Source: an uncultured Verrucomicrobiae bacterium (GTDB taxonomy: Bacteria > Verrucomicrobiota > Verrucomicrobiia > Limisphaerales > UBA11358). Taken from it: a stretch of DNA of 64,000 nt. The notes below the pieces were generated by a model that was not told the DNA's origin, did not search any database, and saw only the letters and a program-made list of their open reading frames with translations. The stretch lies in contig CAWEAA010000008.1 in assembly GCA_963806905.1 (NCBI GenBank), positions 588,336 to 652,335 of the forward strand. The letters are read 5' to 3'. Of the stretch, positions 1-64,000 are shown piece by piece; within the stretch, counting starts at the first letter, position 1, and the number at the start of each line of letters is the position of its first letter. A program made the position numbers and the translations under genes.

Positions 1-287
1 GTGCCAAAGTAACCACTGCCGGCCTGCGGGAAAGTGGAGCCGGCGTCCAGCTCGCCGTGAATGTTTCCAGGCAGGGACGAAACAAAATAGGTATTGGATG
101 GGTTATTCGACGTGACGGTGTTGGTGCTCAACAGCGGAAAAGCAAAATATCCATTGTTGTCGTGGTATAGATGCATATTGACCGACAGTCCGGCACGGAC
201 GGCCGGTGCAAACAACAGGCACGCGGCGAGGATTAGAAGTCCGAAGCCGGACAGACGGGTTGAAATGGCATGAATTGCGGTTTTCAT
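1..287 (-). CDS. Secreted protein, N-terminal part only (gene runs off the left edge)
   Basis: Minus-strand ATG at 285-287. Translates MKTAIHAISTRLSGFGLLILAACLLFAPAVRAGLSV..., a Sec-type signal peptide, and stays open to position 1. Absent from the ORF track because it is truncated. Confidence 0.5.
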   Translation of the reverse strand, partial: MKTAIHAISTRLSGFGLLILAACLLFAPAVRAGLSVNMHLYHDNNGYFAFPLLSTNTVTSNNPSNTYFVSSLPGNIHGELDAGSTFPQAGSGYFG

Positions 288-680
288 AGTGTTGTCGTTT
301 CGGGTTGGAGTCCCTTCAGTTGGGCAAATACTGACAATTTAATGTTTTGCAGCAGAGGTTTACTTGTATTCTGATACCGGAATCAAAACCTTGGCGCGCT
401 TTATACATTTACCGTATCTATAAATCAAGCAAATAATGCGGTTTTTATCGTTCACGAACTCATATTCTCCATAAGTAAGGCATTGTAAATAAACTGCGTA
501 AAAAACGCTTTTAGGGATTATACTACGCACTCGATGGCGAATAGTCATCTTTCCTTCCTTTTGCTCCATCGCTCGTTAAATTCCTGCAAGCCGGCAGGTC
601 ACTGAGGTTGCAAGCAGCAAGGCCGCGAGCGCCGGGTTGCCGGATTTTTTGAAAAGGCGATTGCGCTTCGCATCCAGCTT

Positions 681-1448
681 TCAAATGGAAATGTGGAAAT
701 AGAGGATCAAACCCGCGATCAGGCCAAAACCGGCCGCAAAGTTTGCGAGCACAAGCAGTTTGTGATGTTTCCAGATTTCGCCCAGCACCGCGTGGATGGC
801 GAGATACAAAAATCCGCCGGCAGCGTTCGCCAGCATCAGCGCCAGCGTCAGTTTCAGTGCGTGTTGTGGAACATTTTGCAAAACAAACCAACCGAGCAAC
901 CCGCCGAAGATGGTCGTGGATTCCACCAGCGCGACAAACCACAACATTTTTTTGCGCGGATATCCGCCGCCGAGCAGCAATGCGCCCAGCGCCAACCCTT
1001 CGGGGAATTTATGCACACAAATGGCGAAAAGAATGGAAAGTTTTATCGGCTCGCTTTCTTCGAGTCCTGCTGCCAGCGCCAGCCCGTCCACGGTGCAATG
1101 AATCCCCAGCGCAATCATCATCGCCGTGGCGAATTCGGCCAGCCGGTGCGTCGTGGCTTCGTCGAAATGGCTCGCCGCGCATGCCGGACAAATGTGAAAA
1201 ACATATCTGGTGATAACCGCGAAAAGAAAATAGCCCGAAGCCGCCACCGGCAAAAACCACCAGCGCAGGTCTTCCCAACATTCCGGGGCAATGCCGCAAA
1301 GCGAGACCCCGAGCAGCGTTCCGGCGCCGAGGCTGATGAAGGCGCAAAGTTGTTTGTGCGTCCGGGCCAGCAAGCCGCTGAACGCGCCGCCGGCCATCGC
1401 AATGGCAAACGCCGCGAAAATCTGGTGCAAAATGGGCGAAGCGGTCAT
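681..1448 (-). CDS. ZIP-family divalent metal (zinc) transporter
   Basis: 255-aa polytopic membrane protein. The HKFPEGLALG helix matches the ZIP/ZupT signature (H-x-x-P-E-G-L-A). Size is similar to ZupT. Confidence 0.8.
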   Translation of the reverse strand: MTASPILHQIFAAFAIAMAGGAFSGLLARTHKQLCAFISLGAGTLLGVSLCGIAPECWEDLRWWFLPVAASGYFLFAVITRYVFHICPACAASHFDEATTHRLAEFATAMMIALGIHCTVDGLALAAGLEESEPIKLSILFAICVHKFPEGLALGALLLGGGYPRKKMLWFVALVESTTIFGGLLGWFVLQNVPQHALKLTLALMLANAAGGFLYLAIHAVLGEIWKHHKLLVLANFAAGFGLIAGLILYFHISI

Positions 1449-1452
1449 GTTT

Positions 1453-1477
1453 TTAATTGCAAATCATTCGCAATTTA
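1453..1477. promoter_or_regulatory. Fur-family-like (Zur-type?) palindromic operator upstream of the ZIP transporter
   Basis: 12-1-12 palindrome TTAATTGCAAAT-C-ATTCGCAATTTA (10/12 arm symmetry). The core 7-1-7, TGCGAAT-n-ATTTGCA on the gene strand, has the TGxxAAT-n-ATTxxCA shape of Fur/Zur/PerR boxes. It lies 5-29 nt upstream of the start codon at 1448. Confidence 0.45.
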
Positions 1478-1574
1478 CTGAAAGCCGGCGAAATCGCAAG
1501 TCTAATTTTGGAAGGCATCAAGGCAGGACCGACTCTCCGAACCAGCCGTTGGGGCGCACTGCGGAGAGCGCGCC

Positions 1575-4859
<3,285 letters not shown>

Positions 4860-4982
4860 GGTAAACCCAAATAGTCAGTTGAAAATAGAACCAACACGCT
4901 ACGCAATGAAACGTGCAGCGTCAAAGCGAATCGCCGTGAGTTTCGTTCGTTGGAGAGAAAAGCCGCTATCAGGCCTTGGGGG

Positions 4983-5303
4983 CTATGGCGGCGGGGAGTT
5001 TTGCCTGGGTGTCAGGTTTTGGGCCGGCGGTGCGGCTTCGCGAATGAGCGAGGCGGCGCGTCTGGCCGATTCGTAGATCATGCGCAACTGCGACTGGAGC
5101 GCCGGATCCTCCCCGTGCTTGAGCAGCAATCGGTCGGCATAGCCCTGAATAATGGTAAGAATGTTGTTGAGTTCATGCCTGACCGTTGGCGGCATTTGCC
5201 GGGCCGAGTCGAGTTTCCAGGCGGTTTCATGAAACCTGCCGGCTCCGCTTTGTTCCAGCGACGCCATTTTTTTGTAGATGAACTCGGATGACGACATTGA
5301 CAT
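4983..5303 (-). CDS. Stand-alone histidine-kinase DHp (HisKA-like) domain protein, no catalytic ATPase domain
   Basis: 106 aa. H-box RHELNNILTIIQGYADRLL followed by a second helix (RMIYESARRAASLIRE). The ORF ends 123 nt before the secA start, so there is no room for an HATPase_c domain. Confidence 0.55.
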   Translation of the reverse strand: MSMSSSEFIYKKMASLEQSGAGRFHETAWKLDSARQMPPTVRHELNNILTIIQGYADRLLLKHGEDPALQSQLRMIYESARRAASLIREAAPPAQNLTPRQNSPPP

Positions 5304-5430
5304 ACCGCCAGCAATTCGCGGGCCAACTTGTTTCGAGGGGGAACATTAGAATTTTTGAACCATTTTTCCGCCCGGCATTCTCAAATTGTCATCGCCCAGG
5401 GCGGCCTGCTTTGAAGCGGGACAGTGCGGA

Positions 5431-5586
5431 TGACGAGTGACGAGTGACATGCTACGTTCATTTCCGATAGTGCCCTGATTCGGTGGCGGCGGTGCCGCCG
5501 CACCGCCGTGCGCCGCAGCAGCGGCGCATCCACCAACATCAAATCAGGACCGTAAGCCATTTCCGCGCCACTTGTCACTTGTCACT
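5431..5586. repeat. Inverted pair of heptamer mini-arrays (TGACGAG x2.9 at 5431-5450; CACTTGT x2.6 at 5569-5586)
   Basis: Read directly. The arms are reverse complements except at positions giving G:T pairs on the plus strand. They enclose about 120 nt containing GC-rich hairpins (e.g. TGCGCCGC-AGCA-GCGGCGCA). Located just upstream of lpxI. Confidence 0.6.
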
Positions 5587-5617
5587 GGCCGCCGGTCACG
5601 CGACACTCGTTGCGGAA

Positions 5618-6439
5618 ATGAACGCCGCGCTTGAATCGTTGGGTCTCATCGCCGGCAACCGCTCGCTGCCGCTGGAGTTCGCGCGGCAGGCACGCACCGC
5701 CGGCGTCAAACGGCTCATCGCCGTCGCGTTCGAAAATGAAACCGATCCCGCGCTCACCCCGCTCGTGGACGAAATCGTCTGGCTCAAGGTCGGCCAGCTT
5801 TCCAAAATGATTTCGGCGTTCACCGACCGTGGCATCAGACGATGCGTCATGGTTGGCCAGATTGCGCCGAAAAACCTTTTCGACCTCCGGCCGGATTTGC
5901 GGGCGATGGGACTATGGCTCCGGCTCCCGGAAAAAAACGCCCACACGATTTTCGGCGCGATTGCCGAAGAGTTGAAAAAAGACGGTGTGGAATTGATTGA
6001 CGCCACGCCGTGGCTCAAGCCGCTCATGCCCGCTGCGGGATTTCATCTTGGCCCCCCATTGTCCGACGGGCAACGCGCGGACGTGGAGTTTGGTTTTCGC
6101 ATTGCGAAGGAAGTTTCGCGTCTGGAAATCGGCCAGACCGTCGTCGTGAAAAACGGCACCGTGCTGGCAGTGGAAGGATTTGAGGGGACGGACAAGTGCC
6201 TTGCGCGCGGCGGCGAACTCGCCGGCAAGGATGGCGGGGTGGTCGCCGTCAAAGTGGCCAAATTGGACCACGACATGCGGTTCGACATTCCCTGCATAGG
6301 CGCCAGCACGATAGAGGCTTGCGCTGCCGCCAAAATTTCGGTGCTCGCCCTGGAGGCCGGCCGGACTCTGTTGCTCGAACGGAAAGCTTGCGAAGCACTG
6401 GCTCAAAAAAATAAACTGGCACTCGTTGTCGTTGAATGA
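5618..6439 (+). CDS. lpxI: UDP-2,3-diacylglucosamine pyrophosphatase LpxI (DUF1009 family)
   Basis: LGLIAGNRSLPLEFARQARTAGVK... and GQTVVVKNGTVLAVEGFEGTD...FDIPCIG are typical of LpxI/DUF1009. ATG at 5618 was chosen because the longer ORF-track start at 5483 reads through repeat sequence. Confidence 0.8.
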   Translation: MNAALESLGLIAGNRSLPLEFARQARTAGVKRLIAVAFENETDPALTPLVDEIVWLKVGQLSKMISAFTDRGIRRCVMVGQIAPKNLFDLRPDLRAMGLWLRLPEKNAHTIFGAIAEELKKDGVELIDATPWLKPLMPAAGFHLGPPLSDGQRADVEFGFRIAKEVSRLEIGQTVVVKNGTVLAVEGFEGTDKCLARGGELAGKDGGVVAVKVAKLDHDMRFDIPCIGASTIEACAAAKISVLALEAGRTLLLERKACEALAQKNKLALVVVE

Positions 6440-6458
6440 AGTCCAACTTCCAATTTAA

Positions 6459-6968
6459 ATGCTGAAATCGTACGAACTTTTTGGTTTTATGTCGCCGGCT
6501 CTGGCGAATGATATTCTCGCCTTCGCCCACGAATCGGACAAGCCGGCTTACAAGGCCACGCTCGCCGCCGTCGCCCAGGCGCGCCACGTCCGCCCGGTCT
6601 TTCTCGAACGTCAGCCGCGTTCACAACGCCATATCGCGATGGTGGCAACGCTCGCGCGGCCCGCGTTGGATGCGGTCGCAGGAGGACTCATCCGTGCCTG
6701 GCTCTTGAAACAGCAGAAGGCAATGCTCGTCGATTTTCTGGATGCGCTCGGCATCAAACACGAAGACGGTGTCATCGAGAATTTGCCCGCGGAGATGGAC
6801 GACACGAAGTTGAAATCGGCTGTGGCCACCCTGCTCGCCAAACATCCACAGGAAGTGGTCACCGTTTACCTCAATGCCTTTAACGAGATGAATGAGGCAA
6901 ACTGGACGAATTTAAAGACAATGCTCGAAAGCGACTCGCGGCTGCAGTTGGGAACAACCAAGGCATAG
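6459..6968 (+). CDS. Hypothetical protein (169 aa)
   Basis: Clean ORF with coding-like composition, 19 nt after lpxI. No motif recognised. Confidence 0.5.
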   Translation: MLKSYELFGFMSPALANDILAFAHESDKPAYKATLAAVAQARHVRPVFLERQPRSQRHIAMVATLARPALDAVAGGLIRAWLLKQQKAMLVDFLDALGIKHEDGVIENLPAEMDDTKLKSAVATLLAKHPQEVVTVYLNAFNEMNEANWTNLKTMLESDSRLQLGTTKA

Positions 6969-7156
6969 AACCCGTTTTTCGACTGTCAACCCCGCTACAG
7001 CTTGACCGGAGCAATCATTCCTTCAGTGTCCAAAATGGGTTCAGAACCTGAGGTCAACCCGGCATTATTTGCCCGTTTCTTTCGATAGTTCAATTGGCCT
7101 TGTTTATGCTGTGAAGAAGTCCCACTCCGGGGAAAAGCGTGTATGGAGTGGCGAAT

Positions 7157-9136
7157 ATGAACGGAACCGAAAAGAAAATTCTTTTTGTAGAAGACGATCC
7201 TGTCGTACTGACGCTGTACCGGAACCGGTTGCAGCGCGAGGGATTTGAAGTCTTGTTCGCTGAAGACGGGGAGGTCGCGCTCGACGTTCTTTCACGGGTG
7301 CGCCCCGACCTGGTCGTGTTGGATTTGATGTTGCCCAAGGTCAACGGCGTGGACGTGCTCAAGCATATCCGTGCCGATGATCGTTTGAAAGCAACGCCGG
7401 TGCTGATCCTTTCCAATGCCTACATGACCGAGTTGGCGCAAAAAGCCCTGCAGTCCGGCGCCAACAAAGGCATGTTGAAAACCGAATGCACGCCGGCCAA
7501 GCTCGTTGAAGCCATACGGGACATGCTCGGATATGACCCTGCGTTTGGCCTTGTCGCCGGTAAATCGGGCAAGAGCCAGGCCGAAGCGTTCGTTGCCGCC
7601 GCTGCCGCTGCGCACGCGGATGAAATGACGCTTAAAGCAACGCGCGAAGAATTTATCAAGGATGCGCCGGTCGAGGTTGCCAAGATCCGCGATCATTGCC
7701 TGGCTTATATCAAGTCGGCCGCCATGCCCACGGGTCTGCAACAGCTCAACAATCTGTATCAGCGGGTGCATTTTTTTACCGCCCGCGCCGGGCTGGCCGG
7801 CTGCGCCAAGAGCGCCCTTCTGGCCAGCGCCCTTGAGGCCTTGCTCTTTGAAGTTGTGTTCAAACCGGCGAGTGGTACGGCTTCCGTGTTGCAAACGATT
7901 GCCCAGGCCGTGGACTGTCTGGGACGTCTGTTCCAGAATGGCGACACCGGAACTGCCGGATTGAATCTCAAGGCGAAGATATTGATCGTGGACGACGACG
8001 CCGTTTGTAATTATACCATGGTAGCGGCCCTCAAACGCGCGCATTTCGAACCGGTCAGCGTCGAAGATCCCACTGTGGCCGTGCAAATGGCGCAAGCCAC
8101 CCAGTACGACATCGTGTTGTTGGATATCAACATGCCGGGCATGAACGGCTTCGAAGTGTGTGAAACGCTGCGCCGCCTGCCTCAATACAAGGAGACACCG
8201 GTCGTATTCATCACCGGCAATGGCGATTTCCAAAACCGCGCGCAGAGCATCCTGAGCGGTGGCAACGACCTTATCACCAAACCGTCTTCTCCCTTGGAAC
8301 TGGTTCTTAAGACGACCATGCATTTGCTGCAGCCGCAAGGCCGGCGACCGGAATCAGCTGTTGGAGCAATGGCGCAACGTTTGGACGCACCACCGGCCGC
8401 ATTGCAATCCGCGCCGCCGGTGCAAAACGGCCAGTCTCAAAACGGTTCGCCCCAGAACGGCAAGTCTCAGATCGCTCCGCCTCCGATCGCTGCGGCAAAA
8501 CCGGCACCACCGCCGATTTTAACCGCCACCAACGGCACCAAAGACATGCCGCCTGCTCCTGTAGAAACAATCAAATTGTCCCAGCCCGAGGATCATGTCG
8601 AACTGCCCCAGCCCGAGGGGCAAATTGAATTGGTCCGGCCGGAGATTAACAACGGATCGGCCCAGCCTGTGCCGCCTGAAAATAAGGACGTATCGACCTC
8701 ACCGGAGGTTCGCAATGATGCACCACCATCCAGCCAGCCTATACCATTGGCAAAACAAATGGCCATGCAACGAAATTCCCTGCCGAAAGAAAAAAACCTG
8801 AATTTGAATATGGAAACGAAAAACAAACCAGCCTTCGACGAGGTCGCCCAAGGAGTGGCGCGCATCATCTTCGGAGACGAGAACATCACGGAAATGAACG
8901 TGCGGCTGACGCGCATTGCCCTGGAACGTTACAACGTTCCGGAGATGCAAGGTTCCGAGGAGATCGCCCAGGGAGTGGCGCGCATTATCTTCGGAGACCA
9001 AAACATCACGGAAATGAACGTGCGGTTGACACGCATTGCCTTGGAGCGTTACAAAGTCTCTGAGATTCTCGGTCGCCCCGCTGATGCGAACGGCTCACTT
9101 GACCAGGTTCCTCGTATGGCTTCGGTCTCCCTGTAA
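7157..9136 (+). CDS. Response-regulator protein: REC - HPt-like - REC - Pro/Gln-rich linker - 2x40-aa C-terminal repeat
   Basis: Two receiver domains (ILFVEDDPVV...DLVVLDLMLP and ILIVDDDAVC...DIVLLDINMPGMNGF). The middle segment VHFFTARAGLAGCAKSALLASALEALL resembles an HPt H-x-x-K/R-G site. The ATG at 7157 is preferred over the GTG at 7139. Confidence 0.8.
   Translation: MNGTEKKILFVEDDPVVLTLYRNRLQREGFEVLFAEDGEVALDVLSRVRPDLVVLDLMLPKVNGVDVLKHIRADDRLKATPVLILSNAYMTELAQKALQSGANKGMLKTECTPAKLVEAIRDMLGYDPAFGLVAGKSGKSQAEAFVAAAAAAHADEMTLKATREEFIKDAPVEVAKIRDHCLAYIKSAAMPTGLQQLNNLYQRVHFFTARAGLAGCAKSALLASALEALLFEVVFKPASGTASVLQTIAQAVDCLGRLFQNGDTGTAGLNLKAKILIVDDDAVCNYTMVAALKRAHFEPVSVEDPTVAVQMAQATQYDIVLLDINMPGMNGFEVCETLRRLPQYKETPVVFITGNGDFQNRAQSILSGGNDLITKPSSPLELVLKTTMHLLQPQGRRPESAVGAMAQRLDAPPAALQSAPPVQNGQSQNGSPQNGKSQIAPPPIAAAKPAPPPILTATNGTKDMPPAPVETIKLSQPEDHVELPQPEGQIELVRPEINNGSAQPVPPENKDVSTSPEVRNDAPPSSQPIPLAKQMAMQRNSLPKEKNLNLNMETKNKPAFDEVAQGVARIIFGDENITEMNVRLTRIALERYNVPEMQGSEEIAQGVARIIFGDQNITEMNVRLTRIALERYKVSEILGRPADANGSLDQVPRMASVSL
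8840..9054 (+). repeat. Intragenic 120-bp tandem duplication (2 units) encoding E(V/I)AQGVARIIFGD(E/Q)NITEMNVRLTRIALERY
   Basis: Units start at 8840 and 8960 (period exactly 120 nt, in frame). About 90% nucleotide identity over about 95 nt, with mostly synonymous differences. Confidence 0.9.
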
Positions 9137-9172
9137 AGGAAAGTCCGCAGGGTGATCGGGGACCCGGTTGCA

Positions 9173-9196
9173 CGGGCAGACATTCTTGTCTGCCCG
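9173..9196 (+). terminator. Stem-loop downstream of the response-regulator gene (possible terminator)
   Basis: Perfect 9-bp stem CGGGCAGAC / GTCTGCCCG with loop ATTCTT, 37 nt after the stop. It is followed by a T-rich but not canonical U-tract (ATGACTTCTTTGTC). Confidence 0.35.
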
Positions 9197-9416
9197 ATGA
9201 CTTCTTTGTCAGTCGGGGTTCTTTGGCATTGGTGGCTTCTCCTGTCACACCATTCTCGTGATGACCGGCAATGTGCCGCATTATTTGCGCGAGCTGCACA
9301 ACGACACGATGCTTGGGTGAGAATGGCAGAAGTGAGCCAGTGATTGCCAAAAAACTGCTGGTACAAGGGGGTGGGCTTTTGTATCATGTTTTCTTCAATT
9401 TTTACGAATACAACAA

Positions 9417-10871
9417 ATGGAACCAAAAGCTGATATCGCGCTCATTGGCTTGGCTGTCATGGGCCAGAATTTGATTTTGAACATGAATGACCACGGTTTT
9501 ACCGTGGTGGCCTTCAATCGCACCGTTTCCAAGGTGGATGATTTCATCAACAACGAGGCCAGGGGCACGAAAGTCATCGGCGCCCACTCGCTTCAGGAAA
9601 TGGCCGCACTGCTCAAAAAACCGCGCCGCGTCATGCTCATGGTCAAGGCCGGCGCCGCTGTGGATGAGTTCATCGAGCATTTGCTGCCGGTGCTGGAACC
9701 GGGCGACATCATCATTGACGGCGGCAACTCGCTATTTGAGGACACGATACGCCGCACGAAATATGTCGAGAGCAAAGGCCTGCTTTACATTGGCACCGGT
9801 GTGAGCGGCGGCGAAGAGGGCGCGCGTCACGGTCCGAGCATCATGCCCGGCGGTTCTCCGGCCGCGTGGCCACACGTCAAATCCATTTTTCAAGCCATCG
9901 CCGCGAAGGTTGCCGATGGCACGCCATGCTGCGATTGGGTCGGCGAAAATGGCGCCGGCCATTTCGTAAAAATGGTTCACAACGGCATCGAATACGGCGA
10001 CATGCAGCTCATCTGCGAAGCCTATCACCTCATGAAGGACGGTCTCGGCATGACCGCCGACGAGATGCACGAGGTTTTGGCCGAATGGAACAAGGGCGAA
10101 CTGGATTCCTATCTCATTGAAATCACCCGGGACATCCTCGCCTTCAAGGACACCGACGGCCAGCCGCTGGTGGACAAGATTCTCGACACCGCCGGCCAGA
10201 AGGGCACCGGCAAATGGACCGTGATTTCGTCGCAGGATATGGGCATTCCCATCACGCTGATTGCGGAAGCGGTTTATTCCCGTTGCGTGTCAGCGATGAA
10301 AGACCAGCGTGTGCAGGCATCGAAAGTTTTCAAGCCGTCCAGGACTAAATTTGCCGGTGACCGCAAGCGGTGGATTGATGACATCCGCAAGGCGTTGTAC
10401 GCCTCAAAAATCGTCAGCTACACGCAGGGTTACATGCTCATGCGCGCCGCTGCGGAACAATACAAATGGAACCTTAATTATGGCGGCATCGCCCTCATGT
10501 GGCGTGGAGGTTGCATCATTCGCAGCGCGTTCCTCGGCGATATCAAACAGGCCTTTGACAAGAACCCGAACCTGACAAACCTCCTGCTCGCGCCGTTTTT
10601 CAAGAAAGCGATCAAGGGTTGCCAACGCAATTGGCGCAAAGTGGTAAGCACGGCGGTCAAGAAGGGCATTCCGGTGCCGGCCTTCAGCACGGCGCTGGCG
10701 TTCTTCGACGGTTTCCGCAGCGAACGTCTGCCTGCGAACCTGCTTCAGGCCCAGCGCGATTATTTCGGCGCGCACACCTACGAGCGGCTCGACCAGCCGC
10801 GCGGCCAGTTTTTCCACACCAACTGGACCGGTCACGGCGGTCGCGTCTCCAGCAGCACCTACAACGCTTGA
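9417..10871 (+). CDS. gnd: 6-phosphogluconate dehydrogenase, decarboxylating
   Basis: 484 aa. IGLAVMGQNLILNMNDHGF NAD(P)-binding start and GAGHFVKMVHNGIEYGDMQLI, both canonical for Gnd. Confidence 0.95.
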   Translation: MEPKADIALIGLAVMGQNLILNMNDHGFTVVAFNRTVSKVDDFINNEARGTKVIGAHSLQEMAALLKKPRRVMLMVKAGAAVDEFIEHLLPVLEPGDIIIDGGNSLFEDTIRRTKYVESKGLLYIGTGVSGGEEGARHGPSIMPGGSPAAWPHVKSIFQAIAAKVADGTPCCDWVGENGAGHFVKMVHNGIEYGDMQLICEAYHLMKDGLGMTADEMHEVLAEWNKGELDSYLIEITRDILAFKDTDGQPLVDKILDTAGQKGTGKWTVISSQDMGIPITLIAEAVYSRCVSAMKDQRVQASKVFKPSRTKFAGDRKRWIDDIRKALYASKIVSYTQGYMLMRAAAEQYKWNLNYGGIALMWRGGCIIRSAFLGDIKQAFDKNPNLTNLLLAPFFKKAIKGCQRNWRKVVSTAVKKGIPVPAFSTALAFFDGFRSERLPANLLQAQRDYFGAHTYERLDQPRGQFFHTNWTGHGGRVSSSTYNA

Positions 10872-10908
10872 AGTCTGCCGCGTCCGGTTTTGCTCCAAAA
10901 AAAACGGC

Positions 10909-12780
10909 ATGGAAAATCTGGCCTGCGGACGAGACCAAAATCTTCGACGAGCCTTTTCAAACTGGATCGGACTGGCGGTTGTCGCGGTGGCGTTCGCTTT
11001 CGCCGCCGTAATGACCTGGCGCAAATGGCCGGACCTCATCGGGGATTTCGGAGTGCAGATGTACATCCCGTGGCGGCTTTCCGAAGGCGCCGTGCTGTAT
11101 CGGGACATCTTCTATTTTACCGGCGGGCCGCTGTCGCAGTATTACCACGCCCTGCTCTTCAAAGTTTTCGGCGTTTCCTTCCTCACGATCATCATCGCCA
11201 ACCTGGCCGCGGTGGCCGCCTTGCTGTGGCTGACCTATCGCCGGTTTCTGGCGGCGGCGGACGCCTGGACGGCAACTGCCATCGGCCTCGGCATCGTGCT
11301 GGTTTTCGCATTCGCCCAATACGTCACCATCGCAAACTACAATTACATCACGCCTTATTCCCACGAGGCGTTGCATGGATTGATCCTCTCGATTCTGGCG
11401 GTGGCGCTGTTGTCGGACTGGATGACAATGGAACGGCGGCAGTTCGCGATTGGAGCCGGCTTTTGCGCCGGCCTGGTATTTCTCACCAAGCCGGACATTT
11501 TTCTGGCGCTGGCAATTTGTGTCGTTGCCGCGTTTACGCTGCATGGCATCGTCCAGCAACGCACGGGGTTTGCCGCGAAATCGGCGGCAGGATTTGTACT
11601 GGCGGCAGGGTTGCCGGCGTTGGGATTTTTCCTCTTTTTTCTGGGCCGGGAAAACTGGCGGGAAAGCCTGCGCTCGGTGCTGGCCGGCTGGACACCGTTG
11701 TTCCAGACCGGTGTGGTGAAAGATCCGTATTACCAATGGTGCCTGGGCTTCGATCAGCCCGCGACGCACCTGCGCGACCTCGCCGTTCAATCCGTTTTTG
11801 CCGTCGCCGCGCTTGTCCTTCTTGCGCTTGTTTTCCGCGCCGTAAGAAATCAAAAGCCCGGCGTGCAATGGACGATCTTACTCGTGCTGGTTGTCCCGGC
11901 CGTGCTGGCGATCGCGCGGTTTGACGTGAGCGGTTGCGGAGCCGCTTTGCCGTTGCTGGCGGCTTCTGCGTGCGTTCTGCTGCGCCGGCAATATCAGAAA
12001 TCCCCCGATGAAAACGCGATAGTGTTCCCGCTGTTATGGAATGTCTTCGGCCTGGTGCTGCTGCTGAAAATGGGCTTGTTTCCGCGCCTCTTTCAGTATG
12101 GATTTGTGCTGGCAATGCCGGCGTTCGTCGGCGCGGTTTATCTGCTGCTCTGGTTGCTGCCGCGGTTGCTGGAAGGGAAATTTCAAGTTCCCCAACGGTA
12201 TCTCCGCGTGGCGGTCGGACTGATGCTATTGGCCGGCTTTGTCCGCCTGTTTCAACAGTCGGAACAGTTTTATGCCGCAAAAAACCTGGCGGTGGGCCGC
12301 GGCGGAGACCGGATCATCGCCGCCGGCCCGTCGGGCAACGCCACGGAAGCCCGCACCATGGAAACGGCGCTGGAATGGATCGCAAAAAACGTTCCACCGG
12401 ACGCAACGCTCGCTGCCCTGCCGCAGGGCGCCATGATCAATTATTTCAGCCGCCACATCAATCCGACGCCGTGCGTGGATTGGAACCCGAACATGCTGCA
12501 GGTGTTCGGCGAGTTGAACATGACGGCAGCCTTTGAGAAAACGCCGCCGGATTACGTGGCGCTCGTGGAATGGAAACCCTTTGAATTCGGCGTGGACTAC
12601 TTTGGCCGCGACCCGGGCTACGGCATGGAGATCATGCAATGGATCAAGGCGCGCTATCAGCCCGTGCAATTGATCGGCCAGGAACCGCTCCAAAACGGGT
12701 TGTTCGGTATCAAAATCCTGAAACGCGATCCGACCAACTCTGTGACGACATCCGTGCAAGCGCGGCAAGGCAAAAAATAA
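10909..12780 (+). CDS. Polytopic membrane protein, putative GT-C (ArnT/PMT-like) glycosyltransferase
   Basis: 623 aa, about 12 predicted TM helices followed by a soluble C-terminal domain. The architecture resembles GT39/GT83-type enzymes, but no catalytic motif was verified. Confidence 0.4.
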   Translation: MENLACGRDQNLRRAFSNWIGLAVVAVAFAFAAVMTWRKWPDLIGDFGVQMYIPWRLSEGAVLYRDIFYFTGGPLSQYYHALLFKVFGVSFLTIIIANLAAVAALLWLTYRRFLAAADAWTATAIGLGIVLVFAFAQYVTIANYNYITPYSHEALHGLILSILAVALLSDWMTMERRQFAIGAGFCAGLVFLTKPDIFLALAICVVAAFTLHGIVQQRTGFAAKSAAGFVLAAGLPALGFFLFFLGRENWRESLRSVLAGWTPLFQTGVVKDPYYQWCLGFDQPATHLRDLAVQSVFAVAALVLLALVFRAVRNQKPGVQWTILLVLVVPAVLAIARFDVSGCGAALPLLAASACVLLRRQYQKSPDENAIVFPLLWNVFGLVLLLKMGLFPRLFQYGFVLAMPAFVGAVYLLLWLLPRLLEGKFQVPQRYLRVAVGLMLLAGFVRLFQQSEQFYAAKNLAVGRGGDRIIAAGPSGNATEARTMETALEWIAKNVPPDATLAALPQGAMINYFSRHINPTPCVDWNPNMLQVFGELNMTAAFEKTPPDYVALVEWKPFEFGVDYFGRDPGYGMEIMQWIKARYQPVQLIGQEPLQNGLFGIKILKRDPTNSVTTSVQARQGKK

Positions 12781-12915
12781 TAGCGGTGTCCGACTGCCGC
12801 CTCCAGGCCGCTTTTTGCGCTCGCGAGCCGCCATCTATTTTTCCAAACTCGCGCCCACCTTGCGCTAATCTGCAAGCAAAATCTCGTTGAATTCATCGGC
12901 CCGTTCGCCGCCGCA

Positions 12916-13848
12916 TCATTGGCGCCGGTCATCGAACCGGGGCGCAGCCCATTTTGAAATGTCAGACCGGGATCTGCCGAATCGAGCTGCAACCAACTTC
13001 AGGAACTCGTTGGCGGCACGACCGGGCGGACGTTGTTTCGGCCAGACGGCGACGATTTTTCGCTGCGGCTTCGGTGACCGTAGCGAGCGATACTCCGGCA
13101 AATCCTTGCACCCGTCCCGCGCCGCCATCGCCGGAATCAGCGAAATGCTAAACCCCGAAGAGACGAGCGCCTGAATCGTCTCGAGTTGGGTGCTGCGAAA
13201 GCTGATTTTGGGCTTCACGTCACGGCGGTCGCAGAAGCCCAGCACCTGGTCGCCGAGACAATGGCCCTCTTTCATCACGATCAACCGTTCGCCTTTCAGG
13301 TCGGCGACCGCCACGGTGCGTTTGCGCGTGAGTGGATGGCCCGGCGGGAGTGCCACCAACAGCTCGTCGAAAAACAACTCCTTCACCTCCAAACGCTCGT
13401 CCCGAATCGGTTGACTGGCCAGGGCGAAGTCAATTTCATAACCGTCCGCGAGCTTGAGCAGTTGCGCGGTGGTGTCTTCCTGCACTACGGTCTCCACGCC
13501 GGGAAATTTTTCCATGAATTCCACCAGCACCACCGGCAGCAGATAGGGCGCGAGGGTTGGCAGCGCGCCGATGGTCTAGGTGCCGCGCAGCAAAGCCCGC
13601 GCGTCGGCCGCCTCGCGTTTGGCCGCGTCCACCTCTTCCAGAATACGTACCGCCCGCCGCAGAAACACCTCGCCGTGCGAGGTCAATTTCACCTCGCGTT
13701 TCATGCGGTCGAACAGCTGCTCGCCCAATTCGTCCTCGAGTTTTAGAATCTGCTGGCTCAACGAAGGCTGGGAGACAGGGCATTGCTCGGCGGCGCGGGA
13801 GAAGTTTCTGGATCGCGCCACGGCGACCGCGTAACGAAGTTGATGCAT
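12916..13848 (-). pseudogene. oxyR: OxyR-type LysR regulator interrupted by a single in-frame TAG (13576-13578)
   Basis: The HTH ORF (MHQLRYAVAVARSRNFSRAAEQC...LLRGT*) and the effector-domain ORF are in the same frame. Read-through gives GT*TIGALPTLAPYLLP. The segment MKEGHCLGDQVLGFC matches the E. coli OxyR Cys199/Cys208 segment (EDGHCLRDQAMGFC). The gene is divergent from katG. Confidence 0.85.
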
Positions 13849-13852
13849 TTCT

Positions 13853-13889
13853 ATAGGCAATGCCTATGATGGCAAAAGGAAAAAAGTAT
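13853..13889. promoter_or_regulatory. OxyR/LysR-type operator in the oxyR-katG divergent intergenic region
   Basis: Perfect ATAGgcaatgcCTAT (ATAG-N7-CTAT) at 13853-13867. A degenerate second dyad, AAAGgaaaaaaGTAT, follows 7 nt later (13875-13889). The site is 5 nt from the oxyR ATG and 59-95 nt upstream of the katG ATG. Confidence 0.6.
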
Positions 13890-13920
13890 TTCAACAATAG
13901 CCCTCGAAATGCTTCAATGA

Positions 13921-16146
<2,226 letters not shown>

Positions 16147-16174
16147 CCGCTAATCGTTCGTCGATCGAGCCATC

Positions 16175-16370
16175 GCCTGCTTGCTGGAGCATGGTGCGGA
16201 CGCGGATCGCCGGAATGATCGTGGACAAACCCCCGCTGGGCGGCGCGGCTTTCAAAAGCTACGGAGAAATTATTGCCGCGCTGCTCGAACACGGCGCGGA
16301 CATTGACGCCGACAACGGTGGCGGCATGACAGTCCCATCTTCCCAAGTCGCTAAGGCCAGACAAGGTTAG
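16175..16370 (+). pseudogene. Ankyrin-repeat gene remnant (5'-truncated and frameshifted) immediately downstream of katG
   Basis: Frame 1 reads AIACLLEHGADADRRNDRGQTP. After the C5 run at 16230-16234 the ankyrin pattern continues in the +1 frame (LGGAAFKSYGEIIAALLEHGADIDADNGGG...*). No plausible full-length start exists because a stop at 16151 lies in frame upstream. Confidence 0.6.
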
Positions 16371-16538
16371 AGGGAAAGGCAGATACAAGAGGATAAAAGG
16401 TGAGGGCGGGCGTAAACACGCATTCTACTGAAAACGTCGAGGAAGCAAACTCATCAACCCCGAGGACAAATGATTTGCCGCGCCCGCAAGCGCAAAAAAA
16501 CACTTTTCATTTTCGCGCCGCATGTTTTAGTAAGCCGT

Positions 16539-18035
16539 ATGACGCCCAATTTCCGGCATTTTCTTGCCATCGTCGTTTTGTTTATGAGCGCAAAACTAAC
16601 TTATGCCGCTTCAGCCGAACTTGGAATCTTTTCGCACCAACGCGACATCGGCAACGTCGCCAGGCACGGTTTGGTGGACTTTAACCCGGCCACCGGCGAA
16701 TATCTCATCGCGGGCGGCGGCGAAAACATGTGGTTCACCAACGACGCCTTCCATTTCGTCTGGAAGAAGATGTCGGGCGATTTTATGTTGACGGCGGACG
16801 TCAAATTCATCGGCACCGGCGGCAATCCGCATCGCAAGGCGTGCCTGCTTATCCGCCAGTCGCTCCAGCCGGACTCGGTTTACGCGGACGTCGCTTTTCA
16901 TGGCAGCGGCCTGACGGCGCTTCAATACCGCGACGCGCCGGACGGTACAACGCATGAAATTCAATCGAACATTTCAGCCCCCGCGCGGATGCGAATCGAA
17001 AAACGCGGCGATTACATTTCAATGTGGCTTGCGGCCGCGGGTGAAGACCTGAAACCTGCCGGTGGTTATCTGCAGATTCCGTTCAAGGGGAAATTTTATG
17101 TCGGCCTCGGTGTTTGCGCGCACGACAACAAGGCCATTGAAAAAGCGGTTTTCTCGAACGTCGAACTCAAGCGGGTTTCCACACCCGACAAGGCCCAGCC
17201 GGTCCTCGAAAGCACGCTCGAAACAGTCGCCGCCGCATCCAGCGATCGAAGCGTGGTTTATCGCACCCGCGACCACATTGAAGCGCCGAACTGGTCACCG
17301 GACGGAAAATTTTTCCTCTTCAACAGCAACGGGCGGATTTACAAATTGTCGGTGAAGGGCGGCACGCCGGAGCCGATAAACACCGGGGACCAAATTCATT
17401 GCAACAACGACCACGGCCTCTCGCCCGACGGAATGCAACTAGCCATCAGCGATCAAACCCAGGACGGCAAATCGCGCATTTACGTTTTGCCGGTGGCGGG
17501 CGGCACACCGCGGCTGGTCACACCGCTGGGGCCGTCGTATTGGCACGGCTGGTCGCCTGATGGCAAAACGCTCGCGTATTGCGCGGAACGAAACGGTCAG
17601 TTCGGCATTTCCACGATTCCGGTTGACGGCGGGAAAGAAACCCGCCTGACTACCGCACCCGGTCTGGATGACGGCCCGGATTACTCGCCGGACGGGAAAT
17701 ATATTTATTTTAATTCCGACCGGACTGGCCTGATGCAAATCTGGCGGATGAGGCCGGACGGCACGGAGCAGGAGCAAATCACTTCCGACGATTACAACAA
17801 CTGGTTCGCGCATCCGTCACCGAACGGCCGGTGGATCGTTTTTCTCTCGTACGCAAAAGATGTGAAGGGGCATCCCGCAAACAAGGATGTGCTGCTCCGG
17901 CTCATGTCGCTCTCGGACAAAAAAATCCAAGTGCTGGCGAAATTGTTCGGTGGGCAGGGAACGATCAACGTTCCATCCTGGTCCCCAGACAGTCAGACTG
18001 TGGCCTTTGTCAGCTATCAATTGGTTTATCCGTAA
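16539..18035 (+). CDS. Secreted protein: N-terminal concanavalin/DUF1349-like domain + TolB-like PD40 beta-propeller
   Basis: Signal peptide [23 protein letters not shown]. Repeated [40 protein letters not shown] motifs are typical of PD40 repeats. Confidence 0.75.
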
Positions 18036-18075
18036 CGGTTCATTTCCATTCTGGAAACAAATGAAAATGTGCATC

Positions 18076-18144
18076 GTAGCGGTGTCTCGGCAGAGCGCCG
18101 TATTTTGCTGTTGAACTGTCCGGCTTTCTGCCGAAAGCCGCTAC
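18076..18144. repeat. Inverted doublet of GTAG-headed imperfect palindromes (REPIN-like)
   Basis: GTAGCGGTGTCTCGGCAGAGCGCCG (18076-18100). The reverse complement of 18121-18144 is GTAGCGGCTTTCGGCAGAAAGCCG. Each unit can fold as a hairpin. Located between the PD40 gene and the DUF167 gene. Confidence 0.55.
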
Positions 18145-18158
18145 GCCTATAACGCAAC

Positions 18159-18449
18159 GTGCCGCTTCCGAATTTTCTCCGCGAACAGCCGGACGGAGTT
18201 TTATTGTCAGTAAAACTGCAGCCGCGCGCGTCCACCGATGAAATTGGAACGCCGCTGGGCGACGAATTAAAAATCAAAGTAACCGCCCCGCCTGTGGATG
18301 CCGCGGCAAACATGGCGCTGATTGACTTACTTGCCGAAAAATTGGATTGCAGTCGCAACCGGATTGAGCTGGTTCGTGGCCACAAATCGCGGCACAAGAT
18401 TGTCAGGCTTCACGGTTTTACGGTGGAAGAGGTATTCAAGAAATTGTAA
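18159..18449 (+). CDS. DUF167 (YggU-like) family protein
   Basis: 96 aa with a GTG start. GVLLSVKLQPRASTDEI...LKIKVTAPPVDAAANMALIDLLA...VRGHKSRHKIV matches the YggU/DUF167 pattern. Confidence 0.75.
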   Translation: MPLPNFLREQPDGVLLSVKLQPRASTDEIGTPLGDELKIKVTAPPVDAAANMALIDLLAEKLDCSRNRIELVRGHKSRHKIVRLHGFTVEEVFKKL

Positions 18450-19971
18450 TTTGCCCTGCCAGCTCCTCCGCCGGGTAAGTCCAGATTTCAGCAAGTGTCG
18501 GATGGTAATGCGGCATCGCGGCAAGCTCGTGAACGGTCATGTGCTTGGCCATCGCGGCGACGATTTCGTGAATCAATTCACCCCCGACCGGCCCGACGCA
18601 CGCGCCGCCGAGAATTTCGCCCGCCCGCGTGGCCGAAGCTCCACCGGCTTGTTTTCCCGCATCGCTGCTTGAACTGCCTGCGTTCAGTGAACCCGCTGGC
18701 ACTACGGCGCGGCGAAGGCCCGACTTCGGGTCGGCCAGCAGTTTTACAAAACCGTCCTTGGCTTCCATGATGAGCGATTTGCCGTGGTCGTTGAACGGAT
18801 AGCCGGCCACTAAAAAAGAGATGCCGCGCGCCTTGGCTTCTTTTTCCGTCAAACCGACAAAAGCCACCTGCGGTTCGGTGAACACGACTGAAATCAGCAG
18901 CCGGTAATCCATTTTTCGCGGCGCGTTTGGATGGGCAATGTTGTGCGCGGCGATTTCGCCCTGCTGGACGGCGATATGCACAATTTCGTGCGGCCCGGTA
19001 CAATCGCCGGCAGTGTAAATATGCGGTGCGCTCGTCTGCATGAAGGCGTTTGCAATGATGCGGCCGTTGGCGGTGGCGACCCCGGCCTTTTCCAAACTCA
19101 GCGACGCCGTGTTCGGCACACGGCCCAGCGCGAACAAAATTTCTTCAGCGGAAACGGAAACTACTTTGCTGTTATGTTCAAACGAAACAGTCTTCAGCCC
19201 GCGTTTGTGCCGCGCACCGATCAACTTTGTGTCGGTGAAAACCTTGACACCTCCGCGCCGGAAAACCTTTTCGATTTCTGCCGCGGCGTCGGTGTCGAAT
19301 TCCTTCAAAATGTGTTGGCTGCGCTGGATGAGTGTGACCTTGACGCCGAACCGCACGAAGAACTGGGCGAACTCACATGCAACCGCCCCGCCACCGAGGA
19401 CGATGAGTGATTTCGGCAATCGCTTGAGCGCCAGCGCGTCATCGCTCGTGATGTAACCGGTTTCGCAGAGTTGAGGCAAAGGCGGCGCAACGTTTGAGCC
19501 GGTGGCGATGATGAAGTATCTGGCGGTGAGTTTGGTAGGGACGCGCTGCTGCGCGTCTTGGCCGACCGGCAGGTCGGCCCTACCGAGTTCAACAGTATGT
19601 GCATCCACAAACTGCGCATTGGCGCGGATGAATTTGAATTTTCCTGCGTTGAGCTGCTTAACGCGGTAGTCAGCAAAATCCTTGATAAGCGCATTTTTTC
19701 GCGCCATCACCTTTTTGAAATCAAAGCCGACTTTTCCGGCGCAGATGCCCCACGGTTCGGAATGACCGGCTAGATGCATGACTTCGGAGGCGTAAAGCAG
19801 CGCTTTGGTCGGCATACAACCGCGCAGGATGCACAAACCGCCAACGTCTTCGCCACCTTCGATGACGATTGTTTTCAAACCCGCGCTGGCCGCCGTTCGC
19901 GCCGCCGCGTAGCCGCCGCTGCCGCCGCCAATCACCGCCACGTCAAAATCGTATCCGCCACGCTGCTTCAT
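18436..19971 (-). CDS. FAD-dependent pyridine nucleotide-disulfide oxidoreductase (dihydrolipoyl dehydrogenase / mercuric reductase-like class I)
   Basis: YDFDVAVIGGGSGGYAAA FAD fold and the redox-active GGLCILRGCMPTK disulfide. A C-terminal dimerisation domain is present. The start was taken at MKQRGG (19971). Confidence 0.8.
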   Translation of the reverse strand: MKQRGGYDFDVAVIGGGSGGYAAARTAASAGLKTIVIEGGEDVGGLCILRGCMPTKALLYASEVMHLAGHSEPWGICAGKVGFDFKKVMARKNALIKDFADYRVKQLNAGKFKFIRANAQFVDAHTVELGRADLPVGQDAQQRVPTKLTARYFIIATGSNVAPPLPQLCETGYITSDDALALKRLPKSLIVLGGGAVACEFAQFFVRFGVKVTLIQRSQHILKEFDTDAAAEIEKVFRRGGVKVFTDTKLIGARHKRGLKTVSFEHNSKVVSVSAEEILFALGRVPNTASLSLEKAGVATANGRIIANAFMQTSAPHIYTAGDCTGPHEIVHIAVQQGEIAAHNIAHPNAPRKMDYRLLISVVFTEPQVAFVGLTEKEAKARGISFLVAGYPFNDHGKSLIMEAKDGFVKLLADPKSGLRRAVVPAGSLNAGSSSSDAGKQAGGASATRAGEILGGACVGPVGGELIHEIVAAMAKHMTVHELAAMPHYHPTLAEIWTYPAEELAGQITIS

Positions 19972-20086
19972 GCTGCGAGCATGAGCCAGAACATTGGCGC
20001 TGACAAGAACGCAGCCGACGCCAGTCAATTTGCCTCACAGTCGAAATTTATTTGCCGCACGGATTTATTGCCCTGACAATGACTTC

Positions 20087-20770
20087 ATGAACTTGAACCG
20101 GGCCGCCCTGTTCTCATTGATTTGCTTTTTCGTCATCGCACCGCCGCGGGTTGCGCCGGGTGCCGAAACCGGACACGACTTTGGCAAATGGGAAAGCGAA
20201 ATCGCCGCGTTTGAAGCGATGGACCGCACCAATCCGCCGCCCAAGGACGCGCTGTTGTTCATCGGTTCCTCGACCATTCGAAAATGGACGACGCTGGCCA
20301 GAGATTTTCCGGATCAGCGGGTCATCAACCGTGGTTTCGGCGGGTCGGAAATTGTGGATTCCACCCACTTTGCCGACCGGATTGTTTTTCCCTATGCGCC
20401 GCGGATGATTTTCTTCCGCGCCGGGGGCAACGATCTCTGGGCCGGCAAATCACCGGAGGAAGTCTTTGCGGATTTCAAGGCATTCGTGGCCAGGGTCCGA
20501 ACCAAATTGCCCGAAACGGAAATTGTGTTTATCTCCTGGAGCCCGACCCCCGCGCGCTGGACACAGCGGGACAAGGAAAAGGCGCTGAATGCAATGGTGG
20601 AGGAATACGCGCGCCGGACGCCGCATCTGCAATACATCGAAACGTATGCCATGGTGCTGGGAGCCGACGGCAAGCCGCGCCCGGAACTTTTCCTCGCCGA
20701 CCAGCTTCATTACAACGTTGCAGGCTACAAATTGCTGGCGGAACGCGTGCGTCCCTTTCTGCCAAAATAG
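20087..20770 (+). CDS. Secreted SGNH/GDSL-type hydrolase (carbohydrate esterase-like)
   Basis: Signal peptide. SGNH blocks are present: FIGSSTI (I), NRGFGGSE (II), AGGNDL (III), DQLHYN (V). Confidence 0.75.
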   Translation: MNLNRAALFSLICFFVIAPPRVAPGAETGHDFGKWESEIAAFEAMDRTNPPPKDALLFIGSSTIRKWTTLARDFPDQRVINRGFGGSEIVDSTHFADRIVFPYAPRMIFFRAGGNDLWAGKSPEEVFADFKAFVARVRTKLPETEIVFISWSPTPARWTQRDKEKALNAMVEEYARRTPHLQYIETYAMVLGADGKPRPELFLADQLHYNVAGYKLLAERVRPFLPK

Positions 20771-20856
20771 CTTGAGCGGACTCACGTCCGTTGCCGCAAG
20801 CATGGCGAGGGATTCGTTTTGACAAACCGGTTCAACCATTCAACGATTCACGAACC

Positions 20857-21282
20857 ATGAGCGACATAATTTATCCGCGCAGCCCGCGCGAAACGATGGA
20901 CGGCTGGATGTATCTGCCGCGTTACCTTGACAAAATCCGCCTGCACCTGGCGGGCAAACTGCACGCCGATTATCAGGAGAATTTCGGCAAAGGTTTTGAC
21001 GGCATGTGGCTCAAAACCGCAGGCGTCACCCACGAGCAGATGATTGAGGTCGTAAAAAAATCTATCACCGACGGCGAGGTATGTGATTGGGTGCGCAAAA
21101 ACGTGAGAAAATCACCGGCGGACAAGGCTGCTCACGCCAAAGAGATGTTAAGCCGACCGTTGCCGAACGATGAAGCCGCCCTCGCGCGGCTCAAGATGCG
21201 CAAGGAGCAGTGCGGCGGCTCACACCGTGACGACGTCAAGACGTTCGTGGACGTGATTGACTTGGACGAAAAGCGGATTTAG
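20857..21282 (+). CDS. DUF5069-like protein
   Basis: 141 aa. YPRSPRETMDGWMYLPRYLDKIRLHLAGKL...F resembles the DUF5069 family, by recollection. The stop overlaps the convergent gene by 4 nt. Confidence 0.55.
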   Translation: MSDIIYPRSPRETMDGWMYLPRYLDKIRLHLAGKLHADYQENFGKGFDGMWLKTAGVTHEQMIEVVKKSITDGEVCDWVRKNVRKSPADKAAHAKEMLSRPLPNDEAALARLKMRKEQCGGSHRDDVKTFVDVIDLDEKRI

Positions 21283-23159
21283 GGATGGAACGGGCAGGCG
21301 CCGGGAGTAAGTGCGTCCTGTTTTGGCCAATCCAGCAACTGCCGGATTTCAGCGGGCAGGGAGTTTTCCAAGGTCTGCACCGGCAATACCCGGGCCAGTT
21401 CAAATTTGCCCAGTTCCGGGCTTTTGAAGACGGACCCATAGTAATTATTCAAATACTGGCCATGCGCTTCGAATTCCGGATGCAACTGTCGCAGTTCGTC
21501 GAGTGACTTGAACTCGGTCGTGCAATTTTCACCCTCCGCGGGGCTCCACACGATCAAGGGCGCCGTTCCCGCATCGCCGCTTCGCACATAGACATTGTCG
21601 TTGAGCTGTGTGACCTGTGGCCGGGTGAGCCGCCCGCACAGCACTTTCGTCTGGGTGAACCGCAGGAGGGGTTTGTCAAACCCTGCTTCCGCCGTGAGCA
21701 GATTGCCGACGAAGACGTGCCCCTCGCGCTTGTCCACATCCGGACCGGTGCTGGGATGCCAGCCGAAGTGATCGTTGACCGCGCTTCGTTCTGTGCGCTC
21801 AAAGGAGGCGACGCAGTTGACCAGGGTGTTGTGATAGACCCGGACGTTTGAACTGTTGAGCACGCGAACGCCGTGATCGCAATGGACGAACACATTCCCG
21901 GCGCAAATCGCGCCCTTCGAAATTTCAAAGAAGAATCCATCAATGGCGTTCTCGACCCGGTTGTTGATGAACACGCCGTCCACGTTGCCGACGTCATACC
22001 AGATGCCGTTCGAATACGGTTGGTCAATAACAAGATTGTCGCGGCAGGTGGCGCGGTAACATTGATTGAAAATCTTCACCGCCGCTGGAAAATACCCGGT
22101 CATTTGCTGGATGTTGTTCCGCCGGAAAATGTTTTTCTCCAGCAGAACGTCGGCCGAGCCGATGGCGTAAATGCCTTCCGTTCTGGTGTCGCTGATGAGG
22201 CAGTGCCGGACGGTCAATCGGTCGCCCCGAAAATAACCGGCCACCCGGGAACAATAGGAAATCGTCACATTCTCCAGTGTCGTGCCGGTGACATCCTTTC
22301 CGTAGGTGGCGGGATCGGAGAGACCCACAGGTTCCTTACCCTCTATTTCGAGCGCGCGGTAGGCATATTGGGTGAACGTGATGCCGCGAATCACCGGTCC
22401 CTTGCCGTCCGAGGTTTTTCCGTGACAGGGGCTGGTCGTCCGGGTGACCGCACCGTCGTAAGCGGTGATCTCGACCAGGTGGTTTGCCGGGTTGACGCCG
22501 ATGTAAATCTGGCCGGCATCGTAATCAATGTAATATGAGTGCGCGTCAATTTCTCCCTCCCAACCGACCGCCTTCAACAGCTCGCCATCAACGAAGACCA
22601 TGTCGTTGTTGAAGCGCCAAGGCGGCGTTTTTGTGCCTTCCCGTGGCCGGCGCCACCAGTCCGCGGCTTTGGCCGGGAACAAATGTGACCAGGAAGTCCG
22701 CCACAGGCCGTTGGTCTGGGCGTCCCAATTGGTGGCCACCATGGTACCTTTAAGAACCGGATGTTCGTCGGCGTAAGGTTGCAGAGTGATCCCTTGGTTG
22801 AAGGTCAGACCGCCAGTGCGATAGGTTCCTCCGCGCAGTATAATGGCGTCGCCGGTTACCACCCGTGCGACGGCCGATTCCAGGGTGGTGGGTTGGTCCA
22901 GCGTCGTTCCCGGGGTATTGGTCGCTCCATCCGGTGCCACATAGTAAATGTGGGCGGCGTTCCTGGGCAGGTCATAGCTCTGCTGGATCGGGCCATAAGG
23001 ACCGCCGGAAGGTTGGGCCCGCCCGGCCAACAGCCCAATCAGCAGGAATAAAAGGGCGTAACTAACCAACGATGGCTGGGGCCTGATCTTTGACTGACCA
23101 TTCGGCCAGGGACGATGGGAGTAACTACAGGACCGTTTTTGTGTGGGGTGCGAATTCAT
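21279..23159 (-). CDS. Secreted right-handed parallel beta-helix repeat protein (pectate-lyase-fold polysaccharide-active enzyme?)
   Basis: Signal-anchor LVSYALLFLLIGLLAGRAQP. Repeated beta-helix coil motifs (NVTISYCSRVAGYF..., HCLISDTRTEGIYA..., NIFRRNNI, NNRVENAIDGFFFE, NVFVHCDHGVRV, YHNTLVNC). Confidence 0.6.
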   Translation of the reverse strand: MNSHPTQKRSCSYSHRPWPNGQSKIRPQPSLVSYALLFLLIGLLAGRAQPSGGPYGPIQQSYDLPRNAAHIYYVAPDGATNTPGTTLDQPTTLESAVARVVTGDAIILRGGTYRTGGLTFNQGITLQPYADEHPVLKGTMVATNWDAQTNGLWRTSWSHLFPAKAADWWRRPREGTKTPPWRFNNDMVFVDGELLKAVGWEGEIDAHSYYIDYDAGQIYIGVNPANHLVEITAYDGAVTRTTSPCHGKTSDGKGPVIRGITFTQYAYRALEIEGKEPVGLSDPATYGKDVTGTTLENVTISYCSRVAGYFRGDRLTVRHCLISDTRTEGIYAIGSADVLLEKNIFRRNNIQQMTGYFPAAVKIFNQCYRATCRDNLVIDQPYSNGIWYDVGNVDGVFINNRVENAIDGFFFEISKGAICAGNVFVHCDHGVRVLNSSNVRVYHNTLVNCVASFERTERSAVNDHFGWHPSTGPDVDKREGHVFVGNLLTAEAGFDKPLLRFTQTKVLCGRLTRPQVTQLNDNVYVRSGDAGTAPLIVWSPAEGENCTTEFKSLDELRQLHPEFEAHGQYLNNYYGSVFKSPELGKFELARVLPVQTLENSLPAEIRQLLDWPKQDALTPGACPFHP

Positions 23160-23616
23160 TTTGATTCCCTTTACCGACGATTTGATGGGCGTAAATGCGA
23201 ACGGCCAAGCTTGGGATTGTGGTCGCAAAGCAGACGACTGCCATCCCGATGCTGTTCATCGCAGTTCGCGCGTTCAATCTTCTCAGGCCACATTGTTGTC
23301 ATCTTTGGGTGTGAAAAGCCCTTTGGCCGTACCTCTTGTCGCTTCATGACTGGTGCAATCTCACCCGGCCACGTGCTATCTGTAGGAACGCATCCTAGCG
23401 GGTTGTTCCAACGAGTGCAACCTTTGCCGCAATCCCTACGAACCGCAGGTCGGAACGTCCGTTTTTTCGCTCGACAACATCAGACGTGCAACTAGGATGA
23501 CCGACACAAAAGTGATGAAAATTTATCTGGCGTCTTAACCTCGCGGCGTCAGAAAGCAGATTCTCACCACTCAGAAATTCAGTGCCGGCCAATAGACCAA
23601 CAAAACAGGCAAGATA

Positions 23617-25044
23617 ATGAACAACGAAATCCAGAACCAAAAATGCCCATTAAGGGAAAGAGCTATTTATGGGTTTGGTGATTTGGCATCCTGCCTGTTC
23701 TGGCAGACCATCACGTTGTATCTGCTGTTCTTTTACACGGACGTATTCGGTCTGGCCGCCGCCGCCGCCGGAATAATGATTGGTGTCTCCCGGTTGCTGG
23801 ATGCCTTTTTTGACGTGGTCATCGGCATGACAGCGGATCGCACCAGAACCCGTTGGGGCAAATTCAGGCCCTACATTTTGTGGGGGGCTATTCCGCTGGC
23901 TATTTCAGCGATTTTGGCATTTTCGACGCCTGCTTTTGGCGGACCGGCGAAAATAGTTTACGCCTATGTCACTTTCATCTTTTTCATGTTCATGTATTCA
24001 ACGGTCAACATTCCCTACACGGCCATGCTGGGCGTCATTAGTGGGGATCCGGTCGAAAGAACGAGCGCCTCGTCCTGCAAATTTATCGGCGCTTATGTGG
24101 GCGGTTTTATTGTTTCGCTCACGGCGTTGCCGCTGGCCCGGTATTTCGGGCACGACGGCGCCGAGCCCCAGAAGGGCTGGCATATGACGCTGCTGATTTA
24201 CGGCGTGGCGGCAGTTATCCTTTTTTTGATCACTTTCTTTTCAACCCACGAACGGATTCAACCCATCGCCAAGGAAAAAACCTCCATCGCAAGGGACTTG
24301 GCGGATTTGACAAAGAACGTGCCCTGGATGTTGTTGTTTGCCGCGACGATTCTTTTCATCCTCTTCGTTTGCATTCGCATGAGTGTGACCACCCACTATT
24401 TCAAGTATTACATCGGAGAACAGGAAGTAACCCTCTTTGGCACAACCCACAAATACGGTTTTGAAGTGCTGGCATCTGCTTTCAACACCATCGGACAGGC
24501 GCTGGCCATATTGGGTGTGATTCTGGTTCCGTGGTTTGCAAAAGTCTGCGGGAGAAAGAATGCCTTGATCATTCTTTTTGTCACCGCGCTCATTTGCACC
24601 GGCTCATTCTATTTCTTTAAGCCGGAAAACCTGGTGCTGATTTTCATCTTTCAGACTATCGGCTCACTGGCGGGCGGCCCCATTTCCGCGCTGTTATGGG
24701 TTCTGTACGCCGATACCGCCGACTATTCGGAATGGAAAACCGGCCGCCGGGCCACCGGACTCGTGTTTTCAGCTTCCATCATGTCGAACAAGATCGGCTG
24801 GACCGTTGGCAGTGTGATCGCAGGCATAATTCTTTCGCGGACCGGATTCGTGGCCAATGTCGTTCAAAACGTGGACGTCCAGAACGGTTTAAAGGCGATG
24901 ATGAGTATAATCCCGGTCGCGATAGGAGTGGTCGGATTAATCGTTCTCTTGTTCTACAAATTGGATGAACCGACCATGAAGAAAATCAAGGCGGACCTGG
25001 ACGAAAGACGCAAGGCCAGCGGCCAGACTGCCGCCGCAGCGTGA
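23617..25044 (+). CDS. GPH-family (MelB/YicJ-like) glycoside:cation symporter, MFS superfamily
   Basis: 475 aa, 12 TM helices. N-terminal YGFGDLASCLFWQTITLYLLFFYTDVFGL and DRTRTRWGKFRPY are hallmarks of the glycoside-pentoside-hexuronide family. Confidence 0.85.
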   Translation: MNNEIQNQKCPLRERAIYGFGDLASCLFWQTITLYLLFFYTDVFGLAAAAAGIMIGVSRLLDAFFDVVIGMTADRTRTRWGKFRPYILWGAIPLAISAILAFSTPAFGGPAKIVYAYVTFIFFMFMYSTVNIPYTAMLGVISGDPVERTSASSCKFIGAYVGGFIVSLTALPLARYFGHDGAEPQKGWHMTLLIYGVAAVILFLITFFSTHERIQPIAKEKTSIARDLADLTKNVPWMLLFAATILFILFVCIRMSVTTHYFKYYIGEQEVTLFGTTHKYGFEVLASAFNTIGQALAILGVILVPWFAKVCGRKNALIILFVTALICTGSFYFFKPENLVLIFIFQTIGSLAGGPISALLWVLYADTADYSEWKTGRRATGLVFSASIMSNKIGWTVGSVIAGIILSRTGFVANVVQNVDVQNGLKAMMSIIPVAIGVVGLIVLLFYKLDEPTMKKIKADLDERRKASGQTAAAA

Positions 25045-25126
25045 TGTTTTGTTTTTCCCGCGTTCCCGGCGCGCGCCGCGGTAAAATTGTATCGTTTTCC
25101 GTTTAACCACGAAAAAGGATAAAGAG

Positions 25127-26116
25127 ATGAAAAACACAATTATCGGCGAATCACTACCCAACCTACCGTGGGAAGATAAACCCAAGGATTGCATTGACGT
25201 GCTGTGGAGGTACAGCGGCAATCCCATATTGAGCTGGAATCCGATCCCCAAGGCGGCGCGTATTTACAATAGCGCGGTCCTGCCGCATAAAAATGAATTT
25301 GTCGGGGTCTTCAGGGCCGACCAGAAAAACGGGCGGGCGACGTTGTTTTTCGGCAAAAGCAAGGACGGCCTCCAATGGAAGATCGGACCCGACCCGATCC
25401 AGTGGGTGGACGAAAAGGGAAAACCCAATCCGCTCAGCTACGGTTATGATCCAAGATTCGTAAAGCTCGACGGTACCTGCTATATCGTCTGGTGCGACGA
25501 TATGCATGGGGCCTCAATCGGATTGGGCAGGACCAATGATTTCAAGACTTTCATTCGCATGCCGAACCCGCTGATGCCCTTCAACCGGAACGGAGTTCTT
25601 TTCCCGAGAAAGGTCAACGGCAAGTATTTGTTATTGAGTCGCCCCAGCGACAGCGCGCATACGCCTTTCGGTGATATCTACATGAGCGAAAGTCCTGACC
25701 TGATTTATTGGGGCAATCACAGACACGTTATGAGCAGGGGCGGAAGCGGCTGGTGGCAGGGCACAAAAATAGGTGCAGGCCCAATCCCGATTGAGACAAC
25801 GGAAGGCTGGTTGTTGTTCTACCACGGCGTGTCAGGAACCTGCAACGGCTTCGTTTACAGCTTTGGCGCGGCGATACTCGATATCAACAAACCGTGGAAA
25901 GTGTTATACCGGACCCGTGACTATCTGCTCACGCCGGAGAAGCCGTACGAGACAACCGGCTTTGTCCCAAACGTGACATTCCCCTGTGCTAACCTATACG
26001 ACGCCCAGACGGGCAGAATCGCCATTTATTACGGCGCCGCCGACACCTGCACGGCCGTTGCGTTCACGCAGGTGGATAAATTAATCAATTACATCAAGAA
26101 GAACTCGGAAGTTTAA
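25127..26116 (+). CDS. GH130 beta-mannoside phosphorylase-family protein
   Basis: 329 aa. NPILSWNPIP..., IYNSAVLPHKNEFVGVFRAD, GWLLFYHGV and AIYYGAADT match GH130 five-bladed propeller phosphorylases. Confidence 0.8.
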   Translation: MKNTIIGESLPNLPWEDKPKDCIDVLWRYSGNPILSWNPIPKAARIYNSAVLPHKNEFVGVFRADQKNGRATLFFGKSKDGLQWKIGPDPIQWVDEKGKPNPLSYGYDPRFVKLDGTCYIVWCDDMHGASIGLGRTNDFKTFIRMPNPLMPFNRNGVLFPRKVNGKYLLLSRPSDSAHTPFGDIYMSESPDLIYWGNHRHVMSRGGSGWWQGTKIGAGPIPIETTEGWLLFYHGVSGTCNGFVYSFGAAILDINKPWKVLYRTRDYLLTPEKPYETTGFVPNVTFPCANLYDAQTGRIAIYYGAADTCTAVAFTQVDKLINYIKKNSEV

Positions 26117-26129
26117 TCGCGCCAAAATT

Positions 26130-28496
26130 ATGCGATTCGGCTATTTTGACGACAAAGCAAAGGAATATGTAATCGAAAGACCCGATACACCGCGGTCTTG
26201 GGCCAACTATCTCGGCTCGACGGAATACGGCGCCATCATCACCAATAACGCGGGCGGCTACAGCTTCTATTTGTCGGCCGCACAGGGACGCCTGACGCGG
26301 CTGCGTTTCGACGACGTTCCGACCGACCAGCCGGGCAGGTATATTTACCTCCGCGACAAACAGTCAGGCGACTACTGGTCGAACGCCTGGCAGCCCGTGG
26401 GCAAACCGCTGGACCAGTATAAAACCACCTGCCGGCACGGCACGGCTTACACGATTATCAATTCCCAGTATTCAAAGATTGAAACGGAAACCACCTATTT
26501 CGTTCCGCTGGGCAAACATTTCGAATGCTGGCTGTTGAAGGTTACGAATAAAGACAGCGTCAAAAGAACGCTAAGCTTGTTCACCTACGTCGAATACCCG
26601 AACCTCTGGAAGTGCTTCCACGATTTTCTCAACCTGCAATATTCTCACGGTATAGTGAAAATGGATTTCGTTGACGGCATCATTGATTACGGAAGCTCCG
26701 TCCTCATCAGCGACCAGGATAACCGGTCTTTTCTGGCGTTCCTTGGCGGCGACGTGGTCGGCTTCGATACCGACCGTGACGTCTTCATCAGTCCGTATCG
26801 CGGTTATACGAACCCCATGGTCGTCGAAAAAGGCAAATGCACCGGCTCAAAGGCCTTTGGCGACGACGGCTGCGGCTCAATCCAGATCGATGTTGAACTC
26901 GAACCGGGCCAGACAAAAGAGCTGGTTGTTCTGATGGGCGTCGGCAAGGCGGCAGTCGAAGGCAAAAAAACCGTCAAACAGTTCGGCGATATCGCCAGGG
27001 TGAAAGCCGAGTTCGAAAAACTTTGTCAATACTGGCACAACCGCATCGAGGGATTGACCGTCTGCACGCCGGATCCGCAGTTTAACAGCATGATGAACAT
27101 GTGGAGTCCGTTCAACTGCCTGATGACCTATTCCTGGTCACGAATGGCCAGTCTGATCTACAGCGGCGAACGAGACGGGCTGGGTTATCGCGATACTGTC
27201 CAGGATTTCATGGGCGTTATGCAAATCATTCCGGATGAGGCCAAAAAGCGTCTTGAGCTGATGATTACCGGCCAGGGTTCCACCGGCGGTGCGATGCCAA
27301 TCGTAATGGCCTTTACACACAAACCCGGCAAAGAGAAGTTGCCGAAGGAGGACGAATACCGCTCCGACGATTGCCTATGGCTGTTCAACGCGATTACTAC
27401 ATACGTCAAGGAAACGGGCGATACCGGCTTTTATAACAAAGTCCTGCCATACGCCGACAAAGGCAGGGCGACCGTGCTCGGCCACTTGCGTCGGGCGATT
27501 GAATTCAATCTCAAACGCACGGGCCAACACGGTTTGCCCAGCGGCCTTTTCGCCGACTGGAACGATTGCCTTCGGCTGGGCACAAAGGGCACTTCGGTAT
27601 TTGTCGCCCTGCAGGTGCGTTACGGCCTGACGACCTATATCGAGATTTGCGGGATGTTTGGCAAGACCGCCGACATCAAATGGGCGAAAAAGCAGCTCGA
27701 AATAATCGACGCGAAGCTCGACAAGTTGGGCTGGGACGGCGAATGGTACGTCCGGGCCTACAAGGAAACCGGCGAGAAAATTGGCTCGCACGAAAACAAG
27801 CAGGGTTCAATTTATCTCAATACGCAGTCCTGGGGCGTTATCAGCGGCCACGCCGACGAAAAACGCGCCACGCAGGCGATGACCTCTGTAAACAAAAAGC
27901 TCGCCACCGATTATGGGCTTATGCTCTGCGCGCCGCCTTATGAAAATATCCCCTGCGCAGAAGTCCGCTCGGTTGTGTTCAACGGAGGCGTCAAGGAAAA
28001 CTGCGGCATTTTCAACCACACACAGGGCTGGGCGGTCATGGCGGAAACGATGCTCGGCCACGGCAACCGGGCGTTTAAATATTTCCGCAGCTCCATGCCT
28101 GCCTCGTTCAACCATAAAGCCGAGATACGCGGCAGTGAGCCGTACGTTTACTCGCAATACACTCACAGCATTTTCAGCCCGCGTTACGGTGCCTCGCGCG
28201 TCCCTTGGCTGACCGGTGCCGCATCCTGGGCATATTATGCAGCGACACAATATGTCCTCGGCATCCGGCCCGATTACAAAGGCCTTCTCATTGATCCTTG
28301 CATCCCGGCCAAGTGGAAGGAATTCACCGCCATTCGCCGATTCCGCAACAAAACGCTGAATATCAAAGTCGTGAATCCCAAGGGCGTCCAAAAAGGCGTC
28401 AAGAAAATCACCCTGAACGGTCAAGCAATCGAGGGCAACCTGATTCCCGTTTCCAAAATGGCAAAAGAAAACGAAGTCCTCCTTATAATGGGCTAG
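26130..28496 (+). CDS. GH94 glycoside phosphorylase (cellobiose/cellobionate phosphorylase-like)
   Basis: 788 aa. The N-terminus MRFGYFDDKAKEYVIERPDTPRSWANYLG is nearly the canonical cellobiose-phosphorylase start. The (alpha/alpha)6 catalytic region includes SGERDGLGYRDTVQD and WNDCL. Confidence 0.85.
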   Translation: MRFGYFDDKAKEYVIERPDTPRSWANYLGSTEYGAIITNNAGGYSFYLSAAQGRLTRLRFDDVPTDQPGRYIYLRDKQSGDYWSNAWQPVGKPLDQYKTTCRHGTAYTIINSQYSKIETETTYFVPLGKHFECWLLKVTNKDSVKRTLSLFTYVEYPNLWKCFHDFLNLQYSHGIVKMDFVDGIIDYGSSVLISDQDNRSFLAFLGGDVVGFDTDRDVFISPYRGYTNPMVVEKGKCTGSKAFGDDGCGSIQIDVELEPGQTKELVVLMGVGKAAVEGKKTVKQFGDIARVKAEFEKLCQYWHNRIEGLTVCTPDPQFNSMMNMWSPFNCLMTYSWSRMASLIYSGERDGLGYRDTVQDFMGVMQIIPDEAKKRLELMITGQGSTGGAMPIVMAFTHKPGKEKLPKEDEYRSDDCLWLFNAITTYVKETGDTGFYNKVLPYADKGRATVLGHLRRAIEFNLKRTGQHGLPSGLFADWNDCLRLGTKGTSVFVALQVRYGLTTYIEICGMFGKTADIKWAKKQLEIIDAKLDKLGWDGEWYVRAYKETGEKIGSHENKQGSIYLNTQSWGVISGHADEKRATQAMTSVNKKLATDYGLMLCAPPYENIPCAEVRSVVFNGGVKENCGIFNHTQGWAVMAETMLGHGNRAFKYFRSSMPASFNHKAEIRGSEPYVYSQYTHSIFSPRYGASRVPWLTGAASWAYYAATQYVLGIRPDYKGLLIDPCIPAKWKEFTAIRRFRNKTLNIKVVNPKGVQKGVKKITLNGQAIEGNLIPVSKMAKENEVLLIMG

Positions 28497-28519
28497 TACG
28501 GAAACTGCCCGGCCTCAAC

Positions 28520-29126
28520 ATGAACGCGTTCAAGTTTTTGATTCCATTTTTCGCGGTGTTGGCGATGGCAGCGAACTGTGTCGCCGCCGGAGATGCCACC
28601 ACAAACTGTTTAGTTGTGTGGGATGGTGAACAGGCGGCCATAGGCGCCGGCTGGACCCATGCCCCAAAGCAAGGCGAGGTCAGCCTTCGGCGGCAAACCA
28701 CCGTCGCGCACAGCGGCAATACCGCACTGGAGATGCGTTGCAAAGGCACCGAATGGCTCGGAGCCGGGTGGAACTGGGTGGCCTTCACCAAAGGCGAAGG
28801 TACCGATGTCCGGCGGATGAAACGGCTGACACTCTGGGTGAAGTGCTCCGGCAAAGGCGGCGACCTGCAAATTAACCTGCTCTGTGGCGGCCAGGAGTTT
28901 GATACCCCCCGAACATCATACTCAAAAGGTGCACCTGCTCAAATACTGTCCCACGCTGCTGGATGGCCAATGGCACAAAGTCGCCATCCCGCTGGCTGAT
29001 TTGCGCACGGTCGCAGGGTACGATCCGACCAAAGTGTGCGAATTGCAGATGGGCTTGCTTGCGGAGCAACCGGTGGATTGCAGCTTCTTCATAGACGCCA
29101 TCGGGTTCGATGACGCTGCAGGATGA
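28520..29126 (+). pseudogene. Secreted CBM-like/CIA30-like protein split by a +1 frameshift at a C6 run (28905-28910)
   Basis: Signal peptide MNAFKFLIPFFAVLAMAANCVAA. The frame-A ORF continues sensibly only if one C is removed, giving ...GGQEFDTP|EHHTQKVHLLKYCPTLLDGQWHKVAIPLADL...FIDAIGFDD. The two ORF-track pieces (28298..28999 and 28884..29126) overlap. Confidence 0.6.
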
Positions 29127-29319
29127 TGCCGTGAAGGACGGCTGATCCAGAAATTATTTTGCCCGCCAATCACGCGAAACACGCCAAAGCGGCTTTAAAT
29201 TGGAGTTTGCATCCGAAACGGACTTTTTCTATTGCCCGCTGTCAGCCAAATTGAATGAAAAAAGTGTTGGAGTGGATTTTCGGCGCGGCCGTTGTGATGT
29301 TCGCCTTGTTACCATTCAC

Positions 29320-29460
29320 AAATCTGACGGGCACGAATCGGCCTTCGAGCGGATGAGAATGTGCAAGAAGTTGTGCGGCGGCGTACACCGTGACGGCGTC
29401 AAGGCCTTTGCAGACGTGATTGACTTGGACGAGAAGCAGATTCAGTTGCTTATTCGATGA
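29320..29460 (+). pseudogene. Fragmentary second copy of the DUF5069 gene 3' end
   Basis: 29359-29445 aligns with 21196-21282 at about 83% nucleotide identity (…CACCGTGACGnCGTCAAG…GACGTGATTGACTTGGACGA…). Peptide RMRMCKKLCGGVHRDGVKAFADVIDLDEKQI versus RLKMRKEQCGGSHRDDVKTFVDVIDLDEKRI. The upstream two-thirds of the gene is missing. Confidence 0.65.
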
Positions 29461-32072
29461 CCGGTTTTCGCTGGGTTTGTTGGTTCCGGCGACAGGGGAA
29501 TTTCCCGGGCAGGAACGTTCCAACCTTGCTCGAACACTTTTGGTGATTCGCCGGCCAGACTGGCTTCGGCAAATTCCAAAGTGACTTCGCGGGTTTCCCC
29601 GGGCAGGAGCGAGAAATAGTTGTCGCTGTAAAACACCGGCAGAACCCCGGCGCCGGAGCGGTTTCGCAAGACCTTCAGCCGGATCATCAGCGCCACGGTC
29701 GGGGTTGGGTTGGAAATCCGGATCCGGATTCGGCAGTTTTGGCCGTTGTCAAACCGGCTGGCGGTGGCCGGGAGTGTCACTTTAGGCAACTGGTTGAGGA
29801 CCGAACACGACTCGCCTTTTCCACTGCTCCAATAGAAATTGTCCGAAACAATTTCCGCGCCCCGTTTCAGAACCAGTTTCACAAAAAACACCTGCGTCGG
29901 GTCGGTTGGCCGTTCGAGGGAAAAACACTCTTTGACGCGCGTGCTGGCCAGGCCAATCCGTCTGGACTTGTGCCAGCGTTCCTCGCCATCGAGGCCGTAA
30001 ATCCAGGCTTCAGCGGTGAGGTCGTCGCAGTTGGTTATGGTGTCATTTACCGCTTCGATTGTGTCGGCGTTTGAATTCCAAAAGATATGCACGGGTTCGC
30101 AGGCTTTCTTGGCACCGAAATAGGCGGCCGTCGGTTCAAAATAATAATCGTAAAGCTGGCAGATCAGCGAGGGCCACGCCGGCTGCGTCATCCACACCAG
30201 AACGCCGCCGCCCTGGTTGGCTTGCAGACATTCGTACATGGCTTTGGCCGATTCCATGTTCACCATCTGCGCCTTGCGGCAGTAATCTTCAATGTCCGCG
30301 GGCTGGCCATACCGGTGTTCGATGCGTTCGGAGTAGAGCGGCATCCGGGGCGACTGATAGTCGTGGACCGCCCACATGTCGTTGATGGGCCAGAGATTTT
30401 CCGCGGGCATCATCGCGCGCATGCTTTCCACCACCGGCACGGCCACGATTCCCAGTTCCGAGTGGAACGTTTTTCCGCGATTTGCGAAATACCATTCGAC
30501 ATCCTTGAGTTCATACGGACCGTGGCCGGTGACGGTTCCGGCAGCCGAATTCGGGATATAAAGTCGCGAACCATCCAGCGCGGCCACGGCTTCCCGCATC
30601 CCGGCGTCAAGGTCCGCAGGCGGGTTGCCTTCATTGCGGCCGCAGTAGAGCGCCAGCGAGGCATGACTGCGCACCCGGCGAATCTTGTCGCGCACATTGG
30701 CCATGAACATCGCATGGTCGTCGGGGTCGGGGCCGTCCACCGGATTGGCCAGCCAGAAATCGTCCCAGACCAGAATGCCGTAACGGTCGCACGCGTCGTA
30801 GAATGCCTGGCGCCCGACCATGCCCACCCAGTTGCGGATCATGTTCAGATTGGCGTCGTGATGCAGCCGCACGCGAAGGTCATAACCGGCGCGGTCGCAG
30901 TTCAACATGCCTTCGTCCATACCCCAGTTGCCGCCACGGCAAAGGATGCGTTTGCCGTTCACAAACAACGTGAGAACGTTGTTGATTACTTTGTAATCAA
31001 TCTTGCGAATCCCGAAGGCAACCACTTGTTTGTCGCTGACCGCGCCGCGGCATTCGAAACGCAGATTGAGCGTGTAGAGCGGTTGGGCCCCGTAGCCATT
31101 CGGCCACCAAAGACGCGGATTGGGAAAAGTCAGCGCGGGACAATTGGATTTATCTAGCGTCACGTCCCGGGTCTCTCCGGGGTCAAGTGACACGGGCTGT
31201 TCAAAGGTCACATTGCCAATGGTGCCAACCAGCTTTCCGGACTGGGGTTGGGTCGAATGATTGCAAAGTTCGGTTCTCACGATGAGATCGGCGCGCGAAA
31301 TGTCCGGGAGCGGAATTTCCGGGGTCACCCACGGATCAACGATGGTGACATCGCCGGAAGTCTCCAGCCGGACGTTGTTCCAGATGCCAATGTTGCGCCC
31401 GCGTACAATCGGCAGCCAGTTCCAGCCGGCGCTGGCAACGAAAGTCGGACTGTCGGCGCCGAGGATATCGCCATTGACGGTGGGCGAGCCAAGTTTCTTG
31501 TGGGTTACCTTTTTCTCTCCGGGTCCGGGATGCGCCACCCGGTGAATCAACATCGCCAGGCAGTTCGAAACGCCGGGCCGGGCAATCTGGGTGACATCAA
31601 AGCGTCCGCGAATGAATGCGCCGTCAATGCATCCGACCACATGGCCGTTCAGAAAAACCTCCGCTTTCCAGTTGATACCATCAAAGTTCAGCCAGACGCG
31701 CTTGCCGGAATAATCGGCCGGGACCATGAACGTGTCGCGATACCAAAAATCGTTCCGCGAAAAAAACTTCTCCGATATCTGGCTCATTTGATCGCCGAAC
31801 CAGGGATCGGGCACGGCGCCGGCCGCCACATAACTGCCGAGGACCGTGCCGGGTACAACCGCCGGAAGCCATTCGCTGTCATCGAAGCCGGATTGAGCAA
31901 TGCGTTCCGGCGAGGTTTTGACGAACATCGCGTTCTGCAGTTTCCAATTGCCTCCCGAAAGCGCCAAAGAACCGTCGGATTGCAGGGAAGATTCAGCCGG
32001 CGGAGGACGGGTCTCAATTTCCGCCTTCGCCATGGGAAGTAACACGGCCAATCCTATGAGTGCGGGTGCCAC
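29442..32072 (-). CDS. Secreted GH2-family glycosidase (beta-mannosidase / exo-beta-glucosaminidase-like)
   Basis: 876 aa. GH2 sugar-binding/Ig/TIM order with WLNFDGINWKAEVFLNGHVVG, NMIRNWVGM...YDACDRYGILVWDDFW and CGRNEG (acid/base region). GTG start. Confidence 0.75.
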   Translation of the reverse strand: MAPALIGLAVLLPMAKAEIETRPPPAESSLQSDGSLALSGGNWKLQNAMFVKTSPERIAQSGFDDSEWLPAVVPGTVLGSYVAAGAVPDPWFGDQMSQISEKFFSRNDFWYRDTFMVPADYSGKRVWLNFDGINWKAEVFLNGHVVGCIDGAFIRGRFDVTQIARPGVSNCLAMLIHRVAHPGPGEKKVTHKKLGSPTVNGDILGADSPTFVASAGWNWLPIVRGRNIGIWNNVRLETSGDVTIVDPWVTPEIPLPDISRADLIVRTELCNHSTQPQSGKLVGTIGNVTFEQPVSLDPGETRDVTLDKSNCPALTFPNPRLWWPNGYGAQPLYTLNLRFECRGAVSDKQVVAFGIRKIDYKVINNVLTLFVNGKRILCRGGNWGMDEGMLNCDRAGYDLRVRLHHDANLNMIRNWVGMVGRQAFYDACDRYGILVWDDFWLANPVDGPDPDDHAMFMANVRDKIRRVRSHASLALYCGRNEGNPPADLDAGMREAVAALDGSRLYIPNSAAGTVTGHGPYELKDVEWYFANRGKTFHSELGIVAVPVVESMRAMMPAENLWPINDMWAVHDYQSPRMPLYSERIEHRYGQPADIEDYCRKAQMVNMESAKAMYECLQANQGGGVLVWMTQPAWPSLICQLYDYYFEPTAAYFGAKKACEPVHIFWNSNADTIEAVNDTITNCDDLTAEAWIYGLDGEERWHKSRRIGLASTRVKECFSLERPTDPTQVFFVKLVLKRGAEIVSDNFYWSSGKGESCSVLNQLPKVTLPATASRFDNGQNCRIRIRISNPTPTVALMIRLKVLRNRSGAGVLPVFYSDNYFSLLPGETREVTLEFAEASLAGESPKVFEQGWNVPAREIPLSPEPTNPAKTGHRISN

Positions 32073-32338
32073 GCTGTGAAAGTGAATCTAAGGGAATCCC
32101 GGTTTCGAAGACAACATTATCCTCCAGGCCGTTAAATCTCCGTTCGTTGACGCGACCCGGAGATAAATTGAAAACGAGGACATTCCACGGCATTGGCCCC
32201 GGCCTGCTGGGACGCAGTCAGTTCGTTCCGATAAAGGCCGACGCCAACCACGTTGAACCCGTGTCGAAACCTGTGGCAAAGGCTTGAACCGACATTTTAA
32301 ACGTGATATGATTTAATCTTCAACGAACGGGAAGCTCT

Positions 32339-33340
32339 ATGAGTGAATTCAATTTTTCATGCCCTGCTTGCGGCCAAAACATTTTGTGTGACACGACCCA
32401 TGTGGGGACTCAGATCGCCTGTCCGGGCTGCCATGCCACCATCGCTGTGCCAAAAGAAACTGCCGGGACCGCTGATGTTTCCATCCGGACGGGCCTCCCG
32501 CCGGCGTCGCCGGGCAACCTTGCAACCACCGCTCAACGGACTTCTGGTTTGGCCATCGCTTCGCTTGTCTGTTCCCTGTCATCATTGATCACGTGCGTGG
32601 GCTGGCTCCCGGGAATCATTTGCGGGCATCTGGCCAAAAACCGGATTCGCCGGAATCCATTGCTCAAAGGAAGTAATCTCGCCACGGCGGGCCTCATCAT
32701 CGGCTATTTGTTTTTGATGCTGGAAGTGGGCACCGCCGCAGTTCGCATATGGTCTTTTTCAGCCGCATTGAAACACGGTTACGAAAATGCCCGGCAAGAA
32801 CTGGCTACGAACAATATAATTGTCACACAAACTCAATCCACAACTGTTTCCAATGAGAACCAACCGGTGGAACCCGTCAAACCTGTGGCCGCGGCCACCA
32901 ACGAGCAGCAAACGGAACCCGCCACATCCGGGTGGACATCTGACATCAGCAAAATGTCGTTTCCCGACCATCCGGTCAGCGGGAAACTTCATGGAATTGA
33001 TTTCACACTCAAGACCGCATTGTTCAGAAATGGCGACCTTAAAATAAGTTCCGCAAACGGAATGTTCCTGGACATCTTTCGTCTGGGTGAATCCATTGAA
33101 GACCACAGTTATGAAATCCAGTCCGTTGACAGCGACAACACCAATCCGCACGTCAAGATGACTTGGAATGAAGGAGACGTGGTTCAGACCTCGACTTTTA
33201 ACAAAGGCTATGGAATGAAGCTGCAATTCGATCAAGCCATAAACCGGACGGTATCCGGGAAAATCTATTTGTGTTTTCCTGACGATTCAAAAAGCTGCGT
33301 CGCCGGCACATTTAAAGTGAGGCTTCCCAAACCGAAGTGA
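32339..33340 (+). CDS. Zinc-ribbon + DUF4190-like membrane protein with extracytoplasmic C-terminal domain
   Basis: N-terminal CPACG...CPGC ribbon. Two TM helices (LAIASLVCSLSSLITCVGWLPGIICG, ATAGLIIGYLFLMLEV). The C-terminal domain is unknown. Confidence 0.6.
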   Translation: MSEFNFSCPACGQNILCDTTHVGTQIACPGCHATIAVPKETAGTADVSIRTGLPPASPGNLATTAQRTSGLAIASLVCSLSSLITCVGWLPGIICGHLAKNRIRRNPLLKGSNLATAGLIIGYLFLMLEVGTAAVRIWSFSAALKHGYENARQELATNNIIVTQTQSTTVSNENQPVEPVKPVAAATNEQQTEPATSGWTSDISKMSFPDHPVSGKLHGIDFTLKTALFRNGDLKISSANGMFLDIFRLGESIEDHSYEIQSVDSDNTNPHVKMTWNEGDVVQTSTFNKGYGMKLQFDQAINRTVSGKIYLCFPDDSKSCVAGTFKVRLPKPK

Positions 33341-33432
33341 CAGCAAATCCATTACTCTTTTAAGGGCATCTCCCGCTCCCGCGAGCAAGGGACATCGTTC
33401 GAGGCGGAGCCGGGACTGGGGGCGTGTTGGCG

Positions 33433-33474
33433 GTTGAGAGTTGAGAGTTGGATGTTGAATGTTAAGAGTTGAGT
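33433..33474. repeat. Heptamer tandem array (GTTGAGA GTTGAGA GTTGGAT GTTGAAT GTTAAGA GTTGAGT)
   Basis: Six consecutive 7-nt units read directly, in the convergent intergenic region between 32339..33340 and the TPR gene. A related three-unit array in the opposite orientation lies at 60836-60860. Confidence 0.8.
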
Positions 33475-33545
33475 GCTGGAAACGGGCAGGATGCCTGTTC
33501 TACTTTTTGAGTCCGGCGCGAGGGAATGCTCGCCCCCCCCCGCCT

Positions 33546-34946
33546 TCACTGCCCGGCGTAAAATGCATCCACCTTGGCCGCGACGTCCTTGTAGCTGGCG
33601 TCCATTTCGTAGATCTGCTTGAACTGTTCGATGGCGTCGTCCTTTTTACCCATGCTTTCGAGCACGCAGCCGAGGTTGTAAACGAGGTCTTTCTTTTCGT
33701 CGTCGAACGCCAGTTTTTCCTTAATGGCGTTCTGCAGGGTACGCGCAGCGAGGTCGAACATTTTGCGTTTGGCAAAACTCTGCGCGAGGTAGCTCATGGC
33801 GGCGAGATGTTTGTGCGGGTTGTTCTGCGCCTTCTGAAATTCCGCAATCGCCCCGCTGAATTTGCCCGCCTGAAAATACAGCATGCCCATCTCAAACCGG
33901 ATCGCCAGGTCCGTGGGATACTTTTCGACGCGTTTCTGGCACTCGGTGATTTGGTAATCCACTTTTTCCGCCTGAATTTTTGCCGATTGTTCGGCGTAAT
34001 CCGGCGCGGCGGGGTCGAGCTGCTCCGCCTGATAATCAAACCGACGCACGACGGTTTCGGCGATGGCGCGTTCGAGTGACGGGTCGTTGCCCATCTCGGA
34101 ATTTCTGATGCGATCATAAAGTGCCAGCGCGTGGTCGAACTGTTTTTTTTGGGTGTAAAGCTCCGCGAGCGAGCGGACGAGCTTGAGATTTTTTGGCTCG
34201 GTTTCCAGGCGCGCTTCGTATTCGCCGATGAGCCGCTCGGCCACGTCCTCGGCCTTCACCACGCGCTTTTCCTGTTCGAGCGAAACGGCCTCCTGTTTGT
34301 TCTTCAAAATGTCGCGATAAGAACCCTGCCCGCCCTCCAGCGAGCTGTAACCGCCCTTGTCCATCGTTTTGCGCGCCGACAGGTTTTTCAACGCCTTCGA
34401 CAGTTCGCCGTCCCCGGGCCGCGCGCGCAGGAGTTCGCTCAGGATTTGTTCCCCGCGGCCGGCATCTCCGCCGCTGGCGGCGAGCGCGTCGGCAAATTGT
34501 ATTGCCAGGCCGGTGTCCCTGGGCGAATTTTTCAACAGGGTTTCGAGCGACAACACACCCGTGTGCGGCAGGTCCAAGGCCTGGGCCGCCTCGACAATGA
34601 TGTGGTGCGCGGCGGAACTGTTCGGGTCGCCGTTCAAAATCTGTTCGGCGATGGCCATGGCTTCGGCAGGATTTTTGCTCATCGCCATCTTGGCCTTGGC
34701 CTCTTGCGGTGAGGAGCCCGCGCGGTTCAGCATCCTTTTAAAAAATCCGCTGCCGCCATCGCCGGCTTTCCGGAATTGCGCCTCGCGCAATGCCTTGCGG
34801 CATTCAAACAAGCCCGGCTCTTTTTCCAGCACCTGATTGAACAGCGCGATGGCGTAATCAAGATTTTCCCGCTGCGCAGCTTCGTTGCCCTTGGCGAAAA
34901 GCACACGCAGGTCGCGCGAAATTTCGTTTATGCTTTTTTCTGCCAT
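33546..34946 (-). CDS. Tetratricopeptide-repeat (TPR) protein
   Basis: About 466 aa of repeated A-x-x-x-Y/F...A...P helical-hairpin motifs (DYAIALFNQVLEKEP, ALALYDRI, AGKFSGAIAEFQKA, DDAIEQFKQIYEMD). Confidence 0.75.
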   Translation of the reverse strand: MAEKSINEISRDLRVLFAKGNEAAQRENLDYAIALFNQVLEKEPGLFECRKALREAQFRKAGDGGSGFFKRMLNRAGSSPQEAKAKMAMSKNPAEAMAIAEQILNGDPNSSAAHHIIVEAAQALDLPHTGVLSLETLLKNSPRDTGLAIQFADALAASGGDAGRGEQILSELLRARPGDGELSKALKNLSARKTMDKGGYSSLEGGQGSYRDILKNKQEAVSLEQEKRVVKAEDVAERLIGEYEARLETEPKNLKLVRSLAELYTQKKQFDHALALYDRIRNSEMGNDPSLERAIAETVVRRFDYQAEQLDPAAPDYAEQSAKIQAEKVDYQITECQKRVEKYPTDLAIRFEMGMLYFQAGKFSGAIAEFQKAQNNPHKHLAAMSYLAQSFAKRKMFDLAARTLQNAIKEKLAFDDEKKDLVYNLGCVLESMGKKDDAIEQFKQIYEMDASYKDVAAKVDAFYAGQ

Positions 34947-35013
34947 AATGTCTGCTTGATTGAACCAGAATTGCACCTGGCACGCTAAAAATCAATCCCG
35001 AACGCCTTACGGA

Positions 35014-36093
35014 TCAGCCGCATTGTGCCCGGTGCCGCAACGCGTGGTCCACCAGCACCAGCGCGGTCATCGCCTCGACCATCGGCACGGCGCGCGGCAA
35101 CACGCAGGGATCATGGCGCCCGCGGCCCTTGAGCGTCGTGTTGTGAAATTGCGCGTCCACCGTGTCCTGCTTGTGCATGACGGTGGCGACGGGCTTGAAG
35201 GCGACCCGAAAGAAAATGGTCTGGCCGTTGGAAATGCCGCCTTGAATGCCGCCGGAAAAATTCGTGGTGGTGACCACCTTTCCGTGTTTCGCGCGGAACG
35301 GGTCGTTGTGCTCGCGCCCGGTGAGCGTGATGCCACCGAAGCCGGAGCCGATTTCAAACGCCTTCGACGCCGGCAGACTCAGCATCGCCTTGGCCAGGTC
35401 CGCTTCCAGCTTGTCGAACACTGGCTCGCCCCAGCCGGCGGGCACGCCGCGCGCGAGGCCTTCGACGATGCCGCCGACGGTGTCGCCCGCGCGCCGCATC
35501 TTCTCAATGAGCCGAATCATTTTGTCCGCAGCCTTTTTGTCGGGGCAGCGGACGATGTTCGACTCAACGTCCTTGAACTTCACCTTGTCCGGGTTCACGT
35601 CCGCGACGAGCCGCTGGACTTGTTTGACGTAAGCCAGGGTTTCAACGCCGAACCGTTCGCGCAGAATTTTTTTGGCGACGGCGCCGGCGGCGACACGTCC
35701 GACCGTTTCGCGCGCGCTCGCGCGGCCGCCGCCCTGCCAGTTGCGAATGCCGTATTTGGCGAAATACGTGAAGTCCGCATGCGACGGGCGGAACTTGGTT
35801 TTCATTTCCGCGTAGGCTTCGGGCCGGGCGTCCTCATTTTTGACCCACAGGCAAATCGGTGTGCCAAGCGTCCTGCCGCCGAACGTGCCGGAAAGGATTT
35901 GCACCGTGTCGGATTCCTTGCGCGGCGTGACGATGCGCGACTGACCCGGACGGCGGCGGTCCAAATCGGGCTGGATATCGGCCTCGGAAAGCTTGAGGCG
36001 CGGGGGGCAGCCGTCCACGACCACACCCACTCCCCCGCCGTGGGATTCGCCCCACGTCGTGATGCGGAACAGATGGCCGAAGGTGCTTGCCAT
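35014..36093 (-). CDS. aroC: Chorismate synthase
   Basis: 359 aa. [27 protein letters not shown], GRSSARETxxRV-like [17 protein letters not shown] and RHDPCV are all canonical. Confidence 0.96.
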
Positions 36094-36136
36094 GCTGGAA
36101 TAATGCTAAAAAGTCACGGCGGGGTCAAATCTGCTT

Positions 36137-36223
36137 CATCTTAATCTTGTGCTTAATCCTGCTCGTAATCACGATCCACACTGCGGGAGATTATGATTAT
36201 GATGACGATTAAGATTAAGATTG
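36137..36223. promoter_or_regulatory. Long imperfect palindrome of 6-nt-phased AT-rich repeats in the aroC / trpA divergent promoter region
   Basis: Right arm GATTAT GATTAT GATGAC GATTAA GATTAA GATTGG (36188-36223). The left arm (36137-36176) is its imperfect reverse complement (ATCTTAATCTT shared exactly, about 16/22 beyond a 6-nt indel). Centre near 36182. Confidence 0.45.
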
Positions 36224-36275
36224 GAGACAAATCCCGCTTGAAACTTGAATCTTCAAACCGGAAACTCAGGCGAGC

Positions 36276-37076
36276 ATGAATCGCATCGTAGAAAAATTTG
36301 CCCGACTCAAAAAAGCCGGACGGAAGGGTTTCATTGTCTATATCGGCGCGGGTGACCCGAACCTCGCCGCCACGCGCGAACTTGCCCTGGCCTTTGACCA
36401 AGCGGGCGTGGACATTTTGGAACTGGGCGTCCCGTTCAGCGACCCGCTGGCCGACGGCTTGGTGAACCAGCTCGCCGCGCAACGCGGATTGGAATCCGGC
36501 ACCACACCGCCCAAGGTTTTGGCAACCGTGGCCGCCATCCGCCGGCGCTCGGGAATTCCGATTATTCTCTACATTTACTTCAACCTGATTCACAAGGTCG
36601 GTTTGGAACGATTCATCAAAGCTGCGGCGGAAGCGGGTGTGGACGGTATGCTGGTGCTTGATTTGCCGCCGGAAGAATCGGACAACTACGAAACACTCAT
36701 GCGCCAGGCCGGTCTCTGCCACATCTACCTGGTCGCGCCGACGACGCCGGAAGACCGCATCGAACTCATCGTCAAACGCGGCAGCGGGTTCATTTACTAT
36801 GTTTCGCGTGAAGGCGTGACCGGGATGCAAGTGAGGGTCGCCTCGAACCTTGCGTCGCAGGTCGCCAAGATACGCGCGCACACGAAACTGCCCATCGCCG
36901 TCGGTTTCGGCATCTCAACGCCCGAACAGGCGAAAACAGTGGCGTCCGTCGCGGAAGCCGTTGTTGTCGGCAGCGCGGTGGTGAATCAAATCGCGCAGCA
37001 TGGCAAATCAAAGGATTTGGTCAAGCGCGTTGGCAAGTTTGTGAAATTACTGGCAGATGCGGTGAAAGTAATTTAG
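36276..37076 (+). CDS. trpA: Tryptophan synthase alpha chain
   Basis: 266 aa. GFIVYIGAGDP, ILELGVPFSDPLADG and YYVSREGVTG are canonical TrpA motifs. Confidence 0.95.
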   Translation: MNRIVEKFARLKKAGRKGFIVYIGAGDPNLAATRELALAFDQAGVDILELGVPFSDPLADGLVNQLAAQRGLESGTTPPKVLATVAAIRRRSGIPIILYIYFNLIHKVGLERFIKAAAEAGVDGMLVLDLPPEESDNYETLMRQAGLCHIYLVAPTTPEDRIELIVKRGSGFIYYVSREGVTGMQVRVASNLASQVAKIRAHTKLPIAVGFGISTPEQAKTVASVAEAVVVGSAVVNQIAQHGKSKDLVKRVGKFVKLLADAVKVI

Positions 37077-37077
37077 C

Positions 37078-37200
37078 AACCACGGATGAATATAAAACCC
37101 CTCTCTTGGCCTGCGGCCACCCTCTCCCCGCCGAGCGGGGAGAGGGACAGGGCGAGGGGTGCGTTAAAAATCTGTGTTTATCCGTGTCCATCCGTGGTTA
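37078..37200. repeat. Composite intergenic element: 11-bp terminal inverted repeats, central 10-bp GC hairpin and 3x10-nt phased repeat
   Basis: AACCACGGATG (37078-37088) and CATCCGTGGTT (37189-37199) are perfect inverted repeats. Hairpin CCCTCTCCCC-gccgagc-GGGGAGAGGG at 37120-37146. Decamers TCTGTGTTTA|TCCGTGTCCA|TCCGTGGTTA at 37171-37200. The element fills almost the whole trpA-to-next-gene spacer. Confidence 0.75.
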
Positions 37201-37207
37201 AAAATTT

Positions 37208-38344
37208 ATGAGTGCGAAAACTAAATCTGACACCAAAGACCGGTTCGTCATCATTATGGCGGGCGGGCGCGGCGAACGGTTCTGGCCGGTCAGCCGCGAG
37301 AAAATGCCCAAGCAACTGCTCACGCTGTTCGGCAACCGCTCGTTTTTGCAGGAGACCGTTGACCGTGTGCTGCCGCTCGTTCCGGCCAAAAACATTTTTG
37401 TCATCACGACTGAGGTGCAACTGCCGGAAGTCCGCAAACAGCTCCCTAAAATCCCCAAAGCCAATCTCATTGCCGAGCCGGTTGGCCGCGACACGTGCGC
37501 GGCGGTCACGCTCGGCGCGGCACTCGTTGGCGCGCGTTCGACGACCGGCGTCATGGCGGTTTTGCCTGCCGACCACGTGATTCCCGACGAGAAAAAGTTC
37601 CAGCAGGTTTTAAGCGACGCGTTCGATTTGGCCAGTCGTGGCCAGGCCATCATTACTATTGGCATCAAACCGGCCGGGCCAGACACGGGTTACGGTTACA
37701 TTCACGTCGGCCCGGAATTGCCACCGGCGCAAGGCGCGAAAAAGACCAAAACCACCTTTTATCGGGCGGAACGGTTTGTCGAGAAACCGCATTTTGATCG
37801 CGCGCTCGAATACGTCAACAGCGGCCAGTACCGCTGGAACGCCGGCATGTTTGTCTGGTCGTTTGTGACCGTCACGGAAGGATTGCAGAAGCATCAGCCG
37901 GAGATGTACGCGGCGTGCCAGCGCTGGTTCAAGGTGGCTAACCAGCCCGCCAAACTCGCCAGGGTGCTGGCGAAGGACTATCCCGGCATCAAAAAGGTTT
38001 CGATTGATTACGCGCTGATGGAGCAATCGCAGAACGTCATCGTGGCCGACGGGGCGTTTGAATGGGACGACATCGGCTCATGGACGGCGCTGGCGCGGCA
38101 TCTCAAGGCCGACCCGGAAGGGAACTGCGCCGTGGCGGATTTCATCCATGTGGACGGTGCGCGGAACATCATCTTCGACGCCCGCATCAAAAACCGCACG
38201 CCGATTGCGGTAGTCGGTTTGCGCGATTCGATTCTGGTGCAAACCGATGACGCGGTGTTGCTCGCGCATAAAAGCCAGGCGCAGAAGGTCAAGGAATTGG
38301 TCAGAAAACTGTCCGAGGACGCGAAGTTGAAGAAGCTCGTGTAG
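37208..38344 (+). CDS. Mannose-1-phosphate guanylyltransferase (short form, no isomerase domain)
   Basis: 378 aa. FVIIMAGGRGERFWPVSREKMPKQLL nucleotidyltransferase start, followed by DYGYI-type GYGYIHVG and a left-handed helix C-terminus. Confidence 0.85.
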   Translation: MSAKTKSDTKDRFVIIMAGGRGERFWPVSREKMPKQLLTLFGNRSFLQETVDRVLPLVPAKNIFVITTEVQLPEVRKQLPKIPKANLIAEPVGRDTCAAVTLGAALVGARSTTGVMAVLPADHVIPDEKKFQQVLSDAFDLASRGQAIITIGIKPAGPDTGYGYIHVGPELPPAQGAKKTKTTFYRAERFVEKPHFDRALEYVNSGQYRWNAGMFVWSFVTVTEGLQKHQPEMYAACQRWFKVANQPAKLARVLAKDYPGIKKVSIDYALMEQSQNVIVADGAFEWDDIGSWTALARHLKADPEGNCAVADFIHVDGARNIIFDARIKNRTPIAVVGLRDSILVQTDDAVLLAHKSQAQKVKELVRKLSEDAKLKKLV

Positions 38345-38462
38345 CCGCGTTTGTAAAAACGCGGTTGGAGCGCCCGTAGCCGCGCTTGCGAAAGCGCGGA
38401 AGGGATTAACGGATGGAAGAAATCCGCGTTTTGACAAACGCGGCTGCGATGAAAGCGGCTAC
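38341..38462. repeat. REP-like hairpin cluster upstream of the RAYT-like gene (two forward units + one inverted unit)
   Basis: GTAGCCGCGTTTgtaaAAACGCGG (38341-38364) and GTAGCCGCGCTTgcgaAAGCGCGG (38376-38399). The inverted unit CCGCGTTTtgacAAACGCGG...CTAC lies at 38424-38462. All units carry a GTAG/CTAC head next to an 8-bp stem. Confidence 0.8.
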
Positions 38463-38469
38463 GGTGAAA

Positions 38470-39048
38470 ATGGACAGGCTTATTGAACAGAAGGACAATT
38501 TACCACGGCTGTTTCGCCATCATTACCAAGGCCATGCGGTTGTCCTGTGGACGCTGACTTTGGAGCATCGTGCCACCGGCTGGTTGAACGAATCTTTTCA
38601 TGCCTGTTTTCGAGAACTTATGCTGCACGCGGCAGTTCGTGAGCAAGTTTGGTGTCCGACGTATTGTCTGATGCCCGATCACCTGCACCTCGTCTGGATG
38701 GGGATGCGACGTGAAAGTGACCAGCTCAATGCCATGAGATTCCTCCGTCGCCAATTGGCGCCCGTGCTCGAGCCACACAAGTTCCAACATCAGGCCCACG
38801 ACCATGTTCTGCGTGAGGAAGAGCACAAACGCGGCGCATTCGCGCGGGTTTGTTTCTATGTGCTGGCCAATCCGGTTCTCGCAAAGTTGGTGACTGAGGA
38901 CGGGGTCTGGCCGTTCAGCGGCGCGATGGTACCCGGTTATCCAGCGTTGCATCCCAGGCAGGAGGATTTCTGGGAGAAGTATTGGAAACTCTATGCGGCC
39001 GAATGGGAAAATGAACCGCCGGCGCCGTCGGTTCCGCCTTTGCATTGA
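38470..39048 (+). mobile_element. HUH/Y1 transposase-like protein (REP-associated tyrosine transposase, RAYT-like; COG1943-type)
   Basis: HUH motif in YCLMPDHLHLVW. C-terminal catalytic-Tyr helix FYVLANPVLAKLV followed by WPFSG. Flanked on both sides by GTAG-headed hairpins. The start was taken at MDRLIEQ because the ORF-track N-terminus is translated REP sequence. Confidence 0.7.
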
Positions 39049-39052
39049 AATG

Positions 39053-39122
39053 GAGCCGCTCTGGCAAGAGCGCGGTCGGGGGTAACGGATGGGAAAATCC
39101 GCGTTTTGACAAACGCGGCTAC
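39053..39122. repeat. REP-like hairpin doublet downstream of the RAYT-like gene
   Basis: Degenerate forward unit GAGCCGCTCTggcaAGAGCGCGG (39053-39075) and inverted unit CCGCGTTTtgacAAACGCGGCTAC (39099-39122). 39083-39120 nearly repeats 38407-38445 (TAACGGATGG-AA-ATCCGCGTTTTGACAAACGCGGCT). Confidence 0.75.
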
Positions 39123-39151
39123 GGTGTGGGGCAATCGCCGCCAAACGCGGC

Positions 39152-39179
39152 TTGACCTTTGCCGCTTAAAAGCTAGACT
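39152..39179 (+). promoter_or_regulatory. Possible sigma-70-type promoter for typA
   Basis: TTGACC (39152-39157), a 16-nt spacer and TAGACT (39174-39179), 21 nt before the typA ATG. Consensus-based guess only. Confidence 0.3.
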
Positions 39180-39199
39180 ACCCAGCTGGGTTTTAAATT

Positions 39200-41035
<1,836 letters not shown>

Positions 41036-41052
41036 CGATTCGGATTAACTTT

Positions 41053-43053
41053 TCAAGCGGGTTTTTTCATGAAATCCGCGCCGACGAGGCAGACGTCATC
41101 GGCGAATTCGTGGTCCACGGAGAACGCGCGGATGACTTTCAGCAGTTCGTCGAACAATTCCCCCGTGGGCCTGGGCAGCAGGTTTTGCACGTCCAGCATC
41201 AGCCGTTCCTGCGAATACAATTCTTCATTCTGCCCCTGCACCTCGAAGAGGCCGTCGGTAAACAGCATCAAAAGGTCGCCGGGCTTGATGGTGATTTCGG
41301 TGGTTTGATACGGCGGGTCGTCAAACAAGCCGAGGGCGGGCTGGCTCCGGCCATCCGCGTTGTTGAGTACCTGGACCTGCCCGGTGGGTCGCTGCACCAG
41401 CAGCGGCTTCGGATGACCGGCGTTGGCAAAGCGCATGACGCCGGTCTGCCAGTCGGCCACCAGATAAAACGCGGTGGTGAGCATCGGGGAACCGGTGCTC
41501 TTGAGGATGCTGCACAAATCGGAATTGAGCTTGCGCAAAAACATTCCGGGGTCGCGCGCGAGCGGTTTCAATTCCTCAGACAGCGCGCGGATCATGGCGG
41601 TGACGAGCGCGGCGCGAATGCCATGGCCGGTCACGTCGCAGATGAAAACGGCGGCTTCCGTGTCGGAAAGCGCGGAGACGCTGAAAAAATCGCCGCTGAC
41701 CGTTTCGGCGGCCTGATAGCGGTGGACAAATTGAAAAGCGCTTTGTTCCACCGGGACGTTGCGCGGGAAAGTCGGATACTGCTGCGGCAGCATGGCGGAC
41801 TGGATTTCGCGCGCCATGTGGAGGTTTTCCTCCATCAGCAGATTTTTGGTGCGCAACTCTTCACGGCTGCGGGCCAGTTCAGCGTTCGCGCGGCGGATTT
41901 GTTCTTCGGCGAGTTTTTGCGCCGTGATGTCCCAGAAAATTCCCTGCAAACCGATGATGCTTCCCTCCGCGCCATACAGCGGCGTTTTGACGACCTGAAC
42001 GATGGTTTTCTCCTGACCCAACGGTTGATGTTCCTCGACGATTTCGTAGGTCTGGCCGGTTTCCATCACGCGGCGGTCGTCCTTCTGGTATTTTTCAGCC
42101 AGTTCCTTCGGAAAAAAATCGAAATCCGTTTTGCCGAGGATGTCCTCCAGCCTGCATTTGTAATGGTTGCAGTATTGTTGATTGGCAAAGGTGAACCGCC
42201 CCTGCAGGTCCTTTCGAAAGACATTTTGCGGCATCGTCTCCACCAGGGAATGATACAGGGATTCCGAATTCCGCAGTTCCTGCTCCATGTGCCGGCGTTG
42301 CGTGATGTCCACCACCGTGCCTTCGTAGTAAAGCAATTTGCCCTGCGCATCGCGCACGGCGCGGCAATTTTCCGAAATCCAGATGACGAGCCCGTCCTTG
42401 CGGTAAATGAGGGACTCGAATCCCTTCAGCGTGTCGTGTTCCAGCATCAACCGGACGAATTCCTCGCGTCGGCCTGGTTCCACGTACAGCCGTTTCCCGA
42501 TGTCCTTGATGCTCGCCATCATTTCCATCGGCGAGTGATAACCATAAATGTGCGCCAGCGCCACGTTTGCCAGCAGGTAGTGGCCGTCCGGAGTCGTGCG
42601 GAAAATGCCCTCGACCAAATGATCAAAAATGCCGTGGTAGTTGTCCTTTTCCTCGATCAGCGCGAGCCGTTCGAGCTGGCGCGCAATCGCGCAACGGATG
42701 GCGCGCCGCAAAGCGGGGCCACCGAGATGTTCCTTGACGAGATAATCCTGCGCGCCGTTGTAGATGACTTCGGCGGAGAAGCTTTCATCATTCGGCATGC
42801 CGAGCACCAGAACCGGCAGACGCGGCGCCCTGGTGGTGAGCGAGGTGACCTGGGACAGGCCGGTCGCTTTGTCGGCGGGCAAATCAAACAAAACCGCTTG
42901 AAATGAATTGGCCGCCAGCAGGGCCAAACCGGCCTCAATGGTGGTCGCCGTCGCGACCTCCGCAGGCCCGCCGGCTTGCAGGAGCTGGGCGACGGTGCGC
43001 GCAAAACTGCCGTCATTCCCGACAAATAAAATTTTCAACGGTTCGGATTCCAT
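41053..43053 (-). CDS. Response regulator with REC - PAS - PAS - PP2C (SpoIIE/RsbU-type) phosphatase domains
   Basis: N-terminal receiver (KILFVGNDGS...VLFDL...VLVLG). Two PAS-like segments. C-terminal SGDFF...DVTGHG...FANAGHP...LFTDGL PP2C/SpoIIE motifs. Confidence 0.85.
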   Translation of the reverse strand: MESEPLKILFVGNDGSFARTVAQLLQAGGPAEVATATTIEAGLALLAANSFQAVLFDLPADKATGLSQVTSLTTRAPRLPVLVLGMPNDESFSAEVIYNGAQDYLVKEHLGGPALRRAIRCAIARQLERLALIEEKDNYHGIFDHLVEGIFRTTPDGHYLLANVALAHIYGYHSPMEMMASIKDIGKRLYVEPGRREEFVRLMLEHDTLKGFESLIYRKDGLVIWISENCRAVRDAQGKLLYYEGTVVDITQRRHMEQELRNSESLYHSLVETMPQNVFRKDLQGRFTFANQQYCNHYKCRLEDILGKTDFDFFPKELAEKYQKDDRRVMETGQTYEIVEEHQPLGQEKTIVQVVKTPLYGAEGSIIGLQGIFWDITAQKLAEEQIRRANAELARSREELRTKNLLMEENLHMAREIQSAMLPQQYPTFPRNVPVEQSAFQFVHRYQAAETVSGDFFSVSALSDTEAAVFICDVTGHGIRAALVTAMIRALSEELKPLARDPGMFLRKLNSDLCSILKSTGSPMLTTAFYLVADWQTGVMRFANAGHPKPLLVQRPTGQVQVLNNADGRSQPALGLFDDPPYQTTEITIKPGDLLMLFTDGLFEVQGQNEELYSQERLMLDVQNLLPRPTGELFDELLKVIRAFSVDHEFADDVCLVGADFMKKPA

Positions 43054-43286
43054 ATCGCGATTTGGCCCCGCGCCACCGGCGCGGACCTGAATTACCTCGC
43101 GGTCGTCCTATGAGCATACAAGGTTGGGGCGCGCTCGCAAGTGGGTTGCGTTCACCACGGATTTTTGTTTATCATCCGGCGGATGAAATGGCGTGCCGAC
43201 AGTCACGGGGTTCATTTCCTCGATTTTTCTGTTCTCCGGCTTGAAATGCCCGCCGTTGCGACCGTCGCCTTTTGGCAGATTTAATT

Positions 43287-45377
43287 ATGAAAACCTATCA
43301 ACCAGCGGAAATTCGGAACTTCGCCATCGTCGGTCACGCCTCATCGGGCAAAACGATGTTAAGCGAGGCAATGCTCATGTGCGGCGGCATCATCACACGC
43401 ATGGGGCGCATCGCCGACGGCTCCACGGTGTCGGATTACCATGTCAGCGAGAAGAACCGGCAGATTTCGGTTTCGGCGTCGCTGATGCACACGGAGTGGA
43501 TGGGAAAGAAAATCAACCTGATTGACACGCCGGGTTACCTTGACTTCATCAGCGAAGGCCTGGGCGCGCTGCGCGTCGGCGATTTTGCGCTGGTGGTGGT
43601 TCACGCCCAGCACGGCCTCGGGGTTGGCACCGAGCGGGTGTGGGATTGCGCGACCGGCTACGGCATTCCCAAAATGATCGTCGTGAACGCCGTGGACAAG
43701 GAGAACGTGGATTTCGACGCCGTGGTCAGGAAATTACAGGAGCGGTTCGGCCGGCATGTGTTTCCGTTGAATGTGCCGGTGAATCCCGGTCCCGGTTTCA
43801 ACCGCGTGCTGGACGTATTGCGCAGCGAAATCGTGACCTACGCGGCCGATTACAGCGGCAAATACCAGGAAGAACCGGCTACCGGCGAGTGGGAGGCAAA
43901 GGGCAAGGAACTGCACGGCCAGCTCATCGAGCACATCGCCGAGTCGGACGACGAACTGATGAACAAGTTTTTCGAGCAGGGCAGCCTTTCGGAAGAGGAA
44001 TTCCGGGCCGGCATTCACGCGGCGGTGCAGAAGCAATTGTTCATCCCGCTGTTCTGCACGTCGGCGGAAAACAACATCGGCGTGGCGCGGTTGATGGATT
44101 TCATCGCCAAGTATGGTTCATCGCCGGTGGACCGCAAAAAGGTGAAGGCCGTCAATGCCAACGACGCGGAGGTGGAAGTGGGTTTGGATGATCCCGAACC
44201 GGTGCTCTACATTTTCAAGACGATGTCCGAAGCGCATTTCGGCGAGTTGTCATTCTTCCGCACCTATGCGGGTTCGGTGTCCACGGGCATGGATTTATAC
44301 AACAGCGACCGCAAGGTGAATGAGCGCATCGGGCAGATTTATCTGCTCAACGGCCAGAACCGCGAGGCGGCCAACACGCTCGGCCCCGGGGATATCGCCG
44401 CGGTCGTCAAACTCAAGGTGACGCACACCGGCAACACGCTTTGCAACGCGAAGAAGGCCGTGACGCTGCCAAAGGTGGTTTATCCCAGACCCAACATCCA
44501 CGCGTCGCTGGTCGCCAAGGTGAAGGGCGAAGAGGACAAGATCGCCTCCGGCCTCGCCGCGTTGCATCAGGAAGACCCTACGTTTCTTTACGTGGTGGAC
44601 GCGGAATTGCATCAGACAATCATTTCCGCGCAGGGCGAGTTGCACCTGGAAGTTGTGGCCGACCGGTTGCGGCGCCGGCACAACGTTCATGTCGAATTGG
44701 GCGAGCCGCGCGTAAAATACCGCGAGACCATCAAAGGCAGGGGCGATTCAAAGTATCGCCACAAAAAACAGACCGGCGGCGCCGGACAATTCGCCGAAGT
44801 CTGGATGCGCATCGAGCCGAAGCCGCGTGACAGCGGCGTCGAGTTCACCAACTCGCTCGTCGGCCAGAACGTGGACCGCGTGTTCGTGCCTTCGGTCGAG
44901 AAGGGAGTCAATCAGGCTTGCACGGAAGGCATTCTGGCCGGTTGCCGCGTGACAGACGTGAAGGTTGATTTTTACGACGGCAAGATGCATCCGGTGGACT
45001 CGAAGGACATTGCGTTTCAGATCGCCGGTTACTTTGCGTTCAAGGAGGCGTTTACGGCCGCCAAGCCGTGCCTGCTGGAGCCGATTGAGACCGTCGAGAT
45101 CCGCATTCCGGAAGATTGCATGGGCAAGGTGATGGGCGACTTGTCGTCCCGGCGCGGAAGAATCATCGGCATGGACACCGCCGGCGCGTTTCAACTCATC
45201 AAGGCCAGCGTGCCGACCAAGGAACTTTACCATTACTCCAGCACGCTGCGTTCGCTGACGGGCGGGCGCGGCGTCCACACGGAAGAATTCAGCCACTACG
45301 AGGAAATGCCGCGCGACGCGGCGGAAAAGGTGATTGAAGAGGCAAAGAAACGAAAAGCCAGCCCCGAGCCGCATTGA
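43287..45377 (+). CDS. Elongation factor G paralog (EF-G2-like)
   Basis: About 696 aa with five-domain EF-G organisation (DTPGYLDF, NAVDK, domain IV/V motifs). The P-loop is GHASSGKT rather than the canonical AHIDAGKT. The ATG at 43287 is preferred over the TTG at 43272. Confidence 0.85.
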   Translation: MKTYQPAEIRNFAIVGHASSGKTMLSEAMLMCGGIITRMGRIADGSTVSDYHVSEKNRQISVSASLMHTEWMGKKINLIDTPGYLDFISEGLGALRVGDFALVVVHAQHGLGVGTERVWDCATGYGIPKMIVVNAVDKENVDFDAVVRKLQERFGRHVFPLNVPVNPGPGFNRVLDVLRSEIVTYAADYSGKYQEEPATGEWEAKGKELHGQLIEHIAESDDELMNKFFEQGSLSEEEFRAGIHAAVQKQLFIPLFCTSAENNIGVARLMDFIAKYGSSPVDRKKVKAVNANDAEVEVGLDDPEPVLYIFKTMSEAHFGELSFFRTYAGSVSTGMDLYNSDRKVNERIGQIYLLNGQNREAANTLGPGDIAAVVKLKVTHTGNTLCNAKKAVTLPKVVYPRPNIHASLVAKVKGEEDKIASGLAALHQEDPTFLYVVDAELHQTIISAQGELHLEVVADRLRRRHNVHVELGEPRVKYRETIKGRGDSKYRHKKQTGGAGQFAEVWMRIEPKPRDSGVEFTNSLVGQNVDRVFVPSVEKGVNQACTEGILAGCRVTDVKVDFYDGKMHPVDSKDIAFQIAGYFAFKEAFTAAKPCLLEPIETVEIRIPEDCMGKVMGDLSSRRGRIIGMDTAGAFQLIKASVPTKELYHYSSTLRSLTGGRGVHTEEFSHYEEMPRDAAEKVIEEAKKRKASPEPH

Positions 45378-45407
45378 AGCGGCTGGAGCAGATTAGCGGC
45401 GCGGCGC

Positions 45408-45662
45408 TCAGTGAACGAGCGCGGCTTCGTTTTTGACCACGGCGGAATAGAGCGCGTCCTTCAGTTTGGCGCGCTTGAATTTGAGTTCGTCGATTTCCTG
45501 ATCGGTGGCGAACTCGATGTCTTCTTCGATCCGGCAGATGCTGTCGTCCAACTGATGGTATTCCTCGAACATCTGGCGGAACTGGTTGTCGGCGAGCCGG
45601 AGCCGGCGGATGGTTTCGCGATGTTCGGGGAATTCACTCAGGAAGGGGTGATGTATGTCCAT
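45408..45662 (-). CDS. DUF465 (YdcH-like) family protein
   Basis: 84 aa. FPEHRETIRRLRLADNQFRQMFEEYHQLDDSI matches the DUF465 helical pattern. Confidence 0.7.
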   Translation of the reverse strand: MDIHHPFLSEFPEHRETIRRLRLADNQFRQMFEEYHQLDDSICRIEEDIEFATDQEIDELKFKRAKLKDALYSAVVKNEAALVH

Positions 45663-45867
45663 TGGAAGTCCTCCAGGTTGAGGTTTGCGGTCGGTGCACT
45701 GCTTGCTTCGTTCCCATTACCTGCGTCTAATAAAGCCCAAGTTGCCCCGGCTGGCCAGTAAAATTTTTGAAAAAGTTGAAATAATTTTGCCTGGATGCGG
45801 CTTGGCTGGTGCCTTTCAGCCTTTTCAAGCCCGCGCCGATGGCTTAATTTGCCGTTATTCTCATCAC

Positions 45868-47334
45868 ATGCCGAGTGTTTACATCAAAACCTACGGTTGC
45901 CAGATGAACGAGCGCGACAGCGAGGCCGTGGCCGCCCAGCTCGTGGCCAAAGGCTATACCCTCGCGCCGTCGGAAGCCGTGGCGGACGTAATTCTGCTCA
46001 ACACGTGCAGCGTGCGTGATTTTGCGGAACAGAAAGCCTTGAACAAGATGGTGAACGTCATCGCCGAAACGCGGCGCAACCGCCCGGAGGCCGTGCTCGG
46101 CTTCATGGGCTGCATGGCGCAGAGCCGGGGACAGGAACTGATTGACCGTTTGCCGGACGTGGACCTCGTGCTCGGCACGCAGAAATTTCATCGCGCTGCG
46201 GAATACCTCGATGAATTGCTCGCCGGCCGCCGCGAAAAAATCGTGGACGTGGCAGCGGAGCAGGGCAGCGAAGCAACCATCCGCGAACATCTGCTTTACG
46301 GAAATACTGCCAGCAATGGCGACGGTCACAGACCGCCGCTACAGATCACCGCATTTGTCAGCATCATGCAGGGCTGCAACCAGTATTGCACTTTTTGCAT
46401 CGTGCCATACACGCGTGGCGAGGAACGAAGTCGCACCATTCCCGATATCGTAGCCGAGTGCCGTCAGCTTGTGTCGCAGGGCGTGAAGGAAATCACGCTG
46501 CTCGGCCAGATTGTGACGAGTTATGGGCGGCGGGGGGAAGTTTGGACTGCGGCGGCAAGCGAAGCACGACGCCGCTTTTCAACTGCCGATGAACCAGTCG
46601 AAGCCAAAGCGCCGTCGCCGCTGCGCTCTGCCGGCGCACTCCAAAAATCTCCCTTCGTCCGACTGCTCGAAGCCGTTCACGAAATCGAAGGGCTGGAACG
46701 CATCCGGTTTACCTCGCCGCATCCGAAAGGTTACGGCGACGATTTGATTGAGGCTTACGCGCGGTTGCCCAAGCTCGTCGAAAGCGCGCACCTGCCCGTC
46801 CAAAGCGGCAGCGATCGCGTGCTGAAATTGATGCACCGCGGTTACACGCGAGCCATTTACGTTGGCATCATTGAAAAATTACGCCGTGCCCGGCCGGAAA
46901 TCGGCATCAGCACCGACATCATTGTCGGGTTTCCCGGCGAGACCGAGGACGACTTCGAGCAGACCCTTTCGCTGGCGCGCGAGGTGGAATTCGACCAGGC
47001 TTACATCTTCAAATACTCGCAGCGCCGCGACACGCCCGCCGCCGAAATGCCCGGACAAGTGCCGCAAAAGATCCGCGAGGAACGCAACCAGCGATTGCTC
47101 AACGTCATCAACGAAATTGCCGGAAGCAGATACGGCGCGTTTGTCGGGCGGCAGACGCAGATTCTGGTGGAAGGGCCGAGCAAAAAGAATCCGGCGCGGA
47201 TGACGGGCCGGACGCGCTGCAACAAGATTGTGGTGTTCGATGGGTCAGAGCGGCATCGCGGCCAGCTCATGGACGTGAAAATCACCCGCGCCGGCTCCTT
47301 CACGCTCTACGGCGTCCCAGGGATTTTGGAATGA
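45868..47334 (+). CDS. miaB: tRNA-2-methylthio-N6-dimethylallyladenosine synthase MiaB
   Basis: YIKTYGCQMNERDSE (UPF0004 Cys), radical-SAM CNQYCTFCIVPYTRGEERSR and a TRAM domain at the C-terminus. Start at 45868. Confidence 0.93.
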   Translation: MPSVYIKTYGCQMNERDSEAVAAQLVAKGYTLAPSEAVADVILLNTCSVRDFAEQKALNKMVNVIAETRRNRPEAVLGFMGCMAQSRGQELIDRLPDVDLVLGTQKFHRAAEYLDELLAGRREKIVDVAAEQGSEATIREHLLYGNTASNGDGHRPPLQITAFVSIMQGCNQYCTFCIVPYTRGEERSRTIPDIVAECRQLVSQGVKEITLLGQIVTSYGRRGEVWTAAASEARRRFSTADEPVEAKAPSPLRSAGALQKSPFVRLLEAVHEIEGLERIRFTSPHPKGYGDDLIEAYARLPKLVESAHLPVQSGSDRVLKLMHRGYTRAIYVGIIEKLRRARPEIGISTDIIVGFPGETEDDFEQTLSLAREVEFDQAYIFKYSQRRDTPAAEMPGQVPQKIREERNQRLLNVINEIAGSRYGAFVGRQTQILVEGPSKKNPARMTGRTRCNKIVVFDGSERHRGQLMDVKITRAGSFTLYGVPGILE

Positions 47335-47350
47335 GAAATAATAAAAACAT

Positions 47351-48175
47351 ATGAATTGGTCGCCTAGCTTGATTGCTACGGGAATTTGGATTGTGATTTC
47401 TTCGTTTCTTGGCCTGCTTGAGTTATTATTAAGATACCGTTGGAAAGATGGCAGAACGCAGAAATACAAAATCGCGCGAAAGTATTTGTTTGTCCTTTTC
47501 ATTCTTTCGTCGATTTTTGCACTAGCTCTGACGATGTATGACAAAACTCGCGCAGAACAGGAAAGCCTGCGTTTAGCAAAGGCACTTAGGGAAGCGGCTG
47601 ATGACCGAAAAAAACATGCAACGGCTGGACGTATAGAAACTCTTACGGGTTTATCTCAAGCATTCGTAATCGGAGATTCTGGAACAGCTTTTATTTCTTT
47701 CCGCTCTGCATCGTTGTTTGATGCGCTTCCATTTCCCCCAATGATTCAAAAAATTGCCAAACAGAATTCTGTAATTATTGGCAATACATTAGACGGAAAA
47801 TTGAGCGTATCCGCTCGGATTTGCGGTCGCGACGGTCTAATCGCGGAAATAAACGACAATGAATGGAAAGTTAATCCTTCAAAAAGTTGGGACAGAAATT
47901 ACTCGTCTAATGCATTTGAAGTTCAAAATGCTGACGGAGAAATTGTGTTTCAGGTCAAAATTGAAAAAGACTCAAACTTCGGCGGTTTGGGCGTTGCGCA
48001 TTTTCAGGGCATTTTTTTCGATTCAGATGGCAACGGAATTGGATTTACAGAAGTTGGAAAAGCAAAAGGTGCTTTTTTTTCTTTTTTACCAGCAAATTCT
48101 GGACGCCCGCTGCCGCAGATAAAACCACTATTCAAATATCCTAGTGAACTTCATTTAGGAGATTTGTCGGAATAG
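47351..48175 (+). CDS. Orphan membrane-anchored protein in a low-GC segment
   Basis: 274 aa. Two N-terminal TM helices (LIATGIWIVISSFLGLLELLL, YLFVLFILSSIFALALTMY), a coiled segment and a beta-rich C-terminal domain. No recognised motif. GC is visibly about 40-45% against about 60% in the flanks. Confidence 0.55.
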   Translation: MNWSPSLIATGIWIVISSFLGLLELLLRYRWKDGRTQKYKIARKYLFVLFILSSIFALALTMYDKTRAEQESLRLAKALREAADDRKKHATAGRIETLTGLSQAFVIGDSGTAFISFRSASLFDALPFPPMIQKIAKQNSVIIGNTLDGKLSVSARICGRDGLIAEINDNEWKVNPSKSWDRNYSSNAFEVQNADGEIVFQVKIEKDSNFGGLGVAHFQGIFFDSDGNGIGFTEVGKAKGAFFSFLPANSGRPLPQIKPLFKYPSELHLGDLSE

Positions 48176-48197
48176 AGATAAATTACAGATTGAATTT

Positions 48198-48227
48198 TTC
48201 GTGTTCATTTGTGTCAATTCGTGGTTA
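48198..48227. repeat. Second copy of the 3x10-nt phased repeat (TTCGTGTTCA|TTTGTGTCAA|TTCGTGGTTA)
   Basis: Matches the decamers at 37171-37200 in 7/10, 7/10 and 9/10 positions. Like that copy, it ends 7-10 nt before the ATG of a plus-strand gene. Confidence 0.7.
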
Positions 48228-48237
48228 GATTTTCACA

Positions 48238-48792
48238 ATGAAGCTGTCGTTATTGTCCATCCTGCTCGGCGCCGGGATGAGTGTGCCGCAGATTTACGGT
48301 CTGACCAAGCCGGCACAATTCGCCGCCACGGCGCGCAAATTCCCGCGCAACCTGCCCGTCGGCGTTGTGCTAATGCTGCTGGGCACGGCCTGGTTTTTGT
48401 GGAACGTCAACAACGAGCCGATCGCGGATTTCTCGGCCTACAAACAACCCATGATGGCCGGGTTTGCGGCGGTGGGGATTTTGGCGTGCTTTTTCGTCCA
48501 GGACTTTCTGGCCGTGCGCGGTCTGGCCGTTCTGATGTTGTTGCTGGCGAAATTGATGGTGGATACCGGGCGTCCGCATCTGGGCCAGACGCCGTGGGTG
48601 TACGTGATTCAAATCTGGGCTTACGGGCTCATCATCGCCGGCGTCTGGTTCACGATAACACCGTGGCGGCTGCGCGACCTGGTGAACTTTGCCATGGCGA
48701 ATGAAACCCGCGTGCGGCTTGGCAGCGCCATCCGGCTGGCGTTCGCGGTATTCGTAATGCTCCTTGGCCTGACGGCGTTTCGCGCGATGTGA
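48238..48792 (+). CDS. Hypothetical integral membrane protein (5-6 TM)
   Basis: 184 aa and hydrophobic throughout. No motif recognised. Confidence 0.55.
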   Translation: MKLSLLSILLGAGMSVPQIYGLTKPAQFAATARKFPRNLPVGVVLMLLGTAWFLWNVNNEPIADFSAYKQPMMAGFAAVGILACFFVQDFLAVRGLAVLMLLLAKLMVDTGRPHLGQTPWVYVIQIWAYGLIIAGVWFTITPWRLRDLVNFAMANETRVRLGSAIRLAFAVFVMLLGLTAFRAM

Positions 48793-48952
48793 AACGCGAA
48801 AAGCCTGACTTGGTTTGTTAATCCAGCCCACTACCCGCGCGTTCCACAACAGGCTTCCCAGACCCGGGTTGACGGACACGGCTTTGTGGTTGACCTTTTT
48901 TGGCACAACTTTTGCGTCGTTCATGGATAAATTCTTATAATTTGACCAAGCG

Positions 48953-49909
48953 ATGAGCAACAATCCATCCACCAAGCCGGGGAAGAAGACATTTCCCGGG
49001 AAACGGGCCGTGAACCATCGGCGGTTCACGGTCAGCAAGGCGGTTAAAACTTTCAACTCAAAGAGTCCGAAAGCCGACCTCGAGGCCTTTTTTCATTCGC
49101 CATCCTGTCACGCCCTCAAGTTGCAAATCTGCGATATCGGCTGGCGGTTGTGGCAGCGGGCCTACGTGGACGGCAACGGCGGCAACATCGCCATCCGGGT
49201 TGGCGAAGACCTTGCGCTTTGCACGCCCACACTCGTCAGCAAGGGTTTCATGAAACCGGAGGACCTGTGCCTGGTGGATTTCGAGGGCAACCAACTGTTG
49301 GGCGCGAGAAAATGCACGAGCGAAATTCTCATGCACCTGCAAATCATGCAACACCAGCCGCGGGCCGTGGCCACGGTGCACTGTCATCCGCCGTATGCGA
49401 CGGGCTTTGCGGTCGCGGGCATATTGCCGCCTCCGGGCCTGTTGCCGGAGTACGAGCTTTTCACATCAGTGGCTATCGCGCCGTATCGCACGCCTGGGAC
49501 GCCGGAAATGGGCCGGCTTGTCGCCGGTTTGGTGGACAACCAGAATGTCGTTCTCATGGCCAATCATGGGGTCGTTTCGTGGAGCCACAACAACGTGGAG
49601 GACGCCGGCTTCAAGATTGAAGTTCTCGAAACCTATTGCCGCACCGTTCTTGTCGCCTCGCGACTGGTTCGGACGCCGAACACCATTTCTCGCACGCAGT
49701 TGCAGGAACTGCTCAAGATCAAACAAAGCCTGGGCATCCCCGACCCGCGCTTTGGCCTCAAGAAATTTGATCTCCCCGACAAAAACGAATGGCGCCGGGT
49801 ATCGTTGTTGGCGCGCCGCCCGAGGATGAGGCGGGCAGGAAAAGACCCCAAAGCCCAGGCCGTCATCCAGGCCATCAGGGCGCAAATCCTGGACAAGCTC
49901 AATGGGTGA
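48953..49909 (+). CDS. Class II aldolase/adducin-domain protein (fuculose-1-phosphate aldolase-like)
   Basis: GNGGNIAIR, SEILMHLQI, ATVHCHPPYATGF and LMANHGVVSW (metal-binding His pattern). Has N- and C-terminal extensions. Confidence 0.75.
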   Translation: MSNNPSTKPGKKTFPGKRAVNHRRFTVSKAVKTFNSKSPKADLEAFFHSPSCHALKLQICDIGWRLWQRAYVDGNGGNIAIRVGEDLALCTPTLVSKGFMKPEDLCLVDFEGNQLLGARKCTSEILMHLQIMQHQPRAVATVHCHPPYATGFAVAGILPPPGLLPEYELFTSVAIAPYRTPGTPEMGRLVAGLVDNQNVVLMANHGVVSWSHNNVEDAGFKIEVLETYCRTVLVASRLVRTPNTISRTQLQELLKIKQSLGIPDPRFGLKKFDLPDKNEWRRVSLLARRPRMRRAGKDPKAQAVIQAIRAQILDKLNG

Positions 49910-49919
49910 TTCGGTGTTG

Positions 49920-49982
49920 GGAGTTCCGCCTTCAGGCGGTTCGGTGGCATACATTTCCCCTGCCGCGTAAACGCGGAACTCC
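49920..49982. repeat. Nested-hairpin intergenic element
   Basis: Perfect 10-bp inverted repeat GGAGTTCCGC (49920-49929) / GCGGAACTCC (49973-49982). It encloses hairpins CCGCCttcaGGCGG (49926-49939) and CCGCGTaaACGCGG (49963-49976). The latter shares its stem with the REPs at 38.3-39.1 kb. Confidence 0.65.
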
Positions 49983-50014
49983 TAACGGTTCAGAGGCCGA
50001 AACGTCCGGTTTTG

Positions 50015-51109
50015 TTACGAAATCCAGCCAGCGGCCTGGGCCAGTTTGACCAGCAGATAAGCGATGGCGCCACTCGCGGGCAGCGTCATGACCCAGGCCC
50101 AGAGGATGCGTTCGACCACGTCGAATTTAAGGTGATTGAATCCTTTCGCGCAGCCGACGCCCATGATGGAAGTGGTGACGGCATGCGTGGTGGAAACAGG
50201 CATGCCGAAATGCGCGGCGGTGACGAGTATCGTGGCAGCGGTGGTTTCGGCGGCGAAACCGTGCACAGGATGAAGACGGACCATTTTATGGCCGAGGGTC
50301 TTGATGATTCGCCAGCCGCCCACGGCGGTGCCGGCGCACATGGTCAGGGCGCAGAGGACTTTTATCCAGGCAGCGATCGCCAGCGGTTGTCCTGCCGCCG
50401 GTTCGGCGGTGCGCAAAAAAGACAACCAGCCGGGGAGATGGTCGAACAGGCCGCTGCTGGTGCCGGTCAGCAGTGCCAGGGCGATGATGCCCATGGTTTT
50501 TTGTGCGTCGTTGGTACCGTGGCTGAAACCCATGTAAGCCGAACTGAGGAGCTGCAATTTGCCGAAGGTCCTGTTGACGGTGGCCGTACGCCAGTTGCGC
50601 AATAGAAAATAGAGCAGGCCCATCAACAGAAAGCCGAACACCAATCCGCATACGGGCGAGGAGATCATCGGCACAATGACCTTCCACAGCAGGCCCTTGC
50701 TCAACCACCAATGCTCGGAATTGGGAACGGACCAGACCAGGACATGCCAGTCGTTGCGTGCGGCGGCCAGGCACGCGCCGCACAGGCCGCCGATGAGTGC
50801 ATGCGACGAGCTGGACGGCATCCCGAACCACCACGTCAGCAGGTTCCAAAGAATGGCGGCGACCAGGGCGCAAATCAGGACTTCGGACGTGGCGACTTCT
50901 GGATCCACCAATCCCGAGGCGATGGTGGTGGCGACGGCGGTGCCGGCAAAAGCGCCGACCAGATTGGTAACCGCGGCCAGCATGACAGCCTGACGCGGCG
51001 TCAACACCTTGGTGGCGACGACGGTGGCGATGGAATTGGCCGTGTCGTGAAACCCGTTGATGTAGGTAAAGACCAACGCGGCGAGGATGACGAGAAGGAG
51101 GAGGGTCAT
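50015..51109 (-). CDS. Inorganic phosphate transporter, PiT family
   Basis: YINGFHDTANSIATVV and a second GTNDAQKTMGII half-repeat, the canonical PiT signature pair. Start at MTLLLL (51109). Confidence 0.9.
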   Translation of the reverse strand: MTLLLLVILAALVFTYINGFHDTANSIATVVATKVLTPRQAVMLAAVTNLVGAFAGTAVATTIASGLVDPEVATSEVLICALVAAILWNLLTWWFGMPSSSSHALIGGLCGACLAAARNDWHVLVWSVPNSEHWWLSKGLLWKVIVPMISSPVCGLVFGFLLMGLLYFLLRNWRTATVNRTFGKLQLLSSAYMGFSHGTNDAQKTMGIIALALLTGTSSGLFDHLPGWLSFLRTAEPAAGQPLAIAAWIKVLCALTMCAGTAVGGWRIIKTLGHKMVRLHPVHGFAAETTAATILVTAAHFGMPVSTTHAVTTSIMGVGCAKGFNHLKFDVVERILWAWVMTLPASGAIAYLLVKLAQAAGWIS

Positions 51110-51117
51110 CGCGCCAA

Positions 51118-51747
51118 TCAGGAATTCTTCAGCACGATGTGCATGACTACATTGCCGGCGTCGCGGCAACGGTCAATGACCTTCTCCATCAATTCATAAA
51201 GATCGCGGATGACCATGGCGCGCAGCGCTTCGTAGCGGCCGCTGTAAAGGTCTTTCAGCAGTTCCATCATCAGCCGGTCCGCCTCGTTTTCGAGATACTG
51301 GAGTTTGGTGTTCAACTCGTGGATTTTCTCCAGATGCTTCATATCCCGCAGTTGTTTGACCATGGCCAGCACCACATCGGTGGCCTGTTCCATGATTTCA
51401 ATCTGCCGGTTGAACTCCACGCCCTGGATGTGCTGATGGCCGAGGTTGATGCGTTCCGCCAGTTTCTCGACCGTCTTGGGGATTTTGCGCAGCGCCAGCG
51501 CCAGCGCCTCAATGTCCTCGCGTTCCAGCCCCGTTACGAACGTCTTCACCAGCTCGGCGGTGATTTGTTCCCCGATTTTCTTCTCCTTGCGCCGCGAGAG
51601 CGCGAGGTCGTCGAGCCCTTTGGCGGAATCCGGTGACTTGATCAACTCAATGACCATCCGGACGCTTCCGTGGGCTTCGCTGGCGGCATCTTCCAGCAGT
51701 TGATAGAACCGGTCGGCATTTCCGAAGAGCATTTGGAGCGAAAACAT
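51118..51747 (-). CDS. DUF47-family (PhoU-like) phosphate-transport accessory protein
   Basis: About 209-aa helical protein directly upstream of PiT (8-nt gap). The DUF47 pattern is present (LEREDIEALALAL..., ENEADRL...). The PiT-DUF47 pairing is a common operon. Confidence 0.8.
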   Translation of the reverse strand: MFSLQMLFGNADRFYQLLEDAASEAHGSVRMVIELIKSPDSAKGLDDLALSRRKEKKIGEQITAELVKTFVTGLEREDIEALALALRKIPKTVEKLAERINLGHQHIQGVEFNRQIEIMEQATDVVLAMVKQLRDMKHLEKIHELNTKLQYLENEADRLMMELLKDLYSGRYEALRAMVIRDLYELMEKVIDRCRDAGNVVMHIVLKNS

Positions 51748-51899
51748 GGCGGGGACAGGGTCGTGGAAACGTGCCAAAAGTCCATGAAATTTTATGACGG
51801 GGACTGATTGCCGGGAGCGCGCAAGCAGCCGTCCTTCGGGCCGGGTTGGCAAAATAGATTCGCTGAAAACCTTTTACCGTTGTAAGGTTCGTTCGGTTT

Positions 51900-52595
51900 A
51901 TGGGCATGGCGGACATCAGGCGGGAATACTCGGTTGGCGGTCTGCAGCGCGCGGACCTGGACGCGAATCCGGTCGTGCAGTTCAACCAGTGGTTTGTGCA
52001 GGCGTCGGCGGGCGGCCGCTGGCGAAAAATCGGCATCGCCCTCTATAAACTCTGGCACGCCATACTCGGCCATATGCCGGTGGATGTAAACGCGATGACA
52101 CTGGCGACGGTGAGCAAGGATGGCAGGCCCTCGACTCGCACGGTGTTGCTCAAGGGCGTGGACGAACGCGGCTTCACTTTTTTCACGAACCACGACAGTC
52201 GCAAGGGGCTTGAACTGGCGGAAAATCCCAACGCGGCGTTGACGTTTTACTGGGCGGATTTGGAACGTCAGGTCTGCGTCGCCGGCACGGTCACGAAATT
52301 GTCGCAGGCGGAATCAGAGGCGTATTTCAAAAGCCGGCCGCGCGGCAGCCGCCTTGCTGCATGGGCATCGAACCAGCGCGACGTGGTCGCCGACCGCGCG
52401 GCACTCGACGCGAAGTGGAACGAAATGGCGGCAAAATTTCCCGGTGACGTGCCGTTGCCGCCGAATTGGGGTGGTTACGTGTTGAAGCCGGAGCGCGTCG
52501 AGTTCTGGCAGGGGCGACCAAACCGGTTGCACGACCGTTTTTGCTACACGCGGCAACCGGGCAATTCGTGGAGACTGGAACGGATTGCGCCTTAA
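51900..52595 (+). CDS. pdxH: Pyridoxamine 5'-phosphate oxidase
   Basis: RREYSVGGLQRADLDANPVVQF, MTLATVSKDGRPSTRTVLLKG, RQVCVAGTV and VEFWQGRPNRLHDR are canonical PdxH motifs. Confidence 0.92.
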   Translation: MGMADIRREYSVGGLQRADLDANPVVQFNQWFVQASAGGRWRKIGIALYKLWHAILGHMPVDVNAMTLATVSKDGRPSTRTVLLKGVDERGFTFFTNHDSRKGLELAENPNAALTFYWADLERQVCVAGTVTKLSQAESEAYFKSRPRGSRLAAWASNQRDVVADRAALDAKWNEMAAKFPGDVPLPPNWGGYVLKPERVEFWQGRPNRLHDRFCYTRQPGNSWRLERIAP

Positions 52596-53428
52596 AATTT
52601 GTAAGCCAGGCCGCTGACCAGCTTCACGTCGTTGTCCTTGCGGCCGGGCGCGGGGTCATTGGCAAAATTGTCCTGCACCACCGTCCGCAGGCTGAGTCGC
52701 TTTGTGAGCGCGGCTTCGGCACCCACTTCGGCATTGACGAGATAATTGTCGGGCCGGTCCACCTGTGGCAGGAATTCCACATTTTGCCAGAAGCGCGTGT
52801 GTTCGACCGTTTTGTGTTCGAAACGTTCGGCCAGGCGCAGTGTGGGATAAGTGTGGTATTCGTCGTCCAGTTTTTCATACAAGACGGCGGGGCCGAATTC
52901 GCCCGCCAGCGACGTTTGCTTGTTCTTGACGAAGTAATAGCCGGCGCCGGGGCTGAACGTGAACCGATAAGTCACATCCGAAATGCCATCGTGCAGCGCG
53001 TCCGCGCGCGCGTAGCCGAACCAGCGCTCGTTGAACAGGTGGTTGTATTGGCCGTAACCATGCAAGGTCTCGTTGTTTTCCACCGCATTGTTTTCGCCAT
53101 AAGAACCCTCGAGGCCCAGGGTCCATTCGTTGGTCGGGTTGTTTCGATGGGTCCTGAAACTGCCGGTGGCCAGCACGCTTTCGCTGTTGCCACTGGTCAA
53201 CGTGAGGCCAAAGGCCACAGTGCTTTCCCATGCCGGCTTGTTGGTGGGGATTGCGGCGCCTGGCGTGGCAGGAGTGGCGTTGGCCACCGCGGCCAAAAGC
53301 GCCAGGTCGCCGTTGCTTTCGTTGGCCGATTTGTTGGTTGACACCGTGACGGTTTGATTGGTGTCGCCAGCGCGACCGCACACGGTCAAAGCGGCCAGAA
53401 CGAACAAGGTCAGAATATATTTTTTCAT
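52592..53428 (-). CDS. DUF481-family outer-membrane beta-barrel protein
   Basis: Signal peptide MKKYILTLFVLAALTVCGRA. Alternating beta-strand pattern ending in the aromatic terminus ...VSGLAYKF. DNFANDPAPGRKDND is typical of DUF481/YdiY. Confidence 0.75.
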   Translation of the reverse strand: MKKYILTLFVLAALTVCGRAGDTNQTVTVSTNKSANESNGDLALLAAVANATPATPGAAIPTNKPAWESTVAFGLTLTSGNSESVLATGSFRTHRNNPTNEWTLGLEGSYGENNAVENNETLHGYGQYNHLFNERWFGYARADALHDGISDVTYRFTFSPGAGYYFVKNKQTSLAGEFGPAVLYEKLDDEYHTYPTLRLAERFEHKTVEHTRFWQNVEFLPQVDRPDNYLVNAEVGAEAALTKRLSLRTVVQDNFANDPAPGRKDNDVKLVSGLAYKF

Positions 53429-53561
53429 TTTTTCTTCACGCCGACAAATTGAATTCCGACCGGGGAAACCGATGCAGCGGAAATCCTGACAGCAAACAGC
53501 CCGGAAACAAACTGAGCGTAGCCATTCTAACCCAAATCATCAAGCGGGCAAGTAAACGTTC

Positions 53562-53694
53562 TTGAAAATTATTTCTTTGGTTTGTTTTTGCCGGTGGTGT
53601 CTTCCTTGTCTTCACCAACAACCGGCGCAATGGCCTGAAGTTGGTCACCGGCTTCGAGTTCAATCAGCTTCACGCCCTGCGTGTTGCGGCCGAT
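53562..53694 (-). pseudogene. Orphan diverged copy of the gyrA 3' end (last about 41 codons + stop + about 8 nt of 3' flank)
   Basis: Minus-strand translation IGRNTQGVKLIELEAGDQLQAIAPVVGEDKEDTTGKNKPKK*, versus gyrA GRNTQGVKLIELESGDKLQAIAPVIGEDKEDAASEDEPVK*. About 85% nucleotide identity over the central about 95 nt. TGAAAATTATTTC is shared across both stop codons. No start codon, and not in frame with the adjacent gene. Confidence 0.8.
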
Positions 53695-55031
53695 TATTTC
53701 TTTGGATCCTCGGACGGTCGCCCTTTGTTGTCCCGGCTGGAAAACAAGGTGGTATCGGCCTCCACCATTTCTTCCAACGAGATGAAATCCATGCCTGACG
53801 TGGCCCGTCGGGCTTTGGGTTGAGGCGGTTCGGCCGGAATGGGGTTGGGCGGCGGTGGGGTGGCCGGCGAGGCTGAAGGAGGCGGGGGGGAGGGTGATTT
53901 CTTCGCCGCCATCTTTTTTGTGACCAGGATGGTTTCATCGTCGTCTGGATGATTTTCCTGCTCCTGCACGCGGGCGGTTTCCGCGAGCAACGATTCCCAC
54001 TGGCGTTGCACGGTGCGTTTTGGGGGCGCCCGGAACGGGATCAAGCGGAATTCGCCATCGGTCAACGACAGCAATTGATGAAACGCCTTTTCTCCGACCA
54101 GCTTTCCGGCCGAGGCGTGAACAATGGCGCCATCTTCAATGTAAATCTCGCCAGCGGCCTGGTGGTTCCGAATTTCAAGGATCACGGAGTTGCCGCCCAG
54201 GCATTCCAGTTGGATCACATCGAACAAACCAGTCTCACCCAGGGTGCTGATAAAATCGTTGCCGTCCGACCACCGCAGGACGTTGGTCAGCATGTTGAAA
54301 ATCAGCCTCCACCCGTCCTCGTCACCCGGTTTTAAAAGGAAAAGTTCCGCTCCGTTGGCCAGACAGACTGCCCGGCGGCTTTCGTCGCTTTGTGCGGTCA
54401 AGATGACCTTTTTAATGTTGGGATATTTCTGATGAATAATGCTCAGCAACTGGACGCCGTCCAGCAGCGGCATGCCGATGTCCAGCACGACCAGGTGAAT
54501 CAGCTTATGTTCCAGGATGGCCAGCGCCTTGTCGGCGGATGGGGCTGTATGGATTTCCCAGTTTTTATCTGCCTGGGCGCCAAACAGTTCGTTGATCATC
54601 TCAAGGAAGGCCAGACTGTCATCCACGAAGAGCACGCGATAGGTCTTCAGGCTGTCAGCGGATTCAGTTTTTTTTGCCGGGGCGGGGGAAGAAACACCAG
54701 CCGGTGCCGGGGCGGTTGCCTCGGGCGCTGCCACCGGGGCGGGTTCGGAAATTTCAAGGCGCAACTCCACCAGGCCCAGGCGCAGGGTTTGCCCGGGTTG
54801 CAGGACGGCCTCGGAAATCGTCTCGCCGCCGATGAACGTGCCGTTGGTTGAGCGCAGGTCGCGAACGACCAGTTCGTTGCCGCGCAGCAACACTTCGCAA
54901 TGCTGGTTCGAGACTGACCTTTCAACGATTTGAAACGCATTCTCGTCACCGCGCCCAATCGTGACCCAGCGCCTGCCCAGTTCATGCGACAGACCGGCCA
55001 ATTCCTCACTAATGACCACAAGCCTCGACAT
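53694..55031 (-). CDS. FHA - REC - DUF4388-like signalling protein
   Basis: N-terminal FHA (WVTIGRGDENAFQIVERSVSNQHCEV...STNGTFI). Receiver (VLFVDDSLAF...VVLDIGMPLLDG...LKP). The C-terminal FDVIQLECLGGNSVILEI...GEIYIEDGAIVHA is typical of DUF4388. Pro-rich tail. Confidence 0.8.
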   Translation of the reverse strand: MSRLVVISEELAGLSHELGRRWVTIGRGDENAFQIVERSVSNQHCEVLLRGNELVVRDLRSTNGTFIGGETISEAVLQPGQTLRLGLVELRLEISEPAPVAAPEATAPAPAGVSSPAPAKKTESADSLKTYRVLFVDDSLAFLEMINELFGAQADKNWEIHTAPSADKALAILEHKLIHLVVLDIGMPLLDGVQLLSIIHQKYPNIKKVILTAQSDESRRAVCLANGAELFLLKPGDEDGWRLIFNMLTNVLRWSDGNDFISTLGETGLFDVIQLECLGGNSVILEIRNHQAAGEIYIEDGAIVHASAGKLVGEKAFHQLLSLTDGEFRLIPFRAPPKRTVQRQWESLLAETARVQEQENHPDDDETILVTKKMAAKKSPSPPPPSASPATPPPPNPIPAEPPQPKARRATSGMDFISLEEMVEADTTLFSSRDNKGRPSEDPKK

Positions 55032-55264
55032 ACAAACCCCTGAAATTTTCTGCCAGAGTAGTTATTGTTAAATGCAGCGCGTCAAATCAAAAGTTGCTCT
55101 CAACCAAACAGTTATAAAACTTGTTTCCGATAATGCAGGCTGGTGTTGTAAAACCGGTACCAAGACTTATGCCCCAGCCGCGGCAATACGTAAGCAACGT
55201 CCATGCCGCCGCCGGCCGGTATAGCCGGCTGGAATCAGCTTCACCCGTCGGGAACATTTGAAAA

Positions 55265-57898
55265 TTATTTCACGGGCTCGTCTTCGCTGGCGGCGTCTTC
55301 CTTGTCCTCGCCGATGACCGGCGCGATGGCCTGAAGTTTGTCGCCGGATTCCAGTTCGATGAGTTTCACGCCCTGCGTATTGCGGCCGGCTTCACGGATG
55401 TCCTTCACGAAGGTCCGCACCATCTGGCCCTTGACGGTGATGAGCATGATTTCGTCCGCATCGCGCACGGTCAATGCCCCGACCACGCCGCCGGTCTTGT
55501 CGGTGGTCTTCATCGTGATGATGCCCTTGCCACCGCGGGATTGAGCGCGATATTCCTCGAAGTCGGTTCGCTTGCCGATGCCGTTTTCGCCGGCCACCAG
55601 CAATTTCGCATCCGGCACAACGATGGCCAGCGCGACGACTTCGTCGCCCTTCGACAATTTGATGCCGCGCACACCGGCGGCAGGCCGGCCCATCGGGCGC
55701 GCGTCCTCCTCATTGAAGCGGATGCTCATGCCGTCGCGGGTGATGAGCACGGCTTCGCTCTGGCCGGTCGTCAGCTTCACGTCAATCAGCGTGTCGCCCG
55801 GATCAATGCCGATGGCGATGATGCCGCCTTTGCGGACGTTGGCGAAATCGGCCAGCGCGGTTTTCTTCACCGTGCCCTGCTTGGTCGAGAACAGCACAAA
55901 ACCCGGCTGTTCCCAGGTCACGTCTTCCTTGTTCGTGTTGGTTTTTGACAACACGCGAATCAACGCGGCAATGGTCTCGCCGGTTTTCAGTTCGAGCAGA
56001 TTGGCGATGCTGCGGCCCTTGGCGGCGCGGCCCATGTCGGGAATCTCGTGCACGCGCTCGACGTAAACACGGCCCGTGTTTGTGAAAAACATCAGGTAAT
56101 CGTGCGTGCTGGCGGTGAACAAATGCTCGATGAAATCATGTTCCTCGTCGGTCGCGCCCTCCTTGGTCGTCATGCCGATGACGCCCTTGCCGCCGCGGCG
56201 CTGGGCCCGATACGAACTGACGTTCGTGCGTTTGATGAGGCCATTGTGTGTGAGCGTGATGATGACACCCTCGTTGGCGATGAGGTCTTCGATGTTGATT
56301 TCGCCTTCATCGGGCACGAGGTCGGTCAGGCGCGGCGTGGCATACTTTTCCTTGATGACCTTCAACTCGGCCTTGATGATGGCCAGTACGCGGGCTTCCT
56401 TCGCCAGGATATCCATCAAATCCTCGATGCGCTTGAGCAGTTCCTTGTATTCGCCCTCGACCTTGTCGATTTCCAGGCCGGTCAACTGGTACAGGCGCAG
56501 TTCCAGGATGGCGTCCACCTGCCGTTCGGTCAGCGCGTAACGGCCCTTGGTCAGGCGCGCTTCGTTGCGAATCAAAATGCCCCAGCGCTCGACCTGTTTT
56601 TGGGTCCACTCGAACGCGAGCAATTTGACCTTGGCCTCATCGCGCGTCTTGCTGCCGCGGATGATTTTGATGAAATCGTCGAGGTTCGCCAGCGCGATGA
56701 GATAGCCTTCGAGGATTTCCGCGCGTTCCTCGGCCTTCTTCAACTGGAACCGCGTGCGCCGCAGCACGACTTCGCGCCGATGCTCGATGTAGCAACTGAT
56801 AAGCTCCTTCAGTCCCAGGGTCTTGGGCCGGCCATGATCAATGGCCAGCATGTTGACGGCAAAGCTGCTTTCCAGCGCCGTCTGCTTGTACAGATTGTTG
56901 ATGACGACCTTCGGAATCGCGTCGCGCTTGAGCTCGACGACGACGCGCGTGTTCTCGTCCGACTCGTCGCGAATGGCCGTGATGTCCGTGAAGCCCGTCG
57001 TTTTTTCGTTCACCAATTCGGCGACGCGCTCGACGAGCACCGCGCGGTTGACGTTGTAGGGGATTTCCGTGATGACGATTTGCTCGCGCCCACCCTTGAG
57101 TTGCTCCACGCCGACCTTGCCACGCACCTTGACGCTGCCGCGCCCGCTCGTGAAATATTCTTTGATGACGTCCAGTCCGCACACCATGCAGCCCGTTGGG
57201 AAGTCGGGACCCTTGACGAATTTCATCAGGCCCTTGACCGTGATGTTCGGGTCGTCAATCTGGGCGCAGATGCCGTCAACGATTTCGCCGAGGTTATGCG
57301 GTGGAATGTTGGTGGCCATGCCGACGGCGATGCCCGTGCCGCCGTTGACGATCAAATTCGGGAACGCGGCGGGGAAGACCGTCGGCTCGGTGCGGGTTTC
57401 GTCGTAGTTGGGGACGAAATCCACGGTGTCCTGGTCCATGTCCTCCATCAGCGCGGCGCCGAGATGCGTCATGCGCGCCTCGGTGTAACGCATGGCGGCG
57501 GGCGGATCGCCTTCAACGGAACCAAAGTTGCCCTGGCCATCCACGAGCCGTTCGCGCATGGCCCACGGCTGCGCCATGTGCACGAGTGTCGGATAAATCA
57601 CCGCTTCCCCGTGCGGATGGTAATTGCCGCTGGTGTCGCCGCAAATTTTGGCGCACTTACGATGCTGGCGGTTCGGAAACAGCGAGAGATCGTGCATCGC
57701 CAGCAGGATGCGCCGTTGTGAGGGCTTGAGGCCGTCACGCGCATCCGGCAGGGCGCGCGAAATGATCACGGACATGGAGTAATCGAGAAAGGAATTCTTG
57801 ATTTCCTCGGCCACATTGACCTTGGCAATTTTTTCACCCGAAGCGAACAACGGCGTGTTGATCACCGGCAAATCATTCGATGGTTTGGATTCAGCCAT
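55265..57898 (-). CDS. gyrA: DNA gyrase subunit A
   Basis: 877 aa. FLDYSMSVIISRALPDARDGLKPSQRRIL, GNYHPHGEAVIYPT (QRDR region), the active-site AMRYTE and C-terminal beta-pinwheel repeats. Confidence 0.98.
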   Translation of the reverse strand: MAESKPSNDLPVINTPLFASGEKIAKVNVAEEIKNSFLDYSMSVIISRALPDARDGLKPSQRRILLAMHDLSLFPNRQHRKCAKICGDTSGNYHPHGEAVIYPTLVHMAQPWAMRERLVDGQGNFGSVEGDPPAAMRYTEARMTHLGAALMEDMDQDTVDFVPNYDETRTEPTVFPAAFPNLIVNGGTGIAVGMATNIPPHNLGEIVDGICAQIDDPNITVKGLMKFVKGPDFPTGCMVCGLDVIKEYFTSGRGSVKVRGKVGVEQLKGGREQIVITEIPYNVNRAVLVERVAELVNEKTTGFTDITAIRDESDENTRVVVELKRDAIPKVVINNLYKQTALESSFAVNMLAIDHGRPKTLGLKELISCYIEHRREVVLRRTRFQLKKAEERAEILEGYLIALANLDDFIKIIRGSKTRDEAKVKLLAFEWTQKQVERWGILIRNEARLTKGRYALTERQVDAILELRLYQLTGLEIDKVEGEYKELLKRIEDLMDILAKEARVLAIIKAELKVIKEKYATPRLTDLVPDEGEINIEDLIANEGVIITLTHNGLIKRTNVSSYRAQRRGGKGVIGMTTKEGATDEEHDFIEHLFTASTHDYLMFFTNTGRVYVERVHEIPDMGRAAKGRSIANLLELKTGETIAALIRVLSKTNTNKEDVTWEQPGFVLFSTKQGTVKKTALADFANVRKGGIIAIGIDPGDTLIDVKLTTGQSEAVLITRDGMSIRFNEEDARPMGRPAAGVRGIKLSKGDEVVALAIVVPDAKLLVAGENGIGKRTDFEEYRAQSRGGKGIITMKTTDKTGGVVGALTVRDADEIMLITVKGQMVRTFVKDIREAGRNTQGVKLIELESGDKLQAIAPVIGEDKEDAASEDEPVK

Positions 57899-57919
57899 AA
57901 AAATTCCCGCAAACGAAAA

Positions 57920-60487
<2,568 letters not shown>

Positions 60488-60835
60488 TCAGATGCAAAAA
60501 TTGTATGAAAATGGCCGTTTTTGCACAATGATGAATTCATGATTTTTTGCCCCAAAAACACCATTAGTTGGGCGGGTGTTTAATGGTTGACCGGATATGT
60601 TGTGGCCATGGAAAACCCGCTGAAACCATGATTTTCATGCCAGTCCATGCTTGGAAAAAGCCCGGAATGCCCGCGATTTCTCATGGGTTTGCAGGTCCAA
60701 AACTTGCCACTCGCCGGAGCCATGCTCAATCACGCGCCGGCATCCTCCGTGAAACGCCGCTTCTCCCGCTGGATCACTGCCTGATTCCGTTCATTCGTGA
60801 CAGGTTGCTAATTGACGCCACGCCTTGCCGCTTGA

Positions 60836-60860
60836 CTCTCAACTTTCCACCCTCAACATT
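60836..60860. repeat. Short heptamer array related to 33433-33474 (opposite orientation)
   Basis: The reverse complement reads GTTGAGG GTGGAAA GTTGAGA. It lies 13 nt upstream of the nuclease-gene ATG. Confidence 0.5.
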
Positions 60861-60872
60861 ATTGCTCACGCA

Positions 60873-61625
60873 ATGGCTGAAAACCCTTCAACTCTCGCCG
60901 AACTGCGGAAGCATGTTCCAGACGCCGTGAGGTTTTATTGGCAAACGCGTTCCAAGCAGTTGCAGAAACAACGCGCAGCCGGTGGGTCGGATCAAGGTTT
61001 GCGTTCAGCCGTCACCGGTGGTGCGTAGATGGACGGCTTCATCAAACTCTTGACGCAGCTTGTAATCGAAGCCGGGATTGATCGGGCACATATTTATTAT
61101 CAGGACTCGCTCGAGCTGCCGGGTTACTTCCGACCCAACAAGAAATGGGACTTCATCGTGGTAGTAAAAGGCCAGTTAGTGGCGGCGCTGGAGGCCAAAT
61201 CCCAGGTCGGTCCGTCGTTTGGCAACAATTTCAACAATCGCACCGAAGAAGCTATGGGCAGTGCTTTGGATCTGTGGACGGCCTTCCGCGAAAAAGCCTT
61301 CGGATCGAAGATTCGGCCTTGGATCGGCTACATGTTCCTGCTTGAAGACTGTGCCCCTTCAAACCGCCCTGTCGGCGTCAAAGAACCGCATTTCAAAGTG
61401 TTCCCCGAGTTTCGCGACTCATCCTACGCGAAACGGTATGAATTGTTTTGTCGCCGTCTGGTTTTGGAGCGTCATTACGATGCCGCGTCATTCATGATGT
61501 CGAACGCTGAAAAGGGAGCGAACGGAGAATATTCTGAACCCGCATCCGACCTGACCTTCCAGATGTTTGCCAATTCTTTGGTCGGGCATGTGGCGGCGTT
61601 CTCAGGTCGAATCAAAGAACTATGA
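60873..61625 (+). pseudogene. Type II restriction endonuclease (PD-(D/E)XK core; XhoI-like by recollection) interrupted by one in-frame TAG at 61026-61028
   Basis: The two ORFs are contiguous in one frame: ...LRSAVTGGA-TAG-MDGFIKLL.... The downstream part carries D-x(n)-E-x-K (KKWDFIVVVKGQLVAALEAKSQVGPSFGNNFNNRTEEA). Its stop overlaps the methyltransferase start (ATGA at 61622-61625). Confidence 0.65.
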
Positions 61626-62581
61626 AGTACGTGACCACAGGTCCCCAAACGCTGGACGATGTTCCAACGGTGCATCGTCTGGTGCAGGGTGACGCCCGCG
61701 ACCTCTCGTTTATCCCCGACGAATCGGTTCATCTCGTTGTCACTTCTCCGCCGTATTGGACCCTGAAACGATACAACGATTCGGAAGGGCAGCTTGGCCA
61801 CGTCCAGGATTTCGAAATGTTTCTCTCGGAATTGAATCGGGTGTGGCACGAAACCTTCCGCATTCTGGTGCCAGGAGGCCGCCTGGTGTGCGTCGTTGGC
61901 GACGTTTGCCTCTCCCGCAAGGAGAACAATGGACGGCATACGGTTGTCCCCTTGCACTCGGAAATCTGCGTGGCGTGCCGCAAGATCGGCTTCGACAATC
62001 TGAACCCGATCATCTGGCACAAAATTTCCAACGCCAGTTATGAAGTGAGCAACGGTTCAAAATTCTTGGGCAAGCCCTACGAACCCAACGCCATCATAAA
62101 AAACGACATCGAGTTCATCCTCATGCAGCGAAAACCCGGCGGCTACCGCAAGCCCACCGAGGAACAGCGCCGGTTAAGCATGATTCCCAAGGACAAGTTC
62201 GACAAATGGTTCCAGCAGTTTTGGACTTTGACCGGAGCATCCACGAAGGAACATCCTGCGCCATATCCGCTCGAACTGGCCTCCCGGCTGGTCCAGATGT
62301 TTTCGTTTGTCGGCGACACGGTCGTGGATCCGTTCTGCGGCACGGCCACGACGATGGTCGCCGCGCTCAAGCATGGACGGAACAGCATCGGGGTGGAACT
62401 CGACACCGCCTACTGCAAGATGGCGGCTTCTCGGCTGATGAACGAGAACGCCTCCCTGTTCGGAAATGCGAAATTACAAATCGAATTCAAGCCGCAGGGT
62501 GCGCTCGCGGACGCGGCGGCAGTTTTAAACGAAACCGGCAGGGAGTACCACACGCGCAAACGCAAGAAAACAAGGCGGTAA
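61622..62581 (+). CDS. DNA methyltransferase, beta-class (N4-cytosine or N6-adenine)
   Basis: 319 aa. Motif IV SPPY (VVTSPPYWTL) precedes motif I (VVDPFCGTATT), the circular permutation of beta-class amino-methyltransferases (PF01555-type). Confidence 0.88.
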   Translation: MKYVTTGPQTLDDVPTVHRLVQGDARDLSFIPDESVHLVVTSPPYWTLKRYNDSEGQLGHVQDFEMFLSELNRVWHETFRILVPGGRLVCVVGDVCLSRKENNGRHTVVPLHSEICVACRKIGFDNLNPIIWHKISNASYEVSNGSKFLGKPYEPNAIIKNDIEFILMQRKPGGYRKPTEEQRRLSMIPKDKFDKWFQQFWTLTGASTKEHPAPYPLELASRLVQMFSFVGDTVVDPFCGTATTMVAALKHGRNSIGVELDTAYCKMAASRLMNENASLFGNAKLQIEFKPQGALADAAAVLNETGREYHTRKRKKTRR

Positions 62582-62719
62582 CATTTAGCCAAAGAAACTC
62601 TTTTTCGTGTGGATGCTGATTGGCGAAAGTATCAACAATCGGAACCGAAAACCGAAACGGCATCTCGATTTCAAATTTTGCCGCTCGCTACTGACCGTGC
62701 CCCATTTTATTCTCAGTCC

Positions 62720-64000
62720 ATGAATCTCCGCCGCGACCAACTCTTCGCGCCGCTGAAACAATACTTCGGCTTCAGTTCGTTCCGTCCGTTGCAGGAGGAA
62801 ATCATCCGTGACTCGCTCGCGGGCCGGGATGTCTTTGCCGTGCTGCCCACGGGTGGCGGCAAGTCGCTGTGCTTTCAACTCCCCGCCCTCGTGCGGCCCG
62901 GACTGACGGTGGTCGTCTCGCCGCTTATTGCGTTGATGAAAGACCAGGTGGACGCGCTCCAGGCGGCGGGCGTGGCGGCAACGTTCCTGAATTCCTCGCT
63001 CGGCGCCGGCGGGTCGCGTCCGCGCTTGCGCGGGCTGCACGCCGGCGAATTCCGGCTGCTTTACGTCGCGCCCGAGCGACTGATGTTGTCCGGGTTCCTC
63101 GATGATTTGAAGCAATGGAACGTGAATCTGTTCGCGATTGACGAGGCGCACTGTATCAGCGAGTGGGGACACGATTTCCGTCCCGAATACCGGCAGCTCT
63201 CCACGTTGCGCGGCCTGTTTCCTGACGTGCCGATGATGGCGCTCACCGCCACGGCCACCGGACGTGTGCGCGAGGACATCGTCAAACAGCTCCCCCTGCG
63301 TTCGCCCGCTTGCTATGTCGCCAGTTTCAACCGCCCGAACCTGACTTACCGCGTCGCGGCCAAGGCCGGCGCGTATGAGCAGATTCTTTCCTACATCCGC
63401 GTGCGGCCGGGCGAGAGCGGGATCGTTTACGTTCAGGCGCGCAAGACGGCGGAGAGCATGGCTGCCAAACTTTCCGCCGACGGCGTGAAGGCGTTGCCGT
63501 ATCACGCGGGCTTGGAAGGCGGCGCGCGTTCACGCCATCAGGAGGCGTTTCTCCGCGACGAGGCGCGCGTCATCTGTGCCACCATTGCGTTCGGCATGGG
63601 CATCAACAAGCCGAACGTGCGCTTCGTGATTCATTATGATTTGCCAAAAAACATCGAAGGTTACTACCAGGAAACCGGCCGCGCGGGGCGCGACGGCCTG
63701 CCCAGCGAATGTCTGCTGCTGTTCAGCCCCGGCGACCGCGTGAAGCAGATGCGGTTCATTGACGAGAAACCCGACGCGAAGGAACGCGACATCGCCCGCG
63801 CACAACTGGAACAGATGATTCATTACGCCGAGGTCGCGACCTGCCGGCGCGAGTTTTTGCTGGGCTATTTCGGAGAAAAATTTGGAGCGCCGGTCTCCGA
63901 CCCGGCGCGTTGCAATGGCGGCTCCGGTCACGCCGGGCCGGAGGCCGGCGCTCCGGTCAATTGCGGCGGATGCGACAACTGCTTCGCGCCGCGGCAGACA
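62720..64000 (+). CDS. recQ: ATP-dependent DNA helicase RecQ (3' end beyond the window)
   Basis: FGFSSFRPLQEEII, LPTGGGKSLCFQLPAL, FAIDEAHCISEWGHDFRPEY, TATAT, AFGMGINKPNVRFVIHYDLPK and the start of the Zn-binding CGGCDNC. Open to the window edge, so absent from the ORF track. Confidence 0.95.
   Translation, partial: MNLRRDQLFAPLKQYFGFSSFRPLQEEIIRDSLAGRDVFAVLPTGGGKSLCFQLPALVRPGLTVVVSPLIALMKDQVDALQAAGVAATFLNSSLGAGGSRPRLRGLHAGEFRLLYVAPERLMLSGFLDDLKQWNVNLFAIDEAHCISEWGHDFRPEYRQLSTLRGLFPDVPMMALTATATGRVREDIVKQLPLRSPACYVASFNRPNLTYRVAAKAGAYEQILSYIRVRPGESGIVYVQARKTAESMAAKLSADGVKALPYHAGLEGGARSRHQEAFLRDEARVICATIAFGMGINKPNVRFVIHYDLPKNIEGYYQETGRAGRDGLPSECLLLFSPGDRVKQMRFIDEKPDAKERDIARAQLEQMIHYAEVATCRREFLLGYFGEKFGAPVSDPARCNGGSGHAGPEAGAPVNCGGCDNCFAPRQT

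Follow-up and report, generated by a model that had tools for sequence, protein, structure and literature searches.

An OxyR-type regulator gene divergent from katG carries a single in-frame amber codon in an uncultured Verrucomicrobium

The katG-linked regulator locus

The DNA analysed here, called the window, is a 64-kb stretch from an uncultured Verrucomicrobium whose order-level relatives are Limisphaerales and similar soil and peat MAGs. It carries an intact katG gene and, 99 bp apart and divergent from it, an interrupted regulator gene. The features of the locus are as follows:

13948..16146, plus strand: katG, intact, encoding a catalase-peroxidase HPI of 732 aa (TIGR00198, 1252 bits, full length); presumed regulatory target
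12916..13848, minus strand: interrupted gene of an OxyR-type LysR regulator, 310 codons, with TAG at codon 91 and the terminal TGA at 12916-12918
13576-13578, minus strand: premature amber codon TAG, codon 91 (the plus strand reads CTA)
13579..13848, minus strand: remaining N-terminal frame of 90 codons (winged helix-turn-helix and linker helix), the sole part expected to be translated
12916..13575, minus strand: remnant of the sensor (regulatory) domain, LysR_substrate 86-290, predicted to be untranslated
13231..13260, minus strand: redox segment C-L-G-D-Q-V-L-G-F-C (EGHCLGDQVLGFC), with Cys197 at 13258-13260 and Cys206 at 13231-13233
13853..13889, no strand assigned: predicted OxyR-type operator ATAG-N7-CTAT-N7-AAAG-N7-GTAT, 37 nt, with 2 mismatches to the four-element motif
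13866..13894, minus strand: putative promoter-like site of the regulator gene from a consensus scan (TTGAAA, 17 nt, TG-CATCAT)
13852..13854, minus strand: position of the ancestral start codon, ATA in the window and ATG in all 141 orthologs recovered

Translation of the minus-strand frame 13848..12916 revealed one internal stop only, in agreement with the original prediction of a single in-frame amber codon in an OxyR-type gene beside katG, and the two peptide strings reported with that prediction, GT*TIGALPTLAPYLLP and EGHCLGDQVLGFC, were recovered unchanged. When the read-through translation was compared with Pfam, HTH_1 was found at residues 2-60 (76 bits) and LysR_substrate at residues 86-290 (169 bits), the latter spanning the stop. 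Since this match runs across the TAG, the N- and C-terminal halves belong to one contiguous LysR-type gene; whether the halves might not form one ortholog had been raised with the original prediction, and the Pfam domains proved contiguous across the stop. The stop lies where the linker helix gives way to the first sensor-domain strand. Past it, the frame is open for 219 codons and keeps both cysteines and all invariant motifs. The earliest in-frame restart codons in the ORF list, a GTG at 13533 (codon 106) and an ATG at codon 112, are also the only ones, and both are positioned after sensor strand beta-1. In public gene calls the regulator is split, appearing as a 90-aa protein (P0121) and as 205-aa and 199-aa proteins (P0123, P0124).

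The best sequence matches of the regulator in the PDB point to OxyR, which accounts for the top seven (4X6G, 6G1B/6G1D/6G4R and 1I6A/1I69, from P. aeruginosa, C. glutamicum and E. coli, with E-values of 1.8e-41 to 1e-30), followed by CysB. Cys197 and Cys206 correspond to Cys199 and Cys208 of E. coli OxyR. The redox segment, GHCLGDQVLGFC, which could be aligned with that of C. glutamicum OxyR (GHCLHDQIVDLC) and with P. aeruginosa OxyR, matches the redox pair of the solved OxyRs residue for residue and is identical throughout 21 orthologs. In addition, Thr98 aligns with Thr100 of P. aeruginosa OxyR, for which a catalytic role has been described (PMC6294878). With regard to synteny, 134 related loci have 500 bp or more of upstream sequence, and in 91 of them katG is the divergent neighbour. 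Among the NCBIfam models, the best match was again OxyR (NF008361), at 201.4 bits against an equivalog cut-off of 329, so that the threshold was missed, and GltC and CynR scored nearly as high. Such a score is as expected for a distant phylum, and it restricts the label to "OxyR-type". The designation used here is therefore based on the motifs, the structure matches, the synteny and the operator, and the curated NCBIfam threshold plays no part in it; the more specific term "OxyR ortholog" of the original prediction agrees with these four lines of evidence but not with the equivalog cut-off (201 vs 329 bits). From its sequence, the gene is best described as an OxyR-type regulator of katG, with a predicted peroxide response.

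The predicted operator is the single site in the 64 kb that fits the 37-nt four-element motif with at most 2 mismatches, where 0.00 sites were expected; the ATAG/CTAT consensus behind this match is that of the OxyR sites of E. coli. A fifth ATAG adjoins it at 13897-13900, and its perfect palindrome (13853-13867) overlaps the ancestral start codon. The operator stretch is near-invariant in eight orthologous intergenic regions, the palindrome being fully conserved. The promoter-like site of the regulator gene was found once against 0.4 sites expected, and its hexamers fall in columns conserved among the orthologs. The palindrome is located just downstream of this site, a layout that would give autorepression of the regulator. 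On the other side, inspection of the sequence suggests that the operator abuts a weak -35-like hexamer of katG, which fits an activator-dependent promoter.

The amber allele in same-species contigs and the ancestral codon

Further contigs of the same species were retrieved by exact look-up of the 90-aa and 205-aa fragments, yielding three:

L161, NCBI GCA_052916185.1: 1,856 bp, 3 SNPs relative to the window, all in katG; codon 91 is TAG
L162, ENA ERZ25039509: 7,618 bp, 93 SNPs relative to the window; codon 91 is TAG
L164, ENA ERZ25039501: contig of 8,988 bp, about 94 SNPs relative to the window, nearly all in katG; codon 91 is TAG

The L164 comparison covers 4,618 bp retrieved, about 2.6 kb of which align with the window. 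Over the katG gene, the difference from the window amounts to 2.1% in L162 and about 5% in L164. TAG is thus the sole allele found for the species in four assemblies, the window included. A search of 5.8 billion proteins yielded 5,386 homologs, the best of which are intact proteins of 297-312 aa from Verrucomicrobiota MAGs, 86% identical to the window gene; no intact same-species allele, that is, none above 86% identity, was detected in this collection. The species is missing from the species-representative genomes (best match 87%) and from the JGI metagenome contigs (best match 85%).

The presence of the same TAG in L161, L162 and L164, which come from other assemblies, tells against the sequencing or assembly artefact that the original prediction had listed among its options, in which the true codon would be TTG and the gene intact. 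Related long-read MAGs are indeed error-prone, as their katG genes carry 1-6 frameshifts in L008, L023, L044 and L075. L162 and L164 themselves carry indels, katG included, and look like error-prone long-read contigs, the source contig of the window may be of the long-read type too, so that a systematic basecalling error is conceivable, and site 13852 of the regulator gene reads A, C or G depending on the contig. However, the four contigs that share the TAG, from four assemblies, differ elsewhere by 3 to about 94 SNPs, and a T-to-A transversion repeated in four assemblies, the many-contig assembly of L161 among them, would be unusual, poor contigs erring mainly by indels and not by transversions. 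The absence of any intact allele of the species from the protein collection argues in the same direction, as does the state of the remaining window genes checked, all of which are intact: about 30 neighbouring genes (SecA, Gnd, KatG, AroC, TrpA, BipA, EF-G, GyrA and GyrB among them) match Pfam end to end, and no other interrupted gene was seen among the genes checked in the window, where one random error per 939 nt would give about 54 substitutions and about 1.9 nonsense codons in the other genes. On the evidence of these assembled contigs, the TAG allele appears to be real and an artefact very unlikely.

To what codon the TAG goes back is indicated by the orthologs. In 142 orthologous loci, the column of the stop holds L (90), V (43), M (6), I (2) or F (1), and a stop in none of them. 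All eight closest loci carry TTG, so that a single T-to-A transversion, with loss of Leu91, accounts for the TAG. This bears out the original prediction, which had placed the TAG on the Leu of the G-x-L-x-IG motif and derived it from TTG by one change.

The start of the gene also differs from that of the orthologs, which begin two codons further upstream (MEM...) than the 13848 start. An ATG-to-ATA change at the ancestral start codon was considered as a second lesion and ruled out: the intact sister gene L163 (P0122, 295 aa), which has CTG at the stop column, carries the same ATA. As the ATA is common to this intact gene, the start change predates the nonsense mutation and is harmless. The same-species contigs read ATA, ATA, ATC and ATG at this position. 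Judged from these sequences, the working start is the Met codon at 13848-13846.

Disruption of the regulator gene is also seen elsewhere in the clade. Three further orthologs are disrupted in the N-terminal third, namely L088 (TAA at codon 24), L044 (TGA at about codon 83) and L075 (+1 frameshift), and in the two of these that contain an internal stop, both its position and the codon differ from those in the window gene. Recurrent knockout of the regulator in the clade was nevertheless rejected, because katG, taken as control, is equally hit in the same loci (58.7k residues of katG contain 2 stops, with frameshifts in 4 loci, and 45.9k residues of the regulator contain 2 stops and a single frameshift), and because L044 and L075 are error-prone long-read MAGs, with 3 and 6 frameshifts in their katG genes. 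L088, in whose katG no lesion was detected, is the sole remaining possible independent knockout.

Age, spread and decoding of the allele

Pairwise dN/dS values between the window gene and its relatives range from 0.22 to 0.29, compared to 0.16-0.25 among the intact genes, and the value against the orthologs is about 0.24. The terminal branch has a dN/dS of about 0.35, with most relatives at 0.12-0.30. The window gene breaks four of the columns that are at least 97% conserved, the median being one, and ranks third of 134 sequences in this respect. Past the stop, we counted 13 private amino-acid changes and 6 silent ones, against 81:101 in the pooled intact relatives (Fisher p=0.055, marginal). 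Six private changes, A109V, R129Q, E161D, L165V, G234S and R247C, affect residues identical in all nine relatives. Accelerated evolution was rejected when katG was used as a clock, the oxyR/katG dN ratio being 1.76 in pairs with the window and 2.05 in the others. These values point to a gene that was constrained throughout almost its whole history and may now be starting to drift. No second reliable lesion was found in the regulator gene; together with the dN/dS of about 0.24 against orthologs, this indicates that the TAG allele is young, and the gene has the sequence features of an ordinary young pseudogene. The recent knockout offered as one option by the original prediction is accordingly the reading that we favour, with the difference that it is not private to one genome and is the sole allele seen in the species.

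Comparison of the four same-species contigs reveals hardly any SNPs in the gene body, and none when the window is compared with L164; with so few SNPs in the gene, polymorphism cannot show the downstream part to be neutral. The longest SNP-free run between the window and L162 extends over 1,288 bp (12534-13822), covers the TAG and has a Bonferroni-corrected p of about 1e-5. A second SNP-free run is found at 11064-12099, which shows that the whole region is a patchwork. The TAG haplotype would thus be young and common to several strain backgrounds, which is compatible with a recent sweep and no proof of one. It is conceivable, if rather unlikely in our estimate, that the null allele is advantageous and has recently spread through diverged strains by recombination, in a gene-specific sweep. 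This reading fits the position of the TAG within the longest SNP-free block next to a katG gene that differs by 2% and 5%, mostly at silent sites, and it fits the lack of any intact allele among the sequences of the species seen. The strain differences in katG comprise 32 silent and 14 replacement changes between the window and L162, on which basis katG appears to be still under purifying selection.

We also considered how the TAG is decoded. Nine other predicted genes of the window end in TAG, including those of SecA, GH94, TrpA and BipA, and in six of the nine the Pfam match reaches the expected end of the protein. No tRNA gene was detected in the 64-kb window, in which Rfam finds no RNA family at all. 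Two ARAGORN calls, at 11903-11991 (with a 4-base anticodon) and at 29785-29879 (a 95-nt "tRNA-Arg"), lie inside protein-coding genes, have no Rfam support and were discarded. A global reassignment of TAG or a suppressor encoded in the window was therefore rejected, given the nine genes ending in TAG and the unsupported tRNA calls. Judged from the 64-kb window, TAG appears to serve this genome as an ordinary stop. At the stop itself, no stimulatory RNA structure was found, with a folding energy of -41.8 kcal/mol for the sense strand of 13480-13600 and a mean of -45.6 kcal/mol for shuffled sequences (z=+0.99), and the absence of a stop from the codon-91 column (0 of 142 orthologs) gives no sign of a conserved recoding site. 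In view of these two results, programmed recoding at the TAG finds no support in the sequences.

Two readings would leave the interrupted gene with some activity. Chance read-through, by a near-cognate or a suppressor tRNA, would provide some full-length sensor, and small amounts suffice for OxyR-type regulators. The open frame past the stop, with its intact cysteines and invariant motifs, and an overall dN/dS below 1 are in line with it, but a young allele explains the open downstream frame equally well, and private amino-acid changes are somewhat enriched past the stop (13:6 vs 81:101). A strong suppressor would moreover be costly with TAG ending nine other predicted genes of the window, which is without a tRNA gene, no stable RNA structure surrounds the stop, and no ortholog has a stop at this column that would mark a conserved recoding site. 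We hold such low-level function to be quite improbable; the read-through option of the original prediction thus gained no positive support from the TAG-ended genes, the tRNA search or the folding, and survives only as low-level chance read-through. Alternatively, the 90-residue product may itself be functional, as a dimer of DNA-binding domains that sits on the palindrome and, blind to peroxide, represses constitutively or regulates its own gene. In favour of this, the stop coincides with the domain boundary, between HTH_1 (2-60) and a sensor domain that begins at about residue 86, and the E. coli construct crystallised for the sensor domain aligns from residue 87. When isolated together with the linker helix, DNA-binding domains of the LysR type dimerise and bind DNA, the operator palindrome is fully conserved, and the N-terminal 90 codons show one private amino-acid change only. 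This low count is confounded, however, by sister L163, which is 97-100% identical there, so that changes common to both are not private. In addition, OxyR normally binds its four-element site as a tetramer, and the N-terminal part carries indels at 13658-13659 in L162 and at 13777 in L164 which, if real, destroy the product in those strains. On this analysis any activity of the 90-residue product is putative, and we give it little credence.

Probable loss of peroxide sensing and comparison with known OxyR systems

Taken together, these results make it likely that the window gene is a genuine loss-of-function allele of a katG-linked OxyR-type peroxide sensor, interrupted at the hinge that joins its DNA-binding domain to its sensor domain. 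For the ancestral state, what is known of the family predicts that an OxyR tetramer would have occupied the four-element ATAG/CTAT operator in the intergenic region, sensed H2O2 via Cys197 and Cys206, switched katG transcription and repressed its own promoter. The T-to-A change turned Leu91 (TTG) into TAG at the first sensor strand, right after the linker helix. Translation would stop after 90 residues, giving the DNA-binding domain and linker helix without the sensor domain or the redox cysteines, and a product restarted at codon 106 or 112 would miss strand beta-1 and be unlikely to fold. As no peroxide-sensing domain would be made, katG would lose its link to H2O2 sensing. Whether katG expression would fall or rise is a matter of the ancestral mode of action: low, non-inducible katG expression is predicted for an activator, whereas the loss of a protein that repressed katG when reduced, as in Corynebacterium, would raise the catalase-peroxidase permanently.

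The OxyR proteins of E. coli, P. aeruginosa and C. glutamicum have the same two-domain layout as the window gene and a GHC...C redox pair of identical spacing. The likeness to known OxyRs extends to the four-element ATAG/CTAT operator and to the position divergent from a peroxide-scavenging gene. The window gene differs from them in its modest identity, in belonging to another phylum (Verrucomicrobiota) and in the stop at codon 91, which leaves no sensor domain. OxyR is an activator in E. coli and a repressor in C. glutamicum, where cells lacking it have more catalase and resist H2O2 better (PMC6294878). In C. glutamicum and Shewanella oneidensis, two species whose OxyR represses catalase, oxyR null mutants indicate that losing OxyR is not necessarily harmful; these are laboratory deletions, and they offer a model for a possibly advantageous knockout. 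In the window, the operator lies upstream of the weak katG -35-like hexamer and abuts it, which suggests activation instead.

A natural counterpart is found in the M. tuberculosis complex, whose oxyR pseudogene is old, carries multiple lesions and adjoins ahpC, not katG. There, likewise, a natural inactivation has become fixed in a lineage that retained its peroxide-detoxifying genes, and the locus in M. tuberculosis is routinely called "the oxyR pseudogene" (PMC4545183). By contrast, the window gene has one nonsense codon in an otherwise open frame, and its host is environmental and uncultured. Natural inactivation of oxyR is thus already known; the window adds a younger example, with a single lesion, from an environmental Verrucomicrobium.

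With regard to annotation, the public 90-aa and 205-aa "proteins" should be recorded as one disrupted OxyR-type gene. For the organism, the allele would represent a natural loss of the peroxide sensor throughout a free-living species of soil Verrucomicrobium whose katG stays under purifying selection, and it leads one to ask what controls katG when its dedicated regulator is missing. Hard-to-culture soil bacteria are known for their sensitivity to H2O2, on which the loss of such a regulator bears. If the sweep were true, the locus would offer a clean case, from the environment, of a regulator whose loss was adaptive.

Strain variation across katG and the regulator gene

The variation was compared between the window and three same-species contigs that carry the same premature TAG (L161, GCA_052916185.1; L162, ERZ25039509; L164, ERZ25039501) over the following features.

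12916-13848 (-): OxyR-type regulator gene
13853-13889: OxyR-type four-element operator, with the perfect ATAG-N7-CTAT palindrome at 13853-13867
13948-16146 (+): katG

The katG gene of the window differs by 2.1% from that of L162 and by about 5% from that of L164, mostly at silent sites, and two of the three katG SNPs of L161 are common to L162. In the neighbouring regulator gene the same-species contigs hardly differ from one another. The katG-regulator locus is a recombination mosaic.

In L164 (2645-4618), similarity to the window ends at window position 12890, 26 bp beyond the regulator stop codon. Since the genes downstream of the regulator in L164 are unlike those of the window, this contig is either a structural variant or chimeric.

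Position 13852, the last base of the ancestral start codon, adjoins the operator palindrome. It is an A in the window, in L161 and in the sister-lineage contig L163, a C in L162 and a G in L164, within about 950 bp that are otherwise almost identical between the same-species contigs. Either the site is genuinely tri-allelic or it is prone to basecalling errors.

Comparison of L163 (850-1150) with window positions 13700-13899 revealed 97-100% identity within the operator and the 5'-most ~150 nt of the regulator gene, whereas identity drops to 69-87% outside these segments. The confinement of high identity to the operator and the 5' end of the gene suggests either exchange between the lineages or extreme conservation.

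Disrupted regulator and katG genes in related genomes

The regulator ortholog of a related species (L088:3001-3100, Ga0181536_10003700) contains an in-frame TAA at codon 24, counted from the ancestral start, in the context GAG TAA TGC, where relatives read CAA. No lesion was detected in katG on that contig. This TAA may represent a natural nonsense allele of this regulator that arose independently.

Frameshifts in katG, from one to six per genome, were found in four MFD long-read MAGs, in the region upstream of position 6001 (3450 for L023).

katG lesions by MAG
L075: 6 frameshifts
L044: 3 frameshifts
L023: 3 frameshifts and 1 stop
L008: 1 frameshift

The regulator gene is also disrupted in L044 and L075. 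The broken genes of these four MAGs look like assembly indel errors, which would falsely raise the pseudogene counts of those genomes.

Other features of the window

10909-12780: 623-aa ORF
11903-11991: ARAGORN tRNA call with a four-base anticodon
23617-32072: carbohydrate-use cluster
23953-23967: ATAGTTTACGCCTAT, perfect ATAG-N7-CTAT
29785-29879: ARAGORN call of a 95-nt tRNA-Arg(TCG)

The 623-aa ORF, arranged tail to tail with the regulator gene, has a strong coding signal and is kept at the same location in L162; no Pfam domain was found in it. Both tRNA calls are probably false positives, as they lie inside long coding ORFs (the 623-aa ORF and the GH2-family gene 29442-32072, respectively) and neither has Rfam support.

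The match at 23953-23967 is the only perfect ATAG-N7-CTAT in the window besides the operator palindrome (2 observed, 0.09 expected). It sits within the MFS_2 sugar-transporter gene (23617-25044) and is probably a chance match.

The carbohydrate-use cluster comprises this transporter, a GH130 mannoside phosphorylase, a GH94 phosphorylase and a GH2-family exo-glucosaminidase-like gene, a content that fits a polysaccharide-degrading soil Verrucomicrobium.

Follow-up and report, generated by a model that had tools for sequence, protein, structure and literature searches.

A likely REPtron in a probable Limisphaerales genome: a divergent RAYT gene and its flanking GTAG hairpins

The gene and its flanking hairpins

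The window, which is the whole stretch of 64,000 nucleotides that was analyzed, contains at positions 38341-39122 a gene related to the REP-associated tyrosine transposases (RAYT, TnpA-REP) together with all five flanking REP units (Table 1). The start codon of the gene is most likely the one at 38470, giving a protein of 192 aa that agrees in length with most of its homologs, and the ATG at 38413 was rejected as a start because REP-3 would then fall within the open reading frame. Public annotations of this gene give 125 aa (NCBI) or 211 aa (Logan) and mostly label the product hypothetical, and RayT is the name used by JGI for homologs of the protein. Upstream lies a manC-like gene whose stop codon, the TAG at 38342-38344, is inside REP-1, an overlap also observed in the orthologous loci L002, L003, L011 and L095, and the downstream neighbor is typA, which carries a promoter-like TTGACC-16-TAGACT. 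The GC content of the RAYT gene equals that of the host. The gene is present once in the window, where no second RAYT-like gene turned up when every ORF was searched with a profile HMM, and no tnpB accompanies it.

Table 1. Coordinates of the RAYT gene and of the repeat units around it (positions in the window)
Feature	Position	Strand	Description
RAYT gene (TnpA-REP-like)	38470..39048	+	192 aa with the most likely start; profile, PDB and homolog alignments
REP-1, forward, GTAGCCGCGTTTGTAAAAACGCGG	38341-38364	+	GTAG head, 8-bp stem CCGCGTTT/AAACGCGG, GTAA loop
REP-2, forward, GTAGCCGCGCTTGCGAAAGCGCGG	38376-38399	+	GTAG head, stem CCGCGCTT/AAGCGCGG, GCGA loop
REP-3, inverted, CCGCGTTTTGACAAACGCGGCTGC	38424-38447	-	CCGCGTTTTGACAAACGCGG plus CTGC
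15-nt tandem duplication of REP-3 3' half, AACGCGGCTGCGATG / AAAGCGGCTACGGTG	38437-38466	+	
REP-4, degenerate forward, GGAGCCGCTCTGGCAAGAGCGCGG	39052-39075	+	GGAG head, 6-bp stem
REP-5, inverted, intact, CCGCGTTTTGACAAACGCGGCTAC	39099-39122	-	CCGCGTTTTGACAAACGCGG plus CTAC
Half-REP remnant, CCAAACGCGGC	39141..39151	+	Adjoins the promoter-like TTGACC-16-TAGACT of typA

Folded as single-stranded DNA, the intact units form an 8-bp stem with a 4-nt loop and leave the GTAG unpaired, with energies of -8.9 to -10.8 kcal/mol and z scores of -3.3 to -4.1 against shuffles (-9.7 kcal/mol and z -4.1 for REP-1, -10.8 kcal/mol for REP-2), and the stem of REP-2 differs from that of REP-1 by one compensated change, T-A to C-G. 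REP-2 and REP-3 are the left and right halves of an upstream head-out doublet, and REP-4 and REP-5, the latter 96% complementary to REP-1, are the left and right halves of a downstream one. The original prediction of two forward units and one inverted unit upstream, and a degenerate forward and an inverted unit downstream, agreed with the sequence. Its further statement that every unit carries an 8-bp stem with GTAG/CTAC applies to three units, but not to the two degenerate ones among the five, REP-3, whose CTGC head has one mismatch to CTAC, and REP-4. The fold of REP-4 alone is indistinguishable from shuffles (z -1.3), and in orthologs its position holds an intact GTAGCCGCGCTTGT[GA]AAAGCGCGG. 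The second copy of the 15-nt duplication keeps GCGGCTAC with the CTAC head retained, and this duplication was not found in the orthologs whose upstream regions were compared (L095 and L003); the half-REP remnant is kept in L003.

A directly repeated block of about 38 nt, which had been proposed earlier, is real but longer than proposed, as the whole doublet at 38378-38451 recurs at 39054-39126 in the form of two segments that are 77% and 94% identical. The sequence GTAGCCGCG occurs three times in the window where 0.47 would be expected, all perfect CCGCGTTT-N4-AAACGCGG hairpins of the 64 kb are at the RAYT locus, and GTAG-headed hairpins number 9 against about 1 expected. The hairpin at 49963-49976, previously regarded as a similar stem, turned out to lie outside the family, forming one half of a different doublet with GGAGTTCCGC...GCGGAACTCC at its borders. 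Searching the whole window against Rfam at the gathering threshold gave zero matches, which places the hairpins outside the curated RNA families.

In orthologs with 74% to 88% protein identity, the manC-RAYT(-typA) position is kept with the same REP doublets on either side, and the aligned region has about 71% to 85% DNA identity in comparison to 74% to 88% for the RAYT proteins. The loci L003, L004 and L097 have a second RAYT copy that is 54% to 56% identical and is accompanied by different hairpins. The RAYT gene is vertically inherited, chromosomal and of low copy number, and has no identical copies.

Relationship of the protein to TnpA-REP

The HUH motif of the protein is PDHLHLV, with H71 and H73, and the catalytic tyrosine is Y130 in FYVLANPV, which gives the class-2 motif Y130-x-x-x-N134-P135 (Y130-V-L-A-N134-P135); this signature, Y-x-x-x-N-P, is distinguished from the Y-x-x-x-Q of IS200 transposases (PMC6006769). 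Both motifs had been noted before, and both are present and invariant in the homologs. Across 46 homologs with 59% to 88% identity, the residues H71, H73, Y130, N134, P135, Q106 and R115 do not vary. Based on the roles of TnpA-REP residues in contacting GTAG in E. coli (PMC6006769), the corresponding residues here would be F105, Q106, D111, H112 and R115, of which the first replaces E. coli W94 and is W in many homologs. A C-terminal extension with W147...W168 and W172 is also conserved. By its sequence, the protein is a class-2 Y1/HUH enzyme, though a divergent one.

The NCBIfam model NF047646 ('REP-associated tyrosine transposase') matched the protein with an E value of 7.9e-13 and 48.5 bits, which is under its 80-bit cut-off, and Pfam PF01797 (Y1_Tnp) did not match the window protein and matched 7 of the 46 family members weakly. 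The expectation that the protein would score as a Y1/HUH transposase was thus borne out by NF047646 and by E. coli TnpA-REP, but not by PF01797 or at the 80-bit cut-off, and the absence of the former match and the low score of the latter indicate that the clade is too divergent for curated models. The only significant relative in the PDB was E. coli TnpA-REP (4ER8), with E values of 0.0068 for the single sequence and 1.4e-8 for the family profile. In this alignment PDHLH is paired with PEHMH, FYVLANPV with DYIYINPV, and F-Q....D-H..R with W94-Q95....E100-H101..R104, and N119 is also aligned. The AlphaFold model built from 46 sequences had a low confidence (pLDDT 63), and Foldseek placed 4ER8 first (probability 0.97, TM 0.43 to 0.49), followed by the IS200, IS608 and ISDra2 TnpA proteins; the weak fold match to 4ER8 is ascribed to the poor structural model, and the ranking lends slight support to a relationship with TnpA-REP.

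The homolog search returned 1332 sequences at E <= 1e-3, the best 120 of these 1332 being 63% to 100% identical, and wherever the sources give a name it is Verrucomicrobiota or Limisphaerales. This agrees with the earlier suggestion of a host outside Proteobacteria, and the window probably comes from a Verrucomicrobiota genome of the Limisphaerales.

Distribution of the hairpins in related genomes

To describe the hairpins across the protein family, we counted GT[AG]G hairpins within 250 nt of the gene, which were found upstream in 69 of 81 and downstream in 70 of 80 family loci, against a background density of 0.21 per kb. Among the 71 loci with both flanks present, 57 had GTAG/GTGG hairpins on both sides. 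A strict detector allowing at most one stem mismatch recovered flanking REPs in only about 40% of the family loci, and since inspection of the negative loci revealed GTAG hairpins with tandem G.A mismatches, the detector was relaxed. The loop was GTNA in 250 of 264 family hairpins although it was left free in the detector. The hairpin type varies with the protein clade (more than 80 loci), and pairing is also kept in other stems such as GCAT/ATGC and CCGA/TCGG.

A genome-collection scan with the pattern GTAGCCGCGYTTN4AARCGCGG gave at least 139 copies in at least 120 stretches, nearly all from Verrucomicrobiota MAGs, with at least 12 stretches in the richest MAG; the genome of the window is not represented among the matches listed. 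The proposed dispersal of the hairpin was therefore seen in related genomes but not in the window itself, whose other roughly 63 kb contain no copies of the family. Dispersed hairpins were present in MAGs whose RAYT proteins are 84% to 88% identical to that of the window, namely DATEGR01 (L011, L111) and JBEKXN01 (L097, L022, L025, L051). Among the matches listed, only 3 of 120 stretches include the RAYT gene and the other 117 have hairpins without it, the Y/R stem pair is retained in 137 of 139 copies, and the units are arranged as 65 head-out ('+-') doublets, no '-+' doublets and 65 singletons. The doublet spacers are 3 to 61 nt long, and many doublets are heterodimers. The flanks of the copies are uninformative except at position -1, where 124 of 136 copies have a pyrimidine, and the outer flanks of the dispersed doublets are unique. 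The spacer between aroC and trpA contains doublets in L002 and L011 and none in the window, a comparison that gives presence or absence only because the alignment is too divergent for insertion boundaries. The percentage of repeat clusters inside genes was 19% in comparison to 38% for random segments by a crude ORF/GC3 proxy (each of the two flanks had to show GC3 periodicity in a frame that runs for 200 or more codons without a stop), so that the repeats are depleted in genes, yet far from excluded, and one clear case of an in-frame intragenic doublet was found within the window. The elements agree with REPs in combining a palindrome, an unpaired head, a compensatory stem change and inverted pairing.

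Interpretation and comparison with known systems

We consider the locus, with a probability of about 0.85, to be a REPtron, in which a vertically inherited single-copy RAYT (TnpA-REP) gene is accompanied by its cognate REP hairpins. Weighing against this reading are the missing PF01797 match and the NCBIfam score under the cut-off, the low confidence of the structural model, the two degenerate units among the five at the gene, the F in place of W94, and the confinement of the hairpin family, within the 64 kb, to the RAYT locus. If it works as E. coli TnpA-REP and the TnpA proteins of IS608 and ISDra2 do, a TnpA-REP-like enzyme would bind the folded hairpin on single-stranded DNA, for example on the lagging-strand template, and read the unpaired GTAG, then cut beside the hairpin, forming a 5'-phosphotyrosine intermediate, before rejoining the strand. 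Such cutting and rejoining could excise, insert or exchange REP doublets while the gene stays in place, and the doublets flanking the gene may be relics of the ends of an ancestral element that keep enzyme and substrate co-evolving. To our knowledge, mobilization of REPs in vivo is still an inferred process for RAYTs in general.

The hairpins might instead be host regulatory elements under independent selection, such as terminators, mRNA stabilizers or protein-binding sites, with the protein a domesticated HUH nuclease whose adjacency is historical. REP-1 does lie exactly on the manC stop and REP-5 shortly before the promoter-like site of typA, catalysis by the RAYT here is argued by analogy, and such roles of REPs in Proteobacteria are documented (PMC3733652). 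This explanation is nevertheless improbable, as an unpaired GTAG and a strict head-out order (65:0) are unnecessary for termination, hairpin types change together with protein clades over more than 80 loci, and the GTAG-contact residues are conserved. A terminator reading in particular was rejected, because the coding strand has no T-tract after the hairpins, terminator-like sites show no enrichment (3 against 2.3 expected), and doublets lying in frame within genes do not fit a terminator. The hairpins may still have a secondary regulatory role.

Less probable again, and in our view very unlikely, is an autonomous insertion sequence of the IS200/IS605 type in which gene and subterminal hairpins move as one element. 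The hairpins at both gene ends, the fold and catalytic motifs that the modeled protein would have in common with IS200, IS608 and ISDra2 TnpA, and the weak Y1_Tnp matches in 7 of 46 members are all compatible with it. Against it stand the class-2 tyrosine motif in place of the IS200 Y-x-x-x-Q (PMC6006769), the single copy in the window, the absence of tnpB, a constant site after manC where the RAYT is only 74% to 88% identical, second copies in L003, L004 and L097 that are just 54% to 56% identical and have other hairpins, and the 117 of 120 stretches, among the matches listed, that hold hairpins without the gene. That a hypothetical ORF merely happens to lie among ordinary palindromes, as the conflicting annotations (125 and 211 aa, mostly hypothetical) might suggest, has a negligible chance in view of the 1332 homologs (E <= 1e-3) with invariant catalytic residues, the 9 GTAG-headed hairpins where about 1 is expected, and the family-wide conservation of the gene-hairpin architecture.

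As a REPtron, the locus is comparable to that of E. coli (TnpA-REP, subclass 2.2 or Bertels group 2), which provides its only significant solved relative. The two have in common the HUH motif, the tyrosine and Y-x-x-x-N-P, the counterparts of Q95, H101 and R104, a single-copy chromosomal gene with REPs on its flanks whose 5' GTAG is unpaired, and dispersed inverted pairs, many of them heterodimers, as in E. coli BIMEs. They differ in that the proteins are only about 17% identical in the model-based structural alignment, the window protein has 192 aa with a C-terminal extension in comparison to 165 aa, W94 and E100 are replaced by F and D, the hairpins have a plain 8-bp stem and GTNA loop where E. 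coli REPs are long and bulged, and the host belongs to Verrucomicrobiota. On motifs only, the closest signature appears to be that of the Pseudomonas/Xanthomonas RAYT-REPIN systems (subclass 2.5 or Bertels group 3), with DH[LF]H, WQ and YI[VI]ANP in comparison to DHLH, [WF]Q and Y[VTI]LANP in this clade, and with D at the E100 position in both. Short REPs, vertical inheritance and the occurrence in one genome of diverged RAYT paralogs that have separate REP families (L003/L004) are also common to both. The window protein is, however, about 40 aa longer, a substantial share of the doublets here is apparently intragenic, and many doublets join two different stems, so that they would not form a single long REPIN hairpin.

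The implied novelty of such a system outside Proteobacteria did not hold, since Di Nocera et al. had in 2013 reported REPtrons and GTAG REPs from Opitutus terrae (Verrucomicrobia) and from planctomycetes including Rhodopirellula baltica (PMC3733652), and the window system belongs to this already known kind. The O. terrae and R. baltica repeats have a head that is GTAG or at times GTGG and a stem of 6-9 bp, fall into several families per genome with repeat-specific REPtrons, and form head-to-head or tail-to-tail dimers including heterodimers, and many O. terrae REPs are intragenic and in frame (PMC3733652). These features are common to the window system, with which the phylum or superphylum is also shared; the order of the window host is probably Limisphaerales and that of O. 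terrae is Opitutales, and the likeness to the GTAG-17 to GTAG-20 families and to the O. terrae RAYTs is by description only. With the TnpA proteins of IS200/IS605 (IS608, ISDra2), the protein would have in common the Y1 HUH fold, the recognition of hairpins on single-stranded DNA and, by analogy, the 5'-phosphotyrosine chemistry, whereas their Y-x-x-x-Q motif, many identical copies, frequent tnpB and mobility as a unit have no equivalent here. Identity with the TIRYT group (subclass 2.1), which has long TIRs with GGGGWSAS, an NH[VYF]H motif and a C-terminal helix-turn-helix extension (PMC3733652, PMC6006769), was rejected on account of the short GTAG hairpin flanks and the DHLH motif.

The analysis leaves the accepted working of RAYT/REP systems unchanged and extends the RAYT and GTAG REP system to a large number of Verrucomicrobiota, most of them uncultured, thereby giving studies of RAYT/REP co-evolution a data set from a second phylum. 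The Pfam and NCBIfam models under-call the clade, and the NCBI annotation is a shortened 125-aa hypothetical protein. In Verrucomicrobiota MAGs the repeats can lead to wrong annotations and to breaks in the assembly, and real proteins acquire inserted peptides from them.

More tentatively, and with somewhat less than even odds for the reading as a whole, the 192-aa clade could form a RAYT subclass of its own, as yet unclassified and restricted to Verrucomicrobiota, which PF01797 surveys or BLAST with proteobacterial queries would miss. At least four hairpin families (CCGCGYTT, CCGCSGAY-type, CAGCGGAC and tandem G.A mismatch stems), all having the GTAG head and GTNA loop, would then have diversified along with the clade, with doublets inserted in frame into housekeeping genes and swapped between families at one oxidoreductase gene site. 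If true, the idea that REPIN-RAYT systems are vertically inherited intragenomic replicators could be tested in an independent lineage outside Proteobacteria.

The RAYT gene and its flanking hairpins

The locus is well supported as a genuine REPtron, that is, a gene for a REP-associated tyrosine transposase (RAYT, or TnpA-REP) together with its cognate REP hairpins. A single plus-strand open reading frame (ORF) with short palindromes on either side lies between a manC-like gene and typA/bipA. The original prediction of a hairpin-flanked ORF was borne out, because GTAGCCGCG occurs three times in the window versus 0.47 expected, 9 hairpins with a GTAG head, whatever their sequence, stand versus about 1 in second-order Markov samples, and each intact unit, folded as single-stranded DNA, has an 8-bp stem, a 4-nt loop and an unpaired GTAG (z about -3.3 to -4.1); REP-4, which is decayed, gave no distinct signal in the same folding. 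The predicted flanking REPs stood overall, with small corrections: REP-3 has the head CTGC, REP-4 has decayed, and REP-3 is followed by a 15-nt tandem duplication. The gene is flanked, in direct orientation, by two copies of a single head-out doublet of about 72 nt, REP-2/REP-3 and REP-4/REP-5, and REP-1 and REP-5 are 96% complementary. The TAG stop of manC (38342-38344) is part of the GTAG head of REP-1, an overlap kept in L002, L003, L011 and L095 (L-numbers denote genome or metagenome stretches used for comparison). In L006, manC stops with TGA and the neighbouring head has decayed to GCAG.

Features of the RAYT locus and further GTAG-type doublets in the window
Feature	Position	Orientation	Description
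Doublet of another family	18076-18144	head-out	GTAGCGGTGTCTCGGCAGAGCGCCG ... CGGCTTTCTGCCGAAAGCCGCTAC; between two convergent genes
Tight doublet, different GTAG family	19535-19583	head-out	GTAGGGACGCGCTGCTGCGCGTC-TT-GGCCGACCGGCAGGTCGGCCCTAC
manC-like gene	37208-38344		upstream neighbour; domains NTP_transferase and ManC beta-helix
REP-1	38341-38364	forward	GTAG + CCGCGTTT-GTAA-AAACGCGG; upstream of RAYT gene
REP-2	38376-38399	forward	GTAG + CCGCGCTT-GCGA-AAGCGCGG; upstream of RAYT gene
REP-3	38424-38447	inverted	CCGCGTTT-TGAC-AAACGCGG + CTGC; upstream of RAYT gene
RAYT gene	38470-39048	+	192 aa from the most likely start
REP-4	39052-39075	forward, decayed	GGAG head, 6-bp stem; downstream of RAYT gene
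REP-5	39099-39122	inverted, intact	CTAC at end; downstream of RAYT gene
typA/bipA	39200-41035		downstream neighbour of RAYT gene

Public annotations of the gene conflict (125 aa in an NCBI assembly versus 211 aa in Logan), and the ORF measures 211 aa from its first ATG. The start at ATG 38470 matches most homologs (192-195 aa) and keeps REP-3 out of the coding sequence; the orthologs show the same arrangement, their CTAC finishing 1-9 nt ahead of the start codon.

The window protein had no match to Pfam Y1_Tnp, and only 7 of 46 relatives matched it, weakly. NCBIfam NF047646 ('REP-associated tyrosine transposase') was matched over its full length (E 7.9e-13), at 48.5 bits where the cut-off is 80, and the sole significant relative among all PDB sequences was E. 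coli TnpA-REP, 4ER8 (E 0.0068 for the single sequence, 1.4e-8 for a 46-sequence profile). In the 4ER8 alignment, the HUH motif PDHLH of the window protein corresponds to PEHMH, FYVLANPV to DYIYINPV (catalytic Tyr and N119), and F-Q-H-Q-A-H-D-H-V-L-R to W94-Q95-P-R-F-W-E100-H101-A-I-R104, the stretch in which the GTAG-contact residues of E. coli TnpA-REP are reported to lie (PMC6006769). Residues H71, H73, Y130, N134, P135, Q106 and R115 do not vary across the family, D111 and H112 hardly vary, and many members have W at position 105; as judged from the alignment, both catalytic and GTAG-contact residues are conserved. The signature of class 2 (TnpA-REP) is Y-x-x-x-N-P, and that of IS200 transposases is Y-x-x-x-Q (PMC6006769). 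In its motifs (DHLH / [WF]Q / Y[VTI]LANP) the protein comes nearest to subclass 2.5, associated with Pseudomonas and Xanthomonas REPINs, a likeness that does not place it phylogenetically. AlphaFold gave a poor model (pLDDT 63); the best PDB match of this low-confidence model was again 4ER8 (prob 0.97, TM 0.43-0.49), followed by the IS200, IS608 and ISDra2 transposases.

Linkage, co-variation and dispersal of the hairpins

A further 80 metagenome loci (53-82% identity) were fetched, and counts use non-redundant family loci. A GT[AG]G-headed hairpin was found within 250 nt upstream of the gene in 69 of 81 loci, within 250 nt downstream in 70 of 80, and on both sides in 57 of 71, while the density more than 600 nt from the gene was 0.21 per kb, with a composition-matched null of about 0.04 per kb. 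The loop, left free in the search, was GTNA in 250 of 264 family-locus hairpins. The hairpin bracket is a property of the protein family, and gene and hairpin are not only linked, for hairpin type tracks protein clade: the window type GTAG-CCGCRYTT accompanies proteins 74-100% identical to the window gene, GTAG-C-AGCGGAC / ATCGAAC those at about 55-69%, a 5-bp stem with tandem G.A and a closing pair (GTAGCCGCCGASGTNASGAGGCGG, GTAGCAGCCGAC..GGAGGCTC) those at about 58-67%, and GTAGCCGCGAAC / CCGCCGAC the 54-58% paralog. A flanking repeat that varies together with the enzyme is the hallmark of REPtrons.

The expected dispersal of the hairpin held across other genomes, mainly in Verrucomicrobiota MAGs, but not in the rest of the 64 kb, where all copies of the window type lie at the gene. 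In a 596-Gb genome collection, at least 120 stretches contained the exact pattern GTAGCCGCGYTT-N4-AARCGCGG, with about 4 expected by chance (roughly, pattern probability times collection size). Among the matches listed, nearly all were from Verrucomicrobiota MAGs, while a Pirellulaceae MAG supplied a few and isolated ones lay elsewhere; a single MAG held up to 12 separate matching stretches, and only 3 of 120 stretches carried a homolog of the gene. Dispersed copies were present in MAGs whose RAYT is 84-88% identical (L011 and L111; L097, L022, L025 and L051). The unpaired-GTAG hairpin is kept by compensatory change: among the matches listed, the Y/R stem positions were paired in 137 of 139 copies, the free loop was GTGA, GTCA or GTAA in 118 of 139, and a pyrimidine directly preceded GTAG in 124 of 136. 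Other outside sequence in these matches carried no information, and the copies therefore sit in unrelated contexts. Doublet polarity was uniform among the matches listed: all 65 doublets had their heads outward (GTAG...CTAC) and none the reverse, and a further 65 units were singletons. Many doublets combine two different stems, being nearer to the BIMEs of E. coli, or to what Di Nocera et al. call 'heterodimers', than to perfectly self-complementary REPINs. Sites were polymorphic, as the aroC-trpA spacer holds one doublet in L002, two in L011 and none in the window, and one to three doublets stand beside the gene across orthologous loci. In a crude coding-sequence test, 19% of dispersed doublets versus 38% of random segments were coding, so that doublets are depleted in genes, not excluded from them.

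Outside Verrucomicrobiota, a few records contain the exact 24-nt pattern too, namely L029 (Pseudomonas sp.), L024 and L118 (Bifidobacteriaceae MAGs), L060 and L125, and the Pirellulaceae-labelled MAG DATKBV01 (L020, L039, L067) has it on three contigs, two with doublets. Possible explanations for these occurrences are a real planctomycete family, mis-binned contigs and chance.

Host, proposed mode of action and precedent

The search returned 1332 homologs, those with organism names being Verrucomicrobiota, Verrucomicrobiae or Limisphaerales, and many carry the JGI name 'REP element-mobilizing transposase RayT'. Where the protein is 74-88% identical, the gene directly follows manC, and typA follows it in L002 and L003/L004; the 65%-identical relative in L005 has a different context. 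The window holds one RAYT copy, with the GC content of its surroundings, and a second paralog in L003/L004 and L097 is 54-56% identical, a few kb away and beside different hairpins. Low copy number, diverged paralogs and synteny mark RAYTs, unlike insertion sequences (PMC5581495), and by sequence comparison the window locus and its relatives fit the RAYT pattern, not that of insertion sequences. The slot of this second paralog and its own REPs is occupied in the window by an AT-rich 274-aa ORF (47351-48175) with no obvious relatives; its neighbours are a radical-SAM/TRAM gene and a gene for a membrane protein.

By analogy with E. coli TnpA-REP and IS608/ISDra2, the enzyme would act on single-stranded DNA, recognising hairpin and GTAG, would cleave near the hairpin through a phosphotyrosine link, with the conserved pyrimidine 5' of GTAG as candidate cleavage site, and would rejoin the DNA such that REP doublets are moved or exchanged while the RAYT gene itself stays fixed. 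A secondary hairpin role in transcript processing is possible and not required; terminator T-tracts are absent from the hairpins.

RAYTs and REPtrons were first defined in Proteobacteria, and the original prediction had placed its interest in a RAYT/REPIN system outside them. A 2013 study of the PVC superphylum had already reported GTAG-tagged REPs, with several families residing together, dimers, copies inside genes and REPtrons specific to a repeat (PMC3733652), and the claim is therefore true yet not new. New are the host lineage (probably Limisphaerales and relatives, for the most part MAGs), how broad the protein clade is, its invisibility to Pfam and, apparently, the GTNA-loop hairpin architecture common to several stem families.

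Other hairpins in the window

The doublet at 19535-19583 is an in-frame part of a Pyr_redox_2/Pyr_redox_dim (pyridine-nucleotide-disulphide) oxidoreductase gene (18436-20028, minus strand), and in the L002 and L011 orthologs this codon position has a doublet from another family (GTAGCAGCGGACGTAAGTCCGCT...AGCCGRCTGACGTCGGCTGC); this family switch suggests an insertion hot spot or REP exchange. The same ORF has a second in-frame insertion at about 18621-18718 (about 33 aa, LRRAVVPAGSLNAGSSSSDAGKQAGGASATRAG) splitting the Pyr_redox_dim domain; the insertion holds GTAG followed by an imperfect palindrome, and the homologous L002 sequence is without these roughly 97 nt. Unit GTAGCGGCTTTCGGTAGAAAGCCG of the 18076-18144 doublet recurs in L002 at 19233, a different locus. 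The previously flagged hairpin CCGCGTAAACGCGG (49963-49976) forms a pair with another, CCGCCTTCAGGCGG (about 49926-49939). A perfect inverted repeat of 10 nt (GGAGTTCCGC...GCGGAACTCC) encloses the pair (49920-49985), which is doublet-like and without a GTAG head. At 5483-5533, two GC-rich hairpins with GTGG heads (GTGGCGGCGGTGCCGCCGCACCGCC, GTGGATGCGCCGCTGCTGCGGCGCA) are oppositely oriented and separated by about 50 nt; they may be another doublet or coding-sequence palindromes.
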